Below are positions 1 through 64,000 of a stretch of DNA of 64,000 bases, piece after piece (position 1 is the stretch's first letter; every line of letters starts with the position of its first letter). Made by a program: the position numbers and the translations under genes. The notes beneath the pieces were generated by a model. It was not told the DNA's origin. It searched no databases and saw nothing but the letters and a program-made list of their open reading frames with translations. Source of the stretch: Pseudomonadota bacterium (GTDB lineage Bacteria; Bdellovibrionota_G; JALEGL01; DATDPG01); contig JAZDDX010000011.1 of the NCBI GenBank assembly GCA_043809315.1, positions 50,498-114,497 on the forward strand. Direction: 5' to 3'.

Positions 1-1116
1 GTCGATGAGCGTTCGGAGGGCGATCGTCGGGAGCATGGCGCGCTGGTAGACGCGGTGGGTGGTCATCGCGTCGTAGGCGTCCGCGATCGCGACGACCTTG
101 GAGTAAAAGTTCATCGGTTTGTTGATGCCGGTCTGTGGGTATCCGGTGCAGTCGTAGCTCCGATGGTGTTCGAACGCCGCGATCATCTTCTTGAAGTCGG
201 CCTCCTGGAATCCTTTCTGCTGATCGAGGAGGGTCTTGACCGCTTGGATCGGATGGCTCTTCATCACCTCCCACTCGGCATCGTCGAACTTCCCGGGCTT
301 GTTCAGGATCTCCCTCGGGATCGCGAGTTTCCCATAGTCGTGGAAGAGAGCCGCCACGCCGAGCTCGCCCAGCTGGTTCTTCGTGAGACCCAGGTTTTTT
401 CCGAACTGAACGGCGATGATGCAGACGTTGACGGAGTGATTGAAGGTGTAGTCGTCATAGTTCTTGATGTTGGACAGCCCCATGAAGGCGAACCCTTCCT
501 TGAGACAGACGTCGACGAGATTGTAGACGACCCGTTTCGCCCGGCGCGTTTCGAACGTCTGGTTCGAGCCGATCTTTCCGGCGCAGTCTTTGACGACATC
601 GACCGCCTTGACGTAGTTCCTCAAGGCCGTTCGTTTCTGAGTCACCGCCTCCGCGCTGCCGCCGGCCTGTCGGGCAACGGATCGTTTCTCCACCCGCTCG
701 AGAAGCTCGATCGAGGTGATCTTCCGGGCGGCGAGGAGACCGTTCAGCGATTCCGCTCCGATCTGGGAGAGGTCGGTGGGGCGGGAGAAGACGCGGACGA
801 AATCGATCAGCTCCTGCGTCTCGGGGGGGGTCGAGAAGAGGAACCCTCCGACGTTCTTCCGCTCGAACTCCTCGGAAAAATAACGGAACGGGCCGAACGT
901 GGAGATGTCGGTCCGGATCTTCTCCCCGTTCAGGTAGAGACTCCCCTCGACCGATTCCAAGCGCAACACCCCTTCCGCGGAGAGGAGGTCGGACAAGACC
1001 TTCTGAAAATTCTCGAGGGGGGCTCGGAACGCCTGGTTGCTCGGATCGTGGATGTGCGCCGTCTTGAGCAACATGAACAGCTGGTTGGCGAATATTTTGG
1101 GTGCGGTCGGGACCAT
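1..1116 (-). CDS. HD-GYP domain cyclic di-nucleotide phosphodiesterase (3' end runs off the window)
   Basis: Not in the ORF track; translated by hand from ATG at 1116: MVPTAPKIFANQLF...YTFNHSVNV...ALFHDYGK...ILNKPGKF...HP...EHHRSYDCTGYP...IADAYDAMTTHRVY, matching the HD, HHExxDGxGYP-like and DxYDAM motifs. Confidence 0.9.
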   Translation of the reverse strand, partial: MVPTAPKIFANQLFMLLKTAHIHDPSNQAFRAPLENFQKVLSDLLSAEGVLRLESVEGSLYLNGEKIRTDISTFGPFRYFSEEFERKNVGGFLFSTPPETQELIDFVRVFSRPTDLSQIGAESLNGLLAARKITSIELLERVEKRSVARQAGGSAEAVTQKRTALRNYVKAVDVVKDCAGKIGSNQTFETRRAKRVVYNLVDVCLKEGFAFMGLSNIKNYDDYTFNHSVNVCIIAVQFGKNLGLTKNQLGELGVAALFHDYGKLAIPREILNKPGKFDDAEWEVMKSHPIQAVKTLLDQQKGFQEADFKKMIAAFEHHRSYDCTGYPQTGINKPMNFYSKVVAIADAYDAMTTHRVYQRAMLPTIALRTLID

Positions 1117-1122
1117 TTCTCG

Positions 1123-2868
1123 TCACGCCCCCTTCGGGGCGGTTCCTCTTTCGACCATCCTCAGGGCCGCTTCGCTGAACTTCCGGACGGTGCGGTTTCC
1201 TGTGCGGGCGGCGCTCTTCAAGATCTCCTTCGCGAGCGGGGTTCCGAGGAGGCTCAATCCGAACGTGGCACATTGATACATTTCGTTGAGCTCCCGGCTT
1301 TGGAACCAATTCCGGGTCGAGAGGATCTCCTTCAAGAACGGAACGAAATCGTCCCCGGCGATCCGGGCGGCGGCATGAAAGTAAGCTTTTCTCTCCTGTA
1401 ACGATCTCTCCTTGAACTCCCGGCGGTTGATCGCGTCGACGAGAGCGCGGGCGATCTCCCGGTCGTCGGTGCCGGCGAGAATCCGAAGGGCGAGGATCCG
1501 AATTTCTTCCGCCGGATCCTGGAGGAGGCCGGTCAAGATCCGGACCGCCTTCGGGGTGCGGAAGTTCCGAAGGACCTCGATCGCCTCCTTCCGGATCGTT
1601 TGATTCGGGGATTGAATCAGCATCGGGAGGAGATCGACGATCTTGTCGTTCTTCATGAGCGACAGGATGTAGAGCCCCGAGCGTACGGTGTCGGGAAGAC
1701 GCGAGGAGAGCATCGGGAGGAAGATCCCGAGGTCCCCCTTGTGAAGGCGGGAGATCCCTCGGCCGACCGCCCGCCGTCGGTTGACGTCGGCGATGCTGTC
1801 GATTTGTTTGAGGAGACGGGGGAGGATCGTCGGGTCGATCAGGCTGACGACCGTCTCCAGATCTTCGGCGCTGCCGACTTTGTCCTGATTCAGAGACTGG
1901 ATCATCTGGTCGACGCGAGCCGGAGGCCAGAGGGTTTTGAGCATCCGAGCGAGGAGGGTTGGATCGTCTTTGAACCGGGATCGCGCAGGGAAGGCGTGAA
2001 CATGTTCCATGATGATCCGCGCGATCTGGAGGCGGGCCGTCGCAAAACCGTTGTCAATGACCGTGCCCAAGACCCCGACGATCCGTTCGAACTCCTTCGG
2101 GTCCCGCTCCTCCTGGAGGACGGCCAGGATCATGTCGGTGAAGTCCAAGACGAGGCGCTCCGGCTTGTCGCTTTCCGTGATGTCGATCTGGATCTTGCCG
2201 ATCTCTTCGGGAGCGAGGACACACCGGTCCTGGAATATCTGCGCCACGGCGATCGGATCGAACGTCATCCGGAACTGTTCGTAGACGTCGTTCTCCTCGG
2301 GGAGGGAGGCAACTCCCTGGTACATCCCCATCCCAAGGTCCAGAATCTCCTCGACCTTCTCCGCGGTCGATTTCTGTTCGGCGGATGCTTCCTCGATGAT
2401 CGAATCGGCTACGGTGTACTGGATATGTTCGAACGAATGTTCCCAAAAGACCGTTACGGCGTCGGCGTTGTCGGTCCCCTTGTCGGTCTGCCGTGTGGCG
2501 AGAGCTATTAGAAACTCCACGACCTCGAATTCGCTCAAACCCTTGAGGAAGGTGAGGGAGCGGATGCCGTCGTTGAAGAGACGGAAGGCAAAGCTCTCCT
2601 GCTGGCTTTGGTTCTGGTAGACCGTCGCATCCCCCGACTTGAGTTCGAACGGTTCGACGAAAAGGGGTAGTTCGTCCGATTCGTTCAGATACTGGAGGAG
2701 GAGGGTCAACAACTCCTGCTGGTGGTGAATCAGGGTTGGGTTGTTCGCAGCATAGAGGCGCCGGGAGCGGATTCCGCGATCGATGGCCTGGACGATCTTC
2801 GTGATGCGCGCGACGTCAGCGGCCTGCGCCGGATCGAGATCCACCTTGTCTTGAGAGATGGGGGCCAC
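1123..2868 (-). CDS. HEAT/PBS-lyase repeat protein with uncharacterised N-terminal domain
   Basis: 581 aa ORF; C-terminal helical repeats (IRKEAIEVL, LLQDPAEEIRILALRIL); 6 nt upstream of the HD-GYP gene. Confidence 0.8.
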   Translation of the reverse strand: MAPISQDKVDLDPAQAADVARITKIVQAIDRGIRSRRLYAANNPTLIHHQQELLTLLLQYLNESDELPLFVEPFELKSGDATVYQNQSQQESFAFRLFNDGIRSLTFLKGLSEFEVVEFLIALATRQTDKGTDNADAVTVFWEHSFEHIQYTVADSIIEEASAEQKSTAEKVEEILDLGMGMYQGVASLPEENDVYEQFRMTFDPIAVAQIFQDRCVLAPEEIGKIQIDITESDKPERLVLDFTDMILAVLQEERDPKEFERIVGVLGTVIDNGFATARLQIARIIMEHVHAFPARSRFKDDPTLLARMLKTLWPPARVDQMIQSLNQDKVGSAEDLETVVSLIDPTILPRLLKQIDSIADVNRRRAVGRGISRLHKGDLGIFLPMLSSRLPDTVRSGLYILSLMKNDKIVDLLPMLIQSPNQTIRKEAIEVLRNFRTPKAVRILTGLLQDPAEEIRILALRILAGTDDREIARALVDAINRREFKERSLQERKAYFHAAARIAGDDFVPFLKEILSTRNWFQSRELNEMYQCATFGLSLLGTPLAKEILKSAARTGNRTVRKFSEAALRMVERGTAPKGA

Positions 2869-2966
2869 CTAAAAAAAAAGGATAACAGAGGTGAGGGTGA
2901 TCGACCAGGGTCGGTAGTTGCGAACCTCCGGAAATCGCTTAAGCTCGTAAACCAGAGGAAGATGAA

Positions 2967-3467
2967 GTGGATCGGAATCGATGGGTCTATTACGTAGGGT
3001 TTCCGCTGGTCGTGGCGGTGCTCTGTGCTTTCTCCTACTATCTGGGACTGACGCGGGGAAAGCAGGTGCCGAGCACGTCTCCCCGGGTTGGGGGGGGCTC
3101 GGCTGAAACGGTCCCGCACGAGATCGGCACGGACTTAACGTTCTTCAAGACTCTCAAAGGGGAAGATCCCGAACCGACGAAGATCAAGAAGGCGGAAGAG
3201 CAGGCGGAGCGCGAGGTCGGCAAGGGGTCGATCGCCGTGCAGGTGAGCGCTTTTCGCGATATCGGGAAGGCGCACGAAATGGTGAGCGAACTCGAGAACC
3301 GCGGTTATTCGGCGTTTACGCGTTCCCCGAGAGAGGGGAAGGGGGACGGTTTCTATCGGGTCTACGTCGGCCCGTTCGTTTCGAAATCGGACGCCGATTC
3401 AGCGCTGGCGGAACTCGCCGGCAAAGGGTTCAACCAGGGGTTCGTCACAAACCTGGAGAAACGGTGA
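2967..3467 (+). CDS. Membrane-anchored SPOR domain protein
   Basis: N-terminal TM helix; C-terminal VQVSAF...YRVYVGPF motif of SPOR domains. Confidence 0.85.
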   Translation: MDRNRWVYYVGFPLVVAVLCAFSYYLGLTRGKQVPSTSPRVGGGSAETVPHEIGTDLTFFKTLKGEDPEPTKIKKAEEQAEREVGKGSIAVQVSAFRDIGKAHEMVSELENRGYSAFTRSPREGKGDGFYRVYVGPFVSKSDADSALAELAGKGFNQGFVTNLEKR

Positions 3468-4171
3468 TTGGTTCCGAGCGCGTGATCGTGGCGCTCGATC
3501 TCCCGGATCGAAGCGCCTGTGATGAGATCACCCGCCGGATCGGGCCGGACCTCCGGTACGTGAAGATCGGGTCGCGGCTTTTCACGTCGGAAGGGCCTTC
3601 CATTCTGGCGTGGGCGAGGGAAAGGGGCTTCCGCGTTTTTCTGGACCTCAAGTTCCACGACATTCCGAACACGGTTGAGGAGGCGGTGGCAGCCGTAGCC
3701 TCGCTGGAGGCGGTTTCCCTGCTCACCGTTCACGCGAGCGGAGGGCGGGAGATGATTCGGGCGGCTCGGAAAGGTTCGGAACGCGCCGGAGCAAACAGGC
3801 CGCGGATTCTCGCGGTCACGGCGCTCACGAGCCTGACGGAGGGATCACTCCAGGAAATCGGGTTTTCTCCCGCCGATCCTGCGTCCGTAGCCGGGCGTCT
3901 GGGTCGCCTCGCGATGGACTCGGGAGCCGACGGTCTGATCTGCTCGGCGATGGAAGTGGCGCATTTGCGGGAAACTCTGCCGAAAAACATCCTCCTGGTT
4001 GTTCCGGGGATCCGTTCCGTTGCGGGAGATGACGATCAGAAACGGACTGCAAGCGCAGGGGAAGCGATCCATCTGGGAGCGGACTATCTGGTCGTCGGTC
4101 GGCCCATCCTGGGGTCGACCGATCCGCGCAAGGCGTTTCTCGATCTGGTGCGTGAGACGGAGTCGAGATGA
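3464..4171 (+). CDS. pyrF: Orotidine 5'-phosphate decarboxylase
   Basis: VALD, FLDLKFHDIPNT, VPGIR, DDQKR, VVGRPI motifs. Confidence 0.97.
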   Translation: MIGSERVIVALDLPDRSACDEITRRIGPDLRYVKIGSRLFTSEGPSILAWARERGFRVFLDLKFHDIPNTVEEAVAAVASLEAVSLLTVHASGGREMIRAARKGSERAGANRPRILAVTALTSLTEGSLQEIGFSPADPASVAGRLGRLAMDSGADGLICSAMEVAHLRETLPKNILLVVPGIRSVAGDDDQKRTASAGEAIHLGADYLVVGRPILGSTDPRKAFLDLVRETESR

Positions 4172-4917
4172 GCCGGCCGGCGATGGAGATTTCGATCTGG
4201 GGATCTCACACGGTCGCGGAAGCGCTCGGGTCGCGACTCGCCCGCGTGCACGAGATCTACGTGACCTCCCGTGACGGGGCGACCGCGGAGATCGCCGCCC
4301 TCGGCCGGGAAAAAGGGATCCGGGTGACGGAGATCTCCCGGGAGAAGCTCGCTTCAAGGTTCGCAACCGAAAAACATCAGAATGTCGCAGCGCGGGTCAG
4401 CCTCGATCTGTATGAGTCGGTCGAGGAATGGTGGGAGGAAAGGAACCCTCCGGAGCCGGTGACCCTTTTGTTATCGGACGGAATCCAAGATCCCCAGAAC
4501 CTTGGCTCTCTCCTTCGTTCGGCTCACTTTTTCGGCGCCGATTTGTTTGTGATCACGAAAGACCGGGCGGCCCCTTTGAGCGGGGTTGTTGCAAAAGCCT
4601 CCTCGGGGGCTTTGTTTTCCCTCCCCTTGGCCCGGGTAACGAATCTCGCACGAGAGCTCGAAAATCTGGAAGACCGAGGAGTTTTTCGGGTGGCGCTGGA
4701 CGCGGAAGGGGATCAGACCCTCCGGGGGCTCGACCTGGGAGAACGGAGCGTGGCGCTGGTCGTCGGCGGGGAAGGGGAAGGAATCCGACAGCTTACGTTC
4801 AAACGATGCGACGCGCGCGCGAGATTGACCCTGACGGGGGAAAGGGACTCGCTAAATGCAGCCGTGGCGGGGGCTGTTGCCCTCTACGAACTGAGGGCCG
4901 GACGGAAGAAAAGCTGA
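4168..4917 (+). CDS. rlmB: TrmH/SpoU family RNA 2'-O-methyltransferase (RlmB-like)
   Basis: IQDPQNLGSLLRSA, VGGEGEG, DSLNAAVA SPOUT motifs. Confidence 0.85.
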   Translation: MSRPAMEISIWGSHTVAEALGSRLARVHEIYVTSRDGATAEIAALGREKGIRVTEISREKLASRFATEKHQNVAARVSLDLYESVEEWWEERNPPEPVTLLLSDGIQDPQNLGSLLRSAHFFGADLFVITKDRAAPLSGVVAKASSGALFSLPLARVTNLARELENLEDRGVFRVALDAEGDQTLRGLDLGERSVALVVGGEGEGIRQLTFKRCDARARLTLTGERDSLNAAVAGAVALYELRAGRKKS

Positions 4918-4939
4918 ATCAATTCCCCTCGTTATTTTC

Positions 4940-4975
4940 TTGACACCCGGGCCCGCCTTACATACAAAGCGCCGC
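4940..4975 (+). promoter_or_regulatory. Putative sigma70 promoter of the tRNA-tuf operon
   Basis: TTGACA (4940-4945), 17 bp spacer, TACAAA (4963-4968), then GC-rich discriminator GCGCCGC. Confidence 0.6.
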
Positions 4976-5050
4976 TTCCAAATCGACGGGCTCTCGCACC
5001 CGAAACAATGAGGGACTGCGAGGGTTCCGTGTTTTTGGGAGGCAGGCCGC

Positions 5051-5126
5051 GCTGGCGTAGCTCAATTGGTAGAGCAGCTGATTTGTAATCAGCAGGTTGC
5101 GGGTTCGAGTCCCATCGCCAGCTCCA
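5051..5126 (+). tRNA. tRNA-Thr(TGT)
   Basis: Cloverleaf with GCTGGCG/CGCCAGC acceptor stem, anticodon loop TT-TGT-AA, GTTCGA, encoded CCA. Confidence 0.97.
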
Positions 5127-5157
5127 TCAGCAGTTTGCTGAAGGGGCGGGGCACGGA

Positions 5158-5244
5158 GGAGAGGTACCCGAGAGGTCAAAGGGAGCAGACTGTAAATCTG
5201 CCGGCTTTATGCCTTCGAAGGTTCGAATCCTTCCCTCTCCACCA
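5158..5244 (+). tRNA. tRNA-Tyr(GTA)
   Basis: GGAGAGG/CCTCTCC stem, CT-GTA-AA loop, long variable arm, CCA. Confidence 0.97.
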
Positions 5245-5290
5245 GCAAAACGCGCGGGCGGATGCGGAAAGGTTTCGGAGGGCAGGAAGG

Positions 5291-5366
5291 GCGGGGATAG
5301 CTCAATTGGTAGAGCATCAGCCTTCCAAGCTGAGGGTCGCGGGTTCAAACCCCGTTCCCCGCTCCA
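5291..5366 (+). tRNA. tRNA-Gly(TCC)
   Basis: GCGGGGA/TCCCCGC stem, CT-TCC-AA loop, CCA. Confidence 0.97.
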
Positions 5367-5402
5367 AATTTGAGGTTTTAGAAGTAAGGGCGAAAGAAAA
5401 TC

Positions 5403-5478
<76 letters not shown>

Positions 5479-5512
5479 GGGAACCAGAAACGCAGGCAAG
5501 GAGAAAGGGATC

Positions 5513-6715
<1,203 letters not shown>

Positions 6716-6718
6716 TCG

Positions 6719-6868
6719 ATGTACAGCATCATTCACCTCGAGTGCACGGCGTGCAAGCGTCGGAATTATTCGACGACGAAGAACAAGCGCACGAAGACCG
6801 AGAAGCTCCACTTGAAGAAGTACTGCCGGTTTTGCCGGAAACACGTGGATCACAAGGAGACGAAGTAG
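6719..6868 (+). CDS. rpmG: 50S ribosomal protein L33 (Zn-binding form)
   Basis: Hand translation [24 protein letters not shown]...[17 protein letters not shown]. Confidence 0.95.
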
Positions 6869-6880
6869 GAGTCGGCCGCG

Positions 6881-7261
6881 ATGGGTAGCGATCGAAAATG
6901 GATCTATCTAAGTTACCTTGGCGCAACGCTTCTACTCGCCTGGGTGCTGGATCAGTCGCTTCGCTTGGCGGCCGGGATGCTCCGGATCCACAATCCTCAG
7001 ATTCTTGGCGTCCTGCCGGCGACGGCAGTCATCGCCGGGATCGTGATGGCGGTTACGGCGTACTTCTATTTCCGCCAGCCGAAGGTCGACGCCTTCTCGT
7101 CGGAGGTGGCCCAGGAGCTGCGGAAAGTGACATGGCCGGACAAGAACCACGCCGGCCGGGCCACGCTGGTCGTGATCGTTCTGGTCATCGTCATGGCGGT
7201 GATCTTGGGGATCTTCGACTGGATCTGCACGCATTTGCTCACGCTGGTTCTCGCGGCGTAG
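6881..7261 (+). CDS. secE: Preprotein translocase subunit SecE (3-TM form)
   Basis: ELRKVTWP motif followed by TM helix; position before nusG. Confidence 0.95.
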   Translation: MGSDRKWIYLSYLGATLLLAWVLDQSLRLAAGMLRIHNPQILGVLPATAVIAGIVMAVTAYFYFRQPKVDAFSSEVAQELRKVTWPDKNHAGRATLVVIVLVIVMAVILGIFDWICTHLLTLVLAA

Positions 7262-7293
7262 GGCGAGCATCGTCGAAAGGGATAAGGAACGTG

Positions 7294-7905
7294 ATGGACG
7301 AGCCAAACAAGACGACGGAGCCCGAGGTCGGCACGACTCAGGCGACGTCGGAGGAAGCCGCGCCCCCCAAAGGCGGGGAGATGAAGTGGTATGTCGTCCA
7401 CACCTATTCCGGCTTCGAGATGAAGGCGAAGAGTGCGCTCGAGGAGCGCTTTGTGGCGATGGGTAAAAAAAACTTTTTCGGGGAGATTTTAATCCCGTCC
7501 GAGAACGTCGTGGAGATGGTGCAGGGGGAGAAGAAGACGACCACGCGGAAGTTTTTCCCGGGATACATCCTTGTGAAGATGGTTCTGAACGACGAGACCT
7601 GGCACGTCGTCAAGAACACCCCGAAGGTCACCGGGTTCGTCGGAGGGACGAAACGTCCACCGGCGGTACCGGATAAAGAAGTTCTGCGCCTCACGAAACA
7701 GATCACCGAAGGGACCCTCCGCCCGAAGATGAAGATGTCGTTCGAGAAGGGGGAGAGCGTCCGGGTGATCGAGGGGCCGTTCCAGAATTTCAACGGCCTG
7801 GTGGATGACGTAAAGCCGGATAAGGGGAAACTGCGCGTGCTGGTCTCGATCTTCGGCCGATCGACGCCGGTCGAACTCGACTTCGCGCAGGTGGAGAAGA
7901 ATTGA
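7294..7905 (+). CDS. nusG: Transcription antitermination factor NusG
   Basis: KWYVVHTYSGFE, FPGYILV, KOW motif GPFQNFNG, IFGRSTPVEL; start trimmed to ATG 7294 (GTG 7291 possible). Confidence 0.97.
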   Translation: MDEPNKTTEPEVGTTQATSEEAAPPKGGEMKWYVVHTYSGFEMKAKSALEERFVAMGKKNFFGEILIPSENVVEMVQGEKKTTTRKFFPGYILVKMVLNDETWHVVKNTPKVTGFVGGTKRPPAVPDKEVLRLTKQITEGTLRPKMKMSFEKGESVRVIEGPFQNFNGLVDDVKPDKGKLRVLVSIFGRSTPVELDFAQVEKN

Positions 7906-7916
7906 GGTAACGGAGT

Positions 7917-8345
7917 ATGGCACCGAAAAAGATTCAGGCATTGGTGAAGTTGCAGATTCCCGCGGGGAAAGCGAACCCCGCACCGCCGGTCGGACCCGCA
8001 TTAGGCCAACACGGCGTGAACATCATGGAGTTCTGCAAGGCGTTTAACAACTCCACCCAAAAGATGGGGGACACGATCATCCCGGTGGTCATCACGATCT
8101 ACGCCGACCGGTCGTTCACCTTCATCATGAAGACACCGCCGGCGTCGGAGTTCCTGAAGAAGGCAGCCGGGGTCCCGAAGGGATCCGGCGAGCCGAACAA
8201 GAACAAGGTGGGGAAGGTGACCCGAAAACAGATCGAAGAGATCGCAAAACAGAAGATGCCCGACCTGACGGCGGCAACGCTCCCGGCGGCGATGAAGACG
8301 ATCGAGGGAAGCGCCCGGAGCATGGGGCTGGAAGTGGTGGACTAA
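7917..8345 (+). CDS. rplK: 50S ribosomal protein L11
   Basis: [28 protein letters not shown]. Confidence 0.99.
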
Positions 8346-8349
8346 GAAT

Positions 8350-9051
8350 ATGGCGAAGAGCGGAAAAAGATACGCCGAATCGCTCAAGGCGATCGACCGG
8401 AACAAACGATATCTCCTGGAGGAGGCCGTCGGTGCCCTGAAAGCGGGAAAGCCGGGGAAATTCGACCAGACCGTGGACGTGGCGATCCGTTTGGGGGTCG
8501 ATCCCAAGCAGGCGGATCAGATGGTTCGCGGTACCGCGATGCTCCCGCACGGGACGGGAAAATCCCTGCGCGTTGCGGTCGTGACGAAAGGGGAGAAGGA
8601 GCGCGAGGCGAAGGAGGCGGGGGCGGACATCGTCGGTGCCGAGGATTTGGTCGAGAAGATCAAGGGGGGATGGTTCGAGTTCGACAAAGTGATCGCGACC
8701 CCCGACATGATGGGGCTGGTCGGGAAACTGGGAGCCGTTCTCGGGCCGCGAGGCCTGATGCCGAATCCGAAGTCGGGGACCGTCACGATGGAAGTCGCGA
8801 AAGCGGTGAAAGATCTGAAAGGCGGCAAGATCGAATTCCGTGTGGATAAAGCCGGGATCGTGCATGCGGTGGCCGGGAAGGTCTCGTTCTCCCCGGAGCA
8901 GATCAAGGAGAACATCGCGAGCCTGATGGAATCGATCGTCAAGGCGAAACCGTCGGCCGCGAAAGGCTCGTATATCAGGAGCGTGACGATCTCGACGACG
9001 ATGGGGCCGGGGGTCCGTGTGGATCTCACGGCGTTCTCGACGCACGTGTAA
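8350..9051 (+). CDS. rplA: 50S ribosomal protein L1
   Basis: [22 protein letters not shown]. Confidence 0.99.
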
Positions 9052-9062
9052 AGGGGACGATC

Positions 9063-9599
9063 ATGGCCGGAACGAATCGAATCTTGAAAGAGCAGAAAGT
9101 ATCCGAACTCGCGAAGAAGTTCGCCGCCATCGAGGCTGCGGTTCTGACCGAGAACGGCGGCGTGACCGTCGCAAAGATCACCTCCCTGCGTGCGAACCTC
9201 CGGAAAGAGGGAATCGGTTTTGAGGTGATCAAGAACACGCTGGCGTCCCGGGCGGTTGTCGGCACCCCCCTTGAATCCTTGAAGGATGAGTTCACGGGTC
9301 CGACGGCTCTTGCGTTCACCGCAAAAGACCCGGTCACTCTGGCGAAGCTCCTGACGGAGTTCGCGAGGACCGAACAGAAATTTCGAATTCGAGCCGGTGT
9401 CCTAAGCGGCACTCTCCTGGGAAAGGCCCAGGTAGAGGAGTTGGCCAAGACACCGAGCCGTGACGTGCTGCTGGCGCGATTGGTGGGAGCCCTTCAGTCG
9501 CCGTATGCCGGGTACGTTTGTGTTCTTTCAGGGATCCTTCGGAAGTTTGTATATGCCCTCGACGCTGTCCGAAGGAAAAAAGAAGAGCAGGGCAAGTAA
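9063..9599 (+). CDS. rplJ: 50S ribosomal protein L10
   Basis: [15 protein letters not shown]; position in rplKAJL. Confidence 0.95.
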
Positions 9600-9620
9600 A
9601 GAGAGTCGGGAGACCTTGGT

Positions 9621-10001
9621 ATGGCAAGCAAATTGACGAAAGAAGAGTTGGTTCAATACATCGAGTCGATGACGGTTCTCGAGCTCAAAGAGCTCGTGGG
9701 GACCCTCGAGGAGCATTTCGGCGTTTCTGCGGCACCTGTTGCCGTGGCGGGCGCAGCGGCTCCAGCGGCAGCCGCCGCGGCGGAAGAGCAGACCGAGTTC
9801 ACGGTCACGCTCAAGGCAGCCGGGGAAAAGAAGATCCAGGTGATTAAGGTCGTTCGGGCCCTCACAGGCCTGGGCTTAAAGGAAGCCAAGGATCTCGTCG
9901 ACGGCGCTCCGAAACCGGTCAAAGCCGGAATCAAGAAGGAAGATGCCGACAAGATGAAAGCGGAACTCGAAAAAGAAGGCGCGACCGTCGAGATCTCTTA
10001 A
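9621..10001 (+). CDS. rplL: 50S ribosomal protein L7/L12
   Basis: Ala-rich hinge, [21 protein letters not shown]. Confidence 0.99.
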
Positions 10002-10082
10002 CCACGGCCCCGCACGCGCGAATCCTAATGGGCCGTCTCAGATTGACTGAAGTTGAATCCTTTTTCCGGAAGGAGTGAGGGA

Positions 10083-13000
10083 ATGGTGTCACTTGTGAAT
10101 CACCTGCACCGACCGCGGAAGACCTTTTCGAAGATCAAACAGGTCGCCGAGGTCCCGAACCTAATCGACGTGCAGAAACGCTCGTACGACAACTTCCTTC
10201 AGACCGACGTTCCGGAAATGGAACGCAAAGATCTCGGTCTCCAGGCCGTCTTTAAATCGGTGTTTCCGATCAAGGACTTCAACGAGACGGCGTCGCTCGA
10301 GTTCGTCTGTTACAAACTCGATGCCCCGAAATACGATGTGGATGAGTGTCTCCAACGGGGGATGACGTTCGCCTGCCCTCTAAAGGTCGTGGTGCGTCTG
10401 GTCGTGTGGGACACGACGGAAGGGGCAGCCCCCCAATCGATCCGGGACGTCAAGGAACAGGAAGTCTACTTCGGGGAGATCCCCCTGATGACCGCGAACG
10501 GGACGTTCATCGTGAACGGCACGGAGCGGGTCGTGGTGAGCCAGTTGCACCGCTCGCCCGGCGTCTTCTTCGACTCCGACAAAGGAGCGTCCGCGTCGCG
10601 CGGGAATGTTCTCTATTCGGCCCGGATCCTTCCGTACCGGGGCTCTTGGCTCGACTTCGAGTTCGACCACCGGGACATGATCTATGTCCGGATCGACCGT
10701 CGTCGGAAGATGCCGGCGACGATTCTTCTGAAGGCTCTCGGACACTTCGAAGAGGAGATCCTGAACTTCTACTATAAGTCGGAAGAGATCCGGATCGGCC
10801 AGGGCGGGAAGCTTACGAAGAACGTCGTGCCGGATCTGCTGGCCGGTCAACGTGCCTCGCGGGACGTCAAGCACCCGAAGACCGACGAAGTTCTGGTCCG
10901 AAAAGACCGGAAGTTCACGAAGTTTGCGATCAAGAAAATCGAGGAGTCGGGCTTGAAAGAGATCCCGACAGAAATCGAGGATTTGGTCGGGCGGGTGGCC
11001 GCGCGTGACGTGGCCGATCCGAAAACCGGCGAGATCATCCTGGGCGTCAACCAGGAGCTTACGGAAGAGGCGTTCGAGTTGATCGAGAAGAAGGGGATCA
11101 AGAAGATCCACCTCCTTTATATCGACAACATCAACGTCAGCGCCGCGCTCCGCAACACCTTGATGTCGGACAAGATCGGGAGCCAGAACGACGCAATGAT
11201 GGAGATCTATGCCCGATTGCGCCCGGGGGATCCTCCCACGCTCGAGACCGCCACGGCGTTTTTCGAGAACCTGTTCTTCAACCCGGAGCGGTACGATCTC
11301 TCCGCGGTCGGTCGTCTCAAGATCAACCACAAGTTCGGTCTGAAGACCGACCTCGAGACCAAGACGCTTCAGAAGGAGGACATCCTCCACTGCGTGAAGT
11401 ACCTGATCGAGCTCAAGAACGGGAAAGGGGAGATCGACGACATCGATCATCTCGGCAACCGTCGTGTCCGCGCCGTTGGCGAACTGGTGGAGATCCAGTA
11501 CCGCGTCGGCCTCGTCCGGATGGAACGGGCGATCAAAGAGCGGATGAGCTTGCAGGACGTCGAGACCCTGATGCCGCACGAACTGATCAACTCAAAGCCG
11601 GTCTCGGCCGTCATCAAGGAGTTTTTCGGGTCGAGTCAGCTCTCCCAGTTCATGGACCAGACCAATCCGCTTTCCGCGGTTACCCACAAGCGTCGTCTGT
11701 CGGCCCTGGGTCCCGGAGGGTTGACGCGCGATCGCGCCGGGTTCGAGGTCCGCGACGTTCATACGACGCACTACGGACGGATCTGTCCGATCGAGACGCC
11801 GGAAGGACCGAACATCGGTCTCATCGCGTCTCTTTCGACGTACGCAAGAGTGAACGACTACGGATTCATCGAAACCCCGTACCGGAAGGTCAACAAAGGT
11901 AGGGTCACCGACGAGGTCGTCTACTTCTCGGCGCTCGAGGAAGAGAGTCACACCATCGCGCAGGCGAATGCGCAGATCGATGCGCGCGGCCATTTCACAA
12001 CGCCGTTGGTGTCGTCCCGTAAGGCGGGGGATTTCGTCACCGTTACGCCGGACGAGGTCACCCTGATGGACGTCTCCCCGAACCAACTGGTTTCGGTGGC
12101 GGCGGCGTTAATCCCGTTCCTCGAGAACGACGATGCGAACCGGGCCCTTATGGGCTCGAACATGCAACGGCAGGCGGTGCCGCTCCTGCGGACCGAATCC
12201 CCGATCGTCGGGACCGGCATGGAGTCGATCGTGGCGCGCGATTCAGGCGCCGCACTCGTGGCTGTGAGCGACGGAACGGTCGAAAGTGTCGACGCCGGCC
12301 GCATCGTGATCCGCTGCGACGCGAAGGGAAAGGAACACAGCGGGGCCGAGGTCGACATCTACAACCTCATCAAATACCAGCGCTCGAACCAGGGGACCTG
12401 CATCAACCAGAAGCCCCTCGTCCGGAAGGGGGACAAGGTTAAGCGTGGCGACGTGATCGTGGATGGACCGTCCACGGATCGCGGCGAACTGGCCCTGGGG
12501 AGGAATGTTCTCGTGGCGTTCATGCCGTGGGGTGGATACAACTTTGAGGATTCGATCCTGATCTCGGAGCGCCTCGTCACGCAGGATGTTTTCACGTCGG
12601 TGCACATCGAGACGTTCGAGACACTCGCCCGCGACACGAAGCTCGGAAAAGAGGAGATTACGCGCGACATCCCGAACGTGGGGGAGGAAGCGCTCAGAAA
12701 CCTCGACGAGTCCGGGATCGTCCGGGTTGGGGCGGAAGTGAAGGCGGGGGAGGTCCTGGTCGGCAAGATCACGCCGAAAGGGGAGACCCAGCTCTCACCG
12801 GAAGAGAAACTGCTGCGAGCGATCTTCGGCGACAAGGCCGGGGACGTCAAAGACACCTCTCTCCGCGTTCCCCCGGGAACGGCGGGGACGGTGATCAACG
12901 CGCAGGTCTTCGCCCGCGAAGGGGTCGAGAAAGACGGCCGTGCGAAAGAGATCGAGGACGCCGAAGTCCGGCGCCTCCTTCAAGACCAGGAAGATCAGAT

Positions 13001-14246
13001 CAAAATCGTCAAACAATCGGCGTACGACCGGATCAAGACGATGCTCAAAGGTCATGTCTCCTCGGTCCGGATGGCGGACGAAAAAGGGGAAACGCTCGTC
13101 TCGAAAGGGAAGGAGCTGACCGAGGAAGTCCTGGAGAAGATCCCGCGCTTCCGCTGGAAGGAGATCTCGATCGAGAAGGGGGACAAGATCGAGAAAGAGA
13201 TCGCTCAGATTCTCGACAACGCGAAGGAGTCGGTCGACTACATCAAGACCCTCTTCAACGAGAAGATCGACAAGCTCAAGAGAGGGGACGAACTCCCTCC
13301 GGGCGTCATCAAGATGGTCCGGGTCTTCGTGGCGATGAAGCGGAAAGTCTCGGTGGGGGACAAGATGGCCGGTCGGCACGGGAACAAAGGAGTCGTGTCA
13401 CGGATCCTCCCGGCGGAGAACATGCCGTACCTGTCGGACGGGACACCGGTCGACATGGTCCTGAACCCCTTAGGGGTCCCGTCCCGAATGAACGTGGGAC
13501 AGATCCTTGAGGCACATCTGGGACGCGCCGGGAAAGAACTCGGAACCCAGCTGGAGAAGATGATCAAGGCCGAATTCGGGCCGGACAAGCTCCGGAAGTA
13601 CTTGAAGAAGATCTACGATGCGAAGGAGACGACCGACGTCCTCGACGAAATGTCGGACCGAGAGGTCTTACGCGTGGCGGAGCAATTGAGCCGCGAAGGG
13701 GTTTTCATGGCGACGCCGGTCTTCGACGGCGCCCTCGACAAGGACATCAAGTCCCTCTTGGAGGCCTCTGAGCTTCCGACGAGCGGCCAGACGACCTTGT
13801 TCGACGGGAGATCCGGGGAGCCGTTCAAACACCAGGTTACGGTGGGACAGATGTATGTCATGAAACTCCACCACCTGGTCGACGACAAGATCCACGCACG
13901 GTCGATCGGGCCGTACTCGCTCGTCACCCAGCAGCCGTTGGGAGGCAAGGCGCAATTCGGCGGTCAGAGACTCGGCGAAATGGAAGTCTGGGCGCTCGAA
14001 GCGTATGGCGCGGCCTATTCGCTGCAGGAGTTCCTGACGGTCAAGTCGGACGACATCGGAGGACGGACGCGGATGTACGAAGCGATCGTCAAGGGTGAGA
14101 ATCGGCTGGAGTGCGGATTGCCCGAGTCGTTCAACGTGTTGCTCAAGGAGCTTCAGGCGCTCGGTCTCGACGTGAGGCTGATGGAAACGAACCAGGGGAT
14201 GGCGGAGGTTCCGGAAGGGGCCGCCATCAGTCCGCAAGCGGCGTAG
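10083..14246 (+). CDS. rpoB: RNA polymerase beta subunit
   Basis: [40 protein letters not shown]; ATG 10083 after GGAG/GAGG. Confidence 0.99.
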
Positions 14247-14263
14247 GCAGGGAGAGGGAAGCC

Positions 14264-17200
14264 ATGGAAGACATCTTTAGCTTTTTCGAGAAACCGAAGG
14301 ATCCCCTGTCGTTCGAATCGATCCGGGTGGGGTTGGCCTCCCCGGAGAAGATCCTCGAATGGTCGTACGGCGAGGTGAAAAAACCGGAGACGATCAACTA
14401 CCGGACGTTCAAGCCGGAACGGGACGGGTTGTTCTGCGCGAAGATTTTCGGGCCGGTGAAGGATTACGAGTGCAACTGCGGAAAGTATAAGCGGATGAAG
14501 CACCGGGGCGTCGTCTGCGAGAAGTGCGGCGTCGAGGTGATCCAATCGAAGGTCCGCCGCGACCGGATGGGGCACATCTCGCTTGCGACTCCCGTAGCAC
14601 ATATCTGGTTTTTGAAGTCGCTCCCGAGCCGGATCGGAAATCTTCTCGACATCACGCTCAAGGAACTCGAGCGCGTCGTTTATTACGAATCGTACGTCAT
14701 CATCGATCCGGGGAAGACGAAGTTCACCCATGGCCAGATCCTCTCGGAGGATCAGTACCAGGAAGGGATCGAACAGCACGGCGAAGAGGGGTTCGAGGCG
14801 GCGATGGGAGCCTCGGCGATCAAGTCGCTCTTCCGGCAACTGGATCTGGACGATCTGGCGAAGATGCTGCGCAAAGAGATGCGGGAGACCGGCTCCGAAG
14901 CGAAGCGGAAGAAAGTCGCCAAGCGGCTCAAGGTCGTAGAGGCATTCCGAGAGTCGGAGAACAAACCGGAGTGGATGGTCCTGGACGTCGTCCCGGTCCT
15001 TCCCCCCGATCTCCGTCCGCTGGTCCCACTCGACGGAGGTCGCTTCGCGACGTCCGATCTAAATGACCTGTATCGTCGCGTGATCAACCGCAACAACCGG
15101 CTGAAGAGGCTTTTGGAGCTCAATGCTCCCGGCATCATCATCCGGAACGAAAAACGGATGCTGCAGGAGGCGGTCGACGCTCTTTTCGACAACGGCCGTC
15201 GGGGCAAAACAATCACGGGGCCGAACAAGCGGCCGCTCAAGTCGCTGTCTGACTCGATCAAGGGGAAACAGGGCCGGTTCCGGCAGAACCTGCTCGGAAA
15301 ACGGGTCGACTACTCGGGTCGTTCGGTCATCGTCGTCGGCCCGGAGCTTCGCCTGCACCAGTGCGGCCTTCCGAAGCAGATGGCGCTCGAACTGTTCAAG
15401 CCGTTCATCTACAACAAACTCGAGGAACGCGGGTTCGTCACCACGATCAAGGCGGCCAAGAAGATGGTCGAGGACGAGGCGACGGAAGTCTGGGATGTCC
15501 TGGACGAAGTGGTCAAGGAACACCCGGTTCTCTTGAACCGCGCTCCGACGCTGCACCGGTTGGGAATCCAGGCGTTCGAGCCGACCCTCATCGAAGGGAA
15601 GGCGATCCAGCTCCATCCGCTCGTCTGTATGGCGTTCAACGCCGACTTCGACGGTGACCAGATGGCCGTGCACGTACCCCTGTCGATCGAGGCACAGGTC
15701 GAAGCGCGAGTCCTGATGATGTCGAGCAACAACATCCTTTCTCCAGCGAACGGGAAACCGATCATCGTCCCGACCCAGGACATCGTCCTCGGGTTGTATT
15801 ATCTGACGCGGGATCGCGTCTTCTGCCGCGGCGAAGGAAAGATCTTCGCGAGTGGGGATGAGGTCCGGATCGCCTACGACGCGGGAGAGGTCGACCTGCA
15901 TGCGCGGATCAAAGTCCGGAGGGATGGAAAACTGGTCGAGACGACGGTCGGCAGGACCATCCTGTCGGAGATCGTTCCGCCGGAGATCGCGTTCGAATCG
16001 TACAACCGCGTGATGGACAAGAAACAACTCGCCAACCTCGTCGACCGGGCGTTCCGTCTGGCGGGGCAGAAGGCAACGGTCATCCTGGCCGACAAGTTGA
16101 TGAACTTGGGCTTCCAGTACGCGACCCTGGCCGGGATCTCGATCTGCATGGACGACATGAAGATCCCGACGAAGAAACCGGCGCTTCTCTCGGAGGCCGA
16201 CGGGGAGATCCAGAAGATTCAGAAACAGTATACGGAAGGGTTGATCACCGACGGCGAGCGGTACAACAAAGTCGTCGACACCTGGGCGCAAGTTTCGGAA
16301 GCGATCGCCTCGGAAATGCTCAAGGAGATCGGGACCGAAGTTGTGGAGAATGAAAAGGGGGAGAAACTCCAAGGGCCGAGCTTCAACCCGATCTTCATGA
16401 TGGCCGACTCGGGGGCCCGGGGAAGTGCGCAACAGCTCCGGCAGCTGGCCGGAATGCGGGGCTTAATGGCGAAGCCGTCGGGTGAAATCATCGAGACGCC
16501 GATCACGGCGAACTTCAAGGAGGGGTTGACCGTTCTGCAGTACTTCATTTCAACCCACGGCGCTCGGAAAGGGTTGGCGGACACCGCCCTCAAGACCGCG
16601 AACTCCGGGTACCTGACCCGGCGTCTGGTCGACGTCGCGCAGGACGCGATCATCTCGATGTACGACTGCAACACGCTGGATGGGATTTTCGTCAGCGCCT
16701 TGGTGGAAGCGGGGGAGGTCATCGAGCCGCTCGGAGACCGGATCCTGGGGAGAGTCGTGCTCGAAGACGTCCTCGATCCGTTCACCGGCGACGTGATCGC
16801 TCCGTCGAACACGGAGATCGACGAGAACCTGGTCGCGAAAGTCGAAGCGGCCGGGTGCGAGAAGATCAAGATCCGTTCGGTCTTGACCTGCCAGAGCAGG
16901 CGCGGGATCTGCGTTCTCTGCTATGGACGCGACCTGGCGCGCGGGCGGATGGTCAATATCGGCGAAACGGTCGGCGTCATCGCGGCGCAGTCGATCGGCG
17001 AGCCGGGAACCCAGCTGACGATGCGTACGTTCCACGTCGGAGGAACCGCCACGAGAAGGGCCGAGCAGTCGACCCTCGAGGCGCGTTTCGGCGGGGAGGC
17101 GAAGTTCCACAACATCAACGCCGTGCGGAACCGCGAAGGGAAGCTCACCGTCATGAACCGGAACGGCGAGATCGCGCTGACCGACGAGAACGGGCGCGAG

Positions 17201-18430
17201 CGGGAGAGGTATTCGATCATCTACGGTGCACAGTTGATGGTGGAGGAAGGGAAGAAAGTGAAGGCGGGAGCGCTGCTGGCGGAGTGGGACCCGTACACGA
17301 TCCCGATCTTGACGGAAGTTGGCGGGCACATCCGCTACCACGACGTCGTCGAAGGAATGACGATGTCGGATCAGGTCGATTCGGTCACGGGTCTATCCCG
17401 GCGCGTGATCATCGAGTCGAGGGATCCGGATTTGCGTCCCCGGATCGCTCTGGTCGATGCGAACGGGAGTGCTCTCAAGTTCCGCTACTCGGGCGGGGAA
17501 GCGAGCTACATGATGCCGGTCGGCGCCAACATCATGGCGAACGACGGCGAAGAGCTCTCCCCGGGAGACGTCATCGCGAAGATCCCGCGGGAGACCACGA
17601 AGACGAAGGACATCACCGGCGGTCTGCCGCGCGTCGCGGAGTTGTTCGAGGCGCGGAAACCGAAGGAAGTGGCGGTGATCTCGGAAATCGACGGCGTGGT
17701 CTCGTTCGGGAAAGACTCGAAGGGAAAACGGAAGGTGGTCATCACCCCCGAAGTGGGTGAACTGCGCGAGTACCTAATCCCGAAGGGGAAACACATCGCG
17801 GTTCTCGAAGGGGACCGCGTGCGTGCCGGCGAGGCGTTGATGGACGGCTCGGCGAACCCGCACGACATCCTCCGGGTGCTCGGCGAGAAGGAGCTCTCGA
17901 AGTACCTGGTGGACGAAGTGCAGGAGGTCTACAGGCTCCAGGGGGTCAAGATCAACGACAAGCACATCGAGACGATCGTCCGCCAGATGCTCAAGAAGAT
18001 CCGCGTTGTCGATCCGGGGGACACGAACTTCCTGTCGGGGGAACAGACCGACAAGATCGTTTTCCACGAGGCGAACGAGAAGGTGAAGGCGAAGGGTGGG
18101 AAGGCAGCGATCGCCGAGCCCCTGCTGCTGGGGATCACGAAGGCCTCCCTCTCGACGGAGTCGTTTATCTCCGCGGCGTCGTTCCAGGAGACCACCAAAG
18201 TCTTCACGGAGGCGGCGATCAACGGGAAGACCGATACTCTGCGGGGTCTCAAGGAGAACCTGGTCATGGGCCGCCTGATCCCCGCCGGGACCGGAGTCCC
18301 GATCTACCGGAACCTGGGCCTCAAGGTCATGGTGGACGAAGCGTTGCCCCTGGAAGAGGGTGCCTCCACAGAGGGACCGATGGAGATCGATAAAATGCCG
18401 GCATTTCCGGCACAGGAGCAACCCTCGTAA
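14264..18430 (+). CDS. rpoC: RNA polymerase beta' subunit
   Basis: [22 protein letters not shown]; start trimmed to [11 protein letters not shown]. Confidence 0.99.
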
Positions 18431-18454
18431 GAGGGTCCAAACCCATGATAACTC

Positions 18455-18482
18455 TTGACTTTTTGTTTAGTTTCCGTAGTAT
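18455..18482 (+). promoter_or_regulatory. Putative sigma70 promoter of the str operon
   Basis: TTGACT (18455-18460), 16 bp T-rich spacer, TAGTAT (18477-18482). Confidence 0.55.
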
Positions 18483-18512
18483 CCGCCAGCTTTTTTTTAA
18501 GGATTAAAAGAG

Positions 18513-18881
18513 ATGCCGACGATTAACCAATTGATTCGAAAGGGGAGACTTCCGCAGCGTCGAAAGACCTCGGCCCCCGCTTTAGCCAAATCTCCGTTCA
18601 AACGGGGGGTCTGCACCCGCGTCTACACGGTCACCCCGAAGAAACCGAACTCCGCGTTACGGAAAGTGGCGCGCGTTCGTCTGACGAACGGGTACGACGT
18701 GACGACGTACATCCCGGGCGAGGGACATAATCTCCAGGAACACTCCGTCGTGCTGGTGCGCGGCGGGCGCGTGAAGGATCTTCCGGGCGTCCGGTATCAC
18801 ATCGTGCGCGGGTCCCTGGATTCAGGCGGCGTTGGGAACCGGAAGCGGTCGCGCTCCAAATACGGAACCAAGAGGAGCTGA
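18513..18881 (+). CDS. rpsL: 30S ribosomal protein S12
   Basis: [29 protein letters not shown]. Confidence 0.99.
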
Positions 18882-18883
18882 CC

Positions 18884-19354
18884 ATGCCACGCCGAAGAGA
18901 AGTCCCCGTCCGAATCCTCCCGATGGATGCAAAGTTCCACGACCGCCTGGTGACCCGTTTCATCAATACCACGATGAAAGAGGGGAAAAAGTCGGTTGCC
19001 CAGCACATTGTTTACGGGGCGCTGGATATCGTCGCAGAGAAGATGAAAGACGATCCTCTGAAGGTCCTCAAGAGAGCGCTCGAGAACGTGCGACCTCTCG
19101 TCGAGACGAAAAGCCGCCGGGTCGGCGGTGCGAACTACCAGGTTCCTCTCGAGGTCCGACCCGGCAGGAGCGAGGCCCTCGGGATCCGCTGGTTGCTCAT
19201 CGGGGCGAAAGGGCGCCCGGGCCGCTCCATGGCGGAGAAACTGGCCGGGGAAGTGATGGACGCCCATTCGAGCCGAGGCACGGCCGTGAAGAAACGAGAA
19301 GACGTGCACAAGATGGCCGACGCCAACAAGGCGTTCGCTCACTACCGATGGTGA
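18884..19354 (+). CDS. rpsG: 30S ribosomal protein S7
   Basis: [25 protein letters not shown]. Confidence 0.99.
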
Positions 19355-19378
19355 TTGTGCGGACGACGCGAGCGAACG

Positions 19379-21457
<2,079 letters not shown>

Positions 21458-21468
21458 GGGAGAAGGAT

Positions 21469-21789
21469 ATGGCGACGGAAGAGAAGATCAGAATTCGATT
21501 GAAAGCGTACGACTACCAGTTACTGGATCAGTCGACCTCGGAGATCGTCGAGACCGCACGCCGGACCGGCGCTCGAATCGCCGGACCGATCCCTCTCCCC
21601 ACGTCGATCAACCGGTACTGCGTCCTTCGTTCCCCGCACACCGACAAGAAGTCGCGGGAGCATTTCGAGATCCGCACCCACAAACGACTGCTCGACATCC
21701 TCGAGCCGACCCAGCAGACGATCGATTCGCTGATGAAGCTCGATCTCGCGGCCGGAGTGGATGTGGAGATCAAGAGTTACAGGGAGTAG
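21469..21789 (+). CDS. rpsJ: 30S ribosomal protein S10
   Basis: [25 protein letters not shown]. Confidence 0.99.
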
Positions 21790-21792
21790 GCC

Positions 21793-22416
21793 GTGACCAC
21801 GAAAGCGAAAAAATTCGATCCAACAGGAAAGGCCGCCGGGGAGATCTCCCTTCCGGAGGCGATTTTCGGGACACGCCCGAAGGAGCACCTTCTCTACGAT
21901 GCCGTCATGATGCAACTCGCATCGCGCCGGCAGGGGACCGCGAAGACGAAGACCCGCTCGGAAGTGCGCGGCGGCGGGAAAAAGCCGTACAAGCAGAAGG
22001 GGACCGGCAACGCCCGACGCGGAACCAGCCGTTCCCCCCTCATGGTGGGAGGCGGCCGGGTGTTCGGCCCGATCCCGAAAGATTGGTCGTACCGAATTCC
22101 TCGGGAGGCGCGCCGGCAGGCTCTGGTGAGCGCCCTTTCGCAGAAGGCGGCGGAAGGGAAGCTGTTCGTCCTGGAGGGGCTCGATCTCAAGACTCCGAAG
22201 ACCAAGACGATCGCCGACCTGCTCGCGAAAATCGAGGCGCGGAACGTTCTCGTCGTCGACGTCGGGAACGAGACGCTGGCACGCTCGGTGCGGAACATCC
22301 CGAGAACTAAATATTTGGACGTGGTCGGACTGAATGTTTTTGACGTTCTGAAATACGAGAACCTTCTCCTGACCACCGGTTCGATCCAGAAGATCGAGGA
22401 AAGGTTGAGCGTATGA
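21793..22416 (+). CDS. rplD: 50S ribosomal protein L4
   Basis: RQGTAKTKTRSEVRGGGKKPYKQKGTGNAR. Confidence 0.98.
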   Translation: MTTKAKKFDPTGKAAGEISLPEAIFGTRPKEHLLYDAVMMQLASRRQGTAKTKTRSEVRGGGKKPYKQKGTGNARRGTSRSPLMVGGGRVFGPIPKDWSYRIPREARRQALVSALSQKAAEGKLFVLEGLDLKTPKTKTIADLLAKIEARNVLVVDVGNETLARSVRNIPRTKYLDVVGLNVFDVLKYENLLLTTGSIQKIEERLSV

Positions 22417-22706
22417 CGCTGGAACCGAGACAGGTGTTGAAGCGTCCCGTTCTGACGGAACGGTCGACGGAACTCAAGAGGGATCGCGGACAGGTGGTTT
22501 TCGAGGTGTATCGCGAAGCCACGAAACCGCAGATCAAGGCCGCGATCGAACAGGCGTTCAAGGTCCGCGTGGTTTCGGTCAACACGCTGATCATGCACGG
22601 GAAGATGAAACGCTTCCGTACGACCGCAACCAAACGACCGAACTGGAAGAAAGCGATCGTGACCCTTCGCGAAGGGGACAAGATCGAGGCGTTTGAGGGC
22701 GTGTAA
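22413..22706 (+). CDS. rplW: 50S ribosomal protein L23
   Basis: ATKPQIKAAIE, WKKAIVTL. Confidence 0.97.
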   Translation: MTLEPRQVLKRPVLTERSTELKRDRGQVVFEVYREATKPQIKAAIEQAFKVRVVSVNTLIMHGKMKRFRTTATKRPNWKKAIVTLREGDKIEAFEGV

Positions 22707-23534
22707 ATGGCGATTATAACTCACAGACCGACGACTCCGAGCCGACGGTTCGTCACGCATGTCGACTATGCGGAGATCACCACCGCGAAACCGCACAAGA
22801 GCTTGACAGAGATCAAGCACCGCTCGGGCGGGAGAAACAATCAAGGGACCATCACCAGCCGCTGGATCGGCAGGGGACACAAGCGCCGGTACCGGATCAT
22901 CGATTTCTTACGAAGGGACAAGGAGGGGATCCCGGCGAAGGTCGAAACGATCGAATACGATCCGAATCGATCGAGTCGGATCGCGCTCCTCAAGTATGCG
23001 GACGGGGAACGGCGATACATCCTGGCCCCCATGGGGCTCGAAGTCGGCACGTCGTTGCAGGCCGGTGAGGGGTCGGAAGTGAGGCCCGGGAATGCGATGC
23101 CGCTTTCCAAAATCCCGCTTGGCAGCCTCGTCCATAATATCGAACTCCAAAAAGGTCGAGGCGGTCAGTTGGCCCGTTCGGCGGGAGCCGGGGTGCAGGT
23201 CATCGGACGCGACGGCGGGTACGCCCAGCTCCGTCTCCCCTCCGGAGAGATTCGGAAGGTGCACGAGGAGTGCTACGCGACGATCGGCCAGCTTTCGAAC
23301 CTGGATCACGAGAACGTGACGATCGGGAAAGCGGGAAGGACCCGCTGGCTCGGCCGGCAGCCCTCCGTCCGTGGCACGGCGATGAACCCGGTCGACCATC
23401 CGCACGGCGGCGGAGAAGGCCGGACGAAAGGCGGACGCCATCCGGTCAGCCCGTGGGGGCAGCCGACGAAGGGGTACAAGACCCGTCACAACAAGAGAAC
23501 CGAGAAGTACATCGTACAGAGAAGGAAGAAATAA
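22707..23534 (+). CDS. rplB: 50S ribosomal protein L2
   Basis: [21 protein letters not shown]. Confidence 0.99.
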
Positions 23535-23824
23535 TGGGACGAAGCACGAGAAAAGGGCCGTTCGTGGACGACCACCTGATGAAAAAGGTCAAGGAGTGCG
23601 AAACGAGCGGGAAGAAAGCGGTGATCAAGACGTGGTCGCGGCGGTCGACCATCCTTCCGGAGTTCGTCGGCTACACGTTCGCGATCCACAACGGCCGGAA
23701 GTTCCTGCCGATCTACGTCACGGAAAACATGGTCGGCCACAAGCTGGGGGAGTTCGCGCTCACGCGCACCTTCATCCAGCACTCGGGCGACCGCAAGACG
23801 ACGACCGAGCCGGCCGCGAAGTGA
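23534..23824 (+). CDS. rpsS: 30S ribosomal protein S19
   Basis: [18 protein letters not shown]; ATG overlaps the rplB stop. Confidence 0.98.
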
Positions 23825-23835
23825 TGAGGTGAGCG

Positions 23836-24168
23836 ATGGCGAATCAAGCAAAAGCGAGTTATCTCCGGGTGCCGCCGCGAAAAGCGAAACTGGTGGTGGA
23901 TATGGTTCGGGGGAAGAACGCGAATGACGCGACGGCGATCCTGCTGCACACCCGTCACAAGAGCGCCAAAATGATCAGCAAGGTTTTGAAGAGCGCGATC
24001 GCGAACGCCTCACAGGCGTCGCGGGTGAACGTGGACGCGCTCTATGTCAAAGAGATCTGCGTGAACCCGGGCCCGATCATCAAGCGGTTCACACCGCGTG
24101 CCATGGGACGGGGAACAAGAGTCAACAAGCGAACGAGCCACATCGTCGTGGTTTTGGGCGAGCGATAG
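23836..24168 (+). CDS. rplV: 50S ribosomal protein L22
   Basis: KSAIANA, PRAMGRG, KRTSHI. Confidence 0.98.
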   Translation: MANQAKASYLRVPPRKAKLVVDMVRGKNANDATAILLHTRHKSAKMISKVLKSAIANASQASRVNVDALYVKEICVNPGPIIKRFTPRAMGRGTRVNKRTSHIVVVLGER

Positions 24169-24180
24169 GAGGAACGGGAC

Positions 24181-24852
24181 GTGGGACAAAAAGTAAATCC
24201 GATCGGGTTGCGCGTGGGGATCATGCGCCCGTGGCCTTCGCGCTGGTTCGCCGACAAGGGGTACGCCAAGCTGCTGCACGAGGACCTGAAGATCAAAGAG
24301 ATCGTGAAGAAACGGCTCTTCCACGCCGGCGTGGCGCGGATCGAGATCATGCGGGCCGCCAATAAATGCACAGTCGATATCTACTCCGCTCGGCCAGGGA
24401 TCGTCATCGGCAAGCGTGGTGCGGGGATCGACACCTTGAAAGCCGATCTTCAGCGGATGACCTCGAAAGAGATTTATCTCAACATCAAAGAGGTCCGGAA
24501 AGCGGAGCTCGATGCTCAACTCGTGGCGGAGAATATCGCAATGCAGCTCGAGCGGCGCGTGGCGTTCCGCCGGGTGCTGAAGCGCAGCGTTCAGTCCGCC
24601 ATCAAGTTGGGAGCCAAAGGGATCAAAGTCCGGGTCGCCGGGCGCCTTGGCGGTTCCGAAATCGCGCGGGCGGAGTGGTATATGGAGGGAAGCGTTCCCC
24701 TGCACACGCTTCGCGCGAACATTGACCACGGATTCGCGGAAGCGAAGACGACGTACGGCCAGATCGGCGTCAAGGTTTGGGTGCACCGGGGCGACTACGT
24801 CGGAATGAAGGCGGAGGCGGACAATGCCGCCGACCAGATCGCGAGCGGGTGA
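24181..24852 (+). CDS. rpsC: 30S ribosomal protein S3
   Basis: [29 protein letters not shown]. Confidence 0.99.
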
Positions 24853-24855
24853 GCC

Positions 24856-25275
24856 ATGTTACAGCCAGCCAAAGTAAAATTTCGGAAACAGCAAAAGGGG
24901 CGCATGCGGGGCAAAGCCATGACCGGCTCCTCCCTTGCGTACGGTGACTTCGGACTCAAGGCGATGGAGTGCTGCCGGGTGACCGCCAGGCAGGTCGAGG
25001 CGGCACGTGTTTCGATGACCCATCACGTTAACCGAGCCGGCAAGATCTGGACCCGGATTTTCCCCGACAAGCCGATCACGAAAAAACCGGCCGAAACCCG
25101 GATGGGAAAAGGAAAAGGGCCGGTCGAGTTCTGGGTGGTTGTCGTGAAGCCGGGACGGATCCTCTACGAAATGGAAGGGGTGACCCCGGAGGTCGCCAAA
25201 GAGGCGTTCCGTTTGGCCGCGCACAAACTGCCGTTACGAACCAAAATCATCACCCGAGGAAGCCATGAAGGATAA
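24856..25275 (+). CDS. rplP: 50S ribosomal protein L16
   Basis: [13 protein letters not shown]. Confidence 0.99.
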
Positions 25276-25489
25276 GCAACATCATAAACAGTTGATGGCC
25301 ACCCTCCGGAGCATGAAGCCGGAAGAACTCGCGGTTCGGGAGCGCGACCTCAAGGAAGAGCTGTTCGGCCTCGTTTTCAAGGCCCGGAGCGGCCAACTCG
25401 AGAAGACCGCTGAGGTGCGAAAGACCCGCCGGATGATCGCCCGGATCAAGACGATTGCGAACGGGACTAAGGAAAGGAGCCAGTCGTGA
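25265..25489 (+). CDS. rpmC: 50S ribosomal protein L29
   Basis: LKEELF...RRMIARIKT; position between rplP and rpsQ. Confidence 0.93.
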
Positions 25490-25818
25490 GTACGGAAGGG
25501 ATCCGGAAGGAGATGACGGGGATGGTGATCAGCGACCGGATGCAGAAGACGGTCATCGTCGAGACCCGGAATCACGTCGTGCACCCGAAGTACCGGAAGG
25601 TCTTCGTCCGCAAGGCGAAGTTCGTGGCGCATGACGAGAAGGGGAACGCCAAACTCGGCGATGTCGTGAAGATCCGTTCCTGCAGGCCGATCAGCAAGAA
25701 CAAGTGCTGGACGTTGGTGGAGGTAATCCGCCGGGCGAAACTACGTCCCGAGGAACGCGCCGGCCGACCGGCCCGCAAGGGTGAGAAACCGGTCGTGGCG
25801 ATCGAGGAGGCAGTATGA
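25486..25818 (+). CDS. rpsQ: 30S ribosomal protein S17
   Basis: HPKYRK, AHDE, RPISKNK. Confidence 0.97.
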
Positions 25819-26183
25819 TTCAGATGAGGTCGATTTTAGACGTCGCGGACAACTCCGGAGCCCGCAGGATCCAGTGCATCAAGGTGCTGGGGGGAAGTAA
25901 AAGAAAGTATGCCGGAATCGGGGATGTGATCGTGGTGTCGGTGAAAGAGGCGATCCCGAGTGCCAAGGTGAAAAAAGGGGACGTCAAACGGGCCGTGATC
26001 GTCCGGACGAGAAAAGAGGTCCCGCGCCTGGATGGTTCGTACATCCGGTTCGACGACAACTCCGCCGTTCTGATCACTCCCGAACTGGAGCCGATCGGAA
26101 CCCGTATTTTCGGACCGGTGGCCCGTGAACTGCGCGGCAAGAACTTCATGAAGATCGTTTCGCTGGCGCCGGAGGTGATCTGA
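25815..26183 (+). CDS. rplN: 50S ribosomal protein L14
   Basis: [19 protein letters not shown]. Confidence 0.99.
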
Positions 26184-26184
26184 C

Positions 26185-26502
26185 ATGAGACCGATGGAAA
26201 CACGCGCGAATCAGGGAATCCGGAAGAACGACATCGTCAAGGTGATCTCGGGGCGTGAAGGACAGTCCGGCAAGACCGGAAAGGTCCTCAAGATCCTCAC
26301 GAAGAAGAACCGGGTCTTGATCGAAAAGGTGAACATGGTGAAACGGCACCAGAAGCCGAACCAGGAGAACCGCCAGGGAGGGATCGTCGAGAAAGAGGCG
26401 CCGATTCATCTGTCGAATGTCGTTCTCGTTAGCCGCGGGACCTCTCCCACTGTGGAGAAGGAAAAGAAAGCCCCGGCCAAGCGGAAGAAGAAGGAGTCGT
26501 AA
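26185..26502 (+). CDS. rplX: 50S ribosomal protein L24
   Basis: KOW-like N-terminus, [15 protein letters not shown]. Confidence 0.95.
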
Positions 26503-26505
26503 GAT

Positions 26506-27054
26506 ATGCCCGCTCGTCTGAAGGAAAAATATTTGAAGGAGACGGTTCCGTCTCTCATGAAGCAGTTCGCTCTCAAGAACCGGATGCAGGTCCCAGGGCT
26601 CCGAAAAATCGTTCTCAACATGGGGCTCGGGAAGCAGGCGATCGTCGATGGCAAGGTGATCGACGTGGCCGCCGGGGATCTCGGGAAGATCACCGGGCAG
26701 AGACCGGTTGTGACGAAAGCCAAGAAGGCGATCTCGAACTTCAAGCTCCGGAAGGGGCTCTCGATCGGCTGCATGGTGACCTTGCGCCAGGATCGGATGT
26801 ACGAGTTCATGGATCGTCTCTGCAACGTGGCGTTGCCCCGGGTCCGCGATTTCAAGGGGGTCTCCCCGAAAGGGTTTGACGGGCGCGGGAGCTACACGCT
26901 GGGCTTGAAGGAACATGTCATCTTCCCCGAAATCGATGTCGACAAAGCCGAGAAAGTTTTCGGGATGAACGTCACCTTCGTCACGTCGGCGAGAAACAAG
27001 GAGCAGACCCGGGGACTCCTGTCCCAGCTGGGGATGCCGTTTCGGGAGAATTAG
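26506..27054 (+). CDS. rplE: 50S ribosomal protein L5
   Basis: [20 protein letters not shown]. Confidence 0.99.
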
Positions 27055-27063
27055 GAGCTAGCT

Positions 27064-27249
27064 ATGGCCAAGACCAGTTTACGAGCGAAAGCGCTGCGGA
27101 GTAACAAGTTCCCCGTCCGGGATTACAACCGATGTCCGCTGTGCGGGCGTCCTCGGGCGTACTACCGGAAGTTCGACATGTGCCGGCTTTGTTTCCGGAA
27201 ATTGGCGTCGCGGGGAGAGATCCCGGGCGTCATCAAGGCGAGTTGGTAA
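27064..27249 (+). CDS. rpsN: 30S ribosomal protein S14 (Zn-binding type Z)
   Basis: RCPLCGR...MCRLCFR...IPGVIKASW. Confidence 0.98.
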
Positions 27250-27260
27250 AGGAGAGTTGT

Positions 27261-27659
27261 ATGGTTCTGACCGATCCCATTGCTGATTTTTTGACCCGCG
27301 TCCGCAACGCCCAGAAAGCGCGGCACGCGACCGTGGACATTCCCCCCTCCAAGATGAAGGAGAGGCTGGCCGAGATCCTCCGCCGGGAAGGGTTCGTTTC
27401 GGACTGCCGCCTGGTTCCGGGGAAGCCGCGGAGCTTGCTCCGGGTGACATTACGGTACAACCCGGCCGGGGAACCGATGATCCGGGAACTGAAGCGTTTG
27501 AGCAAGCCGGGATGCCGACGGTACGCCACGTCGAAAGAGCTCGAGTCGAAACGGAACGCCGTGCGGACGACGATTCTGACGACGTCGAAAGGGATCATGA
27601 CCGATCAGGAAGCGTGCGAGTCGAAGCTCGGCGGCGAACTGATCTGTTCCGTGGTCTAA
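27261..27659 (+). CDS. rpsH: 30S ribosomal protein S8
   Basis: TDPIADFLTRVRNA, SKPGCRRY, GGELIC; start trimmed to ATG 27261. Confidence 0.98.
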   Translation: MVLTDPIADFLTRVRNAQKARHATVDIPPSKMKERLAEILRREGFVSDCRLVPGKPRSLLRVTLRYNPAGEPMIRELKRLSKPGCRRYATSKELESKRNAVRTTILTTSKGIMTDQEACESKLGGELICSVV

Positions 27660-27671
27660 AGGAGAAATGGA

Positions 27672-28223
27672 ATGTCTCGTATTGGAAAAATGCCGATTCT
27701 GATCCCGAAAGGGGTGAAGGCGGAGATCAAAGGGACCCGGCTTCATGTCGAGGGACCGAAGGGGAAACTCGACTTGAACGTCGACGCCGAACTCGTCATC
27801 GAGATCTCGGATGGCAAGATCGACTGCACCTTACAAACGGACTCCACCGCGCGAGAGCGGCACGGTCTCTTCCGGAACCTCATCGCCAACATGGTGAAGG
27901 GATGCTCGGAAGGGTTCCGAAAGGTACTCGAGGTCAACGGCGTCGGATACCGGGCCACTCTCAAAGGGAGTGAGCTCGAGCTGGCGCTCGGATATTCGCA
28001 CCCGATCCTCTACAAGATCCCGGAGGGGATCACGATCGCGGTCGAACCGAAGACGAGCCGGATGACGATCGAAGGGGCTGACCGCCAGTTGGTCGGACAG
28101 ACCGCTTCGGAAATCCGATCGTTCCGGAAACCGGAGCCGTACAAGGGAAAAGGGATCAAGTACGCGACGGAGACGATCCGCCGGAAAGTTGGAAAGGCTG
28201 CCGCGGCAACGACCGCAGCATAA
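27672..28223 (+). CDS. rplF: 50S ribosomal protein L6
   Basis: MSRIGK, PEPYKGKGIKY. Confidence 0.99.
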   Translation: MSRIGKMPILIPKGVKAEIKGTRLHVEGPKGKLDLNVDAELVIEISDGKIDCTLQTDSTARERHGLFRNLIANMVKGCSEGFRKVLEVNGVGYRATLKGSELELALGYSHPILYKIPEGITIAVEPKTSRMTIEGADRQLVGQTASEIRSFRKPEPYKGKGIKYATETIRRKVGKAAAATTAA

Positions 28224-28235
28224 GGAGCGAGCGCC

Positions 28236-28601
28236 ATGGGGAAAAAACGAAAACTGACACGCGCCGAAATCCGGAAGGTGAGGGTTCGGCGGCGGCTGAC
28301 CACGGGCACGGATCGTCCGCGCCTGGCCGTGTTCCGGAGCAACCGCCACCTGTACGCGCAGATCATTGATGATTTGAGCCACCGGACGATCGTGGCTGCC
28401 TCGACGAAGTCGAAGGAACTCAAAGGGAAGGTCGAGAAGACGACCACGATGAGCGCGGCGAAGGAGGTCGGCCTCCTGATCGCGAAGAAGGCCCAGGAGA
28501 AGAACGTAAAGAAGGTCTGTTTCGACCGACGCAGCTACCTCTACCACGGGCGCGTGAAGGCCTTGGCGGATGCGGCACGCTCCGGTGGACTGCAATTCTA
28601 G
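28236..28601 (+). CDS. rplR: 50S ribosomal protein L18
   Basis: [13 protein letters not shown]...[13 protein letters not shown]. Confidence 0.98.
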
Positions 28602-28610
28602 GGAGAAGAT

Positions 28611-29120
28611 GTGGCACTACGAATCAATCCAGATGAACTGACGCTCGTTGAAACCGTCATCCGCGTGAACCGCGTGGCGAAAGTCGTGAAAGGGGGACGA
28701 AGGTTCAGCTTTTCCGCCTTGGTGGTCGTGGGGGACAAACAGGGACATGTGGGAGTCGGTCTCGGGAAGGCGAAAGAAGTCCCCGAGGCGATCCGGAAAG
28801 GGACGGAACAGGCCAAGAAGGCGCTGGTCCGTCTTCCGCTCCGGGGCGGGACGATCCTGCACGCGGTGGACGGATTCTACGGGGCGGCGCAGGTGATTCT
28901 GCGACCGGCCAGCGACGGAACCGGCGTCATCGCCGGAGGGGCCGTCCGCGCGGTGGTCGAGGCGGCCGGGATCCAGAACATTCTCACCAAGTCGATCGGG
29001 ACTTCGAATCCGCACAACGTGGTGAAGGCCACGATGGACGCGCTTCGAAACTTGAGGGATCCAGAGGCGGCATTACTCGCCCGGAGAACCCCGGATGAAG
29101 CTTCCACGGAGACCGTATGA
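28611..29120 (+). CDS. rpsE: 30S ribosomal protein S5
   Basis: [19 protein letters not shown]. Confidence 0.99.
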
Positions 29121-29455
29121 CGACCGGAACCCAGGCAAAACTCGAGATCAAGCTCTTGAAGAGCCCGATCGCGACGACCCCGAACCAGAGAGAGAACCTC
29201 AAAGGTCTGGGTCTCACCTATCGTGAAATCACCGTCCTTCGGGAAGACACGCCGTCGATCCGAGGGATGATCCGGAAGGTCATCCATCTCGTCGACGTGC
29301 GTCGGGCGGAGAAGGTCGAATCGGCCAAGAAGTCGCTCGCATCGTACGAGGTGATCCCGGCGACGGCCGTGGCCGAGCCGAAGAAGGTCGCGAAACCGAA
29401 AAAAGCGGTTGCGCGCAAGAAGAGTGCTTCCGGGAAAAAGGAGAAAGCGTCATGA
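29117..29455 (+). CDS. rpmD: 50S ribosomal protein L30 with Lys/Ala-rich C-terminal extension
   Basis: KSPI...LGL...[16 protein letters not shown] core, then a basic tail of about 45 aa. Confidence 0.9.
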
Positions 29456-29898
29456 AATTATCGGCGATCCGGGCGCCCCGAGGGGCGCGGAAAGGCCGGA
29501 AAAGACTCGGACGGGGAGAAAGCTCCGGACGTGGGAAAACCTCTGGTCGGGGAAACAAGGGACAAGGTTCCCGCTCGGGATCGAAATTCGGGGCCAACTT
29601 CGAAGGGGGGCAGATGCCGTTGATTCGGCGCCTGCCGAAGTTCGGCTTCACCAACCGGCGGAGGAAGGAATTCGTCGTGGTGAACCTGAAGGACCTCGCG
29701 CGGTTCGAGAACGGCGCCGTGGTCGATCGCGCGGCGCTTGCGACGCAAGGACTGATCAAGGGGAGCTACAAAGGTCCCGTCAAGATCCTTGGCAAAGGGG
29801 AGATCCAGAAGCCGTTGACCGTCAAGGCCACAGCATTTTCGAAGAGCGCCATGGAGGCGATCTCGAAGGCCGGCGGAAAAGCGGAGTTGGTGGAGTAG
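29452..29898 (+). CDS. rplO: 50S ribosomal protein L15
   Basis: GKTSGRGNKGQ, FEGGQMPL.RRLPKFGF. Confidence 0.99.
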   Translation: MKLSAIRAPRGARKGRKRLGRGESSGRGKTSGRGNKGQGSRSGSKFGANFEGGQMPLIRRLPKFGFTNRRRKEFVVVNLKDLARFENGAVVDRAALATQGLIKGSYKGPVKILGKGEIQKPLTVKATAFSKSAMEAISKAGGKAELVE

Positions 29899-29902
29899 GG
29901 CG

Positions 29903-31219
29903 GTGGCGGGCAATATTGCCAACATGGCGCGGATTCCGGAGCTGCGAAAGCGGCTCTTGTTCACCCTCTTGCTGATCGCGGTCTACCGGCTCGGAGTGCA
30001 CATCCCGACCCCCGGGATCGATTCCGCCGCCTTAGCGGCCTTCTTCAAGCAACAGAAGGGGACGCTCTTCGAGGTCTTCAACCTCTTCAGCGGCGGGGCC
30101 CTTCAGAAGTTCTCGATCTTCGCCCTCGGGATCATGCCGTACGTTTCGGCGTCGATCATCCTCCAGCTTTTGACGGTCGTTTTTCCTTATCTCGAGCGGC
30201 TTCAAAAGGAAGGGGAGCTAGGGAGGCGAAAGATCGTCCAATACTCGCGGTATCTGACGGTCGTCTTAAGCATGATCCAGGGGTTCGGGATCGCCAGCTT
30301 TCTGGAGAACCAGGGAGGGTTGTCCGGGACGCGTCTCGTCCTCAACCCCGGGATGTGGTTCAAGTTCCAGACGGTCATCACGCTGGCCTCGGGGACCTCG
30401 TTCATCATGTGGCTCGGGGAGCAGATCACCGAGCGGGGGGTCGGAAACGGAATCTCTCTCATCATCTTTGCCGGGATCGTGGCCGGGTTCCCCGGAGCGG
30501 TGGCCAACCTATTCCAGCTGGTCGATGCCAACCAGATCGGGGCGCTCGGGGTAGTCGGCGTGATCGCCCTCATGGTGGGTGTCGTCTGGGTGATCGTGTT
30601 CATGGAGCAGGCCCAGCGGCGGGTTCCGGTGCAGCACGCAAAACGAATCGTCGGGCGGCGGATGTATCAGGCCCAGAGCAGCTATCTTCCGCTCAAGATC
30701 AACATGTCGGGGGTCATCCCGCCGATCTTCGCGAGTTCACTTTTGACCTTCCCCGCGACGATTGCTGCGTTTTCGAATGTTCCCTGGCTTCAGGCCGTCA
30801 CGCAGCAGCTCGGATACGGGGGTTGGATCTACAATTCGCTGGAAGTCGGGCTGATCATCTTCTTCTGTTACTTCTACACGGCGGTCCAGTTCAACCCGGT
30901 CGACGTGGCGGACAACATGAAGAAGTTCGGCAGCTACGTCCCCGGGATTCGGCCGGGGCAGAACACTGCGGAGTACATCGAGAAGGTGATCGAGAGGCTC
31001 ACGTTGGTCGGTGCGATCTACGTTTCCGCCATTTGTGTCCTTCCGATCCTGCTGCAACAAAAGGCGGGGGTATCGTTCTATTTTGGCGGCACGAGCCTTT
31101 TGATCGTCGTCGGGGTTGCGATCGACACCATGGCTCAGATCGAGAGCCATCTTCTGACTCATCACTACGAGGGGTTCCTGGGACCGCACGCGAGCCGTCT
31201 GCGCGGGAGAAGGGGCTAA
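29903..31219 (+). CDS. secY: Preprotein translocase subunit SecY
   Basis: SIFALGIMPY, GVGNGISL, PGIRPG, GGTSLLIVVGV. Confidence 0.99.
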   Translation: MAGNIANMARIPELRKRLLFTLLLIAVYRLGVHIPTPGIDSAALAAFFKQQKGTLFEVFNLFSGGALQKFSIFALGIMPYVSASIILQLLTVVFPYLERLQKEGELGRRKIVQYSRYLTVVLSMIQGFGIASFLENQGGLSGTRLVLNPGMWFKFQTVITLASGTSFIMWLGEQITERGVGNGISLIIFAGIVAGFPGAVANLFQLVDANQIGALGVVGVIALMVGVVWVIVFMEQAQRRVPVQHAKRIVGRRMYQAQSSYLPLKINMSGVIPPIFASSLLTFPATIAAFSNVPWLQAVTQQLGYGGWIYNSLEVGLIIFFCYFYTAVQFNPVDVADNMKKFGSYVPGIRPGQNTAEYIEKVIERLTLVGAIYVSAICVLPILLQQKAGVSFYFGGTSLLIVVGVAIDTMAQIESHLLTHHYEGFLGPHASRLRGRRG

Positions 31220-31225
31220 CGGTAC

Positions 31226-31774
31226 GTGAACGTGATTCTCTTAGGACCTCCGGGCGCAGGGAAAGGGACGCAGGCGGAGCTTTTGTCGAAACGACGGAAG
31301 CTTGCGCACCTTTCCACCGGGGCGCTGTTCCGACAGGCGGCGGAAGCGGGATCGAATCTGGGACTTCAGGCGAAGAAGTACATGGAGGAAGGGGCCCTGG
31401 TTCCCGACGAGATCACGCTTGCCCTGATTCGCGAGGAGCTTCCGAGGCAAGGGGGCTTTCTGTTGGACGGTTTTCCCCGAACGATCGGCCAGGCGGAGGC
31501 TCTCGACGGAATGCTCGATGAGCAGGAAAAGAGAATCGACCGCGTGATCAACCTGACGATTGCGGCGGGAGCGGCGACGGAACGGCTCGCGAGCCGCGGC
31601 CGATTCGACGATCTGCCCGAGACGATCGCCAATCGCATGGCGACGTACCGGAAGGAGACGGAGCCGCTGATCGGTTATTACACGAAGCAGGGGAAGCTCC
31701 GCTCCGTGGATGGCTCCGGCACGGTGGAGGCGGTGAGCCGCGCGATGGACGGGGCGCTTAAGGGGCTATCATGA
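31226..31774 (+). CDS. adk: Adenylate kinase (short form, no LID domain)
   Basis: GPPGAGKGTQ, LDGFPRT, short RGRFDD linker. Confidence 0.97.
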   Translation: MNVILLGPPGAGKGTQAELLSKRRKLAHLSTGALFRQAAEAGSNLGLQAKKYMEEGALVPDEITLALIREELPRQGGFLLDGFPRTIGQAEALDGMLDEQEKRIDRVINLTIAAGAATERLASRGRFDDLPETIANRMATYRKETEPLIGYYTKQGKLRSVDGSGTVEAVSRAMDGALKGLS

Positions 31775-32514
31775 TCATGCTCCGGAACCAGCAGGAGATC
31801 GACCGTTTGCGCCGGAGCAATCAGCTCGTGGCGGAGGCGCGCGAGATGCTCCGGGGATTGGTTCGCCCCGGGATGACGACAGGGGAACTCGACGACCGGA
31901 CGGAGGAGTTCTTCCGGAAGAAGGGGGCCCGGTCGGCGTTCAAAGGGTATCGGGGGTATCCGAAGAGCATCTGCACGTCGATCAACGAGCAAGTGGTTCA
32001 CGGGATCCCCGGATCGCGGAAGCTCAAAGAGGGAGATGTTTTGAGCCTCGATATCGGGGCGGTTCTCGACGGGTACTTCGGCGACACCGCGGTGACCGTT
32101 CCGGTCGGTGCGATTTCGAAAGAGGCGGCGAGGCTCTTGAAGGTCACCGAGGAGTCGCTGTATGTGGCGATCGAGGCAATTCGCCCGGACGGCCACCTGA
32201 ATGACATCGGGGCGGCGGTCCAACACCACGTCGAGGCGGCTGGGTATTCCGTGGTCCGGGATTTCGTCGGGCACGGGATCGGGCAGTCCCTTCACGAGGA
32301 GCCGCAGATTCCGAACTTCGGTGTCGCGGGAACCGGCGTTCGACTCAAGGCCGGGATGGTTCTGGCGATCGAGCCGATGGTGAACGAAGGGAAGGCGGAG
32401 GTGAAAATTCTTCCCGACGGCTGGACAGCGGTCACGGCCGACGGCAGGTTATCAGCTCATTTCGAGCACTCCGTGGCAGTAACGGATAAGGCGCCAATTG
32501 TTTTAAGTGCGTGA
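31771..32514 (+). CDS. map: Methionine aminopeptidase type I
   Basis: VVHGIP, GHGIG..LHEEP, AIEPM, SAHFEH. Confidence 0.98.
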   Translation: MIMLRNQQEIDRLRRSNQLVAEAREMLRGLVRPGMTTGELDDRTEEFFRKKGARSAFKGYRGYPKSICTSINEQVVHGIPGSRKLKEGDVLSLDIGAVLDGYFGDTAVTVPVGAISKEAARLLKVTEESLYVAIEAIRPDGHLNDIGAAVQHHVEAAGYSVVRDFVGHGIGQSLHEEPQIPNFGVAGTGVRLKAGMVLAIEPMVNEGKAEVKILPDGWTAVTADGRLSAHFEHSVAVTDKAPIVLSA

Positions 32515-32531
32515 TTTAGAGAGGTTAGACT

Positions 32532-32645
32532 ATGAAAGTTAGAGTATCAGTTAAGAAAATTTGCGACAAATGCAAGGTCATCCGTCGCAAGAACATCGTC
32601 CGGGTGATCTGTACGAACCCGCGGCACAAGCAGCGGCAACGATAG
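32532..32645 (+). CDS. rpmJ: 50S ribosomal protein L36
   Basis: Hand translation [37 protein letters not shown]. Confidence 0.96.
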
Positions 32646-32661
32646 GGAGGATTGAAAGAAA

Positions 32662-33042
32662 GTGGCAAGAATTTCAGGCGTAGATTTACCTCGTCAGAAG
32701 CGACTCGAGTTCGCGCTTCAGTACATTTTTGGGATCGGACCGGCCACGGCGCGCAGTATTTGCGAAGCGGCGAACGTCGACCGGTTCAAGAAAGTGGACC
32801 AACTGACGGAAGGAGAAACCGTCAAGATCCGTGAGACGATTGACCGATCGTACAAGGTGGAGGGGGATCTCCGCCGGGAAATCGGGGCCAACATCAAGCG
32901 GCTCATGGATCTCGGTTGTTACCGGGGGATCCGGCACCGCAAAGGATTGCCGGCCCGCGGGCAGCGGACGCATACGAATGCAAGAACCAGGAAAGGTCCG
33001 AGACGGGCGCCGGTCAAGATCACCGCGGCTGTCACGAAGTAA
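32662..33042 (+). CDS. rpsM: 30S ribosomal protein S13
   Basis: [24 protein letters not shown]. Confidence 0.99.
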
Positions 33043-33057
33043 CGGAAAAGGGGAACC

Positions 33058-33459
33058 ATGGCTGACGAAAAAGAAGTAAAAGCGACACCTCGAAAGAAAA
33101 AGGAACGGAAAAACGTCCCGTTCGGGATCGCGAAGATCCAGGCGACGTTCAACAACACGATCATCACGATCACGGAGCCGAACGGGAACGTTCTTGCCTG
33201 GGCAAGTGCCGGGGCCTCCGGGTTCAAGGGGTCGAAGAAGTCGACGCCGTTCGCAGCGCAGATCGCAGCCGACAACGCAGCACGGAAAGCGATGGACCAA
33301 GGGATGCGCGCCCTGGACGTTGAAATCCGTGGGCCGGGTGCGGGGCGCGAGGCGGCCGTACGGGCACTTCAGTCGGCGGGCCTGAAGGTCAACATCATCC
33401 GAGACACCACGCCGACTCCGCACAACGGATGTCGGCCGCCGAAACGGCGAAGGGTTTAA
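33058..33459 (+). CDS. rpsK: 30S ribosomal protein S11
   Basis: [28 protein letters not shown]. Confidence 0.99.
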
Positions 33460-33487
33460 GTGGAGAGGTTTATCAGGAGGTATTCGA

Positions 33488-34117
33488 GTGGCTACGGGAG
33501 CAAGTAATTCGGCTTGCCGGCTTTGCCGGCGGGAAATGACGAAACTCTTCTTGAAAGGGGATCGTTGCTACACGGACAAATGTGCGATCGACCGGCGGGG
33601 ATACCCTCCCGGGCAGCACGGCCAGAGCCGTTCGAAATCATCGAACTACGGCATCCAGCTGCGCGAGAAACAGAAGATCCGCAGGCTCTACGGGATCGGC
33701 GAGGCTCAGTTCCGCCGGTACTTCCGGGAGGCCGATCGCGCCAAGGGGGTCACGGGGATGAACCTGCTGGTCACCCTGGAGCGGCGTCTCGACAACATCG
33801 TCTTCCGCCTCGGCTTCTCTTCCTCACGGAATGAGGCCCGCCAGGTGGTGAAGCACGGCCACGTCCTGGTGAACGGGAAGCGGGTCGACCTGCCGGCCTA
33901 CGCCGTGAAGGCGGGGGACGTCCTTTCGGTTCGCGAGGGGAGCCGGCAGAATACGCGGGTCAACGCCTCGCTGGACGCGGTGGAACGTCGGGGGGTTCCG
34001 GCGTGGCTGGAGCTCGATCGGGCGAACTTCACGGGGATCGTCCGGACGATGCCGACGCGAGAAGAGCTGACGATGCCGATTCAGGAACAGTTGGTGGTTG
34101 AGTTTTATTCGAAGTAA
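33488..34117 (+). CDS. rpsD: 30S ribosomal protein S4
   Basis: CRLCRRE Zn motif, QLREKQK, LERRLDN, VEFYSK. Confidence 0.99.
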
Positions 34118-34140
34118 CGGACTCGAAACGGGGAGAACCT

Positions 34141-35193
34141 ATGCAAAAGAACTGGAACGATTTGATTCGGCCTCGAACGCTGGAGATCGAAAAGGAGACG
34201 CTGACACCCACGTACGGCAAGTTCGTGGCGAAGCCGCTCGAACGGGGGTTCGGGATCACGATCGGGAATTCGCTGCGACGGATTCTCCTCTCCTCGCTCC
34301 AAGGCGCGGCGATCACGAGCGTAAAGCTTCGCGGCGTGGACCACGAGTTCACGACGGTCAAAGGGGTCAAAGAGGACGTCACGGACATCACCCTGAACTT
34401 GAAAGAAGTTCTGATCCGCTGTCACTCGGAAGGACCGGAAAAGCTGGAGATCAAGGCCGAAGGGGAAGGGGAGATCAAGGCGAAGGACATCATCACGAAC
34501 GAAAACATCGAGATCTTGAATCCCGAGCACCATATCGCGACGCTCGGGCCGGATGCGAAACTTCACGTCGAGATGACGGTCAAGACCGGTCGCGGCTACG
34601 CTCCCTCCGAGCGGAACAAGGAGCCGGATCATTCGATCGGGACGATTCCCGTGGATGCGGCGTTTTCGCCGGTTCGGAAGGTGAACTACACGGTAAGCCA
34701 GGCCCGCGTCGGACAGCGAACCGACTACGACAAGCTTGCTCTGGAAGTCTGGACGAACGGCGCCGTTCGGCCGGACGACGCCTTGGCGTTCGCGGCGAAG
34801 ATCATGAAAGAACAGCTCCAGACGTTCATCAATTTCGACGAGACGGTTGTACAACCGACCGTGTTGTCCGGATCGGATGACCGGAGACCGGGGATCAACG
34901 AGAACCTCTTGCGGAAAGTGGACGAGCTCGAACTCTCGGTCCGCTCGGCCAACTGTCTCCAGAACGCCGACATCAAATTCATCGGCGAGTTGGTGCAGCG
35001 GAGCGAGTCCGAGATGCTCAAAACCAAGAACTTCGGCCGGAAGTCGCTCAACGAGATCAAAGAGATCCTGGCCGAGATGGGGCTCTCGCTTGGAATGAAG
35101 CTGGAAGTGGACGCCCTCAAGGAGTTGGAGGCATTGCGCCGCCAGACCGGCGGGGCGCTGATGCCGGCGACAGAAGAGGTAGGTGAGGCGTGA
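34141..35193 (+). CDS. rpoA: RNA polymerase alpha subunit
   Basis: [40 protein letters not shown]. Confidence 0.99.
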
Positions 35194-35693
35194 GACATCA
35201 AGTTGACGGAAGAACGTTCGGGCGAAGGCCAGAACAACGGAAAGCCCTCCTTCGGGGGCTGGCCGGGAATCTGATCGATTCGGAGCGGATCACGACCACC
35301 GTCGCCAAGGCGAAGGAACTTCGCCGCGTGGTGGAGCCCCTGGTGACGCTCGCGAAGCGGGGGGATCTTCCCGCACGTCGGCGTGCGGCCCGGGTTCTCT
35401 ATCGCGGAGAGACTCTCAGTAAACTCTTCGGAGAGCTGGCGGAACGTTTCAAGGATCGTCCCGGCGGATACACGCGAATGTACCGGATCGGGCAGCGGGT
35501 CGGGGATGGCGCCGAAGAGGCGATCATCGAGCTGATCCCGTCGGAAAAAGGGACGAAGGGTAAGAAAGAAAAGACGGAAGCGAAGCCGAAAGTGGAGGCG
35601 AAAACGACCTCGACCTCAAAGGAACCGAAGACGGCCAAGAAAGCGACGAAAGCCGCCGCCCCGAAGAAGAAAAAGGGCGCCGCGAAAGAGTAG
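35190..35693 (+). CDS. rplQ: 50S ribosomal protein L17 with Lys-rich tail
   Basis: [22 protein letters not shown]. Confidence 0.98.
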
Positions 35694-36247
35694 TGCTCCG
35701 GAAGATCGCACTCTTCTGCAGTATTATACTGCTCTTCCTCTCGGCTTCGCCGAGGGCAGAAGCCGCAGAGTGCGCGGAAAAGAGCGGCGGAACACCCGGT
35801 CAGTGCGCTCCCGACTTCACCCTCAAGACGATCGATGGACGTGAGATCCGCCTGAGTTCGCTGCGCGGGAACGTTGTATTCCTCAATTTCTGGGCGACCT
35901 GGTGTCCCCCTTGTGCGACGGAGATCCCGGCGATGGAGCGCCTAGCGCACAAACTCGAGGGGAAAAAATTTCGGATGATCGCCGTGTCGATCGACAACGA
36001 AGGGAATGCCGCAATCCGAAAGTACTTCCAGGAGACGTTCAAAGGGGTGGTCCCGCCGTTTCCAATCCTTCTCGACTTGAAACGGGATGTTTCGCACCGC
36101 TACGGAACGTACAAGGTCCCGGAGACGTACATCCTCGACCGAACCGGGAGGATTCGCGACAAGATCGAAGGGGTTCGAGACTGGGACGACATGCTCATTC
36201 AGCACTATCTGGAACTTCTGGCTGACCCGAAGGAGAAGGCAAAATGA
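35693..36247 (+). CDS. TlpA/ResA family thiol-disulfide oxidoreductase
   Basis: Signal peptide, APDFTL, NFWATWCPPC, VPETY. Confidence 0.92.
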   Translation: MLRKIALFCSIILLFLSASPRAEAAECAEKSGGTPGQCAPDFTLKTIDGREIRLSSLRGNVVFLNFWATWCPPCATEIPAMERLAHKLEGKKFRMIAVSIDNEGNAAIRKYFQETFKGVVPPFPILLDLKRDVSHRYGTYKVPETYILDRTGRIRDKIEGVRDWDDMLIQHYLELLADPKEKAK

Positions 36248-37173
36248 ACAAAACGGCATTCTTGTTTCCCGGACAGGGATCGCAACAGGTTGGAATGGGT
36301 CTCGATCTTCTCGATCGGTATCCGACTGCAAAGAGTACGTTCGCAGAAGCCGATTCGGCCCTGGGGGAGTCGCTGACGGATCTGATCCGAAACGGACCGG
36401 AGGAGAGATTGAAGGAAACGGCGAACGCGCAGCCGGCGATCTTAACGGTCAGTGTGGCGGTCGGGCGGATCCTCGCGGAGGCTGGAAAATGGCCGGACGT
36501 GATGGCGGGGCACAGTCTGGGGGAATACTCGGCGCTGGTCTTGTCGGGGGCGATGGCATTCGCCGACGCGGTCCGGATCGTGCGCCTGCGCGGGAAGTAT
36601 ATGCAGGAAGCGGTTCCTCTCGGAAAGGGGACGATGGCAGCGGTCCTGGGGATGGAAGACGCCCTGGTCGAGGAGGTTTGTCACGAGGTGAACTGTAAGG
36701 GGTTCTTGGTGGAGCCGGCGAACTATAACTGCCCCGGGCAGCTTGTGATCAGCGGGACGGTGGAAGGGGTGAATGCCGCCTCGGAGCTGCTGAAAGCGAA
36801 GGGGTGCCGGAAGTGTATCCCCCTTCAAGTGAGTGCGCCGTTTCATTCGTCACTTCTGAAACCGGCAGGGGAGAGATTAGCGGTCGATCTCCGAAAGATC
36901 ACGTTTGCCGATCCGAAGACCCCATACGTGGCCAATGTCGACGCGTCCGTTGTCCGGTCGAAAGAAGGGATCGTGGATCGTTTGGTCGCGCAGATCTCGA
37001 AACCGGTCCGCTGGACGCAGTCGCTTCAGAGGATCGTTTCGGAGTTCGCTCCCACTCAGGCGGTCGAAGTCGGACCGGGAAAGGTCGTCTCGGGGCATTG
37101 GAAGAAAGTGGCCCCTACGGTCCCCTGCCAGACGACCGAATCGGCCGAAATTTTGGCGACGTTCCTTCGCTAG
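36244..37173 (+). CDS. fabD: Malonyl-CoA:ACP transacylase
   Basis: FPGQGSQ, GHSLGEY, VSAPFHS. Confidence 0.97.
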   Translation: MNKTAFLFPGQGSQQVGMGLDLLDRYPTAKSTFAEADSALGESLTDLIRNGPEERLKETANAQPAILTVSVAVGRILAEAGKWPDVMAGHSLGEYSALVLSGAMAFADAVRIVRLRGKYMQEAVPLGKGTMAAVLGMEDALVEEVCHEVNCKGFLVEPANYNCPGQLVISGTVEGVNAASELLKAKGCRKCIPLQVSAPFHSSLLKPAGERLAVDLRKITFADPKTPYVANVDASVVRSKEGIVDRLVAQISKPVRWTQSLQRIVSEFAPTQAVEVGPGKVVSGHWKKVAPTVPCQTTESAEILATFLR

Positions 37174-37184
37174 TCGCGCCGATC

Positions 37185-38513
37185 GTGCCGAAAAAAGTCC
37201 ATATCGCGACGTACGGTTGCCAGATGAACGACTACGAGTCGGATCGGGCGTACCGGATGCTGGCGGAGGATGGGGCGTACCATCGGACCGACGATCCCGC
37301 CGAAGCCGATCTGTTTCTCTTCAACACCTGCAGCGTTCGCGAAAAAGCGGATCAAAAAGCGCTTTCCGAGATCGGAACCTTGCGTGCCCTCAAGGCGGAA
37401 CGTCCCGAGATGCTGATCGCCGTCGGCGGCTGTCTTTCGCAAAGCATGGGAGCCGAGATTCAGGAGCGATTCCCGTTCGTCGACATCGTCTTCGGCACGC
37501 ACCAGTGGGGAAAACTTTCGGAGATGATCCGGCGGGCGGGGGAAGAACGAACCAAGCTTCTCGAGATCGATCTGTACGGCTGCAAGAACTACACTTTTCT
37601 CCCGTACCGCCATGTCAAAGCACCTCACCCCGTCGCGGAACTCGTCACCGTTCAGAACGGGTGCGACAAGTTTTGCACCTTCTGCCTCGTTCCGTTCACG
37701 CGCGGCCGGCAGGTCAGTCGTCCTCACGGTGACGTGATCGCCGAGATCGGGCACCTTACAGACCAAGGGGTCCGCGAAGTGACCCTGCTCGGCCAGAACG
37801 TCAACGCCTACGGCGAGGACCGTTCCGGGGAGATCCGCTTCGGCGATCTCCTGCGCGAGGTTTGCCGGATCCCGGCGCTCGACCGAGTCCGTTTCGTCAC
37901 CTCCCACCCCTCGAACCTTTCGACGGAGCTGATCGACCGGATGGCCGGTGAGGAAAAAGTCTGCAAACACCTGCACCTTCCGGTCCAGAGCGGGTCCGAT
38001 CCGGTGTTGGAACGGATGAAACGGGAGTACACCGTGGACCAGTACCGGCACCTTGCAGAAGAGCTGCGTTCGAAGATCCCCGGGATCTCGATCACGACCG
38101 ACTTCATTGTGGGGTTTCCGGGTGAAACCGACGCCGACTTCGAACGGACTCTCGCGCTTTTGCGGGAGGTGGAGTTCGAGGACAGCTTTTCATTCAAATA
38201 TTCCCCCCGCGCGCACACCAAGGCCGCCGGATGGGAAGCCGATTTCATTCCAACTCCCACCGCCGATGAGCGATTGGCTAGACTTCAGACCCTCCAAACT
38301 CAGATCCGAAGGAACAAACAGGAAGATCTTCTCGGGCAACAGGCCGCCATCCTAATCGAGGGCTCTGCCAAAAAAGGCTCAGGGATGCTCACGGGACGCA
38401 CGAGTCAGAACCGCTGGGTGAACTTCCCGGGACCATCGGATTGGATCGGCACGCGGAAGGTGGTTCGGATCACGGAGTCGCTTTCGAACAGCTTTCGAGG
38501 TATAGCGCTCTAA
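37185..38513 (+). CDS. miaB: tRNA-i6A37 methylthiotransferase
   Basis: TYGCQMN, NTCSVREKA, CDKFCTFC radical SAM motif, C-terminal TRAM; start trimmed to GTG 37185. Confidence 0.93.
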   Translation: MPKKVHIATYGCQMNDYESDRAYRMLAEDGAYHRTDDPAEADLFLFNTCSVREKADQKALSEIGTLRALKAERPEMLIAVGGCLSQSMGAEIQERFPFVDIVFGTHQWGKLSEMIRRAGEERTKLLEIDLYGCKNYTFLPYRHVKAPHPVAELVTVQNGCDKFCTFCLVPFTRGRQVSRPHGDVIAEIGHLTDQGVREVTLLGQNVNAYGEDRSGEIRFGDLLREVCRIPALDRVRFVTSHPSNLSTELIDRMAGEEKVCKHLHLPVQSGSDPVLERMKREYTVDQYRHLAEELRSKIPGISITTDFIVGFPGETDADFERTLALLREVEFEDSFSFKYSPRAHTKAAGWEADFIPTPTADERLARLQTLQTQIRRNKQEDLLGQQAAILIEGSAKKGSGMLTGRTSQNRWVNFPGPSDWIGTRKVVRITESLSNSFRGIAL

Positions 38514-38525
38514 GAAGGAAAACGG

Positions 38526-39029
38526 ATGCCGATCCCAATGACGGTTGCTTCGCTGGCGATCGACCCGAACACGAAAGCACCGTTCGTCGTGTTGCGGGAC
38601 GCGGAGCAGAAATTTGTCCTTCCCATTTGGATCGGGATGTTCGAGGCGAGCGCCATCGCCACGGAGATCGATAAGATCTCCCTTCCGCGGCCGATGACCC
38701 ACGACCTGATGAAAGAACTTCTCTCCGTTCTGGGGGGGGAGCTCAAGCGGATCGAGATCACCGACCTTCGAGAGAACACGTACATCGCGGCTTTGATCGT
38801 CCGAACCGCTGCCGATCGGGAGATCGTGGTCGATTCGCGCCCCAGTGATGCGATTGCCTTGGCGCTTCGGACCCGTTCGCCGATCTGGGTGCACGAGCCG
38901 GTTCTTGAAAAATCCCAAGCGGTCCGAACCACGCCGGCGCAGACGCCTACCGTGGCAAACGAGCAGAACAAGTGGGAAGAAGTTCTCGAAAACCTCCCCT
39001 CCGAGGCGTTCGGGAAATACAAAATGTAG
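38526..39029 (+). CDS. Bifunctional nuclease family protein (DUF151)
   Basis: LPIWIG..EA, RPMTHDL, DSRPSDAIALALR. Confidence 0.93.
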   Translation: MPIPMTVASLAIDPNTKAPFVVLRDAEQKFVLPIWIGMFEASAIATEIDKISLPRPMTHDLMKELLSVLGGELKRIEITDLRENTYIAALIVRTAADREIVVDSRPSDAIALALRTRSPIWVHEPVLEKSQAVRTTPAQTPTVANEQNKWEEVLENLPSEAFGKYKM

Positions 39030-39035
39030 GACGTC

Positions 39036-39542
39036 ATGCCCGTTCTCCCCCTCCCAGGAAAGAAGCCGCGAATCGATCCGACCGCCCTGGTCCTCGAGCC
39101 GTCGGTGGTGGTGGGGGATGTCGAGATCGGAGCTCAGTCCAGTGTCTGGTTCGGGAGTGTGATTCGCGGCGATGTCCACTCGATCCGGATCGGGAAGCGG
39201 ACGAACATCCAGGATCTCTCCATGGTCCATGTGACATCGGGAACCGGTCCGTGCACGATCGGGGACGATGTGACCGTGGGGCACAACGCCGTGATTCATG
39301 CCTGTACGATCGGAGACCGGATTCTCATCGGAATGGGGGCGATCATCCTCGACAACGCCGTGATCGGCAGTGACTCCCTGATCGGCGCCGGCTCGCTCGT
39401 TCCGTCCCGGATGGAAATCCCGTCCGGGGTTTTGGTGATGGGATCGCCCGCGCGGATCAAACGAGAACTGACGGAAGCGGAGAAAGCGAGCCTGCTCGAG
39501 TCGGCTCAACATTACGTCGCCTATCAGGAGATGTACCGCTGA
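39036..39542 (+). CDS. Gamma carbonic anhydrase family (YrdA-like) hexapeptide-repeat protein
   Basis: IRGDVHSIRIG..TNIQD...H, VGHNAVIHAC. Confidence 0.93.
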   Translation: MPVLPLPGKKPRIDPTALVLEPSVVVGDVEIGAQSSVWFGSVIRGDVHSIRIGKRTNIQDLSMVHVTSGTGPCTIGDDVTVGHNAVIHACTIGDRILIGMGAIILDNAVIGSDSLIGAGSLVPSRMEIPSGVLVMGSPARIKRELTEAEKASLLESAQHYVAYQEMYR

Positions 39543-40000
39543 TGGCGAAGATCCGAACGCTACGTCAGTGCTCTCTCTGTCACGCGATGAGCTTCCGGGA
39601 CCTTGCGATCCTGGCGCCGTTTGTCCGGGAGGAATCGATCAAAGCCCGGGAGTGGCTGGCTCGGGAAGGGAAGCCGACCAATGGCCTGATCGTTCTAAAG
39701 ACCGGCCGGGTCAGAATCGGGCTCACCGAGCGGGCCGGATCGGAACTGGAAATCGGACCGGGGGAGTATCTTGGAGAACTCTCCCTGGTCCGGGCGGATG
39801 CCCCACGGGGAGTGGGGGCCCTTGCCCTGGAAGACTGCGAATACCTCCGTCTTGGGACTGCGGATTTCCGGGAGCTGATGACCCAGGCGCCTTCGGTGGC
39901 GGGGCGCCTAGCGCAGGGGGTGCTCGAGGCGCTGACGGAGAAGATGGGGCTTGCACGCGACCTCATCGCGAAGTCCCACTTGGAAAAATCGCCGGACTGA
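39542..40000 (+). CDS. Stand-alone cyclic nucleotide-binding domain protein
   Basis: GPGEYLGELSL...PR phosphate-binding cassette; no HTH domain. Confidence 0.85.
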   Translation: MAKIRTLRQCSLCHAMSFRDLAILAPFVREESIKAREWLAREGKPTNGLIVLKTGRVRIGLTERAGSELEIGPGEYLGELSLVRADAPRGVGALALEDCEYLRLGTADFRELMTQAPSVAGRLAQGVLEALTEKMGLARDLIAKSHLEKSPD

Positions 40001-40015
40001 GCTAGAACCCGACGC

Positions 40016-41083
40016 ATGCCGAAAAAGATTGTTCACGTCGTGGGGACCGGAACGATTGGTGAGCCGTTGATCGGTCTCTTGGCCGATCTCCGCGAACCGC
40101 TCGGGATCGACGAGGTCACGTTCTCGAAAAAACAGGCGCTTTTGACCGATCGCTCCAAGGTCGCGAGCCTCATCCGTCGCGGGGCCAAACTCTGCGCAGA
40201 CGAAGGGTCGATGAAGGAATTTCAGAAGATCGGTCTCGAACCGACCTTTAAGTTCGAAGAAGCTCTGGACCGCGCGTCCGTGATTCTGGACTGCACTCCC
40301 GTCGGGAACGACAACAAGCTGAAGCACTACGAGAAGCGGATCGGCTCCACGCTCGGCTTTATCGCCCAGGGGAGCGAGTTCGGTTTCGGGAAGATGTACG
40401 CACGAGGGATCAACGACGAGGCGCTGAGCCCAGGAAAGGACAGGTTCGTCCAGGTTGTCAGCTGCAATACCCATAACCTTTCGGTTCTGGTGAAGACGAT
40501 CGCGATGGCGAACGGAAAGGAACCGGACGGCCTCGAATCGGCCCGCTTCGTCTGCATCCGCCGCGCAAGCGACATCAGCCAGGACGCCGACTTCGTGCCG
40601 GCCCATCAGGCGAATCGCCACAGAGAAGGGAGGTTCGGGACCCACCACGCGCGGGATGCTCACCAGCTGTTCAAGACGGTCAACCTCGATCTGAATCTGT
40701 TCTCTTCCGCGCTCAAGACGAACACCCAGTACATGCACACGATCTGGTTCAATCTACGCCTCAAGAACCGGATCTCGAAAGAGGAGGTTGTGGAGCGTTT
40801 ACGGGCGAACGACCGGGTAGCTTTGACGCACAAAAACTCGGCCAACGCAGTCTTTTCGTTCGGGCGGGATCACGGACATTTCGGCCGGATCTTGAATCAA
40901 ACCGTCGTGGTTGAGGGTACGATCGACGTGGTGGGAGAACGGGAGGTCGTGGGGTGGTGTTTCACCCCCCAGGATGGGAATTCCCTCCTCTCCTCGGTCT
41001 CGGCGACCGAGTTTTTCCTCAATCCGACAGATTACGAGAAGCGAATCCAGTGCCTAAAAACCTTTTTCTTTTCAGAGGTTTAG
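40016..41083 (+). CDS. Type II (archaeal-like) glyceraldehyde-3-phosphate dehydrogenase-like protein
   Basis: Rossmann VVGTGTIG, DCTP, QG.E, catalytic VVSCNT, RRASD, THHA.D. Confidence 0.7.
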   Translation: MPKKIVHVVGTGTIGEPLIGLLADLREPLGIDEVTFSKKQALLTDRSKVASLIRRGAKLCADEGSMKEFQKIGLEPTFKFEEALDRASVILDCTPVGNDNKLKHYEKRIGSTLGFIAQGSEFGFGKMYARGINDEALSPGKDRFVQVVSCNTHNLSVLVKTIAMANGKEPDGLESARFVCIRRASDISQDADFVPAHQANRHREGRFGTHHARDAHQLFKTVNLDLNLFSSALKTNTQYMHTIWFNLRLKNRISKEEVVERLRANDRVALTHKNSANAVFSFGRDHGHFGRILNQTVVVEGTIDVVGEREVVGWCFTPQDGNSLLSSVSATEFFLNPTDYEKRIQCLKTFFFSEV

Positions 41084-41093
41084 CTCTAACTCG

Positions 41094-41122
41094 TTGACTT
41101 CTCGTCAGATTTTCGATATAAG
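41094..41122 (+). promoter_or_regulatory. Putative sigma70 promoter
   Basis: TTGACT (41094-41099), 17 bp, TATAAG (41117-41122). Confidence 0.6.
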
Positions 41123-41165
41123 ACACCCACTTTCCAGCGGAAATGCAGGGGAGAAGGGGAATCAT

Positions 41166-41342
41166 ATGGAACAGATGGAAATCCGAGAATACTCGATGGA
41201 TCAGAAGTATCAAATCGGGGAAGTCATCGAGCACCCGTTCTTTGGTCGCGGCCAGGTGATTGCGAACCTCAAGAAGGGGAAGATCGAGGTCAATTTCGAT
41301 AAACTCGGCGTGCGAACGCTGGTTTCGAATTACCGCGCATAA
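41166..41342 (+). CDS. Small Tudor/SH3-like protein
   Basis: 58 aa; YQIGEVIEHPFFGRGQV...IEVNFDKLGVRTL; purine-rich RBS upstream. Confidence 0.7.
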   Translation: MEQMEIREYSMDQKYQIGEVIEHPFFGRGQVIANLKKGKIEVNFDKLGVRTLVSNYRA

Positions 41343-41368
41343 GTAGCTAACCAACTAAAATCATATGG

Positions 41369-41397
41369 TTGACGCCTCCGGGTGAAACCCCTAGGCT
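41369..41397 (+). promoter_or_regulatory. Putative sigma70 promoter for a leaderless transcript
   Basis: TTGACG (41369-41374), 17 bp, TAGGCT (41392-41397); ATG begins 7 nt after the -10. Confidence 0.55.
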
Positions 41398-41404
41398 GCC
41401 GTTC

Positions 41405-41596
41405 ATGTATTCCACCCCATTGCAGACGGTAAAAACCAAGTTTGGTTCGAAGGAGAAGCTTGTCGAGAAGCTCTCGGGCAAGCTCAAGAAGCGAGAAGGG
41501 GAATCGGATTCCGCCTTGAAGAAAAGGCTCTTAAAGGTGAGTTCGAACAAATTACTTCACCTTCACGTTCGCATCGATCCGGAAAAGACGAAGTGA
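41405..41596 (+). CDS. Small basic hypothetical protein
   Basis: 63 aa Lys-rich ORF; its stop overlaps the pyrE start (GTGA). Confidence 0.65.
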   Translation: MYSTPLQTVKTKFGSKEKLVEKLSGKLKKREGESDSALKKRLLKVSSNKLLHLHVRIDPEKTK

Positions 41597-42222
41597 CCCA
41601 GGGGTCAGCTCGACGGATTGCCCGAATTCTTCTGAACCGGGGGGCGGTAGAACTTCGCCCGTCGCAGCCGTTTCGGTTTGCTTCCGGGATCTTGTCCCCC
41701 ATCTACTGCGATAACCGTCTTCTTCTCTCCGATGTCGAAGGGCGAGGGGAGATCGTTCGGGGGCTTACGGAACTCTTCCAGGCGGAGGGGGTGCAGCAGG
41801 TGGCCGGAGTCGCCACCGCCGGGATCGCATGGGGTGGGTGGGTCGCCGATCGGTTGAACCTACCGTTTCTCTACGTCCGAAATGCCCCAAAGGATCACGG
41901 AAAGAAGAATCTGATCGAGGGAAAGGTCGATCCGACCCTTCGGACCGGAATTGTTGAGGACCTTGTCAGTACGGGCGGGTCGGTCCTGACCGCGGCAAGG
42001 GAGTTGAAGAAGTTGAAGGTTCCCCTCGTCGGGGCATTCGCGATCTTTTCGTACGGATTCGACGAGGCGACGAAGGGATTTTCTGATCTTGGAGTTTCGA
42101 TCCACGCACTGGTCGGGTTGGATGATCTTCTTGCCGAGGCAGAGGAACAGGGAAGAATCACCACGGCTCAAGCTCGGAAAGTGTGCGAGTGGCGCGCCAA
42201 TCCCCGGACTATTTCCTGCTGA
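41593..42222 (+). CDS. pyrE: Orotate phosphoribosyltransferase
   Basis: FASGILSPIYCDNR, VEDLVSTGGS PRPP motif. Confidence 0.96.
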   Translation: MTQGSARRIARILLNRGAVELRPSQPFRFASGILSPIYCDNRLLLSDVEGRGEIVRGLTELFQAEGVQQVAGVATAGIAWGGWVADRLNLPFLYVRNAPKDHGKKNLIEGKVDPTLRTGIVEDLVSTGGSVLTAARELKKLKVPLVGAFAIFSYGFDEATKGFSDLGVSIHALVGLDDLLAEAEEQGRITTAQARKVCEWRANPRTISC

Positions 42223-44404
42223 GCGCCGTCGCGCGCTCGGAAGTGATCCACCCGATTTCGGCGGCGGTCTGCGCCCCGACCTTCACTTGGGCCAACTCCT
42301 GGAACGGGCGGTACCGTTCGGACGACTCGGGAATCCCGCGGCTCATGATTTCGCCGAACCGTTGCGGAAAGAGCGGGTCGAGCTTCGGCTCGACAAAACC
42401 GTCCGGGTAGGGCGGTAATCCCCGCTCGTCGAATTTGTCCCGAGCGCCCAGGGCATGCGCGATCTCATGCGCCAGCCGGACGCGCGACTCCCCGGCCTCC
42501 CGGTACGACAGGGGGATGTAAACGATCCCCTGTCTCTGCGGTCGATTCTCCATCGACTCGAGGGGGTACTTCGGCGATTCCTCAAACGTCTTCGGATAGA
42601 GAAGGACGAACACGTGCGCGACGGTCGTTCCCGCCAGATTCCGGGCAAGACCGAGATGGGCAGCCAGTTCGTCGAATGGCAGGTTGCGGTTGAAAAGGGA
42701 TCCGCCCCAGTGGACCGGGGGCGCCCCCGGTTTGGGATGCCCGATCGAGATCGTGAACGGGGGATCGTTCCGGTCGGTGTAGCGACGGTATTCGGAAGCA
42801 AAGAGGCGCGACACAGGTTCCTGCCAGAGGTTCATGCGGGCCATGTCGTTCATCCACGAATCGAGCGCTTGAGGATCGGCGTTGGTTCCGGCCCCCTCGA
42901 TCGCCACATCGATCTCGACGGTCCGAACGGGCAAGAGGAGCTTGGCGCCGGAGGAATCCATCCAGGACCGTCCGAAATGGAAGAGGGCGAACAGGAGAGC
43001 GACGGTTCCGATCCCGATCCCGATCTGTTTCAAGAGACGCCTCGAAATCCGGATGCTGTCGGTGATCTCGAAAAGAGGAGGAGGGGGGGGCGAAGGGGGG
43101 GAAGGCTCGATCGGTTTGAACGTCGGCGCACTGATCCCAATGTCGCTGACGGAGACCTCCTTCAGGATCATTCCAGGCGTACTGGACTTCTCGTGCGGCG
43201 GCACCGGGGGCTGTTCGGCCGGCACGGGGGCGGGATGAAACGTTCGTTTGACGAGTCTCTTGAGCAGTCCCACGCGGGCAACCTTGTCCCCGGAAGAGGG
43301 GCTCGGCGAAAGCGTCACACGGGTGACGGCGGCAGGATTCGACGGTTCGACCGGATCGGTGATCTCCGGCTTGATGGCCGAGCCGTCACCGAGAGGAACG
43401 CCCGCCAAGAGTTCGTCCGGGGCGATCGGTTCGCATCGCATCCGTTCCAACCCGTACGCACGCCGCCGTCGTTCCTTTTCGCGCTCCTCGGGGAACGTCC
43501 CCTCCATGAGCGCGCGGAGGTCTGTCCGCGCCGACCCGGAAGCCGACGGGAGCCGTTTCAGAAGATCGTCCGCGGAAGAAGGGCGCGTGTGGGGATCTTT
43601 CGAAAGGAGAACTCGGAGGATCTCTCTCAGCAGTGTGTGATCGGCCAGACGGGGGTGATCGAGATCTGGGTTCGAGGAATGGATCAGTTCCTGAAGGGCG
43701 ACCGAACTGGCGCCTTCGAAGGGGCGCTTGCCGGTCACCATCTCAAACAGAACCACTCCGAGGGCGTAAAGATCGGTCCGGCGCTCTGCAGCTCCCGAAA
43801 GCTGTTCCGGAGCCATGTATGCGAGCTTGCCGGGAGGGCGATCCCCGCCCGATCGCTCCGCGCGCTCGGCGGTCGCGATCCCGAAGTCGGCAAGCTTCAC
43901 GTCCCCGTCGTACGAAAGAAGGATGTTCTGCGGCGTGACGTCACAATGTACGAGGGCGAGAGATCGCCCGACGCTGTCGCAGGCGGTGTGAACCGATTGC
44001 AGAGCACTGGCGATCTCCCGGGTGATCGCGATGGCGAGCGGCAGGGGAAGGAACTCCCCGCGATCCGACAAACGCTTGAGCAGTTCGTCAAGTCTCTTTC
44101 CGTCGACCCACTCCATTTTGAGGAAAAAGTCGGTGCCGGAAGTCCCCAGGTCGAACACCTCAACCAGATTCGGGTGTCGCAGGAGAACGGCGATCTTCGC
44201 TTCCGCAACCAGTCTTTGTACGAAGGTCCGGCTCGTCGAATAGCGAGGAAAGAGTTTTTTGAGACAGCAGTAGCGGATCTCCGTCTCCGACACGCCGGGG
44301 GGAAACGGAGCCGCCAGGAGAACCTCGGCCATCCCCCCCTGACCCAAGTAATCGAGAAGGAAATACTCGCCGAAGCGGTGCGGCTGGAAGAGATCCCGGC
44401 TCAC
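42209..44404 (-). CDS. Hanks-type Ser/Thr kinase with TM helix and C-terminal zincin-like domain
   Basis: LGQGGMAEV, HCDVTPQN, DFG, YMAPE, DLYALG; Pro-rich linker; TM IGIGIGTVALLFALF; HEIAHALGARD. Confidence 0.88.
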   Translation of the reverse strand: MSRDLFQPHRFGEYFLLDYLGQGGMAEVLLAAPFPPGVSETEIRYCCLKKLFPRYSTSRTFVQRLVAEAKIAVLLRHPNLVEVFDLGTSGTDFFLKMEWVDGKRLDELLKRLSDRGEFLPLPLAIAITREIASALQSVHTACDSVGRSLALVHCDVTPQNILLSYDGDVKLADFGIATAERAERSGGDRPPGKLAYMAPEQLSGAAERRTDLYALGVVLFEMVTGKRPFEGASSVALQELIHSSNPDLDHPRLADHTLLREILRVLLSKDPHTRPSSADDLLKRLPSASGSARTDLRALMEGTFPEEREKERRRRAYGLERMRCEPIAPDELLAGVPLGDGSAIKPEITDPVEPSNPAAVTRVTLSPSPSSGDKVARVGLLKRLVKRTFHPAPVPAEQPPVPPHEKSSTPGMILKEVSVSDIGISAPTFKPIEPSPPSPPPPPLFEITDSIRISRRLLKQIGIGIGTVALLFALFHFGRSWMDSSGAKLLLPVRTVEIDVAIEGAGTNADPQALDSWMNDMARMNLWQEPVSRLFASEYRRYTDRNDPPFTISIGHPKPGAPPVHWGGSLFNRNLPFDELAAHLGLARNLAGTTVAHVFVLLYPKTFEESPKYPLESMENRPQRQGIVYIPLSYREAGESRVRLAHEIAHALGARDKFDERGLPPYPDGFVEPKLDPLFPQRFGEIMSRGIPESSERYRPFQELAQVKVGAQTAAEIGWITSERATALSRK

Positions 44405-45450
44405 GGTTCAACAGCGAAGAAAGGGGCGGGGTCCGTGCGCGGGAGGAGTTCCGGACGGTCGGCGGTCCCGAGAATGTCGATGGCGAACGCTCGTTCTCTC
44501 GTCGTGAGGTCGAGCTCGAGAGGGAAGTCCGAAATCGGAATCCGCCCCCGCAGAAGGTTCCGGTATTCGAGCAAAGCCTTTGCCAGACGCTTGTACGGGC
44601 TCAAGGGTGCGGTTTTCGGAAGGTGTTTTTCACGATACCAGGCGGCGTCGAACGGGAGAAGAAAACGAATCGTCCCTTGTCGGCAATTCTCATCGCAAGT
44701 GATCCGGAGCTCCCCGGGTTTATTGTAGAACGTCTGGAGTTCTCGGACGATTGCCGAATCGGATACGCGATCGCTCACAAAATTCCGATACGAAGCGGAG
44801 ACGTTCTCCGTGCGGATCTGGAGGGGAACGCCGGAGGCCCCGCTGTCCGCGGTAGATCGGCTCGTGCAACCCTCGGAGAGATCGTTCGCCTCCTTGCGCG
44901 CCTCGGACGGGTTGAGTTCGTGCCGACTTAAGAACGAGGCGACATCGGAACAGTTCCCTTTTTCCGCGAGCCGCCGTACAAAAGCGAGTTCGCTGAGCGG
45001 GGGGATGGCGTTCAGCTTCGGCGCTACGGTTACATACCAATCCGAGATCCCCGAAACGATGCTGCTCGTCGTGTCGCGCGGGACCGCCGTTTCGGCAATG
45101 AGTTCTCCCGTCTCGATCGACCGGATCGTCGCGAGAACGAACGATCCCGGTTCGCCGGTCGGGTGTGCAAGCGTGAGGAGGGCCGCGGCTCCGCGATCCG
45201 CCGCACTGACTTCGACTTTCGAGATCCCGGTGGCTCCGGTCCGCTCCACCGGCAAGATTTTGTGACCGGAGGAAGCGGCGAGGCGAGCTGCAAGATCATC
45301 GGCCGTCACGGCAAGGGTCCCGGGGGCGACCGATAGGGCCACGCGAACGGGACCTCCCGATCGTCCTGATGAAGGGGAGGAACTCGGGGAATGGGTGGAA
45401 CAGGCCAAGAGGCCGATGGCGGCGGCGGCCCACGCTCGTTGGAAGTACAT
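44401..45450 (-). CDS. Putative lipoprotein
   Basis: GGAGG RBS then MYFQRAWAAAAIGLLAC lipobox and Ser-rich tether; stop overlaps the kinase start. Confidence 0.7.
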   Translation of the reverse strand: MYFQRAWAAAAIGLLACSTHSPSSSPSSGRSGGPVRVALSVAPGTLAVTADDLAARLAASSGHKILPVERTGATGISKVEVSAADRGAAALLTLAHPTGEPGSFVLATIRSIETGELIAETAVPRDTTSSIVSGISDWYVTVAPKLNAIPPLSELAFVRRLAEKGNCSDVASFLSRHELNPSEARKEANDLSEGCTSRSTADSGASGVPLQIRTENVSASYRNFVSDRVSDSAIVRELQTFYNKPGELRITCDENCRQGTIRFLLPFDAAWYREKHLPKTAPLSPYKRLAKALLEYRNLLRGRIPISDFPLELDLTTRERAFAIDILGTADRPELLPRTDPAPFFAVEP

Positions 45451-45502
45451 AAGCGCCTCCATTGTAGGAGGTGGACCGCCGATCGGCAAAAGATACCTTT
45501 TC

Positions 45503-45532
45503 TTGACAGGGGGTCGCCCAAACCGGTAGTAA
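45503..45532 (+). promoter_or_regulatory. Putative sigma70 promoter of the nuo cluster
   Basis: TTGACA (45503-45508), 18 bp, TAGTAA (45527-45532). Confidence 0.5.
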
Positions 45533-45554
45533 CACCTCAAAACTAAAGGGGAAA

Positions 45555-45926
45555 ATGCTGAACTCGTTCCTCCCAATCCTGCTCCTGCTGAGCGTCGCCA
45601 TGCTCTTCCCCGCGATTCTTCTGCTTGGGACCTCTCTCCTGGGGCCGCGGGTTCGGACGAAGCCGAAGCTCGAAGCGTATGAATGCGGCGTTCCGCCGGT
45701 CGGCACTCCCGAGAGCGGCTTGCCGGTGAAGTTCTATCGCGTCGCGCTTCTATTTCTTCTTCTGGATGTAGAAGCCGCGTTGCTTTTCCCTTGGGCCGTT
45801 CTGTTCCGGGAAATGATTCCGGACTGGGGGAGTTCGTTCCTGATGGCGGAGTTTCTGCTCTTCTTCGTCATCCTGGCCGTCGGGTATCTGTACGCCTGGA
45901 GGCGGGGGGCCTTGGAATGGGATTGA
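45555..45926 (+). CDS. nuoA: NADH-quinone oxidoreductase subunit A
   Basis: YECG, LLDVEAALLFPWA, WRRGALEW. Confidence 0.96.
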   Translation: MLNSFLPILLLLSVAMLFPAILLLGTSLLGPRVRTKPKLEAYECGVPPVGTPESGLPVKFYRVALLFLLLDVEAALLFPWAVLFREMIPDWGSSFLMAEFLLFFVILAVGYLYAWRRGALEWD

Positions 45927-46390
45927 ACGTCGACCTTCTTCGCACGATCCTCGGGCCGCGGATCGTCGATGGCGGCCTGTCGCATTCGGATCCCTGGATC
46001 CAGGTGCGCGGCGAGGATCTTCTCTGGGTGACCGAACAGCTTCGCAATCACTCCGAACTCCGGTTTGATCTGTTTATCGATCTATGCGGCGTCGACTATC
46101 TCGGCCGCACCCCCCGGTTCGAGACGGTGATCCATCTCGCGTCCACGGCGAACGGCCACCGCCTTCGGATCCGTTGTCTCGTTCCCGATGACAGCTTGGC
46201 CGTTCCCTCGCTCACCCGGTTCTGGCGCGGTGCGAACTGGCACGAGCGGGAGGCGTTCGACATGTATGGGATCCGCTTCAAGGGACATCCCAATCTGGAA
46301 CGGATCTTAAATCCCCCCGGGACGGAGGAGTATCCGCAGAGAAAAGACTATCCGTTGCGGGGTCCCCGCGATCGGAAGGAGGAGGCGTGA
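45917..46390 (+). CDS. nuoC: NADH-quinone oxidoreductase subunit C
   Basis: DLCGVDY, ANWHEREAFDMYGIRFKGHPNLERIL, RKDYPL; start trimmed to ATG 45917. Confidence 0.93.
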   Translation: MGLNVDLLRTILGPRIVDGGLSHSDPWIQVRGEDLLWVTEQLRNHSELRFDLFIDLCGVDYLGRTPRFETVIHLASTANGHRLRIRCLVPDDSLAVPSLTRFWRGANWHEREAFDMYGIRFKGHPNLERILNPPGTEEYPQRKDYPLRGPRDRKEEA

Positions 46391-46881
46391 GCGTCTCATT
46401 CACACCGGCCGCGGAACGGCGCTTCGAGGAGATCGTCGCACGCTATCCGAAGCGGGATGCCGCTCTCCTGCCGGTGCTTTGGCTGGCTCAGGAGGAGTTC
46501 GGGCATCTGTCTCTGGAGGTACGGGAGTTGGTCGCCGAGAAGATCGGGGTCTCCTTGGCCAGGGTCGAAAGTGTCGTCTCTTTCTACACGCTCTATACGA
46601 TGAAGAAGGCGGGAAAACATCACATTCAGGTCTGCCGGAACATCTCGTGCACTCTTCGAGGGAGCGACGAACTCTTGTCGTGTCTCGGGCGCGAGCTCAA
46701 CGTCGCTCCGGGAGAGGTGACGTCGGACGGGGCGTTGTCGTACAGCGCGGTCGAGTGCCTGGCGGCCTGTGGCGGGGCGCCGGCGATCAAAGTGGACGGG
46801 GATTATTACGAAAACACATCCCCATCCGATCTGAAACGGCTGGTCGCGCGATTGAGAGGATCCGGTGGAGAAGATCGTTAG
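46387..46881 (+). CDS. nuoE: NADH-quinone oxidoreductase subunit E
   Basis: VCRNISC...ECLAACGGAP 2Fe-2S ligands. Confidence 0.95.
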   Translation: MSVSFTPAAERRFEEIVARYPKRDAALLPVLWLAQEEFGHLSLEVRELVAEKIGVSLARVESVVSFYTLYTMKKAGKHHIQVCRNISCTLRGSDELLSCLGRELNVAPGEVTSDGALSYSAVECLAACGGAPAIKVDGDYYENTSPSDLKRLVARLRGSGGEDR

Positions 46882-48142
46882 CCGCCGGTTCGGCCATCCC
46901 GAGATGCGCCTTCTCGAGAACTTCGAGAAGGACGGCGGGTATTCCGGTCTCCGGGAGGCTCTCCGGATGGATTCCGCGGAAGTCGTGCGCGTGGTGAAAG
47001 AGTCGGGGCTTCGTGGACGCGGGGGCGCCGGGTTCCCCACGGGACAGAAGTGGTCGTTCATCCCAAAGCAGAGCGGAAAAACGGTCTACTTGTGTGTCAA
47101 CGCGGACGAAGGGGAGCCGGGGACGTTCAAGGACCGCGAGATCCTCCGGTGGGATCCGCACCTTCTGATCGAGGGGACCGCCATCGCCGCGTATGCGATC
47201 GGATGCAAGACCGCCTACGTCTACGTCCGGGGGGAGTTCGTGCAGGAGGGGCAGATTCTGGAGGAGGCGATCGAGGAGGCGCGCCGAAACCGGATTCTGG
47301 GACGTGGGATCCTCGGATCCGACTTCTCTCTCGACATTTACGTCCACCGCGGGGCGGGGGCCTACATCTGCGGGGAAGAGACGTCGTTGCTCAACTCGAT
47401 CGAGGGGAAGCGCGGATACCCGAGGATCAAGCCGCCGTTCCCGGCGGTCGAGGGACTTTTCGGATGTCCCACGATCATCAATAACGTCGAAACTCTCGCG
47501 AACCTCCCGGCCATCCTCAAGCACGGGGCGGCGCGGTACCGAAAAATCGGAACGGAAAAGTCACCGGGAACCCGCCTTTTCTCCGTGAGCGGGCAGATCC
47601 AACGCCCCGGAGTCTACGAGCTGCCGATGGACATCCTCCTCATGGAACTGATCACGGAGCATGCCGGAGGTCTCCGACCCGGACGTCGGCTGAAAGCGGT
47701 GATTCCGGGAGGGGTTTCCTGTCCGGTACTGCGCGCGGACGAATGTGACGTCACGATGGATTTTGAAGCGCTTGCCGCCCGGGGGACGATGGCCGGTTCC
47801 GGGGGAGTGATCGTTCTGGACGACAGCGCGTGCATTGTGAAAATGCTGCGCGTGATCTGTGACTTCTACGCACACGAGTCGTGCGGACAATGTACCCCTT
47901 GCCGGGAGGGAACCGAGTGGATCGCCAAGATCGTCCGGAAGCTCGAGACGGGAGAGGGGAGCCGGAACGATCTCGATCTCCTGCTGGACATCACGGACAA
48001 CATGAAAGGGAAGACGGTCTGTGTTTTTGCCGACGCCGCGGCGGCTCCGGTCGAGAGTTTCCTCAAGAAGTTCCGGGAGGAGTTCGAACAACACTTGACC
48101 GACAAGCGGTGCCGGTTGGGAGGGGATCATGCTTCTCTTTGA
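46865..48142 (+). CDS. nuoF: NADH-quinone oxidoreductase subunit F
   Basis: GRGGAGFPTG, NADEGEPGTFKDR, GAGAYICGEET, ESCGQCTPCREG. Confidence 0.98.
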   Translation: MEKIVSRRFGHPEMRLLENFEKDGGYSGLREALRMDSAEVVRVVKESGLRGRGGAGFPTGQKWSFIPKQSGKTVYLCVNADEGEPGTFKDREILRWDPHLLIEGTAIAAYAIGCKTAYVYVRGEFVQEGQILEEAIEEARRNRILGRGILGSDFSLDIYVHRGAGAYICGEETSLLNSIEGKRGYPRIKPPFPAVEGLFGCPTIINNVETLANLPAILKHGAARYRKIGTEKSPGTRLFSVSGQIQRPGVYELPMDILLMELITEHAGGLRPGRRLKAVIPGGVSCPVLRADECDVTMDFEALAARGTMAGSGGVIVLDDSACIVKMLRVICDFYAHESCGQCTPCREGTEWIAKIVRKLETGEGSRNDLDLLLDITDNMKGKTVCVFADAAAAPVESFLKKFREEFEQHLTDKRCRLGGDHASL

Positions 48143-49187
48143 CACCGGCTGGATCGGAGCATCTCTGCGGATTCTCCTCGCGCTCGTGATCGTTTTCGGC
48201 TTTTTCGTCTACGTGCTGATCTACGCGGAGCGGCGGGTGTGCGCCTTTATCCAGGACCGCCTGGGGCCGAACCGGGTCGGGCCGTTCGGGCTCCTGCAGG
48301 GGCTGGCCGACGCGGTGAAGTTCCTCTTCAAGGAGGAGGTCCGTCCGGCGGACGCCCATCCGTTTTTATTTTTCCTCGCGCCGGCGCTCGCAATCTTTCC
48401 GGCGGTGCTGGCGTTCGCCGTCGTGCCGTTCGGAGCACGGCGGATCGACGGCGTCCTGACGCCTCTGGCGGTGGCGAATCCCGATGTCGGGATCCTGTTC
48501 GTTCTGGCGATCGCCTCACTCAGCGTTTTCTCGATCCTTCTCGCCGGGTGGGCCTCCCGGAGCAAATACCCCACCCTCGGAGGATTGCGGGCGGCGGCGC
48601 AGCTGATCAGCTACGAAGTGCCGCTCGGAATCACCGTGTTAACCGTTCTTCTCCTGGCCGGGTCGGCCCGATTGTCCGAGATCGTTGCGGCCCAGGAGGT
48701 TCACGGCTGGTTCTTCATCCTGGCCCCGGTCGCCTGTGTCATCTTCCTGGCCTCGATGTTCGCGGAGACGAACCGGCTTCCGTTCGATCTGCCCGAAGGA
48801 GAGGCGGAGATCATCGGGTACCACGCCGAATACTCGAGCATGAAGTTCGCGATGTTCTTCATGGCGGAGTACGCAAACATGGTGACGGTCTCGAGCCTTG
48901 CGGTCCTTCTTTTCTTCGGGGGGTGGGAGTTTCTCCCGTACTACGGGTGGGACCGCGTCTCGGCCAATTTAGGGATCGACCTGTACGGGGACCCCTGGCT
49001 CTGGATCGTTCCGACGCTCTGGTTCTTTTCGAAGGTGACCGCGTTTCTTTTCTTCTTCATCTGGGTGCGATGGACCCTGCCGAGGATTCGGTACGACCAG
49101 CTGATGGTGCTCGGCTGGAAACGATTGATCCCGTTGAGTGCGATCAGCTTGGCGCTGACGGCGTGGATCGTGGCGGTGGGGATGTAG
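48129..49187 (+). CDS. nuoH: NADH-quinone oxidoreductase subunit H
   Basis: QDRLGPNRVGPFG, AETNRLPFDLPE, RWTLPRIRYDQLM. Confidence 0.97.
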   Translation: MLLFDTGWIGASLRILLALVIVFGFFVYVLIYAERRVCAFIQDRLGPNRVGPFGLLQGLADAVKFLFKEEVRPADAHPFLFFLAPALAIFPAVLAFAVVPFGARRIDGVLTPLAVANPDVGILFVLAIASLSVFSILLAGWASRSKYPTLGGLRAAAQLISYEVPLGITVLTVLLLAGSARLSEIVAAQEVHGWFFILAPVACVIFLASMFAETNRLPFDLPEGEAEIIGYHAEYSSMKFAMFFMAEYANMVTVSSLAVLLFFGGWEFLPYYGWDRVSANLGIDLYGDPWLWIVPTLWFFSKVTAFLFFFIWVRWTLPRIRYDQLMVLGWKRLIPLSAISLALTAWIVAVGM

Positions 49188-49188
49188 C

Positions 49189-49698
49189 ATGGCGTCCGCT
49201 CTCTTCTACTTTTTCGCGTTCTTCGCGGTTCTCTTTTCGGTGATGGTCGTCACGCTCGCCCATCCCGTCCCTGCGGCACTCTCGCTCGTGGCGAGTTTTT
49301 TTTGCGCTTCGGCCCTCTTCGTTCTCCTGAACGCGCCGTTCCTGGGAGTCATCCAGATCCTGATCTACGTAGGGGCGATCGTTGTCCTGTTCCTGTACGT
49401 CTTCATGCTGTTGGATCTTCGGGCGGAGGGGCGATCGGTCGGGCTGATCGGCCGGCTCAACCGGACGATCGCGCTCGGAGTACTTCCCGTCGCCGTGGCG
49501 TTCCTTCTCCCGTCGCTCGATCTTCCGGGGGGATCGGCGGCCGTCGTGGAGGGGGAGAAGTTCGGGTCCCTCGCTTCGGTGGGAAGAGCGCTTCTCGGTC
49601 CGTATGCGCTGGTCTTCGAGTTGATCTCCCTGGTCCTTCTCGCGGCGATGATCGGCGCCGTCGTTCTGGGGCATCGGGGAAAGGAGGAGTCGCGGTGA
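49189..49698 (+). CDS. nuoJ: NADH-quinone oxidoreductase subunit J
   Basis: QILIYVGAIVVLFLYVFML, FELISLVLL. Confidence 0.95.
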   Translation: MASALFYFFAFFAVLFSVMVVTLAHPVPAALSLVASFFCASALFVLLNAPFLGVIQILIYVGAIVVLFLYVFMLLDLRAEGRSVGLIGRLNRTIALGVLPVAVAFLLPSLDLPGGSAAVVEGEKFGSLASVGRALLGPYALVFELISLVLLAAMIGAVVLGHRGKEESR

Positions 49699-50000
49699 TC
49701 GTCCCGATCTCTCATGTGGTGATCTTGAGCCTCCTTCTCTTCGGGATCGGCGTCGTCGGGATCTTCACCCGGCGGGATGCGATCTCGGTCTTTCTGTCGG
49801 TCGAGATCCTGTTGAACGCCGCCAACGTCGCGTTCATCGGGTTCGCCCGGTATCTCGGGGACGAAACGGGACAAGTCGCGGCGTTTCTCGTGATCACCGT
49901 CGCGGCGGCGGAGGCGGCGATCGGGCTGGCGATCGTGATTCGGCTCCAGGTCGAGCAAGGGAAACTCAGCTTGAAGGGGATCCGCTCTCTGCGGGAATAG
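49695..50000 (+). CDS. nuoK: NADH-quinone oxidoreductase subunit K
   Basis: SVEILLNAAN, VAAAEAAIGLAI; GTG 49695 after AGGAGG. Confidence 0.95.
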   Translation: MIVPISHVVILSLLLFGIGVVGIFTRRDAISVFLSVEILLNAANVAFIGFARYLGDETGQVAAFLVITVAAAEAAIGLAIVIRLQVEQGKLSLKGIRSLRE

Positions 50001-50001
50001 C

Positions 50002-51894
50002 GTGGAATCAACGGCGGCATGGATGGTCCTCTTCCCCTTCCTGGGGAGTTTCATCAACGGGACGATCGCGTTGTTCCGCGGCGGTCAAGGGCGGAGGTGG
50101 GCCGATTCCGTAGCCTGTGGCGCGATCTTTCTCTCGTTTTTGAACGCGGGGCGCCTGGCCTCCCCGCACCTCCGCGTCGTCGGGGAAGCGGCCACCTCCG
50201 TCGATCTCGGGTCGTGGATTGCGGCGGCCGGGATCACCCTCCCGTTCGCCCTCCGGGTGGATGCGCTCTCGTCGATCATGGCTCTGGTCGTCACGGGGGT
50301 CAGCGTTCTGATCCACGTTTACTCGGTCGGGTACATGGCGCACGATCCCGGGCGGACCCGCTACTTCGCGTACCTGAACCTCTTCTGCGGGTTCATGCTT
50401 CTGCTGGTGACCGGCGCGTCTCTGCCGGTTCTCTTCATCGGATGGGAAGGGGTGGGGCTCTCAAGTTATCTGTTGATCGGCTTCTGGTACTCGGATCTCG
50501 AAAAAGCCAGAGCCGGGCGGAAGGCGTTCGTCGTCAACCGGATCGGGGACGCCGGATTCTTGCTCGGGATGTTTCTCCTCTACAAGACGTGCGGCACGCT
50601 CGACATCGCGGAGCTCGCCTCGGGGCAGGCCTTGGCTGGAGCAGGACAAGGGGTGATCGAGGCGATCGCGCTTCTTCTCTTCGTCGGATGCGTCGGGAAA
50701 TCGGCGCAATTCCCGCTCTACATCTGGTTGCCGGACGCCATGGCCGGTCCGACACCGGTCTCGGCTCTCATCCATGCCGCGACGATGGTGACCGCCGGCG
50801 TCTATCTCCTGGCGCGGCTCTATTTCCTGTATGCCCTCGCGCCGTTCGCACGGGAAGTGGTTGCGTTCACGGGGGTTCTGACCGCCCTTCTGGCCGCGCT
50901 GTTCGCTCTCGCGCAACGGGACATCAAGAAAGTCCTCGCCTTCTCGACGGTGAGCCAGCTCGGATTCATGGTGTTGGCGATGGGACTCGGTGCGTACGGG
51001 AGCGGGATCTTCCATCTGACGACCCACGCGTATTTCAAAGCGCTCCTGTTCCTGGGTGCCGGTTCGGTCATTCATGCACTGGAAGGGGAACAGGACATCC
51101 GGAAGATGGGGGGGCTCAAGAATTACATCGTCGGGACGACTCTCACGTTCTTCGCCGGATACATCGCGATCATCGGCGTCTGGCCGTTTGCGGGAGCGAT
51201 GAGCAAGGATGCGATTCTGTACGCTGCCTACACCTCCGGCTCTCCGCTTCTTTTCTGGCCGGCGATCGTGGCTTCCCTTTTGACGGCGGTCTACATGACC
51301 CGACTGTTCTGTCTCGTATTCTTGGGGCCTGCGAGGACGGCCCACGGTCCGCACCGGAATCCGCACGAGTCCCCCCGGATCATGCTGATCCCGATGGGGA
51401 TCCTTGCGATCTTCTCGCTTCTGGGAGGGATGACGCCGTTTTCTTTTTATGGAGTTTTGCGGGACGTGTTCCCGGTCGCGCGGGAGGTCGCTCCGGAGGC
51501 CGGTTTGATGAGCGAAGCCGGGTTCAGTCTCTGGATCACCGTCGGGGTTTTGGCGGTTTCGGTCACTTCTTGGGTCATTTATGTCAAGCATCTGGCGCGT
51601 TTGAAGGAGATCACACGGAGCTGGATTCCGCTTGCGGAGAGCCTGGAGCGACAAATCGGGGTCGATGAGATCTTCGTGTTCTTGGGAAGAGGGATCTCCC
51701 TTTCGATCTCCCGTCTCGTCCGCCTCTTCGACACGTACGTGATCGACGCCGCGGTCGAGAGGATTGGAACGATCGCAACCGGCGCAGCCGGGGCGGTCGC
51801 GAGGATCCAGAACGGGCGGATCCAGTCGTACGCCTGGGTCTTCGTCTCCGGCGCGGCGGTCATCGTTTGGTTCGTTCTGCGGGTGGCGCGATGA
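50002..51894 (+). CDS. nuoL: NADH-quinone oxidoreductase subunit L
   Basis: WEGVGL.SY, GKSAQFPL..WLPDAMAGPTPVSALIHAATMV. Confidence 0.97.
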   Translation: MESTAAWMVLFPFLGSFINGTIALFRGGQGRRWADSVACGAIFLSFLNAGRLASPHLRVVGEAATSVDLGSWIAAAGITLPFALRVDALSSIMALVVTGVSVLIHVYSVGYMAHDPGRTRYFAYLNLFCGFMLLLVTGASLPVLFIGWEGVGLSSYLLIGFWYSDLEKARAGRKAFVVNRIGDAGFLLGMFLLYKTCGTLDIAELASGQALAGAGQGVIEAIALLLFVGCVGKSAQFPLYIWLPDAMAGPTPVSALIHAATMVTAGVYLLARLYFLYALAPFAREVVAFTGVLTALLAALFALAQRDIKKVLAFSTVSQLGFMVLAMGLGAYGSGIFHLTTHAYFKALLFLGAGSVIHALEGEQDIRKMGGLKNYIVGTTLTFFAGYIAIIGVWPFAGAMSKDAILYAAYTSGSPLLFWPAIVASLLTAVYMTRLFCLVFLGPARTAHGPHRNPHESPRIMLIPMGILAIFSLLGGMTPFSFYGVLRDVFPVAREVAPEAGLMSEAGFSLWITVGVLAVSVTSWVIYVKHLARLKEITRSWIPLAESLERQIGVDEIFVFLGRGISLSISRLVRLFDTYVIDAAVERIGTIATGAAGAVARIQNGRIQSYAWVFVSGAAVIVWFVLRVAR

Positions 51895-53403
51895 ACCGGA
51901 ACCTGCTCACCGGAACGATCTTCCTTCCGCTGATCTTCTCCCTCGTCGTCTCGCTCTTGCCGAAGCGGATGGAGCGGGCGATCTTCGTAACCGGCGGGAT
52001 CGGAATGGTGCTGGCCTGGCTGGCCTCTCTCCAGCTCTTTCTGGGGTTCGATGCCGGGGCGGGGGGGTTCCAGTTCCTTGAACGGCATGCCTGGATCCCG
52101 AGCTACGGGATCTCGTACGCAGTGGGGATCGACGGAATCAGCCTCGTTCTGATCGTTCTGACGACGACGCTTTCGGCATTAGCTCTGCTCGGGGCGTACG
52201 GGGCGATCCGGGAACGCGCGAAGGAGTTCGTCATCGCGATCCTCTTCCTGGAGACCGGGATGACCGGGACGTTCGCGGCTCTCGATCTCTTCCTCTTCTA
52301 CGTGTTCTGGGAGGCGGTTCTCGTTCCGATGTATCTCATCATCGGCGTCTGGGGGGGGCCCCGGCGGATTCACGCCACGCTCAAGTTCTTCCTCTACACG
52401 ATGGCAGGCTCGGTCCTGATGCTCATCGGCATCCTCGCGCTCTATTCGTTTCACAAGGACCAGTTCGGCGCGATCAGCTCGTGGATCCCCGATCTGTATC
52501 GTTTGAAGCTCCCGTTGGAGACTCAGGTGATCTTTTTCGTCCTTTTCGCGTTGGCGTTCGCGATCAAGATCCCCCTTTTTCCGTTCCACACATGGCTCCC
52601 GGATGCGCACGTGGAAGCTCCCACAGCCGGGTCCGTTCTTCTGGCCGCGATCCTTCTCAAAATGGGAGGGTACGGGTTCCTTCGCCTGGCGCTCCCTCTC
52701 TTCCCGGCGGCGGCCGTTGCAGCCGCGCCGTTCCTGGGTTTTCTGGGGACCGTGGGGATCGTATACGGCGCCTTGGCGGCTTGGGCCCAGGAAGACGTGA
52801 AAAAGTTGGTCGCCTACTCGAGCGTCGGTCACATGGGGTTCGTCGTCCTGGGGATCGCGTCGCTCAATCCGGCGGCGATTTCGGGGGCCGTGTTTCAGAT
52901 GGTGGCCCACGGCGTGTCGACCGGGGCGTTGTTTCTCCTGGTCGGGCTCCTCTACGAACGCCGGCACACCCGGATGATCGGAGACTTTGGGGGGGCTGGC
53001 GAAGGTGACGCCCCGTTTGAGCGCTGCCTTTCTCGTCATCACGCTGGCGTCGATCGGTCTCCCGGGGCTTTGCGGCTTTGTCGGGGAGTTCCTCGTCCTG
53101 AACGGATCTTTTTCGGCGAGCGGGCTCGGGTTCCCGGTGGTTCTCGTTTCGGTATCGATCCTCGGGATCATCCTGGGCGCCGTGTACATGCTCTCGATGT
53201 ATGAACGGATCTTCCTGGGCGAAGTCCGATTCGAGGAGAACCGGACGCTTCGGGATCTGAATCTCAAAGAGGGAATCCTTCTCCTCGTTCCCGTCCTTCT
53301 CGCGATCTGGCTCGGTCTCAAACCGGGGATCGTTCTGACCCCGATCGAACTTTCCGTTTCGGAACTGGGGAAGGTGGTCGCGACCGGGAGTCGCGCGCCA
53401 TGA
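51891..53403 (+). CDS. nuoM: NADH-quinone oxidoreductase subunit M, split by a +1 G in a homopolymer (sequencing error or pseudogene)
   Basis: FYVFWE, PFHTWLPDAHVEAPT in the first ORF; continues as GGLAKVTP...IGLPGL.GFVGEF in another frame after G7 at 52989-52995. Confidence 0.92.
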
Positions 53404-54845
53404 GGAGCCTGACGGTATTCCTTGGGGATCTTTTCGTCCTGGCTCCGTACGGGATCCTTACGGCCGGAGCGCTTCTCCTGCTTCTCGGGGGGGCCCGAAG
53501 GCGAAGCGAGGGTTCCTCGGCGGCGGTCGTCGTGGCTATGATCTCCGCCGTCGGCGCGTCCGGCACTCTCATTCTTCTCACATGGATGGGGGGAGGGGAG
53601 AACCCCTTCCTCACGGCCGACCGAACCGGGTTCGGCTTTTCGATCGCGCTTCTGGCCCTGTTGATCCTCCTGATCCCGGTCCTTCCGATCCGCCCCCGGC
53701 GCTTTCGGACACAGCCGGGGACGGTCTTGAGTCTCCTCCTCTTGAGTACGAGCGGTGGTCTGCTGATGATCCAGGCGGATCACCTGCTGGCCTTCTTCGT
53801 CGGGCTCGAGCTCCTCTCGATCCCTCTCTACATCCTTTCCGGGCTCGGATCGGACTCGAAGAAGGGGACCGAAGCGGCGTTCAAATATTTCCTTCTCGGG
53901 GCGATCGCCTCGGCTTTCTTCGTCTACGGCATGGCTCTTCTCTGGGGAAGCCTTGGGACTCTCCGGATCTCGGAGATCTCCCGTGCCGTCTCAAGCGGGA
54001 CGGCCGGAAGCCCCGGTCTGGCGGTATTCGCATCGGTTCTTCTCTGGATCGGGGTCGCGTTCAAGGTGGGGTTCGCGCCGTTCCAGATGTGGCTTCCAGA
54101 CGTATATGAAGGCGCGCCGGCGACGCTGGTTTCCTGGATGGCCGGGGGGGTGAAAGCGGCGGCCTTGGTTGTCGCCCTTCGCTTGCTGGGAACGACCCCG
54201 ATCTTCCACACCCCCTCCTGGTCTCTCGTTTTGTCGGCGATCGCGGTTCTTTCGATGGTTTGGGGAAGCTTCGGAGCGCTCTATCAGAGGGATGCAAAGC
54301 GGATGCTCGGGTATTCGGCCATCGCTCATGCGGGGTATGTGATGCTCGCGCTGATCTGTGCCGCGGAAGGATCGTACTCGGAAGCGGCGATTTCGCTGGC
54401 CTTCTATGTCCTGACGTACGGGGTGGCGGGGCTGGCGGTCTTCCTCGTTCTTTCGCTGGAGGAAGAGGACGGCCGGACGGGAGTGGCCGACCTCGCCGGG
54501 CTTGCGTTGCGGCGACCGGCCCTGGCATTCGTTCTGGCTGTGGCTCTTTTTTCCCTCGCCGGGCTTCCGCCGCTCGGCGGCTTTATCGGGAAGTTCAACG
54601 TGTTCGTCCTGGCCGCCCGCCACGGGCACTACGCTCTTCTTCTGACGGCGGTCGCGACGAGCGTCATTTCGCTGGGATATTACTTGCGACTGGTCGTCGC
54701 GGCCTACATGGAAAAACCGGCATCCGCGACCGTTCTCTCGGTCGGATGGGCGACCGGCGCCACGCTGACGGTCGCCGTGCTTCTGACGTTCTTCCTGGGG
54801 GTCATGCCCGGGCCGGTCCTTTCGTTTCTCCTAGGGGGCCCGTGA
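53400..54845 (+). CDS. nuoN: NADH-quinone oxidoreductase subunit N
   Basis: EAAFKYFLLG, FKV..APFQMWLPDVYEGAP, SLAGLPPLGGFIGK. Confidence 0.96.
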   Translation: MRSLTVFLGDLFVLAPYGILTAGALLLLLGGARRRSEGSSAAVVVAMISAVGASGTLILLTWMGGGENPFLTADRTGFGFSIALLALLILLIPVLPIRPRRFRTQPGTVLSLLLLSTSGGLLMIQADHLLAFFVGLELLSIPLYILSGLGSDSKKGTEAAFKYFLLGAIASAFFVYGMALLWGSLGTLRISEISRAVSSGTAGSPGLAVFASVLLWIGVAFKVGFAPFQMWLPDVYEGAPATLVSWMAGGVKAAALVVALRLLGTTPIFHTPSWSLVLSAIAVLSMVWGSFGALYQRDAKRMLGYSAIAHAGYVMLALICAAEGSYSEAAISLAFYVLTYGVAGLAVFLVLSLEEEDGRTGVADLAGLALRRPALAFVLAVALFSLAGLPPLGGFIGKFNVFVLAARHGHYALLLTAVATSVISLGYYLRLVVAAYMEKPASATVLSVGWATGATLTVAVLLTFFLGVMPGPVLSFLLGGP

Positions 54846-55438
54846 CCTCACTCCTGGCGGTTTTCGTGTCGGGGAGCGGGACGAACCTTCAGGCGATCAT
54901 CGATGCCGTTCAAGGGGGTTCCCTTCCGGCCGAGGTTCGTGTCGTGATCTCGGACAAGAAAGAGGCGTACGGGCTGGAGAGGGCGAGGCTCGCCGGGATC
55001 GAAGCGCTTGCCATCTCCCCCAAAGAGTTCCCGAGCCGTGAGAAATTTGATTCCACGCTCCTGAAGGCGGTCCAGGAGCGAAAGATCGATTGGGTGATTC
55101 TGGCCGGCTTCATGAGGATCTTGACCCCCGCCTTCCTCCGACCCCTCGTTGGTCGTGTGATCAACATTCATCCGGCGCTCTTGCCGAACTACCCGGGGAC
55201 CCACGCCATTGAACGCGCTTTCGCGGCGGGGGAGAGGGAGGTCGGCGTCACGGTTCACTTCGTCGACGAAGGGGTCGACACCGGCCCGATCATCGCGCAG
55301 GAAAAACTTGCGGTTCGGGCCGGGGAATCGCTAGATGAGTTGACGGAGCGGATTCATGCGCTGGAACATCGCCTCTACCCCGGGGCGATTCGGGAGTTGG
55401 TGAAGGGGAAGGTTTCCGTCAAAGGAGCAACACGGTGA
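54842..55438 (+). CDS. purN: Phosphoribosylglycinamide formyltransferase
   Basis: SGSGTNLQA, LAGFMRIL, NIHPALLP, VDEGVDTGPII; GTG overlaps the nuoN stop. Confidence 0.96.
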   Translation: MTSLLAVFVSGSGTNLQAIIDAVQGGSLPAEVRVVISDKKEAYGLERARLAGIEALAISPKEFPSREKFDSTLLKAVQERKIDWVILAGFMRILTPAFLRPLVGRVINIHPALLPNYPGTHAIERAFAAGEREVGVTVHFVDEGVDTGPIIAQEKLAVRAGESLDELTERIHALEHRLYPGAIRELVKGKVSVKGATR

Positions 55439-56904
55439 AGGTCCGGTTTTTCGACGTCTGTGTTCTCGGCCGGGGGATCGGCGGCCTGGTCGCGGCGTCG
55501 ATGCTCCAGAAGCGCGGCGCGAAGGTGCTGATGGTCCAGGATCGTCACTTCACCGACTTCGATCCGACGCTCTGCGAGTTCCTGAACGGCTTCACGATCA
55601 AACCGGTCCTGAAGAGGCTTGGATTCCATCCGACGGAGGTCAACTCGATCCCGGCGCTGGAGGCGCCGCTCCAGATCATCATCGGGGACCACCGGATCAA
55701 CTGTTTCGGGGACGAGAAAAGGTTCGAGCGCGAGCTGCGCCGGGAGTTGCCGGAGCATTCGAAGCAAATCCTTCAGCTTTTCCGGGACAGCTCCGGACAC
55801 TTGGAGCTGTATCAGCATCTGTTCAACAGCCGAACGCCCCTTCCGCCGCAGGGGTACTTCGCCCGGCGACGGTTCAAGAAGGTCATGGAGCAGGTCTGCG
55901 ACCGACAGCTTCTCGATTTTCGGCCGTTCACGCAGGAGCTGAAAACGTTCGGGGTCGGGGACGACTTCACGAGGGTCTTGAGGTCTCTCGAGCTGGCCTT
56001 GAGCGGCCTGATCTCCCCCTGGATCACGGGGGTCCGTCTCGCCCATCTCCTGACGTTGATCCGTTGGGAGGGGTACTTCGCCCCGCGCGGGGTTCTCATG
56101 CTGCAGGAGATGCTGATCTCCAAGTTGAAGGAGCACGGCGGGCTGGTCGCCGATTGCGACGGGATTCAAGAGACGATGATTTCGGGGAAGTTCCTCCGCG
56201 GGATGAAACTGGCCGGCTCGGAGTGGGACGAGGTTCATTGTGACGCGACTCTGCTGGCCGGGGACGGGCGCGGGCTGTCGACGATGTCTCCCGAAAACCG
56301 CCTGATGCGACAGCTACGAAAGCAAATCGACTCCTTGGCGGTTTTTGCGCTCAAGGCATACCAGGTCTACCGCCTTGCGCCGGGGGGGATCCCGGTCGGG
56401 ATGCATCCGCAGGGGATCCTAGTCCCGGCGGAGCGAGAGGAGGGGGGGACCGAGAGGCGTCAGCTGATCCGGGCGGTCCGATATGTCGTTCACCGGGTCC
56501 CGGGACCGGGCGGAAAAGAGAAGGAGAGCCTCTTGGGGTTGAGCGCGTTCGTCCGGGCCGATTGTGAGCCGCCGACCGCGGAACGCCTCTCGTCCGAAAT
56601 CCGGACGGCGATCCGACGGATCATCCCGTTCGTCGACGAATTCCTCCTGGAAGAGCCGAAAAAACCGTATCTCTCCTCGCTCGAAGGGCGTCCGGGGGAC
56701 TTCCGGCAGGGGTTTGTCTATTCGTCCGACGATCGTCCGCTTCTCGGGATCGCGGGAGTCCCGTCCCAAACCCCCTTGAAGAACACCTTCTTGGCAGGGG
56801 ATATGGTCTTCCCGGGGCTCGGCCTGGACGGGGAGGTGATCGCGGGAATGCAGGCTTCCCATCTCGCGGGGGACGTGCTCGCGGTCGACAAAAACCAGCT
56901 CTAA
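55435..56904 (+). CDS. FAD-dependent oxidoreductase, phytoene desaturase-like fold
   Basis: N-terminal VLGRGIGGL dinucleotide motif; C-terminal TPLKNTFLAGDMVFPGLG. Confidence 0.65.
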   Translation: MKVRFFDVCVLGRGIGGLVAASMLQKRGAKVLMVQDRHFTDFDPTLCEFLNGFTIKPVLKRLGFHPTEVNSIPALEAPLQIIIGDHRINCFGDEKRFERELRRELPEHSKQILQLFRDSSGHLELYQHLFNSRTPLPPQGYFARRRFKKVMEQVCDRQLLDFRPFTQELKTFGVGDDFTRVLRSLELALSGLISPWITGVRLAHLLTLIRWEGYFAPRGVLMLQEMLISKLKEHGGLVADCDGIQETMISGKFLRGMKLAGSEWDEVHCDATLLAGDGRGLSTMSPENRLMRQLRKQIDSLAVFALKAYQVYRLAPGGIPVGMHPQGILVPAEREEGGTERRQLIRAVRYVVHRVPGPGGKEKESLLGLSAFVRADCEPPTAERLSSEIRTAIRRIIPFVDEFLLEEPKKPYLSSLEGRPGDFRQGFVYSSDDRPLLGIAGVPSQTPLKNTFLAGDMVFPGLGLDGEVIAGMQASHLAGDVLAVDKNQL

Positions 56905-56967
56905 AAAATGTCTTGATTTCTGGGTGGTTAAGTGTTTGTAATACCGCCCTTTTTAAGGAGATTTGCC

Positions 56968-57159
56968 ATGGCCAGCGTTTGTTATGCATGTGGAGTAAAA
57001 CCGGTCGTCGGGAACAACGTTTCCCACGCCAATAATCGCACGCGTCGGCGTTGGCTTCCGAACCTGAAGAAAGTCCGGGTCAAGGTCGGCGGGTCGGCCC
57101 AGACCGTGCGACTCTGCACGCGCTGCATCCGGACCGGCAAGTACGCCAAAGTCGCCTAA
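56968..57159 (+). CDS. rpmB: 50S ribosomal protein L28
   Basis: CYACG...[19 protein letters not shown]...CTRC; TAAGGAG RBS. Confidence 0.97.
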
Positions 57160-57187
57160 CGGCACGATTCCTGAATGAGCCCGATCC

Positions 57188-57901
57188 GTGGCTCATTCGA
57201 CGTGTGTCCTCAAAGAATCTAAGAACGATAATCGAACCCGGGGGATCCTTTCGTGGCCGATTTCCGAACGGCCCCGGGAACGTCTCCTGACGGAGGGAGC
57301 GAACGCCCTCTCGGCCGCCGAACTCCTGGCGATCCTGATCGGGCACGGGACGAGGGGGGTGTCGGCGCTCGATCTCGCGCGGGAAATTCTGAGCGATTCC
57401 GGAACGAGGTTTTCCGGCCCGGAGCTAGTCCGGCGGAAAGGTCTCGGGGGGGCCAAAGCGGCCCGGATTCTGGCCGGGATCGAGCTCGGGAAACGGCTGA
57501 TTCTGGCCAACCCCAAAGAGACGCGCAGGCTCTCGAACGCGGCCGCCGTTGCCGATTTCATCCGACCGAGGTTCCTGGGTCTCTCCGTCGAGACGTTCTG
57601 GGTGATTTCGGTCGACGTAAAGAACCGGCCGATCGGGGTGCACGAGATTGCGCGCGGCTCGGGGGAGGGGGTGACGTTCGAGGCGCGGGAGGCGTTCTCA
57701 GAGCCGCTTCGGGCCGGGGCGAACGGAATCGTCGTGGTGCACAATCATCCCAGCGGCGATGCGACCCCGAGCCGGGAAGATGAGAAGCTGACGGTTCGAT
57801 TGAAGGAAGGGGCGGGCCTCCTGGGATTACGTTTTCTGGATCACGTGATCGTGACGGATCGTGTCCACTTCAGTTTCACCGATAGTATTCCATTAGTATG
57901 A
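57188..57901 (+). CDS. radC: RadC/JAB domain protein (UPF0758)
   Basis: RPRERLL..G...LS.AELLAIL, HNHPSGD..PS.ED, LDHVI. Confidence 0.93.
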   Translation: MAHSTCVLKESKNDNRTRGILSWPISERPRERLLTEGANALSAAELLAILIGHGTRGVSALDLAREILSDSGTRFSGPELVRRKGLGGAKAARILAGIELGKRLILANPKETRRLSNAAAVADFIRPRFLGLSVETFWVISVDVKNRPIGVHEIARGSGEGVTFEAREAFSEPLRAGANGIVVVHNHPSGDATPSREDEKLTVRLKEGAGLLGLRFLDHVIVTDRVHFSFTDSIPLV

Positions 57902-57933
57902 CTAATGGTATGAATATGGTATACATTGAGTAT
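57885..57933. promoter_or_regulatory. Putative TA operon operator/promoter
   Basis: Five GTAT units at 57885, 57896, 57908, 57919, 57930 and inverted repeat CCATTAGT-atg-ACTAATGG (57890-57908) in an AT-rich patch. Confidence 0.55.
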
Positions 57934-58204
57934 GCCAGTGAGGAAACGCAAAATGAGTGAAAAGTTAGCGATCAGTCTTCCGTATCCCCTGCTGGCCCGG
58001 GTCGAAACGTTCCGGAAACGATCGGGTGAATCCCGGAGCGGCGTAATTCAACGCGCGATCCGAGTCTTTTTGGAGGGGCACGCGCGGAAGACGAAGATCG
58101 GGCGGTATCTGGAGGGGTATCGGAAGATGCCGGAAACCGCGGGGGAGATCCGGGCTGCGGAGGCAGCGGCCCGATATCTCCTGGCTCTGGAGCCGTGGAA
58201 ATGA
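57932..58204 (+). CDS. Ribbon-helix-helix (CopG-like) antitoxin
   Basis: KLAISLP..LL..VE...GESRSGVIQRAI; stop overlaps the toxin start; start could be 57953. Confidence 0.8.
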   Translation: MPVRKRKMSEKLAISLPYPLLARVETFRKRSGESRSGVIQRAIRVFLEGHARKTKIGRYLEGYRKMPETAGEIRAAEAAARYLLALEPWK

Positions 58205-58515
58205 AACGCGGGGAGATCTGGTGGGCTGTTCTGCCCAAGCCGGCGGGGCGCAGGCCGGTCGTTCTGCTGTCGCGGGACGAGGCGTATCAGGTGCGGGACC
58301 TGGTCACAGTCGCGCCGATCACGACGCGGATCCGGAATCTGCCGGTGGAAGTGCCTCTCGGACGGAGTGAGGGACTTCACAGGTCGTGTGTTGTGAATTT
58401 GGATACGGTCACGAAGATTCCGAAAAAGTCACTGTCCGTCCGAGTATGCGCATTGCCTTATTCCAAGATGCGCGCCCTCGATGACGCACTTCGTTTCTCC
58501 CTGAGACTTGGTTAA
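58201..58515 (+). CDS. PemK/MazF family endoribonuclease toxin
   Basis: MKRGEIWW, RRPVVLLSRD, VTVAPITT. Confidence 0.92.
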   Translation: MKRGEIWWAVLPKPAGRRPVVLLSRDEAYQVRDLVTVAPITTRIRNLPVEVPLGRSEGLHRSCVVNLDTVTKIPKKSLSVRVCALPYSKMRALDDALRFSLRLG

Positions 58516-58568
58516 TAGGAACATTCAGATAATTGAACATGAGTTTTTGTCCATGCTACGGTGACGGC

Positions 58569-58772
58569 ATGGGTGCATTGACACTTGCATTGGTTCTCTT
58601 GGCGGCGGCAGATCCTCAGTCGCTCGACGTGGGAAAGACATGTTGGGTGGACGTGGAGGGGGAATCCTACATGGGGAAAGTTGTGAAAAAAGACGATGGT
58701 CAAGTCGTCTGTCAAGTGACGGTAAAGAAGATTCGGGTCGACACACCTCAGGGATCCTTCAAAGTGGAATAA
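58569..58772 (+). CDS. Small putative secreted protein
   Basis: MGALTLALVLLAAA signal-like segment, beta-rich body with two Cys; promoter-like TTGAAC...TGCTACGGT just upstream. Confidence 0.45.
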   Translation: MGALTLALVLLAAADPQSLDVGKTCWVDVEGESYMGKVVKKDDGQVVCQVTVKKIRVDTPQGSFKVE

Positions 58773-59647
58773 TCACGCTCGGGAACACACTTCTGAATTT
58801 GCATCACGCCCAAACTCATCGCAAGGCCGACGGCGGCGTAACGCAGGAAGCGAAATGCGGTGATGAAAAAATCGTCCGTTGCGAACGAGAACGCCTTCTT
58901 CAGGATGATGAAGACAAGGAAGACGCCGATTGTTCCGATGAAAGATGCCAGGACCCGTTGTCCGCGGGATGACCGGTCGGAAGCGTACTGGAAGCGGTTG
59001 AGAAGAGCCGCGCCGGAAAGGTGTCCCAACAACAACCCGCATAGTGTCGTCACAAGTGCGGAGGGATGGAAGCAGAGGAGAAGGAGAGACGACGCAAGGG
59101 CGAGCAGCAGCTGTTTCAGGGTCCCGATTGTCGATGTTCGAGCAGCGGCGATGGGCCAGAGGACGGTTGCCGTCGTGAGGAGTCCCAGGCCGATCGCCCA
59201 TCCGCCCAAGATATCCGCCGGGAAATGGGCGCCGAGGTAGACCCGGGAGAAACCGACACCGAAGAGGATGGAGAATGCGAAGAAGGTAAAACGCCGGTTG
59301 GCGAAATCTTTTACGAGGAGTCCCCAAAAGACGACCGTTCCGATCGCGTGGAGGCTGGGAAACCCGTACGGCTGGTCGGACGTCGTCCGTTGAACAAGCG
59401 GGTCTAGATCAAACGGCCGCGGAAGGGCCAACAGGTCTTTGAGGACCGCACCGAGATACAGGGCCAGCAGGAGCGAAACGGTCATCTTGACGCCGGTCTT
59501 CCAGCCGCGGAAGACCCAAACGAACGGAAAGACCAGCATGTAGAACGATTCGTTCCCGAGAAACGAAAGAGAGCGACAGACGATATCTAGCGAGGGACTC
59601 GCAAGCTGTTGCAGGTCTCGGACGACGTTCAAGCCCCAGGAGAGCAT
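58748..59647 (-). CDS. PAP2 family membrane phosphatase
   Basis: K......RP, FPSLH, SRVYLGAHFPADI motifs and multiple TM helices; start trimmed to MLSWGL. Confidence 0.92.
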   Translation of the reverse strand: MLSWGLNVVRDLQQLASPSLDIVCRSLSFLGNESFYMLVFPFVWVFRGWKTGVKMTVSLLLALYLGAVLKDLLALPRPFDLDPLVQRTTSDQPYGFPSLHAIGTVVFWGLLVKDFANRRFTFFAFSILFGVGFSRVYLGAHFPADILGGWAIGLGLLTTATVLWPIAAARTSTIGTLKQLLLALASSLLLLCFHPSALVTTLCGLLLGHLSGAALLNRFQYASDRSSRGQRVLASFIGTIGVFLVFIILKKAFSFATDDFFITAFRFLRYAAVGLAMSLGVMQIQKCVPERDYSTLKDP

Positions 59648-59649
59648 CG

Positions 59650-61797
59650 TTATGCCTTCAACCGTTCGACGGCGATGACCCCCTTGATCTTCTCGATCGA
59701 ACGGAGGAGCGAGTAGAGCTGCTGCGTGTCGTTGACGTCGATCTCGAACATGTTGATCGCTTTCCGGTCGTCGGTCGTCTTGATCGACGCGTGCGAGATG
59801 TTCCCACCGATCTGGCTGATCGTCTTCGAGATGTTCGCCAGGATCCCCGGGGTGTCGGACGACACGACCCGAATCCGAACCGAACGGGCGACTTTTCGTT
59901 CGGAAGCCCACTCGACGTCGATCTTCCGCTCGGGGTCGATCTCGAGGATCCGGTAGCAGTTCGTTTTGTGAACGGTGACCCCTTTGCCCCGGGTCACGAA
60001 CCCCAAAATCGGGTCGCCCGGCAGGGGATCGCAGCACTTGCCGTACCGGACGAGAACGTTGTTCATCCCTCCGACTTTGATCCCGGAGTCTCTTGGGGCC
60101 TTCTTCTGCGATGCCTTGGTGGGGAGCGTCACCGGAGCAGGCTCCATTTTCTTCAGCTTTTCCGGAGAAACGATCCGACGCACGATCTCGACCGCCTCGA
60201 CCTTCCCGTACCCGATCATCAGCAACAGATCGTCGAGATGCTGGTATCCGAGTTCCGAAAGAGCCGACTTGAATTTTCCGCCGCTGGACAACGATTCGAA
60301 GCTCTCCCCGTGCTTCCGAAGCTCCCTTGTGAGAACCTCTTTCCCGACCGTCCGCCCGGCGTCCCGCTGCTCCTTCTTGATGACGGTCCGGATCTTCGAT
60401 TTGGCACGCGAGGTGGCTGCGATCTTGAGCCAGTCTTTCGAAGGACGGGTATTTGGGTCGGTGATGATTTCGATCGCGTCACCATTCTGGAGTTTGTATT
60501 TTAGGGGAACGATCTTGCCGTTGACCTTGGCCCCCTTGCAGTGGTGCCCGACCTCCGTGTGGACGCGATAAGCGAAGTCGATCGGCGTCGAGCCTCGCGG
60601 GAACTCGAACACCTCGCCGGCCGGCGTGAAGACGTAGACCTCGTCGGCGAAGAGATCGATCTTCATCGTCTCGATGAACTCGTGCGAGTCGGTCAGTTCC
60701 TTCTGGAACTCGAGCATCTGGCGAAGCCAGCCGAATCGTTCGAGATCCTGCTCCTTCGCCCCCTCGGTCGTCTTGTAGACCCAGTGAGCCGCGACCCCTT
60801 CCTCGGCGATCTGGTGCATCTCACGGGTCCGGATCTGGATCTCGATCCTTTCCCCGCTCGGCCCGATCACGGTCGTGTGGAGCGATTGGTACATGTTGGT
60901 TTTCGGCAGGGCGATGAAGTCCTTGAACCGACCCGGGACCGGCTTCCACATGCTGTGGATGTGCCCCAGAACCTCGTAGCATTGAGAGATGTTGTCGACC
61001 ATGACACGGAAGGCGAGCACGTCGTGCACCTGCCCGAACTCGAGATTCCGGGACTCCATTTTCTTGAAGATCGAGTAGAGATGCTTGAACCGGCCGGTGA
61101 TTTCGCACGGGACCTTCTCCGCCTTCATCCGTCCGCTGATCACCCCGATGACCCGCGCGATGAACTGATCCCGCTCGGCCTGGCTGCTCCGGATCTGATC
61201 GACGACCCGGTGATAACTTTCCGGGCGGAGAAATTTGAAAGAGAGATCCTCCAGCTCTCCCTTGAGCCAGGACATCCCAAGGCGGTTGGCGAGCGGGGCG
61301 TAGATGTCGAGGGTCTCCTGGGCGATCGCGACTTGTCTCATCTCCGGCATGTGCTGGAGCGTCCGCATGTTGTGCAGGCGGTCCGCCAGCTTTACGATAA
61401 TCACACGGATATCCGCTGCCATGGCGAGAAGCATCTTCCGGAAGCTCTCGCTCTGACGAACATCCTTGGAACGGAACGAGATCGACGACAGTTTAGTTAC
61501 GCCATCAACGAGCTGGGCGATCCCTTCACCGAACTGTTCCCGGATGACGGAAAGAGAGATCAGGGTGTCCTCGACGACATCGTGAAGGAGGCCGGTAGCG
61601 ATCGTTTCCTCGTCCAGATGATGCGATGCCAGGATGAAGGCCACCTCGGTCGGATGGTCGAAGTACGGAACGCCCGACCGTCGCTTCTGTCCCTCGTGGG
61701 CCTCACGAGAGAGACGGTATGCTTTGTCGATCAGTTCGACGTCGGCGTCCGATTTCGTCTTTTTTGCAGCCTCAACGAGGGCTTCGATCGTAACCAT
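59650..61797 (-). CDS. relA: Bifunctional (p)ppGpp synthetase/hydrolase (long RSH)
   Basis: HD hydrolase LLHDVVED, KLADRLHNMRT, YQSLHT, EIQIRT, TGS and ACT domains; start trimmed to MVTIEAL. Confidence 0.95.
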   Translation of the reverse strand: MVTIEALVEAAKKTKSDADVELIDKAYRLSREAHEGQKRRSGVPYFDHPTEVAFILASHHLDEETIATGLLHDVVEDTLISLSVIREQFGEGIAQLVDGVTKLSSISFRSKDVRQSESFRKMLLAMAADIRVIIVKLADRLHNMRTLQHMPEMRQVAIAQETLDIYAPLANRLGMSWLKGELEDLSFKFLRPESYHRVVDQIRSSQAERDQFIARVIGVISGRMKAEKVPCEITGRFKHLYSIFKKMESRNLEFGQVHDVLAFRVMVDNISQCYEVLGHIHSMWKPVPGRFKDFIALPKTNMYQSLHTTVIGPSGERIEIQIRTREMHQIAEEGVAAHWVYKTTEGAKEQDLERFGWLRQMLEFQKELTDSHEFIETMKIDLFADEVYVFTPAGEVFEFPRGSTPIDFAYRVHTEVGHHCKGAKVNGKIVPLKYKLQNGDAIEIITDPNTRPSKDWLKIAATSRAKSKIRTVIKKEQRDAGRTVGKEVLTRELRKHGESFESLSSGGKFKSALSELGYQHLDDLLLMIGYGKVEAVEIVRRIVSPEKLKKMEPAPVTLPTKASQKKAPRDSGIKVGGMNNVLVRYGKCCDPLPGDPILGFVTRGKGVTVHKTNCYRILEIDPERKIDVEWASERKVARSVRIRVVSSDTPGILANISKTISQIGGNISHASIKTTDDRKAINMFEIDVNDTQQLYSLLRSIEKIKGVIAVERLKA

Positions 61798-61825
61798 GGA
61801 GAGGGAAATGTAGTATATCGTTCCG

Positions 61826-62281
61826 ATGTCGCTTTTGCCACAGAAGGGGTGGAAATACTGGATCCCTTCCCTGATCTGGATGGGGGTGATCTTTCTCCTC
61901 TCCAGCGACCTTTTTGCCGCCTCGATGACCGGATCGATCGTTGGAAAAATTGTCGAGTTCTTCTTCCCGTCGCTTGCGGCTCCGGTCATCGAAGAGATCC
62001 ATCACGCGGCCCGGAAACTGGCGCACGTCACCGTCTTCGCCCTTCTTTCGTGGTTCTATCTGATGGGACTGGTGATGGAATTCGCGGTTATCCCCCGTTT
62101 CAGTTTCAAGCAAGCACTGTCGGCGATTTTCTTGGCGTTTCTGTACGCTCTGACGGACGAAGGGCATCAGGCGCTATCCCCGACAAGGACGGCAGCGATC
62201 GCGGATGTCGGTTGGGACGCCGTCGGCGCGACCTTGATGCAGATCTGGCTGGCCGCTCGCTCTCGTTCTAGAGGCGGATGA
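61826..62281 (+). CDS. VanZ family membrane protein
   Basis: W..VIFLLSS, RKLAH, YALTDEGHQ...PTR....DV..D. Confidence 0.88.
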   Translation: MSLLPQKGWKYWIPSLIWMGVIFLLSSDLFAASMTGSIVGKIVEFFFPSLAAPVIEEIHHAARKLAHVTVFALLSWFYLMGLVMEFAVIPRFSFKQALSAIFLAFLYALTDEGHQALSPTRTAAIADVGWDAVGATLMQIWLAARSRSRGG

Positions 62282-63563
62282 TCTTCGGACTCCGGATCCC
62301 TTTCAGGAGGTTCCGGGTATCGACGATCGCCCTCGCCCCCTCGACGATCTGTTGCGGATGGTAGGCCGAGTGATGCGTCGTGATCACCACGAGATCGTAC
62401 TGTCCCAGGGTCTGCGACGTTGCGGGAACCGACTGTACCGTCTTCCCTTCGAGTTTGAGCGTCTCCACATGTGGGTCGTTGAAACTGACCTCCGCCCCCT
62501 TCTCCTCGAGGAGGTGGAAGATGTCGAGGGCAGGGGACTCCCGCAAATCCGAAATGTCCGGTTTGTACGCCATCCCGAGCAGCAGGATCTTGGCCCCATT
62601 GACGCTCTTCTTTGCCTTATTCAGCGCGTCGGACACCAGATTCACCACGTGATGGGGCATGCTGGCGTTGATCTCAGCGGCCAGTTCGATGAATCGCGCG
62701 TTGTAGTTCATTTCCCGCAATTTCCAGGAAAGGTAGAGCGGATCGATCGGAATGCAGTGTCCGCCCAACCCCGGGCCGGGGTAGAACGCCGTGTATCCGA
62801 ACGGCTTCGTGGCCGCCGCGTCAATCACCTCCCACGTGTCGAGACCGAGAACGCGGCACATGATCGCCACCTCGTTCACGAGGCCGATGTTGACCGCTCG
62901 GAAGGTGTTTTCGAGGATCTTGACCAGTTCGGCCGCGCGGGCGGAACTGACGGGAACCAGTTTCTCGACGATCTTCGAGTAGAGTAGGACCGACATTTCC
63001 GTGCAGGCCGCAGTGATCCCGCCGACGACTTTCGGCGTGTTTCGCAGAAAATACTTCTTGTTCCCTGGATCGATCCGTTCGGGGCTGAAGGAAAGGAAAA
63101 AGTTCTTCCCCAATTCAAACCCTTTCTCCTCAACCAGGGGGACGAAGATCTCGTCGGTCGTTCCGGGGTAGGTGGTCGATTCGAGGATGACCAACATGTC
63201 GGAGTGAATCGTTTTCGCCAACTCATTGCGCACGGCGAGGATGTACGAAACATCGGGGTCGCGCGTCTTCGAAAGAGGGGTTGGGACACAGATCGAGACG
63301 CAATCCATCTGGGCCAGCTTCGAAAAATCGGTCGTCGCGGAGAACTTCCCCTTGACGGCGAGCAGGTCGGAACTGGGGATGTCCTCGACATACGAGTCCT
63401 GGCGGTTGAGCCTTGCCACGCGGTCCTCGAGAACATCGAACCCGGTGACCGTGTATCCGGCTTTGGCGAAATCGACCGCCAGGGGAAGGCCGACGTAACC
63501 CAAACCCACGATCCCGATCCGGGCGGTCTTGGATTCAATCTTTGATTTTAGTACGTTCGACAT
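62268..63563 (-). CDS. UDP-N-acetylhexosamine 6-dehydrogenase (WbpA/WecC family)
   Basis: GLGYVGLP, CVPTP, ESTTYPG, SPERIDPG, GGHCIP.DP, YKPDISDLRESP. Confidence 0.93.
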   Translation of the reverse strand: MSNVLKSKIESKTARIGIVGLGYVGLPLAVDFAKAGYTVTGFDVLEDRVARLNRQDSYVEDIPSSDLLAVKGKFSATTDFSKLAQMDCVSICVPTPLSKTRDPDVSYILAVRNELAKTIHSDMLVILESTTYPGTTDEIFVPLVEEKGFELGKNFFLSFSPERIDPGNKKYFLRNTPKVVGGITAACTEMSVLLYSKIVEKLVPVSSARAAELVKILENTFRAVNIGLVNEVAIMCRVLGLDTWEVIDAAATKPFGYTAFYPGPGLGGHCIPIDPLYLSWKLREMNYNARFIELAAEINASMPHHVVNLVSDALNKAKKSVNGAKILLLGMAYKPDISDLRESPALDIFHLLEEKGAEVSFNDPHVETLKLEGKTVQSVPATSQTLGQYDLVVITTHHSAYHPQQIVEGARAIVDTRNLLKGIRSPKIIRL

Positions 63564-63570
63564 CTACGAT
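63542..63570 (+). promoter_or_regulatory. Putative sigma70 promoter for lysA, overlapping the divergent gene start
   Basis: TTGATT (63542-63547), 17 bp, TACGAT (63565-63570). Confidence 0.5.
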
Positions 63571-63580
63571 CCTCACTCCC

Positions 63581-64000
63581 GTGGACTACTTCCACTTTCA
63601 GAATTCCAGCCTTCTCTGCGAGAGCGTCCCGCTCCGCGAACTGGCCGTCCAATTCGGAACGCCGCTATATGTATATAGTTACGCGACGTTGGCAAGACAT
63701 TACCTGGCGTTCGACCGGGCCCTCTCTGATCTGGATCATCTCATCTGCTATGCCGTGAAAGCCTCTCCGAACCTGGCTTTGATTCGTGCACTGGGAAATC
63801 TCGGGGGGGGGGCCGATGTTGTTTCCGGAGGGGAACTGTTCCGTGCGTTCGAGGCCGGAATTCCGCCAGGGAAGATCGTTTATTCGGGGGTCGGGAAGAC
63901 GATCGAAGAGATCGAGTACGCCTTGCGACGCGGAATTCTCATGCTCTCCGTCGAGTCGGCCGCTGAAATGCGGAGGATCTCGGAAATCGCCGGACGTTTG
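63581..64000 (+). CDS. lysA: Diaminopimelate decarboxylase (3' end runs off the window)
   Basis: Hand translation MDYFHFQ...FGTPLYVYS...CYAVKAS.NL...ADVVSGGEL...IVYSGVGKT...VES. Confidence 0.92.
   Translation, partial: MDYFHFQNSSLLCESVPLRELAVQFGTPLYVYSYATLARHYLAFDRALSDLDHLICYAVKASPNLALIRALGNLGGGADVVSGGELFRAFEAGIPPGKIVYSGVGKTIEEIEYALRRGILMLSVESAAEMRRISEIAGRL

Follow-up and report, generated by a model that had tools for sequence, protein, structure and literature searches.

A predicted metzincin-fold ectodomain on a receptor Ser/Thr kinase encoded beside a putative lipoprotein

The window (the whole stretch of DNA analysed, 64,000 nucleotides) carries on its minus strand a gene for a putative lipoprotein (gene 1) and, directly downstream, a gene for a receptor Ser/Thr kinase with a metzincin-like ectodomain (gene 2), the TGA stop codon of the former overlapping the GTG start codon of the latter. 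The two genes are regarded, as part of the best explanation, as an operon. The first-pass annotation had described this GTGA-coupled unit at the right coordinates, leaving its minus-strand location unstated. The features are as follows.

44401-45450, minus strand: gene 1, putative lipoprotein, 349 amino acids (open reading frame; ids P0007 and P0002)
45400-45450, minus strand: putative lipoprotein signal peptide and lipobox LLAC with Cys17 (read off the translation)
45001-45360, minus strand: N-terminal alpha/beta domain of the lipoprotein, residues about 31-150 (TolB-N/PelC/CsgG/LpoB-like fold)
44404-45000, minus strand: helical middle and C-terminal alpha/beta part of the lipoprotein, residues about 151-349 (alignment, AF2 secondary structure)
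44401-44404, minus strand: GTGA overlap, stop TGA of gene 1 and start GTG of gene 2
42209-44404, minus strand: gene 2, receptor Ser/Thr kinase with metzincin-like ectodomain, 731 amino acids (id P0001)
43562-44353, minus strand: Hanks-type kinase domain, non-RD (HCD), residues 18-281 (Pfam PF00069, motifs)
43037-43561, minus strand: Pro-rich cytoplasmic linker, residues about 282-456 (Pro content)
42974-43036, minus strand: single transmembrane helix, residues 457-477 (Kyte-Doolittle, translation)
42212-42973, minus strand: extracytoplasmic metzincin-fold domain, residues 478-731, 254 amino acids (profile search, AF2)
42437-42469, minus strand: zinc-binding consensus HEIAHALGARD, residues 646-656 (H646, E647, H650, G653, D656)
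42344-42352, minus strand: EIM, residues 685-687, with Met687 as candidate Met-turn

The ATG of gene 1 at 45450 is preceded by an SD sequence (GGAGG, 45460-45456); P0002 is the same frame as P0007, begun at an ATG 12 nt upstream. The N-terminus of the product, MYFQRAWAAAAIGLLAC, contains the putative lipobox ending at Cys17, and a lipobox-like Cys context is present in three of the four aligned orthologues, G005 being the one without. Four further cysteines (C167, C195, C252 and C256), all within residues about 151-349, are invariant in the four aligned orthologues, which agrees with the lipobox and several Cys reported before. The lipoprotein had no match in Pfam or NCBIfam. Its AF2 model (mean pLDDT 77.9) gave, for the N-terminal domain, VIA matches to the anticodon-binding domain of HisRS (Z 10.8), TolB (9.9), HpaA (9.6), PelC (8.4), CsgG (8.1) and LpoB (7.4), residues about 151-349 being barely covered by these matches. 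The best Foldseek match had an E value of 1.1e-3, with nothing at or below 0.001, and leads from the ESM Atlas pointed to CsgG/LpoB with every score below 0.9. Since this fold is common, the predicted likeness of the N-terminal domain to TolB-N, PelC, CsgG and LpoB is one of fold level only.

Gene 2 is present as a single copy in its own genome. Its GTG start is supported by the Gly-rich loop upstream of Met25, which is conserved in orthologues; the database gene calls P0004 and P0005 begin at the Met25 position and thus omit the loop. At its 3' end, gene 2 overlaps a convergent pyrE-like gene (41593-42222) by 14 nt. Residues 18-281 match the Pfam Pkinase model (E 6.3e-34, 118 bits against a cut-off of 31.7), with the motifs GQGGMA at residue 21, HCDVTPQN (non-RD) at 153, DFG at 173 and APE at 198. 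The linker, without a Pfam match, contains 15.6 % Pro across residues 301-480, and the sole hydrophobic segment, LLKQIGIGIGTVALLFALFHF (residues 457-477), accounts for the only Kyte-Doolittle windows above 1.6. Basic residues (RISRR..K) flank it on the kinase side, which fits a topology with the N-terminus inside and the C-terminus outside. The Hanks kinase, the linker and the one transmembrane helix had all been correctly recognised in the first reading of the sequence.

In this layout gene 2 resembles the PASTA receptor kinases PknB, PrkC and Stk1, which likewise have a cytoplasmic Hanks kinase, a linker, one transmembrane helix and a C-terminal extracytoplasmic sensor, and for which the review PMC6213207 gives ligand-induced dimerisation as the accepted activation model. 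The kinase part (residues 14-299) matches NF033483 (PknB_PASTA_kin) with E 2.4e-54, but its 185 bits are far under the cut-off of 450 bits and PASTA repeats are absent. The sensor is instead an enzyme-like metzincin fold, and Thr replaces Lys in the kinase's catalytic loop, itself of the non-RD (HCD) type. No PP2C phosphatase gene was found among the immediate neighbours of gene 2.

Neither Pfam nor NCBIfam has a model that matches the ectodomain. A profile search nevertheless retrieved 684 representative clusters at E ≤ 1e-3, 499 of them at E ≤ 1e-10; of the 684 representatives, the top 150 were examined. Across an alignment of 64 relatives, H148, G155 and M189 (domain numbering) never vary, while E149, H152 and D158 are conserved in at least 90 %, by which a chance HExxH in the ectodomain was ruled out. 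The family motif reads HExxHxxGAxDK[YF], and about 31 residues after it comes a Met that is invariant in alignments A3 (64 rows) and A4 (76 rows) and is kept even in ectodomains that have lost the zinc ligands. The HEIAHALGARD motif and downstream EIM noted earlier are therefore conserved in relatives.

The AF2 model of residues 499-731 was of high confidence (pLDDT 87, pTM 0.87). Its best VIA match, ADAM17 (2i47_A, Z 8.9, rmsd 4.0, 176 residues aligned), is of moderate strength, Z 8.9 being near the best Z of 7-8 usually reached by models that lack a clear Foldseek match. The top matches (Z 8.9-8.0) were ADAM17, ADAM10, OgpA, ADAM8 and snake-venom metalloproteinases, and the best 26 rows were all zinc-peptidase catalytic domains: ADAM/ADAMTS/SVMP, OgpA-type, archaemetzincin, ulilysin, InhA2, fragilysin, mirolysin and PAPP-A. 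All the Foldseek matches listed were metzincins, none of them at E ≤ 0.001. In sequence, the sole match of the family profile in the PDB was snapalysin (E 0.056, over HExxHxxGxxDxY); the M6 domain TIGR03296 was touched by 15 of the 64 relatives (best E 1.2e-4), and Reprolysin_4/5 gave weak matches in two. These weak links point, tentatively, toward metzincins with an Asp ligand. From the motif conservation and the AF2 fold matches together, the ectodomain is predicted to be a metzincin-fold domain of a large unnamed family with Asp as its third ligand, as the earlier description of a zincin-like C-terminal domain had anticipated.

Of the known metzincins, the ADAM/adamalysin group (MEROPS M12B) provides the best structural matches (ADAM10 Z 8.5, ADAM8 8.3, ADAM22 7.5), and its members, like the product of gene 2, present a metzincin domain anchored to the membrane on the cell surface. 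The ADAM family also has members that have lost catalysis and act as receptors. One of these is the catalytically dead receptor ADAM22, which, bound to LGI1, was among the Foldseek matches listed. The ectodomain differs from ADAMs in its predicted third ligand (Asp, not His), in the lack of a Pfam Reprolysin match in gene 2 itself, in the opposite membrane orientation, with the catalytic domain C-terminal to the transmembrane helix, and in the absence of a pro-domain, a disintegrin and a Cys-rich region; it also shares one polypeptide with a kinase, whereas ADAMs are only regulated by kinases. Snapalysin (M7) and immune inhibitor A/PrtV (M6) are metzincins with Asp as third ligand and share with it HExxHxxGxxD, an aromatic residue at the second position thereafter and a Met further downstream, but the sequence likeness is beneath any significance or curated cut-off, the window's own domain matches neither model, and the fold scores are lower (InhA2 Z 6.4, snapalysin Z 4.3, VIA). 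Snapalysin is moreover a secreted enzyme of 130 residues, unlike the membrane-tethered ectodomain. Metzincin motif classes are discussed in PMC3890501, which places the Met of snapalysins about 10 residues after the Asp, compared with about 31 in the ectodomain.

The ectodomain was found in 12 of the 17 genomes of the source organism's small phylum, in open frames of 643-938 amino acids save two (200 and 236) cut at contig ends. The kinase part can be aligned in nine of these frames; in G001, where the frame is cut at a contig end, the kinase match is short. The loci share the neighbours nuo, pyrE and gdh. Because the source genome was assembled from a metagenome, in 44 contigs, and HExxH by itself is frequent by chance, the fusion could be put down to chimeric assembly or to two genes mis-called as one by read-through, but it occurs as one open frame in eight other genomes (G002, G004, G005, G007, G009, G010, G011 and G016), including the single-contig 2.9-Mb genome G004. 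The zinc motif is, in addition, conserved family-wide, and further long ectodomain representatives come from other sources. The probability of such an artefact is negligible, its refutation coming from the conservation in other genomes. The fusion is genuine and is maintained across the phylum at a single syntenic locus. A metagenome-assembled genome is the only record of the organism, with no RNA run found for it. The combination of kinase and metzincin-like ectodomain is a new architecture of a familiar kind, of which a full-text literature search found no account, in line with the first-pass annotation, which knew of no characterised example.

In a FastTree phylogeny of 152 ectodomains, a single branch (support 93) set apart 35 rows that include all 28 kinase-fused ones. 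The zinc motif was degenerate in 9 of the 28 kinase-fused rows, versus two of the 73 short rows and none of the 46 zinc-finger-anchored ones; these rows are kin and not independent, and five pairs are identical, having been entered both as database protein and as genome locus. The tree requires six motif-state changes, five of them inside the kinase group. The phylum orthologues comprise seven with an intact motif, one with HExxHxxGxxE and four degenerate (7/12, 1/12 and 4/12). The degenerate copies retain PxG..P..P[LI][YH]PQ..[AG]E[IL]M, and in those with the kinase part on the contig (G007, G010 and G011) the kinase catalytic loop is intact. Loss of the zinc motif in several relatives suggests that the ectodomain serves as a sensor, although it has no direct bearing on the window's protein. 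Since the motif is degenerate in about a third of the kinase-fused rows, binding, and not necessarily cleavage, is probably the conserved role. Of the two earlier proposals, an active peptidase or a substrate-trapping sensor, it is the sensor that gains from these losses. The window's own ectodomain keeps every catalytic residue and for that reason may simply be an active protease.

From the established architecture, fold class, motif conservation, fusion conservation and recurrent motif loss in the kinase-fused group, we infer a sensor role with ligand capture or cleavage, signal transfer and an accessory lipoprotein. As a whole, this explanation (an operon encoding a single-pass receptor kinase with a metzincin-fold sensor ectodomain and an accessory lipoprotein) is given a probability of roughly 0.55. 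The ectodomain would be the sensor of the kinase, its active-site cleft capturing a periplasmic or exported peptide or protein, which the window's copy, with all its catalytic residues, would probably also cleave. Occupancy of the cleft would be relayed through the membrane as a change in kinase output, most likely by oligomerisation of the kind seen in other bacterial receptor kinases.

The direction of control could also be the reverse: the output would be a protease that is active in the periplasm and tethered to the membrane, either a sheddase or a processing enzyme, and the kinase and linker would set its activity, oligomeric state or placement from the cytoplasm. The catalytic residues are intact in the window's copy and in the seven phylum orthologues, the wider family is nearly always intact (46/46 zinc-finger-anchored and 71/73 short rows) and always membrane-anchored beside the catalytic domain, as a membrane-surface protease would be, and the sheddases ADAM17 and ADAM10 are the best fold matches. 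However, zinc ligands or the catalytic Glu are missing from 4 of the 12 same-locus orthologues and from 9 of the 28 kinase-fused rows, in which the rest of the domain is kept; the function that is conserved in the fusion cannot be a protease output. Inside-out control is considered unlikely.

In the sensor reading, the upstream lipoprotein would be a lineage-specific accessory and not a universal component, a candidate ligand presenter, co-receptor, substrate or inhibitor. A homologue lies directly upstream of the kinase only in the window's family f1, in all four assessable genomes (own genome, G002, G004 and G005); the three others encode homologues with 24-25 % identity, their lipoprotein and kinase genes being 5-9 nt apart (first start codon per frame). 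All four linked ectodomains keep both zinc-binding His and the catalytic Glu, Glu replacing the Asp ligand in G002. This linkage, the GTGA overlap in the window and the predicted location of both products outside the cytoplasm would fit an obligate pair, in which lipoprotein and ectodomain are direct partners and form a trans-envelope relay, as the first-pass annotation proposed, the lipoprotein being a substrate, an outer-membrane co-receptor, or a tethered inhibitor or pro-domain acting in trans; the fold of its N-terminal domain is common in partner-docking envelope lipoproteins (TolB-N, LpoB, PelC). Adjacency of genes is by itself, however, weak evidence of contact, the kinase has no neighbouring lipoprotein in families f3, f5 and f6, in family f4 the corresponding locus has a distant lipoprotein homologue but no kinase fusion, and no known inhibitor fold was recognised in the VIA and Foldseek searches. 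An obligate pair is possible but doubtful. Of the earlier interpretation, the fold, the fusion, the novelty and the sensor side were supported, whereas the lipoprotein as a conserved partner was not.

Extracytoplasmic sensing and zinc-protease domains are also coupled across the membrane in one signalling polypeptide in BlaR1/MecR1. The arrangement there is reversed with respect to gene 2: BlaR1 has a cytoplasmic gluzincin-type protease and a penicillin-binding sensor domain, and no kinase.

The unit consists of two genes on the minus strand, joined by a GTGA at 44404-44401 in which the stop codon of the first overlaps the GTG start of the second:

45450-44401, minus strand: gene 1, from ATG at 45450 to TGA at 44401, 349 amino acids, putative lipoprotein; GGAGG at 45460-45456 ahead of the start
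44404-42209, minus strand: gene 2, start codon GTG, 731 amino acids, kinase with an outer domain (ectodomain, residues 478-731)

One consensus match to a promoter, where 0.5 would be expected, lies at 45489-45461 on the minus strand; it would overlap the Shine-Dalgarno sequence and was not relied on. The sequencing runs listed as sharing sampled words included no RNA run, and one DNA run contained 0.09 of the words.

Residues 18-281 of gene 2 match the protein kinase family PF00069 (E 6.3e-34; 118 bits, the cut-off being 31.7). All the Hanks catalytic motifs that were checked (Gly-rich loop, beta3 Lys, Asp, Asn, DFG and APE) are present, as GQGGMA (21-26), CLKK (47-50), HCDVTPQN (153-160), DFG (173) and APE (198). 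A linker with 15.6 % Pro precedes the single hydrophobic segment of the protein (457-477), and the predicted topology has the kinase in the cytoplasm and the metzincin-like domain on the far side of the membrane. Every sequence feature listed in the first-pass annotation was recovered, namely the GTGA overlap, the LLAC lipobox, the kinase motifs, the Pro-rich linker, the transmembrane helix and the HEIAHALGARD and EIM motifs, and by every sequence criterion tested gene 2 is a receptor Hanks kinase. The GTG codon, which lies upstream of Met25, is supported as the correct start, since the Gly-rich loop encoded from it is conserved in orthologues; two database gene calls start at Met25 and both thereby lack this loop.

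The catalytic loop of gene 2 is of the non-RD type, with Cys replacing the Arg of HRD, and has Thr at a position where Lys is usual in Hanks kinases. The 2.42 Mb of the source genome contain eight Hanks-kinase matches, gene 2 and seven further frames (loci L002-L007 among them). The six other kinases in which the loop was read have HRD[VI]SPxN, with Ser at the loop Lys position, and a GGMAE[VI] Gly loop, so that the seven loops, gene 2 included, conform to H[RC]D[VI][ST]PxN. Because the sibling kinases also lack the Lys, having Ser there, the Ser/Thr is, on these loops, a trait of the lineage and does not mark gene 2 as a dead enzyme. After the loop His, members of the fused group have C, R, K or Q. 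One of the kinase matches of the source genome, L008, contains a TGA.

The ectodomain had no Pfam or NCBIfam match at E ≤ 1. It contains HEIAHALGARD (646-656), which conforms to the extended zinc consensus HExxHxxGxx(H/D) of the metzincin clan MA(M), and EIM (685-687), of which Met687 is the candidate Met-turn. A word-index search returned only three relatives, two kinase fusions and a 443-amino acid protein with a Cys-rich N-terminus and a transmembrane helix followed by the same ectodomain. When a four-sequence alignment was used for an exhaustive profile search, 684 representatives of clusters at 50 % identity scored E ≤ 1e-3, 499 of these E ≤ 1e-10 and 58 E ≤ 1e-30; the analyses below draw on the best 150 of the 684. 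The consensus of 64 aligned short members was AHELLHTLGAxDKYD...PxGxAEP...PLYPQxxAEIMA, in which H148, G155 and M189 (domain numbering) were invariant and E149, H152 and D158 at least 90 % conserved. Met687 was invariant in this alignment and in one of 76 rows. In the ESM Atlas the nearest 30 clusters, scoring up to 0.96, were all named 'hypothetical protein' and had no Pfam family, the nearest named clusters (Reprolysin_5, CLCA and Metallopep) scored 0.85 or less, and the cluster names of ten relatives were only 'hypothetical protein' or 'serine/threonine-protein kinase'. A scan of genome contigs with the four-sequence profile found only the locus of the database protein P0006.

An AF2 model of residues 499-731 on the 64-row alignment (mean pLDDT 87, pTM 0.87) has a four-stranded sheet, a long backing helix (22-45), a helix bearing HExxH (136-153), a long loop and C-terminal helices. 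Foldseek gave nothing at E ≤ 0.001, and every row shown was a metzincin, with ADAM10 at the top (8esv_A, E 7.9e-3, TM 0.45). The best VIA alignment among 48,161 chains was to ADAM17 (2i47_A, Z 8.9, rmsd 4.0 over 176 residues), and the 26 best rows (Z 8.9-5.1) were by title zinc-peptidase catalytic domains, one being titled 'chaperone-substrate complex'; they included ADAM, ADAMTS and snake-venom enzymes, OgpA-type glycopeptidases and archaemetzincins, as well as ulilysin, InhA2, fragilysin, mirolysin and PAPP-A. The model thus has the catalytic-domain fold of metzincins, with a moderate Z. A Z near 8 is middling for VIA, and the fold was called from the uniform list of matches and the motif, not from the Z score. 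The prediction that the C-terminal domain would model as a zincin was supported by the model and its list of matches.

In sequence the ties to known metzincins are weak, though they point the same way. Among PDB sequences the family profile matched only snapalysin, at E 0.056 and over HExxHxxGxxDxY; 15 of the 64 relatives were touched by the M6 domain model TIGR03296 (best E 1.2e-4), the domain of gene 2 itself having no match; and Reprolysin_4/5 gave weak matches in 2 of the 64. These similarities do not suffice to place the ectodomain in M6 or M7. Membership of M12B (adamalysin/reprolysin) was rejected, as gene 2 had no Reprolysin match at E ≤ 1 and has Asp at the third ligand position, whereas the M12B motif is HExxHxxGxxHD. 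The mini-zincins of M94 (PF06262) are described as having an Asp-zincin motif without a Met-turn and with HExxH close to the C-terminus (PMC3890501); this family too was rejected, as there was no Pfam match and the ectodomain continues beyond its motif with the invariant Met and some 75 more residues. From the model and the motif we conclude that the ectodomain is a metzincin-fold domain with Asp as the predicted third ligand, in a family without a name.

The source of the sequence is a 2.42-Mb metagenome-assembled genome, 96 % complete, with one copy of the ectodomain. Ectodomains were found in 12 of the 17 species genomes of the phylum, this genome included, in frames of 643-938 amino acids except for two cut at contig ends, and in tblastn with gene 2 nine of the other 11 matched over the kinase part; the two that did not are the contig-end fragments. 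The neighbours at the locus are constant, with nuoA-F on one side and a pyrE-like phosphoribosyltransferase gene, a gdh-like gene and a gene of 355 amino acids on the other. Since fusion and neighbourhood recur across the phylum, including a genome in a single contig of 2.9 Mb, a chimeric assembly was ruled out, and the fusion proposed at first reading is a conserved one. In the orthologue from genome G009 (L024:4307-6738) the first ~80 kinase residues are in another frame (4307-4591 against 4495-6738), reflecting either a frameshift or an assembly error.

Among 76 longer representatives, the N-terminal domains recognised were Pkinase (20), zf-B_box (4) and a Ribosomal_L12 C-terminal-like domain (2). 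For the tree and the motif counts, 152 ectodomain rows with at least 170 profile positions (147 different) were taken from database proteins and phylum loci, leaving out lipoprotein records, one duplicate and cluster members.

N-terminal types and degenerate zinc motifs among the 152 ectodomain rows, which are kin rather than independent; of the 684 representatives the best 150 were covered
Kinase: 28 rows, motif degenerate in 9/28
Cys-rich zinc finger: 46 rows, motif degenerate in 0/46
Short anchor only: 73 rows, motif degenerate in 2/73
Other: 5 rows, motif degenerate in 2/5

A FastTree built from the 152 rows puts the 28 kinase rows together on one side of a branch (35 rows, SH-like support 93), the seven others on that side including contig-end fragments such as those of G003 and G001. 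The tree fits a single event of fusion between kinase and ectodomain.

The state of the zinc motif requires six changes on the tree, five within the kinase group and one outside it (E to A, in the database protein P0106). The motif is intact in 7 of the 12 phylum genomes (G000, which is the source genome, G003, G004, G005, G008, G009 and G016), reads HExxHxxGxxE in G002, and is degenerate in the other four (G001, G007, G010 and G011), examples of degenerate forms being FEVVVTYGGSK, REIAVLYGASL and HQMLRLMNAPI. The degenerate copies retain the PxG..P..PLYPQ..AE[IL]M block with the invariant Met. An intact kinase catalytic loop is retained in G007, G010 and G011; no catalytic-loop motif was seen in G001, whose contig ends within the frame. 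Regulation of an active protease by the kinase, from the cytoplasmic side, would agree with the intact motif of gene 2, but the pattern of loss is hard to square with proteolysis as the conserved job of the fusion, and we regard such inside-out control as unlikely. The pattern fits a role in binding or sensing. The ectodomain of gene 2 has itself lost nothing, and may thus both bind and cut its ligand.

Our main reading, which seems slightly more likely than not, is that the cleft would bind a periplasmic or exported peptide or protein, and its occupancy would alter kinase output, with cleavage in gene 2 and without it in the degenerate orthologues. The change in output would probably proceed via the oligomeric state, as described for PASTA kinases (PMC6213207). 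In the family of the source genome (f1), the lipoprotein may present or gate the ligand, or be the ligand itself. A bolder reading, to which we give a probability of about 0.3, is that the ectodomain would be a receptor for peptides or proteins, its cleft recruited as the ligand site of the kinase and capture, with or without cleavage, being read out as phosphorylation. Protease would then have turned into pseudoprotease at least five times in the tree, and the fusion would be a prokaryotic counterpart of dead-ADAM receptors and a new class of extracytoplasmic Hanks sensor, with a lipoprotein of the outer membrane presenting or gating the ligand in f1.

Gene 1 has the N-terminus MYFQRAWAAAAIGLLAC, which reads as a signal peptide ending in the lipobox LLAC with Cys17. 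The substrates of signal peptidase II follow the pattern [LVI][ASTVI][GAS]C. A comparable Cys occurs in 3 of 4 orthologues. The product had no Pfam or NCBIfam match at E ≤ 1, and word-index searches, each covering up to 8000 candidates, gave the protein itself or itself and its orthologue from G004. In G002, G004 and G005 the gene immediately ahead of the kinase encodes a lipoprotein homologue (24-25 % identity, with four Cys invariant), so that the pair occurs in all four assessable f1 genomes, the source genome included; in G003 the end of the contig interrupts the locus. With a profile of these four sequences nothing was found in the six genomes of family f3, and weaker partial matches were obtained in f4 (3/3, E 1e-7 to 5e-10), f5 and f6. 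The f4 matches in G013 and G014 adjoin gdh at the same locus, without a kinase fusion, and those of f5 and f6 are elsewhere in the genome. The f4 loci, L032:4387-5439 and L033:5221-6279 (both minus strand), encode a secreted distant homologue of 350 amino acids between gdh and a purN-like gene. From this distribution the pairing of lipoprotein and kinase is, at the level of sequence homology, family-specific: the linkage claimed in the first-pass annotation held within f1 and failed beyond it. An obligate pair of lipoprotein and ectodomain would agree with the four f1 genomes but not with f3 and f4, and appears doubtful, if somewhat less so than inside-out control. Prediction of a complex between the ectodomain and residues 30-349 of the lipoprotein scored 0.00 in two runs without controls and informs neither way. 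In G009 and G010 small ORFs with a signal peptide precede the kinase; they resemble neither one another nor the lipoprotein, and may be spurious.

The AF2 model of the lipoprotein (nine-row alignment, pLDDT 77.9, pTM 0.52) has an N-terminal alpha/beta domain, residues 31-150, resembling the anticodon-binding-domain-like fold common to TolB-N, HpaA, PelC, CsgG and LpoB (Z 10.8-7.4), with VIA Z scores of 9.9 for TolB, 8.4 for PelC, 8.1 for CsgG and 7.4 for LpoB. The best Foldseek match had E 1.1e-3, and ESM Atlas leads to CsgG/LpoB scored below 0.9. The likeness to TolB-N, LpoB, PelC and CsgG is, on the modelled structure, one of fold only and not membership of a sequence family. Such a fold is common among envelope lipoproteins. 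No protease-inhibitor fold was recognised in the fold searches with the lipoprotein, in which the N-terminal domain took up the lists and the C-terminal half received no assignment.

A full-text search of the open literature, myxobacterial kinomes included, gave in its listings and abstracts no description of a fusion between a kinase and a metzincin or metalloprotease ectodomain. The architecture, suspected from the start to be uncharacterised, is thus without a published description as far as the open literature shows. The receptor Hanks kinase is of a kind already known; what is new is the proposed sensor class and the sizeable metzincin-like family. To our knowledge a ligand has been assigned to only a few of the sensor domains that bacterial Ser/Thr receptor kinases carry, PASTA being the main exception. 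If the sensor resembles an enzyme and has a defined cleft, as here, candidate ligands become directly testable. With its 684 clusters and no Pfam or NCBIfam model, the ectodomain marks out a large family of metzincin-like proteins tethered to the membrane, and the zinc sites of its orthologues, intact in some and degenerate in others at a single locus, offer a natural series in which the passage from protease to receptor could be studied.

The zinc-finger type of the family has another cytoplasmic part, made up of a small alpha/beta domain and a Cys-rich B-box-like zinc finger, and after it a transmembrane helix and a metzincin-like domain that was always intact. A metagenome scan with this subfamily gave 16 loci, and greedy ORF calls revealed no neighbourhood common to the short members, with only two loci sharing pal- and cpoB-like neighbours:

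L037:3143-4474, plus strand: zinc-finger-type locus, pal- and cpoB-like neighbours, ftsZ also adjacent
L039:4995-6311, plus strand: zinc-finger-type locus, pal- and cpoB-like neighbours

Downstream of gene 2, its 3' end overlaps the convergent pyrE-like gene by 14 nt, with no terminator-like site between the two. Three features of the window were noted here:

42209-42222: 3' overlap of the kinase gene and the pyrE-like gene
40016-41083, plus strand: 355-amino acid protein with a Rossmann-like N-terminus (GTGTIGEP), no Pfam match at E ≤ 0.001, in conserved synteny with the kinase locus throughout the phylum
39542-40000, plus strand: stand-alone cyclic-nucleotide-binding protein of 152 amino acids (PF00027, E 1e-15), ~2.2 kb from the 3' end of the kinase gene
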